A stretch of 36,412 nucleotides of DNA from Candidatus Gastranaerophilales bacterium (GTDB lineage Bacteria > Cyanobacteriota > Vampirovibrionia > Gastranaerophilales > Gastranaerophilaceae): positions 1 through 36,412 of the forward strand of contig CALUYC010000066.1 in NCBI GenBank assembly GCA_944324895.1, given 5' to 3'. Under the pieces are notes generated by a model. It ran no database searches. It was not told the DNA's origin and saw only the letters and a list, made by a program, of their open reading frames with translations. A program made the translations under genes and the position numbers. The stretch's first letter is position 1. Each line of letters starts with the position of its first letter. Of the stretch, positions 1 to 36,412 are shown one piece after another.

Positions 1-50
1 ATAAGAGTTAATTTTTCAATTGATTCTAAAATTGTTTCTACATTGCTCAT
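1..50 (-). CDS. rplL: 50S ribosomal protein L7/L12, 5' end only (gene runs off the window)
   Basis: Reverse complement reads ATG AGC AAT GTA GAA ACA ATT TTA GAA TCA ATT GAA AAA TTA ACT CTT = MSNVETILESIEKLTL, typical of an L7/L12 N-terminus. It lies immediately downstream of rplJ on the same strand, with AAGGAT upstream of the ATG. Confidence 0.7.
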   Translation of the reverse strand, partial: MSNVETILESIEKLTL

Positions 51-89
51 TTTTTTATCCTTTCAATATTTATTTTCTAACTTATAAAA

Positions 90-608
90 CTACGCTTTTT
101 GTTTTGCAACAGCGTCGATTGCTCTAACTAACGCGCTCATAACACCGTTTACACTGTAAACAATGCCTGAAGCAGGTGAGTTGATAGAGCCAAGAATTTT
201 TGCGTAAAGTTCTTCTTTTGAAGGCATTTTTGCAAGTTGTTCAGCCTCTTTTGCGCTTAATAATTTACCGTCAAGGACAGCACCCATAATTTCGCCTTTT
301 TTGTTTTCTTTGATGAATTTTGCAACAACTTTAGCCGCACTAACTTCATCACCAAAACCAAAGGCAATAGCTTTAGGGCCTTCAAGCAAGCTTTCTACAA
401 CTTCAAAATCTGTGCCTTTAGAAGCAATTTTACACAAAGTGTTTTTAGTAACGGTATAATCAGAATTTTCTTTTTGCAATTCGCGACGAAGTTCAGTAAT
501 TTCTTCGACACTTAGACCGCGGTAATCTGTAACGATTGCAACTTTAGCCTGTTCAAATTGCTTTTTGAAATATTCGATTTTTTCGTTTTTAAAAGCCTTT
601 GTTGACAT
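90..608 (-). CDS. rplJ: 50S ribosomal protein L10
   Basis: 172-aa ORF, MSTKAFKNEKIEYFKKQFEQAKVAIVTDYRGLSVEEITELRREL..., matching the L10 family pattern. AGGAG sits upstream and rplL follows. Confidence 0.95.
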   Translation of the reverse strand: MSTKAFKNEKIEYFKKQFEQAKVAIVTDYRGLSVEEITELRRELQKENSDYTVTKNTLCKIASKGTDFEVVESLLEGPKAIAFGFGDEVSAAKVVAKFIKENKKGEIMGAVLDGKLLSAKEAEQLAKMPSKEELYAKILGSINSPASGIVYSVNGVMSALVRAIDAVAKQKA

Positions 609-770
609 TAATTGCGCTCCTTTCTAAAGGGTAATTCGCATATAAACTAAAAAGTTTTGCGAACATATTTGTACACGCAAAACAATAACAAAAACAGTAT
701 ATTCAACTTTTTGTTACCTAGGTCGGATATTAAGCAAACGCACCGACTGTCTTGGGTACATTATTAATTT
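609..770 (-). promoter_or_regulatory. Putative rplJ 5' leader (possible L10-leader autoregulatory element)
   Basis: Long untranslated region upstream of rplJ with a GTCGG/CCGAC hairpin (722..747). Assignment is by position only; no covariance model was run. Confidence 0.3.
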
Positions 771-888
771 ATATAAAACAAATCTTAATGTCAATAAAAA
801 TTGTAACAAATGTTAAACATTGATATTCGTGTATATACAAGTATATACACCGCTTTTATAAAATTAATCAAAAAAATTACAAAAAAAT

Positions 889-920
889 GATGACAAAATG
901 TGTTTTTTTGGTATTATAAT
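889..920 (+). promoter_or_regulatory. Sigma-70-type promoter candidate for the sigma-factor gene
   Basis: TGACAA (891..896), 18 nt spacer, TATAAT (915..920), 17 nt upstream of the ATG at 937. This argues against the ORF-track start at 898. Confidence 0.4.
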
Positions 921-936
921 TACTCTGGTAAGCAAG

Positions 937-1557
937 ATGGAAAACATAAAAAACAAAATTGAAAAGAACGTTAAACTAAGAAACTATCTTGACCTTATAA
1001 ACAAAATCGCCAAGGTAGAGTACAAGAGTGTATCTTCTCAACATTTAATTGAGTTTGACGAACTTGTAAACATCGGAATACAAACTGTTGATGTTCTTTG
1101 TTCCGATGAAAAAAAAGATTTATATAACGAGTCTTACCTCTCAACTGCAATAAAATGGGCGATAAGAAACGAATTAAGGCGACGATATCGCTGGCATGGT
1201 GTCAAACACAACCAAAAAGATATTGAAAATCAAACAAACGAAATAAGAGAGGCTATTTATAAAACAATTTTATCGACAGATGAAATGTTAGATAACGAAA
1301 AGCCCTTTGAAATAAAAGACATTAGGAAAAATCCCGAAGAATCTTGCGAATTTGAACAAATATCCGAAGCTATAAAAAAAGCAATATCAACCCTTCCGCA
1401 GAGAGAAAGAGAGCTTATAGAATCCAAATTCTTTCAAGAAAAGAAGCTTCATGAATTGTCAAACGAGTTTTCTATTTCTCCTTCAAGAATTTCAAGAATT
1501 ATTAAGTCAGGGTTGGATAAAATTAAAGACGAACTCATAAAAAACGAGGTTGTATAA
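937..1557 (+). CDS. Sigma-70 family RNA polymerase sigma factor (small, group 3/FliA-like)
   Basis: Region-2-like ESYLSTAIKWAIRNELRRRYRW and region-4 HTH LPQRERELIESKFFQEKKLHELSNEFSISPSRISRIIKSGLDKIK. Start moved to ATG 937 (MENIKNK) because the promoter candidate overlaps 898. Confidence 0.8.
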   Translation: MENIKNKIEKNVKLRNYLDLINKIAKVEYKSVSSQHLIEFDELVNIGIQTVDVLCSDEKKDLYNESYLSTAIKWAIRNELRRRYRWHGVKHNQKDIENQTNEIREAIYKTILSTDEMLDNEKPFEIKDIRKNPEESCEFEQISEAIKKAISTLPQRERELIESKFFQEKKLHELSNEFSISPSRISRIIKSGLDKIKDELIKNEVV

Positions 1558-1567
1558 ATTTAAATTT

Positions 1568-1605
1568 AAAAAAAAGGTGCACGACTAAAATTTGAAGCGC
1601 GCACC
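1568..1605 (-). terminator. Rho-independent terminator of the Gly-rich gene (may also stop the convergent sigma gene)
   Basis: On the minus strand, GGTGCGCG ... CGTGCACC stem (one mismatch) followed by a T9 run. Confidence 0.55.
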
Positions 1606-1622
1606 AAATAAGATACGAAATT

Positions 1623-4025
1623 TTACCACTCAACAATTATTTTTCCGGGCCCTCCTGAGCCGCCTCTAGAAGGTGCGGTTGTAGTTGTTGCGTTTATTAC
1701 GACTCCGCCACCTGAACCACCTGCACTGTTTGATAATGCACTGTTTCCGTCACCAAACTCAACGGAAAAACCGCCTGAACCATAGGTACTTGCAGCACCT
1801 GCGCCGCTAAGTGTACTTGTAGCATCATACCCGACATTTCCGTCGATACAGTCTAAATTGGTTAAATTACCAAATGCACATAGTGTCGGAGAAATTCCAC
1901 CAATACCATTAAGCACACTCCCATTTGAATACGAAGCATTCTTTCCGCCTAAACCGCCGCCGACTCTTAAATTAGCCTGACCGGAATAAGTTCCAAAAAT
2001 AGTATCCCCACCGCTTTGAGCAGCAACTTCAGGGCTTGAGCCCCAAGTAATATAACCGCCTGAGCCGCCTTTCCCTATTTGTACTCCTATTTTTGTATTG
2101 CCACCCGGAATGTTAACAAGTTTTTTTAAAGCCAAACCCGCAGAGCCGCCTCCACCGCGACCTATTTTGTCGGGGTTCCATGTTATTTTTACATAACCGC
2201 CTGCACCATTACCGCCTGCAACAGTTCCATATCCTCCTCCGCCACCACAGCCGCCATAACCTTGTGCATTGATATTTGCAGAACTTGTTAAGCTTGCACC
2301 TGTACCACCGCTGCAATAAGACTCGCCTTCAATTATAGTCTTTGCACCATTGCCGCCTCGCATGGTTTTCTGATAAGAGCTTGGTTTGTCTGTTGTTCCG
2401 CCAGCGTATTGTGCACCACCTGTATAAAAAACAGATTGCGAATATCCTAAAGATGATATATTAAAATTACCTTCAGAACTGCCGCCTTTAAAAATATAAC
2501 CGCTGTTTCCTGCATCACCCGAATATTTACCCCCGCATGCGCCATAACTGCAGTCATTTTGGTTATTAGTCATAACAATAATACTGGAACCGCGTTTTAA
2601 CATGGAAGGCTTGCCAAATTCGGCACTTTTGGGTTCGCTAAAGGCAAAAGCGGAAGATAGACTTGCAGAAGTTCCGCCCTTGCCGCCTTCGCCAACAATA
2701 ACGGTAATTTTTTCACCTGGCGTAACTTTATATCTTTGGCGCGGAACTATTGAACCGCTACCACCGCCACCGCCACCGTTTTGCGTTTCGTAATAAGTAA
2801 TTGCAACAAACCCCGGCGCACCATGGCCAACACAATTTGGACAATTACCGCCGCCACAACCTCCTGCACCGTAACCCTGACCATTTCTGACAGCACTTGA
2901 AGTTTTACTGTATTTACCAGCTTTGCCAAAAGTACTCGAGCCGCCACTACTACCTTCAACGGCGGGCGTATCAACACCACTTCTGCGAATACCATCTTGA
3001 CCGTTGCCACCACCAGGTTGTGCGCCCCTACCGCCGTTACAAATACTTTTCCACCCGCTTGTAAAATAAAAACTACCGGCACCTCCTAAACTGCAATGTG
3101 CGCCACCAGGATTAGCAGCGCCGGCTGATTCTCCATTTGTACCAACATCAGAACTGGTGCCCCAACATCCACCGCCGCCACCACCTGCACCGATTATTAT
3201 GTTATTGGATGAGTCTGCAATATAACTTGCTCCTCCGCCACACCCTGCAGCGCCATTACAAGAATGACCTTTTCCGCCCCTAGCCACTCTGATATTATAA
3301 TTACCTGTTTTATCAAACAAAACAGTTTGATGCCTTGCAGCACCACCACCACCTCCGGTACCAACCCAACCGCGACCGCCACCAGCGCCGCCGCCTGAGA
3401 TAGTTACCATTGCAGTTTTAGCAAATAAGTACTTAATATCATCAGCAGATAAAACAGCATCTGCGTTAGTGTACACAGAAGTTGTGGACACTCCTCTTTG
3501 CTCAAGGGTGGATGGCACATATGCCGTTGTGACATAAGTACGATTTAGTGTAGCTGAATGCGTCCAAGAAATAGCTTTTGGACTGGTACTGACATTTCCT
3601 GCACCACCGCCTGCACCGCCACCAACCAAAGTTGCCTCAATTTCATTAACACCATAAGGTACAATAAACTCGTAAGTGCCCGGAGTTTTATATTCGATAC
3701 TACCTGAAGTAGTGCCGCCACCACCTCCGCCGCCAGCTCCAACAACAGTAACATAAAGACTGTTTGTGCCGCTAGGAACCTGAAATTCTCCCTTACAACT
3801 GTTTGTAGTCTCATCAATGGTATTGCAGTTTGTACTACCATAGATTATTTCAGTAAAATGCTTGGGTGTATTGGCAACCTGAAACTGTTCAATTTTTCTT
3901 TGCGTAATAACAGGCGCTAAGACAACCAAAATTATAGAGCAAATCAAAATTGCAATAAGTAATTCTGCAAGCGTAAAAGCGCTCTTGGCCAGCTGCCAAG
4001 AAGATTTTTTCGTAATCTTAATCAT
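1623..4025 (-). CDS. Large glycine-run/Cys-rich repeat protein with an N-terminal prepilin-type (class III) signal peptide
   Basis: GGAG lies 6 nt before ATG 4025. N-terminus is MIKITKKSSWQLAKSA/FTLAELLIAILICSIILVVLAPV (F+1, E+5, hydrophobic helix). Repeated modules follow, such as VTVVGAGGGGGGG, LVGGGAGGGAG, IIIGAGGGGGGC and GGYVKITW. Confidence 0.85.
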   Translation of the reverse strand: MIKITKKSSWQLAKSAFTLAELLIAILICSIILVVLAPVITQRKIEQFQVANTPKHFTEIIYGSTNCNTIDETTNSCKGEFQVPSGTNSLYVTVVGAGGGGGGGTTSGSIEYKTPGTYEFIVPYGVNEIEATLVGGGAGGGAGNVSTSPKAISWTHSATLNRTYVTTAYVPSTLEQRGVSTTSVYTNADAVLSADDIKYLFAKTAMVTISGGGAGGGRGWVGTGGGGGAARHQTVLFDKTGNYNIRVARGGKGHSCNGAAGCGGGASYIADSSNNIIIGAGGGGGGCWGTSSDVGTNGESAGAANPGGAHCSLGGAGSFYFTSGWKSICNGGRGAQPGGGNGQDGIRRSGVDTPAVEGSSGGSSTFGKAGKYSKTSSAVRNGQGYGAGGCGGGNCPNCVGHGAPGFVAITYYETQNGGGGGGSGSIVPRQRYKVTPGEKITVIVGEGGKGGTSASLSSAFAFSEPKSAEFGKPSMLKRGSSIIVMTNNQNDCSYGACGGKYSGDAGNSGYIFKGGSSEGNFNISSLGYSQSVFYTGGAQYAGGTTDKPSSYQKTMRGGNGAKTIIEGESYCSGGTGASLTSSANINAQGYGGCGGGGGYGTVAGGNGAGGYVKITWNPDKIGRGGGGSAGLALKKLVNIPGGNTKIGVQIGKGGSGGYITWGSSPEVAAQSGGDTIFGTYSGQANLRVGGGLGGKNASYSNGSVLNGIGGISPTLCAFGNLTNLDCIDGNVGYDATSTLSGAGAASTYGSGGFSVEFGDGNSALSNSAGGSGGGVVINATTTTAPSRGGSGGPGKIIVEW

Positions 4026-4065
4026 ATATAACTCCAAATATTATTTAAAAAAATAATAAACTATT

Positions 4066-4107
4066 TACTGGATATTGTCCAGTACATTTATGTTGAAATT
4101 TCCAGTA
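4066..4107. promoter_or_regulatory. Operator candidate: perfect inverted repeat TACTGGA-N5-TCCAGTA plus a third TCCAGTA half-site
   Basis: Palindrome at 4066..4084 and extra half-site at 4101..4107, all within the 92-nt divergent intergenic region between the Gly-rich gene and the XRE gene. Confidence 0.5.
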
Positions 4108-4117
4108 GTCTTTTGTC

Positions 4118-4333
4118 ATGGACGAAGACATATTTTATCAAAAGTTAGGTACAAGAATAAAGCATTTAAGAGAAAAAGCAGGATTAACACAAGAAAAACT
4201 TGCCGAAAGGTCAGGAATCAGTCTTGATTATATGGGAAAAATTGAAGTAAACATAAATAAACCGGGCTTAAAAACAATTTTAAAACTGGCAAATGCGCTA
4301 AAAATAGAGCCCTACAAAATTTTTAAATTCTAA
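4118..4333 (+). CDS. XRE-family helix-turn-helix transcriptional regulator
   Basis: 71 aa; LGTRIKHLREKAGLTQEKLAERSGISLDYMGKIE is a canonical HTH_3 signature. Confidence 0.9.
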   Translation: MDEDIFYQKLGTRIKHLREKAGLTQEKLAERSGISLDYMGKIEVNINKPGLKTILKLANALKIEPYKIFKF

Positions 4334-4340
4334 ATAAAAA

Positions 4341-4363
4341 ACCCGCATAACGCGGGTTATTTT
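4341..4363 (+). terminator. Rho-independent terminator after the XRE gene
   Basis: ACCCGC ATAAC GCGGGT hairpin followed by TATTTT. Confidence 0.7.
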
Positions 4364-4452
4364 GGTGCCCTGGGCCAGACTTGAACTGGCACGAGGTTAT
4401 TAGCCCCATTGGATTTTAAGTCCAACGTGTCTACCGATTCCACCACCAGGGC
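4363..4452 (-). tRNA. tRNA-Leu (anticodon UAA), CCA encoded, long variable arm, no intron
   Basis: Reverse complement is GCCCTGGTGGTGGAATCGGTAGACACGTTGGACTTAAAATCCAATGGGGCTAATAACCTCGTGCCAGTTCAAGTCTGGCCCAGGGCACCA. Acceptor stem GCCCTGG/CCAGGGC; anticodon loop CTTAAAA. Confidence 0.9.
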
Positions 4453-4503
4453 TTAAATTGCTCCTTTGAGCGATTTTATTCTAATATAAAAAAATTTTAT
4501 TGT

Positions 4504-4710
4504 CTAGCTGTTTTTTTCAATTAGTTCATTAATTTCTGCAACCATTTGTTCAGGGTCAACTCCATGAACTTTTGCGCCTGCTTCTAAATTTTCAAATCTT
4601 GCTGCAGCGCAGCCAATACAACCTAGGCCATATTTTGCAAATACTTCAAGGCTTTCGGGATGATTTTGTACAATTTCTATTATACCCATTTCTTTTGTAA
4701 CTTTGCTCAT
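4504..4710 (-). CDS. DUF1858-type small redox-disulfide protein (hybrid-cluster-protein-associated family)
   Basis: 68 aa with IVQNHPESLEVFAKYGLGCIGCAAARFENLEAGAKVHGVD, the GCxGC signature of this family. Confidence 0.8.
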   Translation of the reverse strand: MSKVTKEMGIIEIVQNHPESLEVFAKYGLGCIGCAAARFENLEAGAKVHGVDPEQMVAEINELIEKNS

Positions 4711-4740
4711 TTTTTTGCCTTCTTTTAACTGATTATTAAT

Positions 4741-4770
4741 ATAATACTATGAAATATCGCGAATATGCAA
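4741..4770 (-). promoter_or_regulatory. Promoter candidate for the DUF1858 gene
   Basis: On the minus strand, TTGCAT (4770..4765), 18 nt spacer, TATTAT (4746..4741). Confidence 0.35.
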
Positions 4771-4915
4771 CTCAAAATTTTATTGGTTTAAAATCTTTGC
4801 AAAAAAGTTTTATCAGAACACAATTCACCTTTAGAGAGCATAAAAAGTGCCTTAGTGAAATTCTTGTAAGGATTTTATCAGACTTTAGCGAACTAAAAAA
4901 TTATATTCAAAATGA

Positions 4916-5428
4916 TTACTGATCAGACTCAAAATTTTTCTTCATCATTTTTTCAAAGTCTGAAGGTTTTATGTCTTTTATAAAGTCCTTGAACTCAGCT
5001 GCTTCTTCTTCATCTTTTTGGGTATCTGTCGATACAACACCTGTGGCAAGAACATTTTCAGTAACATATATAGGAACATCGGCTCTGATGGCTATTGCAA
5101 TAGCATCTGAAGGGCGAGCGTCTATTTCTATGTCTTTTTGTAGTTCATCATTATACAAAAATATTGTAGAGAAGTATGTCTGTTCGTCAACATTATTAAT
5201 TTCTATTTTTGTAATCTCATAACCGGATTCAGAGCAAAAATTTAAAAATAAATCGTGCGTCATTGGTCTGCTCGAAGGTATATTTTCTATTTTTCTAATT
5301 ATAGAGCTTGCTTCTGCCGAACCAATCCAAATAGGAAGAGCTTTTCTGTTATCTATATCATTTAGTACCACAATGGGTGAACCGCTTCTTGTATCAAGGG
5401 CAATGCCCATAACTCTCATTTCTATCAT
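4916..5428 (-). CDS. Bifunctional nuclease (BFN/DUF151) family protein
   Basis: MIEMRVMGIALDTRSGSPIVVLND...LPIWIGSAEASSI...RPMTHDL...IDARPSDAIAIAIR is the DUF151 pattern. Start set to ATG 5428, which has AAGGAG 9 nt upstream; the track start at 5449 is a TTG inside the hairpin. Confidence 0.85.
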   Translation of the reverse strand: MIEMRVMGIALDTRSGSPIVVLNDIDNRKALPIWIGSAEASSIIRKIENIPSSRPMTHDLFLNFCSESGYEITKIEINNVDEQTYFSTIFLYNDELQKDIEIDARPSDAIAIAIRADVPIYVTENVLATGVVSTDTQKDEEEAAEFKDFIKDIKPSDFEKMMKKNFESDQ

Positions 5429-5433
5429 GTAAA

Positions 5434-5457
5434 AATACTCCTTATACAAGGAGTATT
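5434..5457 (-). terminator. Perfect 10-bp hairpin that terminates the annexin-like gene and contains the SD of the BFN gene
   Basis: Minus strand reads AATACTCCTT GTAT AAGGAGTATT followed by TTTAC ATG. The 3' arm carries AAGGAG. Confidence 0.6.
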
Positions 5458-5486
5458 ATACAATTAAAATAATTATTTATCACTAA

Positions 5487-6446
5487 TTAATTCCAATAAT
5501 GGTCATAAAGAATACCGCTTACTTCATCCTTGCCTCTGTCCATAAAGGATTTAGTGCTGCCGTATTTTTCATTATATAAAGCCTCTACGTCTGCTCTAAT
5601 GTCATCAGGCAAGCTCATAACATAAGCCAATACTTTTTCATCAGTTCCCCAGCCATCAACTGATTGTTTAAACAAGCTTACGCAGTTTCTTATATAAATT
5701 TGATAATCTGCGTTTGTTTTATCCATGTTTTGGTACCTTTCATATGATTCCAGTTGAGTACCTGATTCTTTAGATGTACCGCCAAGTTTTGCTAAAGCAT
5801 AGCCCTCAAGTATATCTTCAGTACCCCAAGAGGTTTCGCTTCTAATTAATTCAAATAAATCATATCCTTGTTCTTGAAGTTCAGCCTGAACTCCGCGCAT
5901 AACTTTTGGTGAAATACTATCGTTGCTTAAGATATTAATAAGAGCCTCTTCATCTGTGCCAAGTGAAAATGGACCAGTCTTGACTCTGACAGTTGCATCC
6001 AAAATATCTTGAACGGTTTCGTTAACAAGTACACGTTCTTCGTCAGTATATACAGCATCATCAGCATCGCCTGTCGGCTCTGCGCCTTCTGTACCTTCTG
6101 CGGCTTCTGTGCCTTCTGTACCTGTCAGATTAGTACCTTCTGTGCCTGCAAGGACAGAGTCGCCATTACCAGAAAGATATTCATTATTTTGACCAACGTT
6201 TTGACCATTTTGCAATTCTGCGTTTTCTTCTGCTGCTTGAGCAGCTCTTATCGCTTCAATATTTGCATTAAAATCATTAATTATAGAATCGTAAGCAGAA
6301 GAATAATTAACGGCAAATCCGCCAACGTTATTTTCGTATGCACCAAAAATACTTGAATCATCTTGAGTACTACTACTTGTCGGTGCAGAATACAAAGCTT
6401 CGTTCAAATAAGGGGTGAATGATGTAATGCCGTAATCGTAAGACAT
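5487..6446 (-). CDS. Annexin-repeat protein (two annexin/endonexin repeats) with an acidic low-complexity N-terminal half
   Basis: The two repeats are SLGTDEEALINILSNDSISPKVMRGVQAELQEQGYDLFELIRSETSWG and DGWGTDEKVLAYVMSLPDDIRADVEALYNEKYGSTKSFMDRGKDEVSG. Both fit the G-x-G-T-D-E ... Y..YG ... E.SG annexin pattern. Start at ATG 6446 with AGGAGA upstream. Confidence 0.75.
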   Translation of the reverse strand: MSYDYGITSFTPYLNEALYSAPTSSSTQDDSSIFGAYENNVGGFAVNYSSAYDSIINDFNANIEAIRAAQAAEENAELQNGQNVGQNNEYLSGNGDSVLAGTEGTNLTGTEGTEAAEGTEGAEPTGDADDAVYTDEERVLVNETVQDILDATVRVKTGPFSLGTDEEALINILSNDSISPKVMRGVQAELQEQGYDLFELIRSETSWGTEDILEGYALAKLGGTSKESGTQLESYERYQNMDKTNADYQIYIRNCVSLFKQSVDGWGTDEKVLAYVMSLPDDIRADVEALYNEKYGSTKSFMDRGKDEVSGILYDHYWN

Positions 6447-6576
6447 ATGCTCTCCTAATTTTTTCTCGTATATATAAATAAAAAAAATTCGATATAAAAA
6501 ATTGCCATAAAATATATACAATTTAGTGGAAATGGCTCAGGACAAGGTGTTTCAGTGTTAAGATTTGTAACAAAAA

Positions 6577-6599
6577 AGCACCTCTTTAACCGAGGTGCT
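6577..6599 (-). terminator. Rho-independent terminator after the 501-aa gene
   Basis: AGCACCTC / GAGGTGCT 8-bp stem, with a T-run on the minus strand. Confidence 0.7.
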
Positions 6600-6621
6600 T
6601 GATTTTTATATTAGCTATTAA

Positions 6622-8127
6622 TTAGAAATTTTCACTACTACCGACTTGGAACAAATCTTCAAGGAATGTTCTGAATGCTAGATTTGTTTTATATTCACTT
6701 GTTTGCTTCATAGCCTCATATGCAGTTTTAAATTCTTGATAAGTAGCATTTGTTTTTCCTGTAAGTGTTCTTCTTATATCACCCGGGGACATATTTTTTG
6801 CTTGCATACCACTATTATACAATTCAACTACTTTTTGTTTTGCAGAATTAATAAATCCTTTTGCTTTGTCCGCGATAGCAGCAGATGTGTTGGCAGCATC
6901 GTCAGCGTTATTTGCGGCAGCGGTTACAGCATCGTCAGCATTGTTTGTAACAGCGTTAGCTGCATTTGCATTACCGGTACTTGCAGCAGCATTAGCAGCA
7001 TCGTCAGCGTTATTTGCGGCAGCGGTTACAGCTTCATCTGCGTTATTTGCAACGGCAGCAGCTACATTTGCATTACCGGATGCATTAGCTCGGTACGCAC
7101 CAATACCTGATGTTGCAGCACCGACAGTACCACCAACTAATGCACCACCAAATGCACCTGTTGCAGTAGAGCCTAACAAACCGCCGACATTAAATTCGTC
7201 ACCATCAAATACGGCATCTGCAGTATAATTTGTAGCCCCCATAACGCCACCACTTATAGCACCTGCTTTAGCACCAGCAATAGCACCTTGTTTTATAGTT
7301 TCGCCTATAAGAACCTTTCCGCCCTCTTTTGCAGCAACCATGCCAGCACTACCAATGCCAGCAGTAGCAGCAGTGACAACACCGCCAACAGCGCCTGTGA
7401 TAGTATCTTTTAAACCATCTTTAACTGAATAATCGCCTTGTACATTATTTGTTGCTTTGTCAGAAACCTTAATACCAACTTTAACAGCTGCACCAATTCC
7501 TGCTCCAAGTGCAAGACTGGCTCCAAAAGAGAAAGGAGCGGCAATAACTCCTGCAACAACGGCTAAGCCCGAGGCAACATTGGAGAATATTTCTACAAAT
7601 GAATCTTGTTTTTGTGAGTAATTATGTAATTTTTCTACAGCTTCCTGATATGATATTTCACCGTTTTCTGCTTGACTTAGCGCTTCTTCTACGGCATTAG
7701 AACCATTACCATGTCCAAAGAAATTTTTCACACCGTTCCAAGCTTTGCCAAGCCAGCCTTGTTCATTTTCTACTTGTTCATAAGCAGCACGTAGTTGCGC
7801 CATTTGTTCCTCTGTTGCAGTTGAATCAGATGTTTGTTCGGATGATTGTACATTATTATATAAATCATCAATGTTTGTACCTGCACCACCCGAAGATGTT
7901 TCCCCTTGAGTTGTACCATTGGCATCATTTGATGTTCCATTCGTACTTTCATCAGCACTATCAGAATAATTTTTCAAAATAGTGTCATATGAACCCGAAT
8001 AATTAACACTGCCAAATAACAGCTCATTTTCGGCAATGTTATTTATCTTGTTTTGGATAGCTTTATTAATATTCTCGGAATTTCTGTACATAGCAAAGCT
8101 ATCAGCGTAAATTGCGCTTGAACTCAT
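6622..8127 (-). CDS. Hypothetical protein with a Gly/Ala-rich glycine-zipper membrane core and an Asn/Ala/Asp repeat region
   Basis: 501 aa with no Sec signal. Hydrophobic hairpin VASGLAVVAGVIAAPFSFGASLALGAGIGAAV, then multiple GxxxG/AxxxG strings. NNADDA(A/V)... repeats follow. I recognise no family. Confidence 0.7.
   Translation of the reverse strand: MSSSAIYADSFAMYRNSENINKAIQNKINNIAENELLFGSVNYSGSYDTILKNYSDSADESTNGTSNDANGTTQGETSSGGAGTNIDDLYNNVQSSEQTSDSTATEEQMAQLRAAYEQVENEQGWLGKAWNGVKNFFGHGNGSNAVEEALSQAENGEISYQEAVEKLHNYSQKQDSFVEIFSNVASGLAVVAGVIAAPFSFGASLALGAGIGAAVKVGIKVSDKATNNVQGDYSVKDGLKDTITGAVGGVVTAATAGIGSAGMVAAKEGGKVLIGETIKQGAIAGAKAGAISGGVMGATNYTADAVFDGDEFNVGGLLGSTATGAFGGALVGGTVGAATSGIGAYRANASGNANVAAAVANNADEAVTAAANNADDAANAAASTGNANAANAVTNNADDAVTAAANNADDAANTSAAIADKAKGFINSAKQKVVELYNSGMQAKNMSPGDIRRTLTGKTNATYQEFKTAYEAMKQTSEYKTNLAFRTFLEDLFQVGSSENF
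6893..7096. repeat. In-frame tandem duplication (about 102 nt x 2) inside the 501-aa gene
   Basis: The 38-nt core GCAGCATCGTCAGCGTTATTTGCGGCAGCGGTTACAGC occurs identically at 6893..6930 and 6995..7032. Flanks are diverged copies. Confidence 0.85.
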
Positions 8128-8248
8128 ATTAATTCCTCTCTATAATTGTGTGTTTATATATTTAAAAAAAGTTTCTTTAATAAAATTGATATACAAAATA
8201 TAGAATTTATATAAAATTACCCAAAACACAATCATATTAAGAAAATAT

Positions 8249-9112
8249 TTGTTAAGAAAATTTAACAAACGTGCAATTTTTACATGTAATTTTTTTTTAT
8301 TAATACATAAGATAGTGTGTGGTATAGAAGTAGTGAAAACAGATAGAATTTTTGGCGCGCTTAATTTTAGCTCAAACGCCGCCATAAAAACTAATCCTAA
8401 AAAATATATATGGAATTACACAAGCAAGGACACATATTCAAGTCAGTATCCAAAGCTAAACCCTGCTTTGCAAAACCCCATATATAGAATTAATGATTCA
8501 TATCTTGCAAAAATTTCGCCCGCTATGTTCATACAAAAGTATTCAAATGCACAAATTTTAAATAGCGCCGCACAAACTAACCCAAATATAAGAGATATTA
8601 TCGGCACAGGATATAATTCCGTTAAAATATACCCGCAAAACTCAAGCAGTGCTATTAATCCACATTTCATACCTACTGAACAAGCTGCGATAAAAATTAT
8701 GCAAAAATGCGGTGAAAAATTTAGCCCACAAGATTATAACAGCGTAAGGCAAGCGGCGCTTTTACACGACGTAGGAAAAGCATATATTCCATATGAAATT
8801 TTAAATAAAAAAGGAAAATTAACACCACAAGAAAAAGAAATTGTAGACAAGCACGCACGATTAAGCTACGAAGTGCTTAAAACAGCCGGGGTAGATGGAG
8901 CAGTGTTAAATCTTGTTCGTAATCATCATACTTATTCAAAAAACAATCCTCCTACGGTTCAAATCCTACAAATTGCAGACATATGGAGTGCGCTAAAAGA
9001 AAAAAGATCATATAAAGAAGCATACAGTAATGATAAGGCTCTAGGAATATTATACGAGCGTGCGCAAAACGGTGATTTTGACAAAAAATATATTGACGCA
9101 CTTGCAGCATAA
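8249..9112 (+). CDS. HD-domain protein (HD-GYP-like, GYP motif absent); start uncertain
   Basis: AALLHDVGKAYIPYEILNKKGKLTPQEKEIVDKHARLSYEVL...VRNHH matches the HD/HD-GYP metal-binding layout. The track start is TTG 8249 and the first in-frame ATG is 8525. Confidence 0.6.
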   Translation: MLRKFNKRAIFTCNFFLLIHKIVCGIEVVKTDRIFGALNFSSNAAIKTNPKKYIWNYTSKDTYSSQYPKLNPALQNPIYRINDSYLAKISPAMFIQKYSNAQILNSAAQTNPNIRDIIGTGYNSVKIYPQNSSSAINPHFIPTEQAAIKIMQKCGEKFSPQDYNSVRQAALLHDVGKAYIPYEILNKKGKLTPQEKEIVDKHARLSYEVLKTAGVDGAVLNLVRNHHTYSKNNPPTVQILQIADIWSALKEKRSYKEAYSNDKALGILYERAQNGDFDKKYIDALAA

Positions 9113-9204
9113 CATAACCTCCACTTGTGGTGTCTTCTTTGGTAATTGAATATTTATTAAGAGAACTTTAAACTTATTCATTATTGCAAGGAGGATACTT
9201 AATA

Positions 9205-10443
9205 ATGAAATTTGAGGATTTTTTATACACACAGGATGGGGCAGATTTATTTGAAAAAGCACAAGGTCTCGACAACGTTCTTTCAAGCGGAGTTATGACG
9301 GGTAGTGAAGGCTTGGGTATTCGCCTTGCAGAAAAAACATCTCCTGAGGTTAAAATTAAAGAAAAGAACGGCTGCGAACACAAAGTAATAATGCTGGGCT
9401 CAAATTCATATTTAAATTTAACAACAAACAAAAAAGTTTGTGATGCAGCAATCAGAGCCATAGAAAAATTTGGCTACGGTATGGGCGCAGTATCTGTTTA
9501 TGCAGGCATTACAGATATGCATAAAGAGCTTGAAAAACGAATTGCAAATTTTTATAAAACCGAAGATGCGGTATTATTCCCAAGCGGTTACGGTACAAAC
9601 ATAGGTGTAATTTCAGCACTTTGTTCACAAGGCGATATTATTATAAACGACAGTGCAAACCACGCTTCAATTTTTGACGGCTCAAAACTTTCTGGTGCAG
9701 ATATTAGGGTATATCCGCATGGAAATCTAAAAGCACTTGAGAAGATTTTGGAAAAACTAAAAAATACCAACGCTGCAAAACTGATAATTACCGATGGTGT
9801 ATTTTCAATGTACGGCGATGTGGCTAGATTAGATAAAATATGTGACTTAGCAGAGTTCTACGGCGCAAAAGTTATGGTAGATGATGCACATGGACTTGGC
9901 ATAGTAGGTCCAACAGGCAGAGGCACCGCACAAATTTATAGAGTAGAAAACAGGATACATTTAAATGTAGGTATGTTAAGCAAAACAGCAGGTGCGGTCG
10001 GCGGATACTGCGCAACAACAAGAAAAATTGCACAATATTTAAGACATTATGCAAGAAGTTATTTTTTCTCTACCGCCCTTCCTGCTCCAATTGTTGCAGG
10101 ATTAAATGAAATATTCAAACTTTTAGAACACGATAGAGCAGGCAGAAAAGAACTGTGGGAAAATATTATCTATATAAAAGAAAAATTAAATAATGCAGGT
10201 TTTAATACAGGCGACTCTCGCTCAGGCATCGTGCCAATAATTATTGGAGATGAGGCAACTCTGTTTAAAATGTATCAAGATTTAAGACTAAGCGGTGTTT
10301 ATACAAATATAGTAACTTATCCGGCCGTCAGAAGAAAAGATTGTAGAATAAGACTTTGCATAATGAAAGACCTGAATAAAAAACAAATAGACAGGGCGGT
10401 AGAAATAATTACAAAAATAGGAAAAAAATACGGCGTTATATAA
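9205..10443 (+). CDS. PLP-dependent alpha-oxoamine synthase family protein (AONS/KBL/serine palmitoyltransferase-like)
   Basis: LGSNSYLNL, DDAHGLG and the PLP-lysine context MLSKTAGAVGGY. AAGGAGGA RBS precedes ATG 9205. Confidence 0.85.
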   Translation: MKFEDFLYTQDGADLFEKAQGLDNVLSSGVMTGSEGLGIRLAEKTSPEVKIKEKNGCEHKVIMLGSNSYLNLTTNKKVCDAAIRAIEKFGYGMGAVSVYAGITDMHKELEKRIANFYKTEDAVLFPSGYGTNIGVISALCSQGDIIINDSANHASIFDGSKLSGADIRVYPHGNLKALEKILEKLKNTNAAKLIITDGVFSMYGDVARLDKICDLAEFYGAKVMVDDAHGLGIVGPTGRGTAQIYRVENRIHLNVGMLSKTAGAVGGYCATTRKIAQYLRHYARSYFFSTALPAPIVAGLNEIFKLLEHDRAGRKELWENIIYIKEKLNNAGFNTGDSRSGIVPIIIGDEATLFKMYQDLRLSGVYTNIVTYPAVRRKDCRIRLCIMKDLNKKQIDRAVEIITKIGKKYGVI

Positions 10444-10462
10444 ATAAGAAAATATATCAAAA

Positions 10463-10499
10463 AAGCCGTCATTTGTATCAGCAACATAAAAGACGGCTT
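10463..10499. terminator. Bidirectional terminator between convergent genes
   Basis: AAGCCGTC ... GACGGCTT 8-bp stem with A-run and T-run flanks. The loop is large (21 nt). Confidence 0.5.
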
Positions 10500-10516
10500 T
10501 TTGTATGAAACTGATA

Positions 10517-10876
10517 TTATTTTATATCTTGTGTCTGCCTGTTAGAGCGTGAAACTTCGCGTCCGCGTATGTCATAATATTTACCGTTACCGTCTTTATC
10601 CTCTACATAAGTACCGGTTTTTCTGCCACGTACATCATACATGGTAAAATTGTTGCTGTCACCCTGCCTGACCGCTTTACCCATACTTCTGCCACGTGCA
10701 TCCTGAATATTTTTTTCTTTTACTTTTTCTTCGGTATCCGTTTTTGCAGCAGCTTGAATTTTTACCTTTTTCTTTGGTTCTATCTTATGACCGTATTTGT
10801 CATACTTTGTTCTAGCCAAAACCGGCGCAGAAAGTACAAAAATTGCAGCCAATGTTAAAACAAATATCTTTTTCAT
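10517..10876 (-). CDS. Small secreted Lys/Arg-rich protein with three (Y)D-x-R-G-R repeats
   Basis: Start at ATG 10876 with AGGAGA upstream. Signal peptide MKKIFVLTLAAIFVLSAPVLA. Repeats are QDARGRSMG, YDVRGRKTG and YDIRGREVS. Confidence 0.7.
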   Translation of the reverse strand: MKKIFVLTLAAIFVLSAPVLARTKYDKYGHKIEPKKKVKIQAAAKTDTEEKVKEKNIQDARGRSMGKAVRQGDSNNFTMYDVRGRKTGTYVEDKDGNGKYYDIRGREVSRSNRQTQDIK

Positions 10877-10982
10877 AAAATTTCTCCTGTTGCTATAATA
10901 AAAACCAAAACAAGATTTTTTTGCCATATTAAAATTATATATTATTTTTTTAAAATCATAAAGATTGTGGTAATATAAAACT

Positions 10983-11564
10983 ATGACTATATTAAAAATT
11001 TTAAAATACGGAGACGAAAAACTGCGTCAAAAGTGCAAGGAAGTATCAAAAGTTTCAAAAAAAATTAAAATTCTTGCAGAAAATATGATTGACACAATGT
11101 ATGCAAACAACGGAGTGGGTCTTGCCGCACCTCAAGTTGGGGAAAACCACCGAATTTTTGTAATAGATGTTTCATCTGATGACGAACCGCTTAATCCGAT
11201 TGTTTTTATTAACCCGAAAATAATTAAAAAAAGCGGCGCAATAAAAAGCAATGAAGGTTGTTTAAGTTTTCCTAAAGCTTATGTCGATGTAAGGCGCTAC
11301 AAAAATGTTATGGTAAAAGCATTGGATTTAAACGGCAGGCCATTTGTTATAGAAGCAAAAGACGGCGAATTGCTTGCAAGAGCAATTCAACATGAATTCG
11401 ACCATTTGGAAGGAATATTGTTTATTGATCACTCGAGAAACATGTTTGAAGCCATAGAGGTTTTAAAACAAAACAACCTGCCCTCAATAGAACAAGACAG
11501 AATGCTTGATGAACCTGAGCTTGAGGAAGAAATATTAAAACAAGAGAGTGAAAATAAGCAATGA
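10983..11564 (+). CDS. def: Peptide deformylase
   Basis: GVGLAAPQ, EGCLSFP and QHEFDHLEG motifs. Confidence 0.95.
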   Translation: MTILKILKYGDEKLRQKCKEVSKVSKKIKILAENMIDTMYANNGVGLAAPQVGENHRIFVIDVSSDDEPLNPIVFINPKIIKKSGAIKSNEGCLSFPKAYVDVRRYKNVMVKALDLNGRPFVIEAKDGELLARAIQHEFDHLEGILFIDHSRNMFEAIEVLKQNNLPSIEQDRMLDEPELEEEILKQESENKQ

Positions 11565-12502
11565 AAATAGCGTTTTTTGCAACACCCGATATTGCAATAG
11601 AATCTTTCAAATATTTTATAAATTCAAATGATTATGAAGTTTGTGCCCTTGTAACACAACCACCAAAACCATCAAACAGAGGGAAAAAAATTATACAGAG
11701 CAAAATTAAGACAATAGCTCTTGAAAATAATATTGAAGTTTTAGAGCCGCAAAGAATATCAAAAGAGCCTGAAATTATTGAAAAGTTAAAATCATATAAT
11801 TGCGATTTTTTTATAACTTTTGCTTTTGGTCAAATATTATCTCAAGAAGTAATTGACATACCGAAATTTGCCACAATCAACTTACATGCCTCACTATTAC
11901 CTTGTTATAGGGGCGCAAATCCAATTTGCGAAGCAATTTTAAATGGTGAGAAAAAAACAGGCATAACGACCATGAAGACAGCTCTTGAGCTTGATGCAGG
12001 AGATATTTGCTTACAAGAAGAAATCCCTTTGGATGATGAAATAAACACTCCGGAACTAATGCAAAAAATATCGTCGCTATCTCCACAACTTTTGGATAAA
12101 ACACTAAAAGGCTTGTATAACAATGCTTTAACACCCATTACACAAGAGCACGACAAAGCAACATTTACAAAAAAAATCAAAAAAGAAGACAAAAATATTG
12201 ACTGGACGCAGGATGCAAAAAAAATACATGATAAAATCCGCGCTATGCACACAATAAACACTTGTCACACAAAGTTTAACGGAAAACTTGTTAAAATTTT
12301 AAAAACAAAAGTTATAGGCAAGTGCAAAAAGGCAAAATGTGCAGAGGTTTTAAGTGTTGATAAAACAGGAATTTGCGTATGCTGTGGTAATAAAGCAATT
12401 TTAATAACAAGCGTCAAGCCCGAAGGAAAAGGCGAGATGAGCGCTTTTAACTGGAGTCTTGGTGCTAAAATTAAAACTGGAGATATGTTTGAAATATGTT
12501 AA
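11561..12502 (+). CDS. fmt: Methionyl-tRNA formyltransferase
   Basis: Overlaps the def stop by 4 nt. NLHASLLPCYRGANPI motif and C-terminal Fmt domain. Confidence 0.95.
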   Translation: MKIAFFATPDIAIESFKYFINSNDYEVCALVTQPPKPSNRGKKIIQSKIKTIALENNIEVLEPQRISKEPEIIEKLKSYNCDFFITFAFGQILSQEVIDIPKFATINLHASLLPCYRGANPICEAILNGEKKTGITTMKTALELDAGDICLQEEIPLDDEINTPELMQKISSLSPQLLDKTLKGLYNNALTPITQEHDKATFTKKIKKEDKNIDWTQDAKKIHDKIRAMHTINTCHTKFNGKLVKILKTKVIGKCKKAKCAEVLSVDKTGICVCCGNKAILITSVKPEGKGEMSAFNWSLGAKIKTGDMFEIC

Positions 12503-12861
12503 CACGCGGAATTAGAGGTGCAATAACCGTAGATAAAAACGACAAAAAATCCATAAAAGAAGCAACTGTCGAACTTGTGGATGCTATCTTGGATAAAAAC
12601 AACATTGAAGTCGAAAACATTGCCTTTGCTATTTTTACTGTAACATCAGACTTAGATGCAGATTTTCCTGCAAAGTATGCAAGAGAATACTGCGGGTTTG
12701 AAAACGTACCTATGATGTGTTATCGCGAAATGGATGTCAAGGGTGCGATAAATATGTGTCTGCGTGCCCTAATCAGTGTTAATACAACCAAAAAACAAAA
12801 AGAAATTAAACATCAATACTTAAAAGGGGCAGCAAAACTCCGCCCCGACATAACGGAATAA
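12496..12861 (+). CDS. aroH: Chorismate mutase, AroH class
   Basis: The RGIRGAITV N-terminal signature and the 121-aa size are typical of monofunctional AroH. Confidence 0.8.
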   Translation: MLTRGIRGAITVDKNDKKSIKEATVELVDAILDKNNIEVENIAFAIFTVTSDLDADFPAKYAREYCGFENVPMMCYREMDVKGAINMCLRALISVNTTKKQKEIKHQYLKGAAKLRPDITE

Positions 12862-12869
12862 GAGGAAAA

Positions 12870-14207
12870 ATGCCAAATTACAAAGAAAAGCAGGAGATTA
12901 ATTATCCATACCTGTCAAAACCTGTAAATATTTATACATATGATAACGGGCATAAGGTTGTTATTGCCCAAAAAGACTCTCATATGGCAAATATCAGCAC
13001 TTGGGCAAAAACAGGCTCAATAAATGAAAATAAAGACAACAACGGCGTATCACACTTTTTAGAACATCTTATGTTTAAAGGTACCACAAAATACAAAGCC
13101 GGAGTTTTTGACAGAACGCTTGAATCTAAAGGCGGGATAATAAATGCTGCAACTTGGAAAGATTACACATACTATTACGTTACCATTCCAAAACGCTATT
13201 TTGATACAGCACTACACATGCACGCAGATATGATGGTCGACCCCATTATCCCTGAAGATGAAGTAGGGCCTGCATTTGACTTTAATAACGAAGTACCAAA
13301 AGAAAAGCGCGAAAGATACGTGGTTATTGAAGAAATAAGAATGGGAAAAGACAATAACTGGCGAAAAGTGTACTCTGCCTTAAATGATGCAATGTATGAA
13401 AAACATCCCTATAAACGCGAAGTAATAGGGACAGGCGAAATTATAGCATCAATTCCGCGCGATGAAATAATGAGATATTACCAAACATTCTACAGTCCAA
13501 ATAACCTTACAACAGTTATTGTTGGGGACTTTGATGATGATGAAATTCTTGAGAAAATTGAAAAAGAATTTAAATTTAAAAATTATTCCGATATAGAAAA
13601 ATGCAAAGCGGATGAACGCGAACCTGAAATAACAATCAAAAATCCTAAATACATTGAACAAAAAGGAGATGTAAACACAGGTTATTTGATGCTTGGCTTC
13701 CTATGCGACAGCGCAAAAAATCTAAAAGAAACCATTGCTTTAGATGTCATATCAAACATATTGGGCGAAGGTAAAAGCTCAAGGTTAAATACCAGATTTA
13801 TAGAAGGATGTGACAAACCTTATGTTTATCAAATAGAAACTTGTCATTATCAATTTAAAGACGGCGACAACTTCTTTATAGAAGCCGTTTTTGACCCAAA
13901 CAAAAAAGATGATTTCGTAAAAGAAATAAAAGAAGAATTGGATAAACTGGCAAATATAACAAATGAGGAGCTAAAAAAGGCTAAAAAACGTGCAAAAGTA
14001 AACTTTGCACAAGATGCCGAAACTGTGTCGGATATTGCAGATTCTATCGGATATTACATGACCGTTTGCGAAGATTTAAAACCCGCTGAGCAATATCTTT
14101 CAACGCTTGAAGAAATAAACACCGAATATTTAAGTGAAATTGCAAAAAAATATCTGAATAAATACGCTTGTTCTACAAGTGTTTTACTCCCGAAAGGAGA
14201 AGAATAA
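12870..14207 (+). CDS. M16 family zinc peptidase (catalytic subunit)
   Basis: HFLEHLMFKGT carries the inverted zincin HxxEH motif. Confidence 0.9.
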   Translation: MPNYKEKQEINYPYLSKPVNIYTYDNGHKVVIAQKDSHMANISTWAKTGSINENKDNNGVSHFLEHLMFKGTTKYKAGVFDRTLESKGGIINAATWKDYTYYYVTIPKRYFDTALHMHADMMVDPIIPEDEVGPAFDFNNEVPKEKRERYVVIEEIRMGKDNNWRKVYSALNDAMYEKHPYKREVIGTGEIIASIPRDEIMRYYQTFYSPNNLTTVIVGDFDDDEILEKIEKEFKFKNYSDIEKCKADEREPEITIKNPKYIEQKGDVNTGYLMLGFLCDSAKNLKETIALDVISNILGEGKSSRLNTRFIEGCDKPYVYQIETCHYQFKDGDNFFIEAVFDPNKKDDFVKEIKEELDKLANITNEELKKAKKRAKVNFAQDAETVSDIADSIGYYMTVCEDLKPAEQYLSTLEEINTEYLSEIAKKYLNKYACSTSVLLPKGEE

Positions 14208-15442
14208 TGGAACATATTATAAAAAACGATATTGATATAATAATAAACAACAGAAAAAATACGCCAAGAACCTGTGTTTGTTTTTATTTTGGAATTGATG
14301 AAGCAGAAAAAATTTCCGGCACATACGCACTTTTTGCAAAACTGCTTTTACAAGGTACAAAAAATAAAGACTCAAAAACACTTGCTAAAGAACTTGAAAA
14401 TAACTGCATAGATGTATCCATCAAAACAAAGCAAGACTATTTAAAGGTAAGTTTTTTATTCTTAAATGAAGACTTTAACCTTGCAATGGATTACGCAAAA
14501 GACATTCTTTTAAATTCAACATTTGAAGAATTTGAAAAAGAAAAATTCAAAATGAAAGGCGAAATTAAAGCAGATCTCGACAACCCGAGAGTTTTAGCAT
14601 CCGACGCTTTTATAAAAAGATTATTTAAAGGGCACCACTATTCAAATACCGCCTCAAAAACCCTTGAAGAAATTGACAAAATTCAAATTGGAGATATAAT
14701 CGAAACCCATAAAAAAATCTTAAATTCAAGAAAAGTCCTGTCTATAACAGGCGATATCGAAGATACAAATAAACTTGTTGATTTTTTTGCGAAAAATTTT
14801 GATTTTATGAAATCCTTTAACGTAAATTCGCAAATACAAAGGCTTGAAGATTTTATTCCCAAAAACGGCAAGTGTGAAGTACTAAAAATTGCAAAAGATG
14901 ACTTAAATCAGGCACAACTTTTTCAAGGTTTTATAGTACCCAATGTCGACAGCAATTTATATCCTAAAATTTCCGTAATGAACAACATTTTAGGCTCATC
15001 AGGCTTAAGCTCGAGACTTTTTGTAGAGCTAAGAGACAAACAAGGGCTGGCATACACTGTCAGAAGCAGCTACGAAACACTATACAAGTCAGCCATTTTC
15101 AGTTTTTATATAGCAACAGAACCAAAAAACATAAGAAAATCTCTTGACGGATTTATGGAAGAATTAACAAAACTTGCAAACATAAAACCCAGTCAAGAAG
15201 AACTAATGGGGGCAAAAGAAAATATTACAGGGAAACTTGAATATTTTTCGCAAACCAACTCTCAACTTGCTTCTATAGAGGGTTACAATTACCTTATGGG
15301 GCTCGGATTAAATTATAGCGAAAAATTTATAAACATGATAAACGAGGTTACAGAAGATGATATTTGCGAAGCAGCAAAATTAATTCTTGAAAAAAATTCA
15401 TTAATATGCGCCCTTGCTCCACAAAAATATCTAAATTTTTAA
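14207..15442 (+). CDS. M16 family peptidase-like protein (non-catalytic partner, no HxxEH)
   Basis: TAATG overlap with the upstream M16 gene. M16 C-terminal-type sequence GLSSRLFVELRDKQGLAYTV. Confidence 0.85.
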   Translation: MEHIIKNDIDIIINNRKNTPRTCVCFYFGIDEAEKISGTYALFAKLLLQGTKNKDSKTLAKELENNCIDVSIKTKQDYLKVSFLFLNEDFNLAMDYAKDILLNSTFEEFEKEKFKMKGEIKADLDNPRVLASDAFIKRLFKGHHYSNTASKTLEEIDKIQIGDIIETHKKILNSRKVLSITGDIEDTNKLVDFFAKNFDFMKSFNVNSQIQRLEDFIPKNGKCEVLKIAKDDLNQAQLFQGFIVPNVDSNLYPKISVMNNILGSSGLSSRLFVELRDKQGLAYTVRSSYETLYKSAIFSFYIATEPKNIRKSLDGFMEELTKLANIKPSQEELMGAKENITGKLEYFSQTNSQLASIEGYNYLMGLGLNYSEKFINMINEVTEDDICEAAKLILEKNSLICALAPQKYLNF

Positions 15443-15492
15443 CTTTGTTTAATAATTTGCACAAAAATACACTATAAATTAGAATAAAAAAC

Positions 15493-16080
15493 ATGATTGA
15501 AGTTAAACGCGGACAGATTATTGTCATAAAAAATCCGAAATTTCCTGAACTGGAAGGTATTGTAGAAACTGTTGAAGAAGACAGACTAAAAGTGTTTTAT
15601 CCTAAAGAATACGAAAGCTATGCTTGGGCGCTTAGCGAAGGGGATGAACTTTTTGTAAGAGTACACACACAATTTGGTATAAAAACAATGTGCTCTATGG
15701 TAATTTGCGCACCCTCAAGCGATGGTGAATTAGTTATAGAAAATGCCGACGCTATGGCAGTCAGCCAAAAAAGAGAGTATGTCCGCGCTGCAGTTGAGTT
15801 CAGGTTTTTTATCAAAAAGGGCGAAAAGCTCGTCGGCGCGCTCTGCAAAGACATATCAGCAGGCGGAATAAAGTTTATACCTGATGAATATATTTTTGAT
15901 TTAGATGATGAAGTGGAAATAAAATTTCAAAGTGAAGAATTTGAAAAAGATTTAAATATCAAAAGTGTTATAATTAATACTGCCGGGGAAAAACTAATTG
16001 CAAAATATTCCCATATAAGTGAATATGATAGAGATAAAATTTCCGGCTTCTGCCTAAAAACCCTGAGCGAAATGGGTTAA
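15493..16080 (+). CDS. PilZ-domain c-di-GMP receptor (YcgR-like two-domain layout)
   Basis: RxxxR motif (KREYVR) and DxSxxG motif (DISAGG) at the expected spacing. Confidence 0.8.
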   Translation: MIEVKRGQIIVIKNPKFPELEGIVETVEEDRLKVFYPKEYESYAWALSEGDELFVRVHTQFGIKTMCSMVICAPSSDGELVIENADAMAVSQKREYVRAAVEFRFFIKKGEKLVGALCKDISAGGIKFIPDEYIFDLDDEVEIKFQSEEFEKDLNIKSVIINTAGEKLIAKYSHISEYDRDKISGFCLKTLSEMG

Positions 16081-16084
16081 TACA

Positions 16085-17689
16085 TTGGAGCAAAAGTTGA
16101 AAACCTACAATGAAATAAATAAAAAAATAAATAAATTGACAAAAAGCGGTCAAATACAAAAGGCAATAGAGTATTGCCAATCAATGCTGATGAATGAACC
16201 CTCAAACACAGCGCTTTGTGTACGTCTTGGCGATTTATATATGGATTGGCATTTGGATGTTTATCAGGCAAAGCAGTATATAGATGAAGCTATAACCCAA
16301 TACCAAAGAGCATCCGAGAGTCTTATTGATGACCCGCAAATATATTACAAAATAGGTTTTGCCTTTTATCATAAAGGTGAATTAGACAGGGCAATAAACT
16401 ACTTCAACATCGCAATTACAAAAGGCGCAAATAAAGCCCAGTGTCATTACATGATAGCTCAATCCCTAAAAAAGAAAGATCGCTACCATGATGCTTTGGA
16501 TGAAGCTAATGAGGCACTTAAATATACGCTTTTAAAATCATCAAGAATACGCTACCTCAAATTCAGACTATTAAAAGCATTGTTTTTTAAATCAACAAAA
16601 ACAAAATTTGAAAGCTATACAAATCTTATAATTTCAATTTTAACACTGCCTTTCGATAAAGAGGCCATAAAAGATGTTATAAATAAAGCTAAAATAGTTA
16701 CCATCTTTCCAAAGCTGGTAAGTGCATATAAATACTATGCACTTAAAGATTTTGATAAAGCAATAGGCATTTATGCTGAGGCAATAGATAAAATGCCGGG
16801 CTTTGCACCATTATATTCTCTTTTAGGGGACGTATACAGAGCAATAGGAAAACACGAAGAAGCGATTGTTGAATATAAAATGGCGCGTTGGATAGATTCC
16901 TTATGCTTTAGTGCATACTCAGGACTTGTGCAAGCATACGAAGAAATGGGTGACTACGATAACGCTATTTCAACATATAAAAAATTCATCTCTATACATC
17001 CCAACAGCGCAGTTTTACACAGTAATGTTGCAAACCTGTATTTTATGAAAGGTGAAATAGAACAAGCTATATCACATTATCAAAGTGCAATTACACTAAA
17101 CCCGAAACAAGACTGGACAAGCCTTGTCGCTCAAACATTGGGATATATCCAACAAAATGTCACAAAAAATGTGCAGGCAGCAATTTCATCGTTTCACATA
17201 GCTCATCTTTTAGCTCCAAAAGAAATCGACATATATATAAGTCTTGGCAGTGCATTTTACGATGCAGAAGATTACAAAAACGCGCTGATAGTATATAGAC
17301 GCGCACTTGAGCTTGAGCCTAACAATGCAAAGATTCACTGCAACTTGGGATATTTGCATTGGGGAATGGGGGATTTAACGGAAGCAATAAAGGAATACAA
17401 ACTATCGGTTAAATATGACCCGAATTATGACATTGCACATAATAATTTAGGCGTGATATATCTTGATGATTTGGCACATATATCTGAAGCAATAGAGTGC
17501 TTTAAACATGCTGCAGAGGCTAATCCTAATTATGCTCTTGCATATTATAACCTTGGCAGGGCATATGCAATAAAAGGAGAAAAAATTGAAGCTGCAAAAT
17601 ATTACCAGTTGGCATACGATGTTAACTCGGTAACAGAAGAAATTGATCCGCAAGATATTCAGGAAAGATTAAATAATCTTTTTGACTAA
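16085..17689 (+). CDS. Tetratricopeptide (TPR) repeat protein
   Basis: Many 34-aa TPR-like units (A..Y..A+...P....A...LG..Y). TTG start, so the start is uncertain. Confidence 0.75.
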   Translation: MEQKLKTYNEINKKINKLTKSGQIQKAIEYCQSMLMNEPSNTALCVRLGDLYMDWHLDVYQAKQYIDEAITQYQRASESLIDDPQIYYKIGFAFYHKGELDRAINYFNIAITKGANKAQCHYMIAQSLKKKDRYHDALDEANEALKYTLLKSSRIRYLKFRLLKALFFKSTKTKFESYTNLIISILTLPFDKEAIKDVINKAKIVTIFPKLVSAYKYYALKDFDKAIGIYAEAIDKMPGFAPLYSLLGDVYRAIGKHEEAIVEYKMARWIDSLCFSAYSGLVQAYEEMGDYDNAISTYKKFISIHPNSAVLHSNVANLYFMKGEIEQAISHYQSAITLNPKQDWTSLVAQTLGYIQQNVTKNVQAAISSFHIAHLLAPKEIDIYISLGSAFYDAEDYKNALIVYRRALELEPNNAKIHCNLGYLHWGMGDLTEAIKEYKLSVKYDPNYDIAHNNLGVIYLDDLAHISEAIECFKHAAEANPNYALAYYNLGRAYAIKGEKIEAAKYYQLAYDVNSVTEEIDPQDIQERLNNLFD

Positions 17690-17723
17690 TAATATTTTTT
17701 AATTTTTAGTGTAAAGTTATTTT

Positions 17724-18689
17724 ATGTCAATTTTCAGATACATATTTAAGAGGGTTTTACAGGGGATACCGATAATTATAATCGTATCTTTTATAAGTTT
17801 CTTTTTAATAAGACTCTCGCCGGTTGACCCTTTAGCAGAGTTAAGATTAAATCCATCAATTACAAAGCAAACTCTTGAAGCGGAAAAAATACGCTTGGGA
17901 CTAGATAAACCAATAATAATACAATATTTTATTTGGGGTAAAAACTTTATTCGCGGAAATATGGGAACAACCGTAAGCGGAGAAAAAGTCAGTTCAAAAA
18001 TAAAAGAACGCGCATTTAATACAATACTCCTATCAGTAAGTGTAATTTTTTGGACTTGGATAATAGGAATCCCGTTAGGCATTATTGCAGCACTAAATTA
18101 CAGAAGCACCTTTGATAGAATATTAACGGTTTTATCTAGTGTCGGAATGGCAATACCCTCTTTTTTCTTTGCCATACTTTTATTGATTTTTGCACAAAAA
18201 ACAGGATGGTTTCCTATAGGCGGGCTAACATGCCCGAATTTTTCCAACTTTAGTCCGCTTCACAAAATGCTGGACATTGCACATCACTTGTTTTTACCAA
18301 CTTTTGTACTTACAACAATATCACTTGCAGGATTATCAAGACAAATGCGCTCAAATTTACTCGATGTGCTTGATAGTGACTATGTAAAATTTGCAAAAGC
18401 AAAAGGACTGTCACCCTTTAAAGTAATTGTAAAGCATGCACTCAGAAACGCTATAAATCCGCTTGTAACACTGTTAGGGTTTGAATTTGCAGCATTATTA
18501 AGCGGTGCAGCGCTTACTGAATACGTATTTCAATACCCCGGCTTGGGTAGGTTAATACTTGAAGCAGTTATGAAATCTGACATAAATCTTGTTATGGCAA
18601 GCCTTGTAATAGGTTCTTTTATGCTCATTTTAGGCAATATCATAGCTGATATTCTCTTGAAACTCACTGATCCGAGAGTGAGGTTATAG
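17724..18689 (+). CDS. ABC transporter permease, OppB/DppB type
   Basis: The N-terminus YIFKRVLQGIPIIIIVSFISFFLIRLSP and the BPD_transp_1-like core are typical. Confidence 0.9.
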   Translation: MSIFRYIFKRVLQGIPIIIIVSFISFFLIRLSPVDPLAELRLNPSITKQTLEAEKIRLGLDKPIIIQYFIWGKNFIRGNMGTTVSGEKVSSKIKERAFNTILLSVSVIFWTWIIGIPLGIIAALNYRSTFDRILTVLSSVGMAIPSFFFAILLLIFAQKTGWFPIGGLTCPNFSNFSPLHKMLDIAHHLFLPTFVLTTISLAGLSRQMRSNLLDVLDSDYVKFAKAKGLSPFKVIVKHALRNAINPLVTLLGFEFAALLSGAALTEYVFQYPGLGRLILEAVMKSDINLVMASLVIGSFMLILGNIIADILLKLTDPRVRL

Positions 18690-19754
18690 ATGAAAAGCTT
18701 TTTGAAACAATTTGCAAAAGATAAATTTGCGATATTATCGGCAATAGTTTTAGTTTTACTCTATTTGGCGATATTTTTTGCAAATTTTATCGCACCGTAT
18801 CCAAAGGATTACTCAAACAGAAAGCTATCCTACGCACCACCCTCAAATATCTATTTTATCACCCCCGATGGCAAATTAAGCAGGCCATATACGTACAACT
18901 ATATAAGAAAATTTGATAAAAATTCTCTCAGGATGTATTTTGTGCAAGATAGAAGCCAAAAATACTACCTTACATTATTCCCCACAGGCTTTGAATATAA
19001 ATTCATGGGTATTTTTAAAACAAATAAGCACTTATTTGGCGTACAAAAAGGCGGAGAGCTCTTTTTGCTAGGATGCGACATTAACGGGCGAGATAACTTT
19101 TCAAGACTGCTCTATGGCGGGCAAGTATCATTAACCATAGGGTTTTTAGCACTTTTTATATCTTTTCCTATAGGACTTATATATGGCGGCATTGCAGGAT
19201 ATTTGGGCGGCAAAACAGACATGTTGATGATGCGATTTGCAGAAGCCATAATGTCAATACCAAGCTTTTATTTGCTAATAATTCTTGCAGCAATTTTACC
19301 GTCAGGCATGACAAGTTCGCAGAGGTTTTTACTCATAACGGTTATACTTGCACTCATTGGATGGGCAGGTTTCTCTCGTGTGGTAAGAGGCATGGTGCTT
19401 TCCATTAAAACACAAGACTTTGTGCGTGCTGCCCAATCAATAGGGGCATCTCGCTCTAGAATAATCCTAAAACACATACTGCCTCAAACATCCAGCTATG
19501 TAATTATTGCAATAACCCTTAGTGTACCTGGTTATATACTTGCCGAATCGGGATTGAGTTTTTTAGGTCTTGGCATACAGCAACCTGATGCAAGTTGGGG
19601 GAATATGCTTAAAGAAGCACAAGAATTTGCAAATATTATGTATCGACCTTGGCTTTTAACACCCGGATTTTTAATTTTTGTTGCGGTTTTGTCATTTAAT
19701 TTAATAGGCGATACAATAAGAGATATATTAGACCCAAAATCGGAAATTAAATAG
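18690..19754 (+). CDS. ABC transporter permease, OppC/DppC type
   Basis: Abuts the previous gene. Has the long first external loop and a GTDxxGRD-like motif (GCDINGRDNFSRLLYG). Confidence 0.9.
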   Translation: MKSFLKQFAKDKFAILSAIVLVLLYLAIFFANFIAPYPKDYSNRKLSYAPPSNIYFITPDGKLSRPYTYNYIRKFDKNSLRMYFVQDRSQKYYLTLFPTGFEYKFMGIFKTNKHLFGVQKGGELFLLGCDINGRDNFSRLLYGGQVSLTIGFLALFISFPIGLIYGGIAGYLGGKTDMLMMRFAEAIMSIPSFYLLIILAAILPSGMTSSQRFLLITVILALIGWAGFSRVVRGMVLSIKTQDFVRAAQSIGASRSRIILKHILPQTSSYVIIAITLSVPGYILAESGLSFLGLGIQQPDASWGNMLKEAQEFANIMYRPWLLTPGFLIFVAVLSFNLIGDTIRDILDPKSEIK

Positions 19755-19760
19755 GATAGT

Positions 19761-20459
19761 ATGGAAAATTTCATCGGCGATTACAATATACTCGTGCTCT
19801 CGCGCATAGGATTGTCAATATTTTTTGGCTTTATACTAGGCTTTGAGCGCGAAATTACAGGAAAGTTTGCAGGTCTGCGTACGCATATTCTTGTTTGTAC
19901 AGGCGCCTGTGTTTTTACAATATTGTCTATATATGGTTTCAAAATGCAGGAAATCGCAGGCTTTGTAGGTACCAATGACCCTGCCCGTATAGCAGCACAG
20001 ATTATTACAGGCATAGGTTTTATTGGCGCAGGCACCGTTATGCGCAGCGGAACCAATATCCTTGGCATAACAACAGCTGCAACACTTTGGATATGCGCAG
20101 CAGTTGGCATGGCATGCGGAACCGGTCAAGTTTCACTTGCAACCATTGCAACACTTTCCACAATGGCTATCCTGATTTTAATAAGAATTTTTGAAAAGAA
20201 AGTTATTCAACAAAGAATTTCGCACTACAGAAACATTGAAATAAAACTAAGTACAAGCATTAGAAATATAGACCAAATAAATGCAATAATTGAAAAAACA
20301 TTCACAAGAATTACAAAGTTAGATAAAAAAGTAGTAAACGGCAGTGACTTAAAAATAAACTTGATGGTACTTACTAACTGTAGTTTATACAGTATAAACG
20401 AAACATTTGCGCATCTTGAATGCATAAATTCGCTTGAAGTTCAGGAAGTATATGAATAA
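19761..20459 (+). CDS. MgtC/SapB family membrane protein
   Basis: GFEREITGKFAGLRTHILVCTGACVF...ITGIGFIGAGTV...GITTAATLW are MgtC family signatures. Confidence 0.9.
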   Translation: MENFIGDYNILVLSRIGLSIFFGFILGFEREITGKFAGLRTHILVCTGACVFTILSIYGFKMQEIAGFVGTNDPARIAAQIITGIGFIGAGTVMRSGTNILGITTAATLWICAAVGMACGTGQVSLATIATLSTMAILILIRIFEKKVIQQRISHYRNIEIKLSTSIRNIDQINAIIEKTFTRITKLDKKVVNGSDLKINLMVLTNCSLYSINETFAHLECINSLEVQEVYE

Positions 20460-21714
20460 AGACATAAAAGAAATATTTGAGTATATAAAAACAATTTTTT
20501 GGACAATATTTATTGCAGCAATTATAGTTGCAATTATGGTTGTAGATTTGAGAATAAACGTAGGCAAAAAAAAGGAAAACAGCTTTCATATTAAAGAGCT
20601 TACAAATATAAGGCTTAGTCTTGATGAACTTTATTATCTTGAAAGGCAAAACCCTAAAGATTTTATGATTAATTTGAAAATCGCATTTCTATATGAAGTT
20701 CTAAAAGATTCAAAAAATGCTCAGGTAAACTATGAAAAAGCTATTGAAAAATCCAATGAAAATCCTTTTGCTTTATACAAAGCCGCAATGTTTTATATTT
20801 CGCAAAAAAAATACAATTTAGGAATTGCATATGTATCTTTAATACCTGAAAGCGGAAATAAAAAATATTACGAACTAAAGGCTCGTTTTTACTCTAAATT
20901 GGGCGAATATTTCCTTACTGAAAAAGATTATTACAACTCTATAAAAGTCTATAAAATGTCTCTTAAATACGCAAAAAATACAACCCCTGAAACTGAAAAC
21001 AGAGTTAAAAAAGATTTCGCACATGCGTATAACGAATTTGCTGAAAAATTTATCGAAGAAAACGACCCGCGACATGCAATATTAATGCTTGAAAATGCCC
21101 TTGAGATATATCAAGACCCATATGCAATGTATAAACTCGGTTTAATATATCAAAATGTTGATGATGTAAAATCGCTACATTATATGGAAAATGCCTATAG
21201 CATTAAACCTGAAATTGTTAATATAGAAATATATAACAAAGTCTTAACAGGTCTTATAGACAGATGTAAAAACGAGGGAGAATACTCGAAAGCGAAATTT
21301 TATTCACTAAAATTAGACAATTTTAAAAGAAAACTTGTTAACAACAATATTTTTGAAGGCGATATCGAAATAAAAGATTTTAAAATTATTGCACACAAAA
21401 AATTTATCATAGGCAAAAAGAGATACTATGCGGTTTTTAACATAAAAAATAACTCAAGCTACCCTGTTGATAATATGTTTATTAAATTGGTAGTTCAACC
21501 ACAAGGAGGAACTGCATCTGAAACAGAATTAAAGGTTATCAGTCGCAATAATCCTTTGGCGGGAGAAAAAACATCAGATGAAATAAGCATACCTATGGAT
21601 AACTCTAAGCTGGATGCGGTCTCAAAATATGCGGAAATACAAATTCTTGCAAGGAAAAATATACGTGCCCAGTGGACAATGATTGACTATCTTACCGTAA
21701 GTTTCACAAAATAG
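20452..21714 (+). CDS. Membrane-anchored TPR-like protein
   Basis: ATG 20452 overlaps the MgtC stop (ATGAATAA). N-terminal TM segment IFWTIFIAAIIVAIMVV, then TPR-like helices. Confidence 0.7.
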   Translation: MNKDIKEIFEYIKTIFWTIFIAAIIVAIMVVDLRINVGKKKENSFHIKELTNIRLSLDELYYLERQNPKDFMINLKIAFLYEVLKDSKNAQVNYEKAIEKSNENPFALYKAAMFYISQKKYNLGIAYVSLIPESGNKKYYELKARFYSKLGEYFLTEKDYYNSIKVYKMSLKYAKNTTPETENRVKKDFAHAYNEFAEKFIEENDPRHAILMLENALEIYQDPYAMYKLGLIYQNVDDVKSLHYMENAYSIKPEIVNIEIYNKVLTGLIDRCKNEGEYSKAKFYSLKLDNFKRKLVNNNIFEGDIEIKDFKIIAHKKFIIGKKRYYAVFNIKNNSSYPVDNMFIKLVVQPQGGTASETELKVISRNNPLAGEKTSDEISIPMDNSKLDAVSKYAEIQILARKNIRAQWTMIDYLTVSFTK

Positions 21715-21792
21715 TGTAAAAAACTGTACTAAATATTTTGCTTGTGTTATTAATAATAGTATAAGTAATAATTAGATTAACATTGGAGCGTA

Positions 21793-24267
21793 ATGAGAGT
21801 ACACGAACTCGCGAAAGAACTTAATACAACAGCAAAAGAGCTTATTGAAAAAGCAAATGCGGAATTAGGTATTGTCCTAAAATCGCACAGTGCAACGGTA
21901 AGCGAAGCTAATATCGATAAAATTAAGGCTTTATACAATAAAAAAGATGAGAAAAAAACAAAACCTAAAGCCTTTATTGTAAAAAAACAAAAAACAAAAG
22001 TCGAAGAAGAACAAAAAATTGAAGAAAAGCCTCAAGAAAAAATTAAAAAACAAGAAGAAACAAAAAAAACAGAGGCTTCTGATGTAAAATTAAAAACTCG
22101 CCTTGAAATTGTTCGTCCTGCTCCTAAAAAAGAACCCGCACCAATTACTGCGACTAAAAAACCTGTTGTTAATAAAATTGAAAACATTCCATCGCTTACA
22201 AAAAGGAATTTTGCCAAACAAGCAAATGAGCAAACTTCAAATGAAGAAAAACCCAAAAAAGAGGAACAAACAACTAAAAAAGCGGAACAACAACCCCCAA
22301 GAACACCTATTAAACGTCATATAATCTCGCAAGATATATATGCAAATCAAGATTCGAGAAATAAAAAGAAAAAGAAAGAAAGAAATTACAACAACAAGGA
22401 AGAAGAACAAGAAAGAATTAGTCTTGAAAAAGCTGTTCAATCTAAACATAAAAAACATGTTCAAGAAACGCAAGCCGTTGAAGAAGTAAAATCTGTTGTA
22501 ATTAACAGACCAATGACTGTTGGTGAATTATCGGATAAAATCAAAAAAACTCCCGCAGAAATTATTAAATTCCTTATGATGCAGGGAATTATGGTAACAG
22601 TAAATTCACCGATTGATGTCGAAACGGCTAAAAAGGCTGCACAAAACTTTGAACTTGAAGTTTTAGATGAAGATATTGATGCTTTCATTGAAGAAGAAAC
22701 AATGAAAGAAGAAAAAAATAAATATTTAGTAAATGCTGACGAAAGCATGCTTATTAAAAGAGCACCCGTTGTTACAATTATGGGACACGTTGACCATGGC
22801 AAAACAACCTTGCTAGACTCAATTCGCGCTTCAAAACACAAAATTGTATCAACAGAAGTCGGCGGAATTACACAAAGCATTGGTGCCTATACCGTATGGC
22901 TTGATGACAGAAAAATTGTTTTTATAGACACCCCGGGGCACGAAGCTTTCACACAAATGAGAGCGCGCGGAGCGCAATCAACAGATATTGCAATTTTGGT
23001 TGTTGCAGCAGATGACGGTGTTATGCCCCAAACTGTAGAAGCGATAAACCACGCAAAATCAGCAAATGTGCCAATTATAATTGCTGTAAACAAAATGGAC
23101 AAACCCGACGCTGACCCCGACAGGGTCCTGCAACAGTTAACAGAACATGGGCTTGTACCTGAAAAATGGGGTGGAGATACAATCTGTGTCAATGTTTCAG
23201 CATTGCAGAAAACAGGTATAGATGAACTGCTTGAATATATATTATTAGTTGCCGATATGCAAGAATTAAAAGCTGTTGAAAAATGTCCAGCTACAGGTGT
23301 TATAATAGAAGCTAATCTTGATAAAGTAAAAGGCCCTGTTGCAACAATGTTGGTACAAAACGGTACACTTAAAATAGGTGATTCAATCGTTGTAGGTACT
23401 GTTGGCGGCAAAGTCCGCGCCCTGCTTGATGATTCCGGCAGACGCGTCAAAATCGCAGGTCCTTCTACACCTGTTGAAATATTAGGTCTGAATGAAGTGC
23501 CACAAGCTGGCGATACTTTTGAAGCAGTAGAAAACGAAAAAGTTATGCGTCAAATTGTGCAAGAACGCAAGCAAAAAGAGCGTTCTACGCGTCTTGAAGC
23601 TATGACTGCCGCACACATAAAGAAAGAAACACTTAATAATGACGAGATTAAAAACCTTAATCTTATTATCAAAGCAAATACTCATGGCTCTGCCGAAGCA
23701 GTATCTCAGGCAATCCAAAACGTCAAATCATCAAAAATCATACCTAAAATTATTCATGTTGGCGTTGGCGACATATCAGAAGCAGATGTTATGCTGGCAG
23801 CTGCATCAGGCGCAATCATTTTGGGCTTTACCGTAAAAGAAGACCCCAATGCATTAAGTGCAGCAGACAAAGAAAAAGTACAAATCAAGAAATATGACAT
23901 CATATATCAAGTACTTGAAGATGTCGAAAAAACAATGCTTTCGCTTCTTGAACCGGAAATTGAAGAAGTTGAACTCGGTAAGGCCGAAGTAAGACAAGTC
24001 TTTACGGTAGGCAAAACAAATCGTATTGCAGGATGTTACGTCCTTGAAGGTAAAATTGTCCGCTCAAAGACTGCTGTTTTATACAGAAACGGCGAACAAA
24101 TATTCAAAGGTGAAATAGATCAACTCAAGCGTTTCAAAGACGATGTTAAAGAAGTTGCAACAGGCTTTGAATGCGGTATTTCATTCGCCAAATTTAATGA
24201 CATACAAGAAGGCGATATTATTGAAGTTTCAACAACAAAAGAAGTTGAAAGAGTAACCTTGGTATAG
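21793..24267 (+). CDS. infB: Translation initiation factor IF-2
   Basis: MRVHELAKELN N-terminus and Lys/Glu-rich linker. G-domain motifs GHVDHGKT, DTPGH and NKMD. Confidence 0.97.
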   Translation: MRVHELAKELNTTAKELIEKANAELGIVLKSHSATVSEANIDKIKALYNKKDEKKTKPKAFIVKKQKTKVEEEQKIEEKPQEKIKKQEETKKTEASDVKLKTRLEIVRPAPKKEPAPITATKKPVVNKIENIPSLTKRNFAKQANEQTSNEEKPKKEEQTTKKAEQQPPRTPIKRHIISQDIYANQDSRNKKKKKERNYNNKEEEQERISLEKAVQSKHKKHVQETQAVEEVKSVVINRPMTVGELSDKIKKTPAEIIKFLMMQGIMVTVNSPIDVETAKKAAQNFELEVLDEDIDAFIEEETMKEEKNKYLVNADESMLIKRAPVVTIMGHVDHGKTTLLDSIRASKHKIVSTEVGGITQSIGAYTVWLDDRKIVFIDTPGHEAFTQMRARGAQSTDIAILVVAADDGVMPQTVEAINHAKSANVPIIIAVNKMDKPDADPDRVLQQLTEHGLVPEKWGGDTICVNVSALQKTGIDELLEYILLVADMQELKAVEKCPATGVIIEANLDKVKGPVATMLVQNGTLKIGDSIVVGTVGGKVRALLDDSGRRVKIAGPSTPVEILGLNEVPQAGDTFEAVENEKVMRQIVQERKQKERSTRLEAMTAAHIKKETLNNDEIKNLNLIIKANTHGSAEAVSQAIQNVKSSKIIPKIIHVGVGDISEADVMLAAASGAIILGFTVKEDPNALSAADKEKVQIKKYDIIYQVLEDVEKTMLSLLEPEIEEVELGKAEVRQVFTVGKTNRIAGCYVLEGKIVRSKTAVLYRNGEQIFKGEIDQLKRFKDDVKEVATGFECGISFAKFNDIQEGDIIEVSTTKEVERVTLV

Positions 24268-24278
24268 GATAACAAAAG

Positions 24279-24632
24279 ATGTCTTTAAGAAACGAAAGAG
24301 TAAGAAAAGCCCTAATGCGTGAAATTTCAGACATTTTACGCACAGAAATAAAAGACCCCAGAATCAGCGGCATTGTATCCATTACTGATATCGATGTATC
24401 GCCTGATAATTCCGCTGCAAGGGTATTTTACAGTGTATTTGGAGACGAAAAGGCAAAAGAAGAAACTCGTGCCGCACTTGAAAAAGACACTCCGCGCATT
24501 CGTCATGCTGTAGGCCAAAGAATAAGACTAAGACATACACCTTCGCTTTTATTTATTTTAGATGAATCACTTGAACGCGGCGCAAAAATTACCGAATTAA
24601 TTGATAAAATTTCGCGCGGAGAAATAAAATAG
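24279..24632 (+). CDS. rbfA: Ribosome-binding factor A
   Basis: RNERVRKALMREISDILRTEIKDPR is the RbfA pattern, and the gene follows infB. Confidence 0.95.
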   Translation: MSLRNERVRKALMREISDILRTEIKDPRISGIVSITDIDVSPDNSAARVFYSVFGDEKAKEETRAALEKDTPRIRHAVGQRIRLRHTPSLLFILDESLERGAKITELIDKISRGEIK

Positions 24633-24639
24633 CGTTTTT

Positions 24640-25497
24640 ATGCTACCAATGTATTTTTTAAATATATACAAAGAAAAAGGTATAACCTCGTTTGATATAA
24701 TACACAAGTTGAGGAAAATTCTTGGTATAAGAAAAATAGGACACTCGGGTACTCTTGATCCGCTTGCGCAAGGTGTAATGCAAGTGGCAGTAGGTAATGC
24801 CTCAAGACTTTTGGAGTATCTTGATGACGACAAAGAATATATTGCAGAAATAAAATTTGGTTACAATTCCACAACTCAAGATGAAGAAGGGGAAAAAACT
24901 TTTGTGGCTGAGCCAAATTTTAGTGAGCAAAAACTTAAAGAGTCGCTTAAAAAATTTGAGGGCGAAATTTCACAAATTCCGCCGATATACTCTGCAATTA
25001 AAATAGATGGCAAAAAGTTATGCGATTTGGCAAGAAAAAATCATGAAATACCTGAGGTTAAACCGCGCGACATTACAATTTATAAAATTGACCTTTTGGA
25101 ATTTAGACAACCTGATTTTGCAAAAATCAAAGTACATTGTTCCAAAGGGACATACATTCGTGCACTTGTCAGAGATATAGGGCAATCTCTTAGTTGTGGT
25201 GGGTATTTAACCGACTTAACAAGAACAAAGGCAGGAAATTTTTACATGGAAAATTCAATAAAAATTAGTGAAAATGTAGAACAATACAAACTAGATCCTG
25301 TCAATGTTTTAAATCTTAACAAAATTGTAATAGATGAACAGCAGTATAAAAAAGTTATGAACGGCAATCCGCTTAAGTATAGTACGCAAAATCAAAACGA
25401 AAAAAAATATATGCTTATTTTTAACAATAGGCTTGTTTCAATCGCAAATTTATCAGATAATATATTAAAAATGGAAAAGGTTTTTAAAACGGAGTAA
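24640..25497 (+). CDS. truB: tRNA pseudouridine-55 synthase
   Basis: KIGHSGTLDPLAQGV catalytic-Asp motif, and the gene follows rbfA. Confidence 0.93.
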   Translation: MLPMYFLNIYKEKGITSFDIIHKLRKILGIRKIGHSGTLDPLAQGVMQVAVGNASRLLEYLDDDKEYIAEIKFGYNSTTQDEEGEKTFVAEPNFSEQKLKESLKKFEGEISQIPPIYSAIKIDGKKLCDLARKNHEIPEVKPRDITIYKIDLLEFRQPDFAKIKVHCSKGTYIRALVRDIGQSLSCGGYLTDLTRTKAGNFYMENSIKISENVEQYKLDPVNVLNLNKIVIDEQQYKKVMNGNPLKYSTQNQNEKKYMLIFNNRLVSIANLSDNILKMEKVFKTE

Positions 25498-25500
25498 AAA

Positions 25501-26070
25501 ATGGGTGTTTTTGTAAGAACGTTAATTGTATGCCTTATAATATGTGCGGGGTACTATTTTTACATGTTTTTGGGTAAAGAAAGCTACCAAGAACTTGATA
25601 CAAATAAAACAACTGTTAGTCAAGAAACACAGAAACATTCAAAACCAAAAAGCGCAGAAAAACAAGATTTGCCAAAACCCCAAATACAGAAAATGAAAAT
25701 ATGTTTTATGAGTGATGAAAATACCATACATTATGTGGAAAGAGAAGTGCAAAAAGCCACGCTTGAAGGAGCAATAGAGGAGCTTTTAAAAGGTCCCACA
25801 AAATATGAAACAGCGCGTGGAGTATATTCTGAAATCCCCTCAGATGTCAAACTTATGTGGGTTAAAGACGAAAACGGAAAAATCATAGTTAATCTAACAC
25901 GCAATTTTGAATATGGCGGTGGCACAAAAAGCATTCAAAACAGGATTAAACAAATAAAACTTACTGTTGATTCTTTTAATACCAAAAAGCCTGTTTACCT
26001 CTATTTGGATGGAAAGCAAGTTGAATATATGGGTGGAGAAGGTATATATATAGAGCAACCGCTTAATTAG
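25501..26070 (+). CDS. GerMN-domain protein with N-terminal membrane anchor
   Basis: TM segment LIVCLIICAGYYFYMF. LEGAIEELLKGPT ... VNLTRNF ... YLYLDGKQVEY fits the GerMN pattern. Confidence 0.7.
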   Translation: MGVFVRTLIVCLIICAGYYFYMFLGKESYQELDTNKTTVSQETQKHSKPKSAEKQDLPKPQIQKMKICFMSDENTIHYVEREVQKATLEGAIEELLKGPTKYETARGVYSEIPSDVKLMWVKDENGKIIVNLTRNFEYGGGTKSIQNRIKQIKLTVDSFNTKKPVYLYLDGKQVEYMGGEGIYIEQPLN

Positions 26071-26902
26071 AAACTTCTATTTTTACCCAATTATCAGGGA
26101 TAACGTCCTTGAAATTAATTTTTGCAGCCTTTGTGTACCAACGTGAGGGCGCAATTACAATGTTATTTAAATTTTCATTAAGCCAAGCACACCACCATGC
26201 AAAAGATGAGTTTGCTAAAATATTATGCTTAGCATGTCGCATTAAATACATGTCTTCCTCCCAAGAGGCAGATTTCGAAAAAATGTATTCATAACCTTTG
26301 GGCAGATACTCACAAGCCGCATCAATCTCGGGAGAAAATACAAAAAATTTAGGGTTATCTACTTTTGAACAAATATACTCAATGGCTTTTGTGTAATAGT
26401 CTTTATTGCAAACAAAATAAATTTTTCTGCATTGCGGATTGTTTACATAATCGCCAAGACGAATGCTTATACTAACTGAATTTGAACTCTTAATATCATT
26501 TAACATATTGGTATTTTGTAAGAAATCCGTATTTTTAAATTGAAAAATATTCTTAATATCATTTTTTATATGTGAAAAATACTTTTCGCTCTGCCAATAA
26601 CCATTCAAATAAGCACTGTGATTAATTTTTAATATTTCCGGATAAAAAATTTTCTTTTTATCTTTATACAAAGTTTTTTTAAAAAAATGTTTTTTATTTA
26701 AAATCGAACAATCTTGAAAATCAGCAAATTTAATATCTGTACTAAACTTTAAAAGTTCAAAATTTCTAAGCTTATCCGAGTTGTACGACGACGCATCAAG
26801 ATATAGTTCAAACCCTGTTTTTTTGGCAATCGCATAACCAACGGCGTACTGAAACATCTGATTACCAACGCCACCCATGAGTTTTACAATAATTTTATCC
26901 AT
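26063..26902 (-). CDS. Glycosyltransferase family 11 (alpha-1,2-fucosyltransferase-like)
   Basis: GGVGNQMFQYAVGYAIAKK and ISIRLGDYV motifs. ATG 26902 is preferred over TTG 26908. The 3' end overlaps the convergent GerMN gene by 8 nt. Confidence 0.85.
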   Translation of the reverse strand: MDKIIVKLMGGVGNQMFQYAVGYAIAKKTGFELYLDASSYNSDKLRNFELLKFSTDIKFADFQDCSILNKKHFFKKTLYKDKKKIFYPEILKINHSAYLNGYWQSEKYFSHIKNDIKNIFQFKNTDFLQNTNMLNDIKSSNSVSISIRLGDYVNNPQCRKIYFVCNKDYYTKAIEYICSKVDNPKFFVFSPEIDAACEYLPKGYEYIFSKSASWEEDMYLMRHAKHNILANSSFAWWCAWLNENLNNIVIAPSRWYTKAAKINFKDVIPDNWVKIEVSN

Positions 26903-26922
26903 AAACAAATTCTATCACAAAG

Positions 26923-27648
26923 TTATAAGGCGGAATTCATTTTAAACTCTAAAATTTTACTTTGTAGCTTTAATATGGCCTCATGTTTTGTAGAAACACC
27001 AAGTTTCCTGTATATATGGGACATATGCATCTTAACTGTGTCATTTGAAATATGCAATTTCATTGCAACATCTTTATACTGAGAAGATTCAGACATAACA
27101 CAAGCAACTTCAAGCTCTCTTTTTGTAAGATTAAATTGTTCACTTGGCGCTTTATCAAAATGGCAAGGATGTAGATTTTCACCCATTGTATTTAATACTC
27201 GAAAAACAAAACGATTTAACTTTGGATCAAAACTAGCGCCATATGCAATAACATCATCAATAGCAGCAACAATTTCTTCAAACGAATTTTCACATGAAAA
27301 GTAACTTGAAACACCTGCTTTTATGGCGCATAAAAAATCGTTTTCATCAATTTCATCTACAATTATAAACAACTTAATTAACGGATAATCCTGTTTAATT
27401 TTCTTTATCAAATCCTCGTTTTTTGCCACATCCCTAAAAGAATGTAATACTAAAATATTTGGATTAACTAATGAAATTTTTTGCAGATAATCACAATATT
27501 GTGCCTCGCCAATAACCATATATTTGCCGCAGGCGCGAATACAGTTTCTAAGTCTTGCCCTGTTAATTACATTATTATCTACTATAAAAATAGTCTTTTT
27601 ATCGCTAATACCTTTAAGTTTGGATACTTTTTCCACAGATGTAATCAT
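26923..27648 (-). CDS. LuxR-family regulator with a degenerate receiver domain
   Basis: C-terminal HTH LTKRELEVACVMSESSQYKDVAMKLHISNDTVKMHMSHIYRKLGV. The receiver-like N-terminus has IVDNN and ILVLHSF where the DD pair and phospho-Asp are expected. Confidence 0.8.
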   Translation of the reverse strand: MITSVEKVSKLKGISDKKTIFIVDNNVINRARLRNCIRACGKYMVIGEAQYCDYLQKISLVNPNILVLHSFRDVAKNEDLIKKIKQDYPLIKLFIIVDEIDENDFLCAIKAGVSSYFSCENSFEEIVAAIDDVIAYGASFDPKLNRFVFRVLNTMGENLHPCHFDKAPSEQFNLTKRELEVACVMSESSQYKDVAMKLHISNDTVKMHMSHIYRKLGVSTKHEAILKLQSKILEFKMNSAL

Positions 27649-27835
27649 ATAAATACCTTATACATGTAAATAATACTTATATGTAAATAAAATTTGTAGA
27701 TAAATAAATTTGCCAAATAATTATAAAAAATATAAATTTTATTTATATGATTAATAGAAAAAGCAGTCAAAATAGGGCATGGAAAGATTAATAAAACTTA
27801 ATATAATAAAAAACCACCTAACAGGTGATTAAATT

Positions 27836-27923
27836 AGGAGAAGGTGGGATTCGAACCCACGGTACGCTCGTCACGTACGACGGTTTTCAAGACCGCTCCG
27901 ATAAACCGCTCCGGCACTTCTCC
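27836..27923 (-). tRNA. tRNA-Ser (anticodon UGA), no CCA encoded
   Basis: Reverse complement is GGAGAAGTGCCGGAGCGGTTTATCGGAGCGGTCTTGAAAACCGTCGTACGTGACGAGCGTACCGTGGGTTCGAATCCCACCTTCTCC. Long variable arm; anticodon loop CTTGAAA. Confidence 0.88.
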
Positions 27924-27963
27924 GATAAATCTATAATATCAAATAATATTTCTTTGTAAAGTA

Positions 27964-28419
27964 CTATTTAGCAGCAGCACCTGACATATTTAATTTTTTA
28001 ACTACTTTGTCAGTAATATCTACGCCACCAAAATACATTATGCGGTAATCAACAACTGTATTTATTTTATTCTCGATTGCAACAGCTTTAATCGCATTTT
28101 CAATAGCAGCGTCTATTTCCATTTCTTTTTTCTCTTTAAACTTAGCATAAGCTTCTTGTTTAGCAGCAAAAGTTTTTGCAGTAGCTTCTTCAAAATTTTT
28201 CTTTTGAATGGGGGAATCAATTTTCTTGAATTCTTTTTCTTTATCTAATAAATATCTTTGCAATTCACTTGCTTTATCGTCTATTTCACTATTTGCAGCT
28301 TTAGCTTTTGAATAGTTTTCAATAATTTTTCTGTAATTTACCATGCCAATGGTATCGCAGAATGCAGGTGTTGCAAGCCCTAAAACAAGTGCAGTTGCAA
28401 GAATTTTCTTTAATTTCAT
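27964..28419 (-). CDS. OmpH/Skp-family periplasmic chaperone
   Basis: Signal peptide MKLKKILATALVLGLATPAFC, then a coiled-coil Lys/Glu-rich body (IGMVNYRKIIENYSKAKAANSEID...). GGAGGA RBS. Confidence 0.8.
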   Translation of the reverse strand: MKLKKILATALVLGLATPAFCDTIGMVNYRKIIENYSKAKAANSEIDDKASELQRYLLDKEKEFKKIDSPIQKKNFEEATAKTFAAKQEAYAKFKEKKEMEIDAAIENAIKAVAIENKINTVVDYRIMYFGGVDITDKVVKKLNMSGAAAK

Positions 28420-28489
28420 AAAAATCCTCCATATCTATGCTAGAATTATAACAAAGCAATTTGATTTAGTAAAGTAAAGGAAAAATATA

Positions 28490-29407
28490 GTGTTAATAGG
28501 AGAAAATTTACATATTATATCCAAAAACACAAAAGAGGCAATTTCAGAACGCGACAGCAATTACGTATTAGATAATATTAAAAAACAAATAAACAATGGC
28601 ATTAAGACTATAGATTTAAACATAGGTCCTGCAAAAGGCAAAACTCAAGGAGCTCTCAAGTGGTTGCTTGAACTTTTACAAAATGAATATAGTGTTAACT
28701 ATTCACTGGACACAACAAATATTGAAGAGATGAAAGAAGGTTTTTCCTGCCTTAAAAATCCTAAAGATGCATTCTTGAATTCAACTTCGGCAGATGAAGA
28801 AAAACTTAAAAACACAACCGAAATTATTGCAAAATATGATGCGAATTTAATAGCGCTTACTATGTGTGCTCAAACCGGAATACCCAAAACACCCGACGAG
28901 AGAATAGAGCTTGCTTTTAATATAATAGAAAATACAAACGCGCAAGGCATAGACAACTCTAAAGTATGGCTTGACCCTTTAATTTTACCTATTTGCGCTG
29001 CTCAAGAACAAGCTGTTGTATCACTGGATACAATAAGAATGCTAAAGGAAAGCTTTGACCCTGAAGTTAAAACACTTATAGGCTTGTCTAATATCTCGAA
29101 CGGTTGCCCAAAAGAGCTTAGAGCAGATATAAACAGGGTATTTTTAGCGCTTGCTTTGGGTTGCGGATTAGATGGTGCCATTGTTGATGCTTTTGACACA
29201 AAAACCATAGAGGTCTACAATGTTATAAAAACACAATCCGCAAAAAATGAAACAGACAGGTTATACTTGGAGTTATACAATTCTATGCTCAACTTTAATG
29301 ACATAGATGAAATAAAATATGACAAAAATGACGCACAACAACACAAAATAATAAGGTGTGCACAAATTCTTTTAAATCGTGAAATATATTCCCACAGTTT
29401 TGTATAA
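28490..29407 (+). CDS. Pterin-binding-domain methyltransferase (AcsE/MeTr / MetH pterin-module-like)
   Basis: LIGENLHI, DLNIGPA, SLDTTN, LNSTSA, LIALTM..TGIPK, DPLILP, IGLSNISNG and AIVDA strings occur in the order I recall for methyl-THF:corrinoid methyltransferases. GTG start. Confidence 0.7.
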   Translation: MLIGENLHIISKNTKEAISERDSNYVLDNIKKQINNGIKTIDLNIGPAKGKTQGALKWLLELLQNEYSVNYSLDTTNIEEMKEGFSCLKNPKDAFLNSTSADEEKLKNTTEIIAKYDANLIALTMCAQTGIPKTPDERIELAFNIIENTNAQGIDNSKVWLDPLILPICAAQEQAVVSLDTIRMLKESFDPEVKTLIGLSNISNGCPKELRADINRVFLALALGCGLDGAIVDAFDTKTIEVYNVIKTQSAKNETDRLYLELYNSMLNFNDIDEIKYDKNDAQQHKIIRCAQILLNREIYSHSFV

Positions 29408-29418
29408 GGCAAAATAAA

Positions 29419-30063
29419 ATGTCAAAAAATTACACAAAAAGAAACCCTAAAGAGTATAATAACGCAAGAGGCTTTTTCCAATGGCTGACTTGCAGAGTGG
29501 TATATGGAACATATTACAGAATAGCCTGTGGTTTAAAAATTACAGGCAAAAAAAATGTGCCTAAAGATAAATTTTTCATAGTTGCATCTAACCATGTCAG
29601 TGCCATAGACCCTTTCCTTGTTATTGATGCAATAGGACGACATACGGCATATATGGCAAAACAAGAGCTTTTCGAACAACCTATTGCAAGATTTTTCTTG
29701 AATTTATTGGGAGCATTTGCCGTAAACAGAGAAAAACTTGGGGTGTCAACAATTAAAACAGCACTTGGAATAAAACAAACAAACTGGGTTTTAGGGCTTT
29801 TCCCTCAAGGAACAAGGGAAGTAAACGGCAATATGGACAATATCACAAGGGGTTTTGCAGGGCTTGCAAAAACACTTAAATGCGACATTTTACCTGTTGG
29901 TATTGTTGGTGCAATAAAAAAAGAAAGAAAGCCTTTTGAAAGCCACATAAAAATAAACATAGGTGAACCCATACCATATATGGAAGATACTCACGAAATG
30001 ATAAAAATTTGGAAAGAAAAAATAGCGCAGTTAACCGCAGGAGAAATTAATGGAAAAGATTAA
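29419..30063 (+). CDS. plsC: 1-acyl-sn-glycerol-3-phosphate acyltransferase family protein
   Basis: NHVSAIDP (HX4D) and FPQGTR motifs. Confidence 0.88.
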   Translation: MSKNYTKRNPKEYNNARGFFQWLTCRVVYGTYYRIACGLKITGKKNVPKDKFFIVASNHVSAIDPFLVIDAIGRHTAYMAKQELFEQPIARFFLNLLGAFAVNREKLGVSTIKTALGIKQTNWVLGLFPQGTREVNGNMDNITRGFAGLAKTLKCDILPVGIVGAIKKERKPFESHIKINIGEPIPYMEDTHEMIKIWKEKIAQLTAGEINGKD

Positions 30064-30712
30064 CCACGCAAGGAAGTATGCAAAAGACTTTAATATTTTA
30101 ACAAGGCTGTATCAATACTATGCCCTGTACATCCTGTATATTCCAATTTTCAGTTTATTTTATAAATTTAAATGCCAAAGAAACAAAAATTTAGAGAAAA
30201 AACCATACATATTTGCTGCAAATCACATCTCATACTGTGACCCATTTTTAATGAATATGGTAACGGTGCGCCCACTTGCTTATATGGAAAAAAAAGAATT
30301 ATACGAAGTTAAGGGTAACTTTGGTAAATGGGTTGCAACAAATATATCTCGTCTTGGGGGTTTCTCTGTTAATCGCGAAAAGCTTGAAGTCTCAACAATT
30401 AAAACCTGTGTTGATGTATTTAAGGCAAACTTTAACTTGTGTATATTTCCGCAAGGTGGCATAAGAAAAAATAAAAAAATTGAAGAAGTCAACAAAGGCT
30501 TTGTTGTTATTGCAAAAATGGTAAAAGCAGACATTGTTCCCGTAGGCTTATCAGGGCTTGAAACCTACAGTTGGAACATTTTTAAGCGTCCGACGGTAAA
30601 CCTTAGAATGGGAACACCTATTTCATACGAATTGCCACATGAAGAAATTATAAAACAGTGGAAAAAACAAACTGCTGAACTAACCGGCTACAAGCTTGTA
30701 GAAACCGAATAA
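30050..30712 (+). CDS. Second lysophospholipid acyltransferase (PlsC-family paralogue)
   Basis: NHISYCDP (HX4D) and FPQGG motifs. Overlaps the previous gene by 14 nt. Confidence 0.85.
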   Translation: MEKINHARKYAKDFNILTRLYQYYALYILYIPIFSLFYKFKCQRNKNLEKKPYIFAANHISYCDPFLMNMVTVRPLAYMEKKELYEVKGNFGKWVATNISRLGGFSVNREKLEVSTIKTCVDVFKANFNLCIFPQGGIRKNKKIEEVNKGFVVIAKMVKADIVPVGLSGLETYSWNIFKRPTVNLRMGTPISYELPHEEIIKQWKKQTAELTGYKLVETE

Positions 30713-30779
30713 CTAGCAAAAAAAAATATTTTCACGTTTTAAACTCAACATAAATGAGTTTATTGGCCAAGCATTATAT

Positions 30780-32177
30780 ATGACAAATTTAATAACAAAT
30801 CCTGTAATTAACGGTTTATCGCACCTGAAAAATCCTGATGCAACATTGCCCACCTTTTTAATTGAAGCCTGCTGCACATCCGGCAGAACTTATCAAAGCT
30901 ATAAAAGAGGGGGGTCTCTTGAAGCAAAAGAAAGATTTAGAGAAGAAGCAACCTGTGCTTTTTTCTGGTTATGGGGCATAAAGGGATTAAATAAAATAGG
31001 AGATATAATCGGCGAAAAATTTTTTGATGTCTTAACAGACACAGGAAAAGACGAATTGCGCGATCCGAGTTATTTAATGTCAAACGGCGCAAAAATATTT
31101 AAATTTTCAAAAATTGTCTCAAGTGCAGTATTGTCTATGGTGTTGCTGGGCATTATTGTGCCCAAGGTAAACCACGCAATTACTGCAAAGGCACTAAACC
31201 AAAACAAAATACAAAAACCTCAAGAAAACTTGGATGAATTTATAATGAGTGCCAAGGGCAACAAAAACAAATACCAAGTTAATTTCAAAGGTAGCGAAAA
31301 ACTACTTAATGGAATTATGAAAGCTTCCTATAAACTTGAAAACGACAACAAATGGCGCCTGATTACAACCGATAGCGGTATGTTAGCAGGCAGAGTTTAT
31401 AACTCTCGCCACCCCGCCGAGCGTTTTGAATATACGTTCAGAGATATTCTCTCGGCCGTTTTTTACAACTTTACGACAGCATGGATAATAGCAGGACTAA
31501 ATAAACTCTTTAAAAAGACCGATGTTCACCCCAAAGTAGTGGATGAAATTTGCAAATATCTGCAAGATAAAAATTTGACGGGTAACCAACTCAGAGAAAG
31601 CATTGGAACAAAAATATCGGAAAATATAAAAAGAATAGACTTTGATGCTGATGGTACAATAAAACTCGACAAATTAATTCAAAGTTTGACTGATTTAGGG
31701 GCAAATGAAGAAATGCTGCGCAAGGCAACGCTTATGAGTCAACTTCAACCTAAATTAAGGGGCGAGAGCATACTGTCAAAAGCGCAAGTTGAAGATGTAT
31801 TTTCACAAAGTATATCATCAGACCCCATATTTCTTAAAAATACAATCAACGCTGCGACATATGGCAGAGCAACTAATCCGAAAAAATTTGTCTCGGCGCA
31901 AACTTGCCAAAGTATTAGAGAAAGCATTGATGATTTTATGCTTGAAATTGCCGATATAGCAAAAGATAAAAACATAAACGATTGTTTAAAAACAATTAAA
32001 AAGAATACACTAATAAGAACTGCCTTATTCCAAATTGCAGGACTTGCATTTAGTGCATTTGGACTTGCTATTTTAATTCCCAAACTACAAATTTTCTTAA
32101 GTCAAAAAATATACGGCAAACAATCTTTTAAAGACATAGCAACCGGTAATAAAAAAGACGGCAAAAAGCCGTCATAA
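30780..32177 (+). CDS. Hypothetical membrane protein, no family recognised
   Basis: 465-aa ORF with hydrophobic segments (ATCAFFWLWGI, IVSSAVLSMVLLGIIV, ILSAVFYNFTTAWIIAGL, ALFQIAGLAFSAFGLAILI). Codon usage looks like its neighbours. Confidence 0.6.
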   Translation: MTNLITNPVINGLSHLKNPDATLPTFLIEACCTSGRTYQSYKRGGSLEAKERFREEATCAFFWLWGIKGLNKIGDIIGEKFFDVLTDTGKDELRDPSYLMSNGAKIFKFSKIVSSAVLSMVLLGIIVPKVNHAITAKALNQNKIQKPQENLDEFIMSAKGNKNKYQVNFKGSEKLLNGIMKASYKLENDNKWRLITTDSGMLAGRVYNSRHPAERFEYTFRDILSAVFYNFTTAWIIAGLNKLFKKTDVHPKVVDEICKYLQDKNLTGNQLRESIGTKISENIKRIDFDADGTIKLDKLIQSLTDLGANEEMLRKATLMSQLQPKLRGESILSKAQVEDVFSQSISSDPIFLKNTINAATYGRATNPKKFVSAQTCQSIRESIDDFMLEIADIAKDKNINDCLKTIKKNTLIRTALFQIAGLAFSAFGLAILIPKLQIFLSQKIYGKQSFKDIATGNKKDGKKPS

Positions 32178-32192
32178 AATAAAAAATCAAAA

Positions 32193-32420
32193 CTACATTC
32201 TTGATTTTTTAACGTAATGTGCAATTACCATAAAGATAGACACAACTGCCGACAAACCTACAAGAAGATATACAATTCTTGAGATTAATGTGCCATCACC
32301 AAAAAGGAAGCTTACAAGGTTAAAATCAAAAGCACCGACTAAACCCCAGTTCAGGCCGCCAATGAGTAATAGCACATAAGCAATAGTGCCTAAAAAAGAA
32401 ATACAACCGCATTCAAACAT
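32193..32420 (-). CDS. DUF378 family small membrane protein
   Basis: LLIGGLNWGLVGAFDFNLV signature, 75 aa. Confidence 0.8.
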   Translation of the reverse strand: MFECGCISFLGTIAYVLLLIGGLNWGLVGAFDFNLVSFLFGDGTLISRIVYLLVGLSAVVSIFMVIAHYVKKSRM

Positions 32421-32581
32421 AATATTTTCCTCATCTAAATTCTACATTTTGATTATCAATATTAAATAAATTTAGAAAACGCCACGTATGGCAATTTTTG
32501 TGTCTAATAAAAATCTAGCCCGTAAGGGAATAATAAAAAACTAAAAATTTGAATAGAATTTCACATAATTACGGGGGATTT

Positions 32582-33397
32582 ATGGTAAAAAAAATAAAAT
32601 ATTTTGCAATAATATACAGCCTGATATTTTTTTGTGCACAAATTGCCTTTTGTGATGTAATCACAGGAAAGGTTAACCAAAACGAAACTTTGAAAAACAA
32701 AAATAAAATTGTAGATAGTTATACACAAAAACCCGTAACAGGTGCGGCAATCAGTATACCAAGTGTCGGCTTTAGAACAACGAGCGGCTCTGATGGTACT
32801 TTTGAACTAAATACACAAATAAACGAAACAGCAATATTGTCTGTACAAAAAGAAGGTTATAGGCCGTTTTCTCTGACAATAGATGAAAATATAGCGTCAA
32901 AACCACTAAAACTTGGCATTGAGAAAAGTAAAATAGGTGACGTTACAATTCAAAGTGATGTTTGCCATTTAGGTGATGACGTATATTCGGAAACTTCAGC
33001 AAACTCAATGGATTTTAAAGGCAAATCGGTAGGTTCATATTTTTCAAAAAAATTTAGTGCTCAAACCCTAAGGCCACATGAAGAAGCAGTTATAATAATT
33101 GGTTCTGTTATAGGTTTAGATACAAAAATGGCAAAAGAATTGGGTCAAAATCAAATCGCATACGTTTATTCAAGCCCTGCGGAGATATTTTTTAACGGTA
33201 ATAAAATAGGAGAACTGAATATAAACGGGGACAATCAGGAAATAGCCATACCAAGGCAACTTTTAAGGGAAAACAACGAACTGACAATAAAAACAGGCAG
33301 AAATCTATTTCAACATGCATATGTTGATTATGACGATATAGAAATAGCAGGCGTCAGGCTTGAAATAAAAGATAAAAACTCTTTTGCATACAAATAA
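32582..33397 (+). CDS. Secreted protein with carboxypeptidase-regulatory-like (Ig-like) domain
   Basis: ATG 32582 after GGGGGA. Signal peptide MVKKIKYFAIIYSLIFFCAQIAFC. ITGKV...KPVTGAAISIP....TTSGSDGTFEL...QKEGYRPF fits the CarboxypepD_reg pattern. Confidence 0.7.
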   Translation: MVKKIKYFAIIYSLIFFCAQIAFCDVITGKVNQNETLKNKNKIVDSYTQKPVTGAAISIPSVGFRTTSGSDGTFELNTQINETAILSVQKEGYRPFSLTIDENIASKPLKLGIEKSKIGDVTIQSDVCHLGDDVYSETSANSMDFKGKSVGSYFSKKFSAQTLRPHEEAVIIIGSVIGLDTKMAKELGQNQIAYVYSSPAEIFFNGNKIGELNINGDNQEIAIPRQLLRENNELTIKTGRNLFQHAYVDYDDIEIAGVRLEIKDKNSFAYK

Positions 33398-33433
33398 TTT
33401 TTGTTTTTAGGGATTTAATAGTATAATTTTTAT

Positions 33434-35179
33434 ATGATAAAGCCCAAAAAAGCAGTTGAGGGTATTTTACCTTACTCAACACCAAAATACGCACAAATAT
33501 GTAATTTAAAGTTGGATTCAAATGAAAATCCATACGGTGCTTCAAAAGAAGTTTTATATGCACTAAAAGAACTCACAAATGCTCAGATAAGCAGATATCC
33601 TCACTATGGTGAGCTTGTTGATAAATTGGCGCAAAAATTTAACTTAAAAGATGACGAAATTTTACCCACAAACGGAGCTGATGAGGCATTAAGCGTAATA
33701 ATTAACACATATTTAGACACAGATGAAGAACTTTTATGTTTTATGCCAACATTTTCTATGCCTAAATTATACGCAACAAGCTGCCATGGCAAATTTCGCT
33801 CTATAGATTATTATACAAAATGGGTTTTTGACGCAGATAAGTTAATAGAAAATATAGACGCTAAAACAAAAATTATATACATAACAAGCCCGAATAATCC
33901 AACAGGAGAGCTGGCAAATATTCAAGATATAGAAAAAATACTCTCAAATTTTCCACAAATTATTGTTTTGCTTGATGTAACATATATCAACTTTGCACAA
34001 AATCCTCCGGATTATTATAGTCTTATCAAAAAATATGAAAATATTTTTATTGTAAAATCTTTTTCAAAAGATATGGGGCTTGCAGGCTTAAGACTTGGAT
34101 GTGCTCTTAGTCAAAGTCAAAACATCGAACAGTGTAAAAAAATAATTTCACCATATTCCGTAAATGCCGCAGCGCTATACGCGGGACTTGCAACACTTGA
34201 TGATGTCGAGTGGGAAAAGTTTATAAAAGAACAAATAAACACATCGCGCAATGCGCTTATAGAAGGCCTAATTGAACTTGGTTTTAAACCATACAAAAGC
34301 CAAGGGAACTTTATCCTTTGCGATTTTAATCAATACTGCGACTTTATTGAGTGGAAATTACAATCAAAAGGCATTAAAGTAAGAAGCTTTAAAACATCAG
34401 ATATATTAAAAAATTGCCTAAGAATAACAACCCCTAAAGTACAAGATTTGAATTTATTTTTTGACGCTCTAATAACTAAAGACATGCTGGTATTTGACCT
34501 TGACGGGGTTGTGTTTGATGTATCAAACTCATACAGGCTGGCAATAAAAGAAACATTTAAGCACTTTTCACAAAAAGAGTTGCAAGATGATGAAATACAA
34601 AAAGCAAAAGAGCTTGGCGGACTTAATTGCGATTGGGATTTAACAAAATATTTGCTAGATAAACATGGATTTAATGTTGAATTAGAAAAAGTAATCGAGG
34701 TTTTTCAAAAAATGTTTTTCGACCCGCAAAAAGAAGGTTCAAAGGGAATAATAGATAATGAAAAACTTGTAGTTTCCCCCGAAACATTCGAAAAATTGTC
34801 TGAAAAATACGACTTTTGCGCATTTACAGGCAGACCAAGATCAGAAGCCATATATTCGCTTGAAAAATTTGGAATATTAAAATATTTTTGCAAAATAATT
34901 TCTCAGGATGATATACAAAAAAACGAGAGAAAGCCTCATCCTGAAGGGTTAAACAGAATTAAAAGAGAAACAATATATAATAAAATTTATTATTTCGGCG
35001 ATACCGTTGACGACATATATTCTGCGGTTGCAAGCACAACACAAGTATACGGAGTTGCCAAAAAAAGCTCCAAAAGTGCTTTAATTCTCACAGAAGCCGG
35101 TGCACAAGACATTATAGAAGATATGTCAAAATTAGATGAATTTTTAAAAGCAAAGGAAAACACATATGCAAATAGTTGA
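33434..35179 (+). CDS. hisC: Histidinol-phosphate aminotransferase fused to a C-terminal HAD-superfamily phosphatase domain
   Basis: HisC motifs are LDSNENPYG, NGADEAL, SPNNPTG and KSFSKDMGLAGLRLG. From residue 351 the HAD motifs are FDLDGVV (I), FTGR (II), RKPHP (III) and FGDTVDD (IV). One uninterrupted frame. Confidence 0.85.
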   Translation: MIKPKKAVEGILPYSTPKYAQICNLKLDSNENPYGASKEVLYALKELTNAQISRYPHYGELVDKLAQKFNLKDDEILPTNGADEALSVIINTYLDTDEELLCFMPTFSMPKLYATSCHGKFRSIDYYTKWVFDADKLIENIDAKTKIIYITSPNNPTGELANIQDIEKILSNFPQIIVLLDVTYINFAQNPPDYYSLIKKYENIFIVKSFSKDMGLAGLRLGCALSQSQNIEQCKKIISPYSVNAAALYAGLATLDDVEWEKFIKEQINTSRNALIEGLIELGFKPYKSQGNFILCDFNQYCDFIEWKLQSKGIKVRSFKTSDILKNCLRITTPKVQDLNLFFDALITKDMLVFDLDGVVFDVSNSYRLAIKETFKHFSQKELQDDEIQKAKELGGLNCDWDLTKYLLDKHGFNVELEKVIEVFQKMFFDPQKEGSKGIIDNEKLVVSPETFEKLSEKYDFCAFTGRPRSEAIYSLEKFGILKYFCKIISQDDIQKNERKPHPEGLNRIKRETIYNKIYYFGDTVDDIYSAVASTTQVYGVAKKSSKSALILTEAGAQDIIEDMSKLDEFLKAKENTYANS

Positions 35180-35750
35180 AAAAACAAGAAATACAGCAGA
35201 AACGCAAATTTCAATAACACTTAACCCTACAGGTAGCGGAAATTACGAAATTTGTACACCTGTAAACTTTTTTAGTCACATGCTTGAACTATTATGCGTA
35301 CATGCCATGTTCGATTTAAAAGTAGAGGCTAAATCATTAGACGGTGATCCGCACCATTTGGTTGAAGATGTTGCAATCGCCCTTGGGGAAGCTATTAAAG
35401 ACGCGCTTGGAGATAAAAAGGGTATCAACAGATATGCAAGTATGATTTTACCAATGGATGAAGCGTTGATATTGTGCGCACTTGATGTTTCGGGCAGGTC
35501 GTTTTGCAATATTGAAGTTAATATAAAAGAAGAAAAAACCTCGGACTTTGAAACTGTACTTTTGGCGCATTTTTTCCAAAGCCTTTCTGCAAATTCGGGA
35601 ATAACATTGCATATTAAACAGCTTGCCGGAATTGACCCGCATCATATAATTGAGTGCACATTTAAAGCATTTGCAAGGGCAATAAAAATAGCAATAGCAA
35701 CAGATACAAGCAATCCGGATAAAATCCCTTCAACAAAAGGTGTACTTTAA
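35166..35750 (+). CDS. hisB: Imidazoleglycerol-phosphate dehydratase (monofunctional)
   Basis: RNTAETQISI, DPHHLVEDVAIALG and DPHHIIECTFKAFARA motifs. 14-nt overlap with the upstream gene. Confidence 0.93.
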   Translation: MQIVEKTRNTAETQISITLNPTGSGNYEICTPVNFFSHMLELLCVHAMFDLKVEAKSLDGDPHHLVEDVAIALGEAIKDALGDKKGINRYASMILPMDEALILCALDVSGRSFCNIEVNIKEEKTSDFETVLLAHFFQSLSANSGITLHIKQLAGIDPHHIIECTFKAFARAIKIAIATDTSNPDKIPSTKGVL

Positions 35751-35806
35751 AAAGAAAAATCTTGAATTTTTTTTATGTTTTAAGGATAATCTTTTTGTTG
35801 AATTCG

Positions 35807-35942
35807 TGACAACTAAATAAATTTAAAAAATGGCAAGGTAGCTCACTGAGCGACGAAGTTGCGATTTAGAATTGAGAGCAGCGCTCGAGCCAACTGAGCC
35901 AAATGACAACTAAATAAATTTAAAAAATGGCAAGGTAGCTCA
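35807..35942 (+). repeat. 39-nt direct repeat (25 nt upstream sequence plus the first 14 nt of tRNA-Met), two copies 97 nt apart
   Basis: TGACAACTAAATAAATTTAAAAAATGGCAAGGTAGCTCA occurs identically at 35807..35845 and 35904..35942. The spacer contains an inverted D-arm-like string (reverse complement GCTCAGTTGGCTCGAGCGC). Confidence 0.85.
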
Positions 35943-36002
35943 GTTGGTGAGAGCGCACGGCTCATACCCGTGAGGTCGAGAGTTCGAATCTCTCCCTTGC
36001 TA
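35929..36002 (+). tRNA. tRNA with CAU anticodon (elongator Met or lysidine-modified Ile2), no CCA encoded
   Basis: GGCAAGGTAGCTCAGTTGGTGAGAGCGCACGGCTCATACCCGTGAGGTCGAGAGTTCGAATCTCTCCCTTGCTA folds as a cloverleaf with a G1-U72 wobble. The anticodon stem is not initiator-like. Confidence 0.85.
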
Positions 36003-36302
36003 TTTTTATATACAATATTCACGGGATTCGCCCTGCGCTGCACGGCTTTTGGCTCTAAACATACTTTGTACATGGCTGCTCAAATACTTTCGCAGCCACA
36101 AACCATTTTGCCTGTCCGTGAGGTCGAGAGTTCATCTCGCCTTGAAATACAAACAAATTTATACACCTAATTTAAACTGTATTTCTTGGCATACCGACCT
36201 CTAAGCCCCTGAGCTGGCGCCAGGAGCTAAGAGTCTGGCATCCCTTGCTATTTTTATATACAATATTCACGGGATTCGCCCTACGCAGCACGGCTTTTTT
36301 GG
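35993..36302 (+). repeat. About 60-nt direct repeat (last 10 nt of the tRNA plus about 50 nt downstream), two copies 248 nt apart
   Basis: TCCCTTGCTATTTTTATATACAATATTCACGGGATTCGCCCT(G/A)CGC(T/A)GCACGGCTTTT at 35993..36052 and 36241..36302. Confidence 0.85.
36116..36144 (+). pseudogene. Degenerate copy of the tRNA-Met 3' half
   Basis: CCGTGAGGTCGAGAGTTC (36116..36133) is identical to tRNA positions 35968..35985. It is followed by a decayed T-arm/acceptor (ATCTCGCCTTG). Confidence 0.7.
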
Positions 36303-36412
36303 TTTGTAAACAAATGTAAAAATTAGCCCTAAAAATCACTATTAACCATAATGTTTTTGAAAAATTTGCCGATATTTCAAGCAAAGGAAAAGAAGGGCTA
36401 AGTATATGTTTG

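Follow-up and report, generated by a model that had tools for sequence, protein, structure and literature searches.

The window (the whole analyzed stretch of 36,412 nucleotides) belongs to a gut-dwelling member of the Gastranaerophilales, a non-photosynthetic group related to cyanobacteria, and contains a gene for an 800-aa glycine-rich protein with a prepilin-type signal, divergently transcribed from a small regulatory gene. The features of this two-gene unit and its intergenic region are as follows.

4118–4333, plus strand: partner gene, a divergent XRE-family HTH regulator of 71 aa (Pfam HTH_3, E = 2e-13)
4101–4107, no strand: third TCCAGTA half-site, adjoining the HTH gene start; conserved block GACTACTGGAAA in the alignment
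4066–4084, no strand: palindrome TACTGGA-TATTG-TCCAGTA, a candidate operator overlapping the −35 element
4053–4081, minus strand: promoter-like site of the glycine-rich gene (TGGACA, 17 nt, TATTAT; 10/12 consensus matches), assigned by consensus match only
4032–4035, minus strand: ribosome-binding site GGAG, 6 nt 5′ of the ATG
1623–4025, minus strand: coding sequence of the glycine-rich protein (800 aa, prepilin-type signal), by the ORF list and its translation (stop codon 1623–1625)
3978–4025, minus strand: leader peptide, residues 1–16 (MIKITKKSSWQLAKSA), short and basic, with Ala at −1
3891–3977, minus strand: predicted mature N-terminus, residues 17–45, with F+1, E+5, S+14, and P+22; an α1N-like hydrophobic helix, then ITQRK
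3591–3863, minus strand: conserved N-terminal module, residues 55–145, with two start units (a strand running into a Gly run) and the conserved Cys67/Cys77 pair
2790–3686, minus strand: Gly_rich_2 domain 1, residues 114–412 (Pfam on protein pieces), with a hypervariable insert at about 146–205
2178–2780, minus strand: Gly_rich_2 domain 2, residues 416–616, the best Pfam stretch (profile positions 34–225 of 226)
1626–2162, minus strand: Gly_rich_2 domain 3, residues 622–800 (Pfam), with the conserved Cys716/Cys726 pair; PHROG 863, tail category

The open frame spans positions 1623–4037 of the minus strand in the ORF list, and translation from the ATG at 4025 yields the 800 residues. This start had been proposed, together with its GGAG, in an earlier reading of the DNA (below, the sequence-only reading), and both stand: CTCC is found on the forward strand at 4032–4035, and the GGAG is kept in two orthologous loci (L004 and L005). 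All peptide strings quoted in that reading occur at the expected residues, its estimate of about 17 cysteines proved exact, and the four long alternative-frame ORFs it mentioned are present as four ORFs of at least 60 aa inside the gene. Glycine accounts for 184 of the 800 residues (23%). The gene was correctly described as a GC-rich island produced by GGN codons, its GC content being 46.3% compared to 35% for the window; since the value falls to 36.4% once the 184 Gly codons are removed, and GC3 resembles that of infB, the island is an effect of codon composition. Horizontal transfer as its cause was thus ruled out, as the Gly codons explain the whole excess and GC3 is native.

A class III signal peptide is expected to have a short basic leader ending in Gly or Ala (−1), then Phe or Met (+1), Glu (+5), a hydrophobic stretch of about 20 residues, and, near +22, a Pro that kinks the helix. 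The protein begins with MIKITKKSSWQLAKSA, followed after the predicted cleavage point by FTLAELLIAILICSIILVVLAPVITQRK, and shows a basic leader, Ala −1, Phe +1, Glu +5, and Pro +22. No prepilin-like motif other than its A/FTLAELL appears when the window is translated in all six frames. Among 164 distinct homologue N-termini, position −1 is occupied by Ala (138) or Gly (26) and by nothing else, while F+1, L+3, E+5, S+14, P+22, and T+25 are 100% conserved. As −1 is so restricted and these positions, from F+1 to T+25, are invariant, the motif is not a chance resemblance, and the class III N-terminus with Ala at −1, recognized already in the sequence-only reading, is under strong constraint across the family. 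In type IV pilins, E+5 and P22 matter for filament assembly and not for cleavage alone.

Profile searches, recommended in that reading as a check, supported it in part: Gly_rich_2 scored above its cut-off, and both N_methyl models scored below their curated cut-offs (PF07963, 17.2 bits vs. 21.2; TIGR02532, 13.9 bits vs. 16.3). At the family level, PF07963 is found in 36 of 45 members (E ≤ 0.01; best E = 4.5e-6), and several homologues already carry a precomputed PF07963 assignment. The NCBIfam matches of the 800-aa protein are weak, and every one is to a pilin or pseudopilin and falls within residues 10–60. The only match of the family profile to PDB sequences, also weak (E = 0.033), is to the N-terminal helix of Thermus PilA (6xxd), where F17 pairs with F1 of the mature pilin. 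In the AlphaFold (AF2) model, a helix at residues 19–45 is followed by a low-confidence flexible linker (45–52) and then by the β-rich, Gly-rich body. The globular pilin module, i.e., a long α1 of about 50 residues packed on an antiparallel β-sheet, is absent from this model, the helix comprising only about 27 residues.

The body belongs to Pfam family PF21722 (Gly_rich_2), the protein scoring 89.2 bits against a gathering cut-off of 24.3; four protein pieces each exceed the cut-off alone, giving three domains, and 44 of 45 family members are matched. In the family alignment, nearly all of the near-invariant columns are Gly, and the least conserved columns form the insert at about 146–205. Three Cys pairs are conserved across the alignment, which fits a location outside the cytoplasm. 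The AF2 model of the whole protein is confident (pLDDT 87.9, pTM 0.74); Gly runs in it are neither helix nor strand according to DSSP. In the PDB, the model is best matched by the Bxb1 tail tip (9d93_Qa/Qb), the Pam3 fibre protein gp24 (7ypx_A), and the glycine-rich domains of ALK/LTK, with modest Foldseek scores (E ~5e-3, TM 0.3–0.5) at a probability of ~1; a single-sequence PDB search with the 800-aa protein gave no match. The model also matches 106 predicted viral structures with E < 1e-3, most of them being tail fibre proteins or proteins labeled “glycine-rich domain”. Domain 3 modeled alone (pLDDT 88, pTM 0.84) again finds the Bxb1 tail tip best (9d93_Qb), and this match is no sharper than that of the full chain (TMq 0.47). 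Judging by the model, the most likely fold is a TNF-like β-sandwich with a lattice of polyglycine, the kind known from Pam3 gp24, ALK/LTK, and the tail tip of Bxb1. Thus, the sequence-only reading was right in seeing a non-pilin, adhesin-like body akin to phage-fibre glycine-rich domains, as indicated by Pfam, Foldseek, the viral structures, and PHROG. Its suggestion of a β-solenoid fails, being ruled out by the confident model and by the three tandem Gly_rich_2 domains found by Pfam. In Pam3 gp24, a polyglycine domain with conserved Gly stems and variable tips has been proposed to recognize the host receptor (PMC9608196).

The sequence-only reading missed that the gene belongs to a lineage-specific family, present in many copies in each genome. 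The family, for which 140 homologues of 760–1110 aa were collected, was encountered only in Gastranaerophilales/Melainabacteria assemblies, with at least 9–11 copies per genome; most of the 180 matches of an exhaustive search cover only query residues 13–148. Paralogues from one genome are 57–96% identical in the N-terminal module (residues 55–145) and 19–35% identical in the hypervariable middle (the domain 1 stretch). The protein shares 55% identity with its orthologue, while the regulator shares 89%, and most flanking genes of the syntenic block, 84–99%. Contig ends sever 36 of 82 family copies; the family thus breaks metagenome assemblies, and its size is probably underestimated in current MAGs. 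Literature searches on PF21722 and on Gastranaerophilales pilins and adhesins gave no published description of the family.

Also overlooked in the sequence-only reading was that the gene and its divergent HTH regulator together form a conserved unit of two genes. About 80% of family copies have a divergently transcribed gene for a small DNA-binding protein upstream; an XRE gene occupies this position for 49 of 86 family genes, and others are accompanied by RHH, MerR, or HTH_3+S24 genes. Both arms of the palindrome are kept in the orthologous intergenic region whose glycine-rich protein is 55% identical, and the TATTAT element is retained in L004 and L005. The TACTGGA-N5-TCCAGTA palindrome over the predicted promoter is probably the site through which the XRE regulator controls expression. 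One operator common to all copies was considered and rejected, as the palindromes in the intergenic regions vary from paralogue to paralogue. Phase variation by DNA repeats or an invertible promoter was discarded as well, the locus containing only short GGN-codon repeats and weak AT-rich inverted repeats.

The neighbors of the glycine-rich gene are housekeeping genes in conserved order. A tRNA-Leu gene adjoins the glycine-rich gene/regulator unit, and the same backbone position carries different cargo in two related genomes; a tRNA-linked island does not hold as a general rule, as only 3 of 86 family genes adjoin a tRNA gene. The earlier remark that no pilus machinery lies nearby is valid for the 36 kb window, where the ORF list and Pfam revealed neither PilB/PilC/PilM-Q or Gsp assembly genes nor a prepilin peptidase gene (PilD/Peptidase_A24). 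A motif scan of about 1.1 Mb of family loci found no PilD, PilB, PilC, or secretin; the sole pilus gene there is an isolated gene for a PilT-type ATPase, located ~10 kb off in two genomes, where it stands alone, adjoining a ribosomal-protein operon. Genes for PilT-type ATPases co-occur with family genes in the same genomes, and pilA, pilB, pilC, pilD, and pilT have been reported from one Gastranaerophilales genome (PMC5877343).

A fast-evolving family with many copies, nearly every one beside its own small regulator gene, is most likely one of variable surface adhesins. The analysis shows the conserved N-terminal motif, the identity of the domains and their predicted fold, how the family is structured, its pairing with regulators, and a candidate operator that is conserved; cleavage, pilus incorporation, adhesin function, and repression are inferred. 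We consider it slightly more probable than the opposite that the protein is a repressor-controlled variable adhesin that prepilin peptidase processes and that a type IV filament displays or anchors. The protein would enter the inner membrane with its N-terminus inside, and the prepilin peptidase of the genome would cleave after Ala16 and methylate Phe17. Through the helix with E+5, the type IV filament machinery could then take the protein as a low-abundance, probably tip-located subunit, and this uptake would expose the glycine-rich domains, whose conserved Gly stems with hypervariable loops may act as a ligand- or surface-binding adhesin. Expression would be controlled by the divergent XRE regulator binding the palindrome over the promoter. 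An 80-kDa body would need a route through the outer membrane, which we counted against pilus display.

Alternatively, the class III signal might serve for processing and anchoring, or for export only, so that the cleaved protein is not polymerized into a pilus; in variants of this explanation, the protein is tethered in the inner membrane with a periplasmic body, or is released or assembled on the surface by a type II secretion-like route. Archaeal “bindosome” sugar-binding proteins with class III signal peptides offer a parallel. The lack of a pilin globular domain in the model, the dispersal of family genes away from pilus operons, the absence of a secretin from the family loci examined, and the partial pilus gene sets reported for Gastranaerophilales (PMC5877343) all agree with such a protein. 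Against it are the invariance of E+5 and P22, positions tied to filament assembly, the phage receptor-binding type of the domains, and the combination of hypervariable central domains with rapid divergence, which suggests exposure to the outside; we give these non-polymerized forms, taken jointly, a real but minor chance. An ordinary uncleaved signal-anchor, with an incidental likeness to prepilins and no relation to type IV filaments, would agree with the N_methyl scores under the cut-offs, Ala instead of the canonical Gly at −1, and the absence of pilus genes nearby. However, a plain anchor would not be expected to have only Ala or Gly at −1 and invariant F+1, L+3, E+5, and P+22 in 164 N-termini; a conserved Glu within a hydrophobic helix is the pilin pattern, and both the N_methyl matches of 36 of 45 members and the weak NCBIfam matches, all to pilins or pseudopilins, point the same way, making such an anchor improbable.

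The nearest structures and profile matches are phage tail proteins, the partner resembles a phage repressor (XRE/CI-type), and some paralogues are accompanied by HTH_3+Peptidase_S24 genes; combined with the tRNA-Leu gene beside the unit and the backbone site with its different cargo in two related genomes, this might indicate a domesticated or remnant phage tail fibre or tailocin receptor-binding protein on a small mobile island. However, no other phage genes occur in the window or in homologous loci, and no relatives were found among 2.9 million viral contigs (IMG/VR), on which grounds a prophage or tailocin origin was rejected; moreover, GC3 is native, the gene order of the housekeeping neighborhood is conserved, and, where a fibre would have its docking domain, the protein has a membrane helix of the pilin type. 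Hence, we regard a phage remnant as very improbable.

Returning to the filament-displayed adhesin, a bolder extension, which we regard as doubtful, is that the family constitutes a programmed repertoire of variable adhesins, with at least 10 complete genes per ~2 Mb genome, all having the pilin-type anchor in common and most of them turned on or off by a repressor and operator next to them. Their conserved 5′ and 3′ blocks may then permit recombination swapping the hypervariable phage-type central domain, and one type IV filament may display different binding specificities, singly or combined. Adhesin or antigenic variation gated by a regulator is, to our knowledge, undescribed both in type IV pili and in the cyanobacterial lineage.

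Gastranaerophilales, though uncultured, are common inhabitants of the guts of humans and animals. The family, which occupies a visible part of a small genome, evolves far faster than most of its neighbors, and links a pilus-type anchor with receptor-binding domains of phage type, is a concrete candidate for their interface with hosts, mucus, or other microbes. Through it, the polyglycine-rich receptor-binding domain, known from phage fibres and from ALK/LTK of animals, is extended to cellular proteins with pilin-type signals, and the modular pilin idea gains a case without any pilin globular module. The small regulator beside most copies provides a directly testable model for how a bacterium could choose among alternative adhesins.

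The finding falls within two known classes, modular pilins and phage polyglycine receptor-binding domains. In modular pilins, e.g., Streptococcus sanguinis PilB/PilC, ETEC CofB, Vibrio TcpB, GspK of the T2SS, and Thermus ComZ, a class III signal and α1N bear a bulky ligand-binding non-pilin module, as here, and these proteins, like the glycine-rich protein, are expected to be low-abundance or tip subunits. In contrast to them, the model of the glycine-rich protein has no globular pilin module between helix and cargo, the cargo is a set of three polyglycine-rich domains, linkage of the genes to pilus operons is absent, and at least 9–11 copies per genome occur, most with an adjacent regulator gene. 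Modular pilins with adhesion modules are widespread, comprising more than 1,200 proteins in 264 architectures (PMC8179133).

The polyglycine proteins of cyanophage Pam3 (gp24, 7YPX), mycobacteriophage Bxb1 (tail tip, 9D93 Qa/Qb), and Salmonella phage S16 (gp38) belong to the same domain family (Gly_rich_2) and provide the best structural matches, and Pam3 gp24 resembles the glycine-rich protein in its conserved Gly stems and variable loops (PMC9608196). Unlike the phage fibres, the glycine-rich gene is cellular, without phage context or viral-contig relatives, a pilin-type membrane helix replaces the fibre-docking N-terminus, and three tandem domains are present instead of one. ALK and LTK, receptor tyrosine kinases of animals, have a cytokine as their ligand. 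Their glycine-rich (TG/GRD) domain combines a TNF-like β-sandwich with a polyglycine lattice and is among the top PDB matches (7NX3, 7N00, 7LS0, 7NX1), the match being weak (TM 0.2–0.3 over the whole chain) and a sequence relationship undetectable in the PDB search.

Large paralogous families with prepilin-type N-termini (e.g., DUF1559/HX9DG) are known in Planctomycetes, Verrucomicrobia, and Lentisphaerae; in these and in the archaeal class III signal-peptide binding proteins, many non-pilin bodies of one genome have a class III signal peptide in common and are unlinked to pilus operons, as here, but they differ in lineage and body domains, and we know of no paired regulator architecture described for either. 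Site-specific inversion of DNA inside a single gene generates the variants of PilV, the shufflon adhesin of IncI plasmid thin pili (R64, TP114). PilV is a minor pilin whose N-terminal part is constant and whose alternative C-terminal parts alter the binding specificity (PMC9045228). The repeat/inversion check of the locus described here revealed neither a recombinase nor inverted cassettes, and, in contrast to PilV, variation in this family arises from numerous complete paralogues, the majority having a regulator gene beside them.

Within the six-frame translation of the window, A/FTLAELL at the N-terminus of the 800-aa glycine-rich protein is the sole prepilin-like motif. In profile scans the protein falls under the curated cut-offs of both N_methyl (PF07963, 17.2 against 21.2 bits) and TIGR02532 (13.9 against 16.3 bits), and its weak NCBIfam matches at residues 10–60 are pilins or pseudopilins in every case. 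The family was sampled as 140 relatives of 760–1110 aa from 5.8 billion proteins searched, and as 185 further loci from a one-genome-per-species scan. Position −1 is Ala in 138 and Gly in 26 of the 164 distinct family N-termini, with no other residue, and F+1, L+3, E+5, S+14, P+22, and T+25 are invariant in all 164; 36 out of 45 members match N_methyl (E ≤ 0.01), and the family profile aligns F17 to residue 1 of mature Thermus PilA. Although the window protein alone is just under the curated cut-offs, we regard its prepilin-type identity, with Ala at −1 as proposed by the sequence-only reading, as settled because of this family-wide conservation: judged by sequence, the protein begins with a conserved signal of class III (prepilin type).

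The body had been read both as beta-solenoid-like and as resembling phage-fibre glycine-rich domains, and only the latter held. Pfam Gly_rich_2 (PF21722) matches the protein with 89 bits, and three such domains, together with the AlphaFold2 model, reject the solenoid.

Gly_rich_2 units of the window protein, with borders from Pfam scans of protein pieces
Near residues 80–113: extra partial "start unit"
Residues 114–412: domain 1, with an insertion at about 146–205
Residues 416–616: domain 2
Residues 622–800: domain 3

The model is a confident one (71 input sequences; pLDDT 87.9, pTM 0.74) and consists of a lone helix (19–45), a floppy linker (45–52), and then beta-strands with extended Gly segments. 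Its top PDB matches are the Bxb1 tail tip (9d93_Qa/Qb), the cyanophage Pam3 fibre gp24 (7ypx; target-normalised TM 0.53), and several ALK/LTK glycine-rich domains, while most of the 106 predicted viral structures matching at E < 1e-3 are tail-fibre, minor-tail, or "glycine-rich domain" proteins. Domain 3 matches PHROG 863 (tail category) and, modelled separately (pLDDT 88, pTM 0.84), again has the Bxb1 tail tip as its top match. Pam3 gp24 recognises its host through a TNF-like plus glycine-rich unit in which the Gly stems are conserved and the distal tips vary, and which resembles S16 gp38 and the ALK domain (PMC9608196); the polyglycine-rich domains of Bxb1 are located on the central fibre (PMC13252515). 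Near-invariant columns of the family alignment are Gly in almost every case, and Cys pairs 67/77, 571/593, and 716/726 are kept in about 76–87% of members. N_methyl plus Gly_rich_2 architecture is present already in precomputed annotations of relatives; both parts of the protein are of known kinds.

All named family loci come from Gastranaerophilales/Melainabacteria assemblies. When 1.84 billion representatives were searched exhaustively with HMMER, just 180 clusters matched at E ≤ 1e-3, the majority aligning only to query residues 13–148, the conserved N-terminal module. Single assemblies hold at least 9–11 copies (among the 80 loci kept). Between paralogues of one genome, identity is 74–96% in the first 50 residues of the mature protein, drops to 19–35% over approximately residues 150–400, and is back at 40–78% farther along. 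The glycine-rich protein is 55% identical to that of L004, the syntenic orthologue of the window, against mostly 84–99% for flanking genes. Contig ends cut 36 out of 82 family copies, with 17 of the 36 breaks lying 356–386 residues past the cleavage site, an effect of repeated sequence on short-read assembly. In alignment A4, some members are connected with Lcl, an adhesin; this would be one more hint that some paralogues are adhesive. Our literature search found no description of the family, its copy number, its conserved/hypervariable/conserved layout, or the adjacent-regulator arrangement.

The upstream region, with a 92-bp spacer between the two genes, contains the following features.

Regulator and candidate operator of the window
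4118–4333, divergent from the glycine-rich gene: XRE-family HTH gene (Pfam HTH_3, E = 2e-13)
4066–4084: palindrome TACTGGA-TATTG-TCCAGTA, overlapping the −35 element of a promoter-like site (sequence, consensus scan)
4101–4107: third half-site of the palindrome, in the spacer (sequence)

The orthologous spacer is of equal length and keeps the palindrome arms, half-site, TATTAT, and GGAG; the regulator is 89% identical to its orthologue. The divergent arrangement recurs at homologues 40%, 55%, and 27% identical, and an XRE gene occupies this position at 49 out of 86 family genes, which account for 49 of the 63 XRE matches over all loci. Family genes without an XRE neighbour mostly have another small DNA-binding gene there (RHH/CopG, MerR, HTH_3+Peptidase_S24 of CI/LexA-like type, or Cro/C1-like). 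Since palindromes of other paralogues differ from that of the window, regulator and operator appear to be matched copy by copy.

At locus L086 (9090–12862), regulator and family gene lie between zf_Tbcl and dCMP deaminase genes; between the same backbone genes, a related genome (L089, 1–2830) has instead one endonuclease-IV-like and one FRG-domain gene. Because the cargo differs at one backbone site, the unit behaves as accessory cargo that can be replaced. Several family genes (loci L026, L049, L058, L063, and others) have a recurring GC-rich palindrome, ACCCTGAAC-N3-GTTCAGGGT, on their 5' side; it looks like a REP-like element and may be the source of spurious "...HPELVSGS..." N-terminal extensions in some database proteins.

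In the window, a terminator-like hairpin (4340–4358) separates the HTH gene from the directly adjoining tRNA-Leu(taa) (4363–4452, minus strand); tRNA adjacency was rejected as a general family feature, with a tRNA neighbour at just 3 out of 86 family genes elsewhere. The regulator and the glycine-rich gene are bracketed by an inverted repeat that is weak and AT-rich (1548–1572/4320–4344, 72% complementary). The convergent neighbour, a 219-aa sigma-factor-like protein (898–1557, plus strand; region 4 alone recognised), is kept at the orthologous locus, and a ribosomal protein L10 leader RNA (RF00557, 69.6 bits; 639–774, minus strand) lies 5' of rplJ. Annexins are uncommon in bacteria; a 344-aa protein (5487–6521, minus strand) has GWGTDE-like motifs and an Annexin repeat match of 26.7 bits, barely over the Pfam cut-off of 25, and adjoins a 501-aa Ala/Gly/Asn-rich protein (6622–8127, minus strand). 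Both are 64–70% identical to their orthologues in local BLASTP alignments covering about 190/344 and 325/501 residues, against 84–99% for most block genes; the HD-domain protein (8249–9112, plus strand; 49% identical to its syntenic orthologue) is the other fast-evolving gene of the block. A 581-aa ORF (33434–35179, plus strand), just 5' of a hisB-like gene (35166–35750), looks like a fusion, judged by eye from its translation alone, in which the N-terminal half is histidinol-phosphate aminotransferase-like and the C-terminal half HAD-phosphatase-like.

The ORF list gives the glycine-rich gene as 1623..4037 (minus strand), with ATG at 4025 and GGAG 6 nt upstream. The product contains all strings quoted by the sequence-only reading, and the claimed 17 or so Cys are exactly 17; the gene encloses four alternative-frame ORFs, each 60 aa or longer, and its GC-rich character (46.3% against 35% in the window) indeed stems from codons for Gly (184 residues, 23%). 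Once these codons are removed, GC content falls to 36.4%, and GC3 (0.30) resembles the infB value (0.25); the gene therefore looks native, its GC island being an effect of composition. Its domains being of phage type, the gene might be a phage remnant; this is unlikely, and a scan of 2.9 million viral contigs turned up no relative.

An uncleaved N-terminal anchor is likewise unlikely: an invariant Glu within the hydrophobic helix plus Pro22 is the signature of pilin alpha1N, and plain membrane anchors look different. The main rival is that the class III signal serves processing and anchoring without polymerisation. As claimed, no pilus gene lies in the 36-kb window, and in general none was found near family genes at the fetched loci. 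Two genomes have a T2SSE-family ATPase gene (369 aa) about 10 kb from family genes; close relatives of the ATPase are called PilT in Gastranaerophilales records, and the gene is solitary, adjoining L33-SecE-NusG-L11-L1 genes. One published Gastranaerophilales genome is reported to have pilA, pilB, pilC, pilT, and pilD (PMC5877343). In the best-supported reading, the glycine-rich protein would be processed by a prepilin peptidase and, through its pilin-like helix, anchored to a type IV filament or inserted into it; the three glycine-rich domains of phage type would serve to bind a ligand outside the cell, and expression would be under the control of the adjacent regulator. Pilins have a globular pilin module, whereas the window protein has none and so departs from them in one structural criterion; in its proposed way of working, it would be like the modular pilin (PMC8179133).
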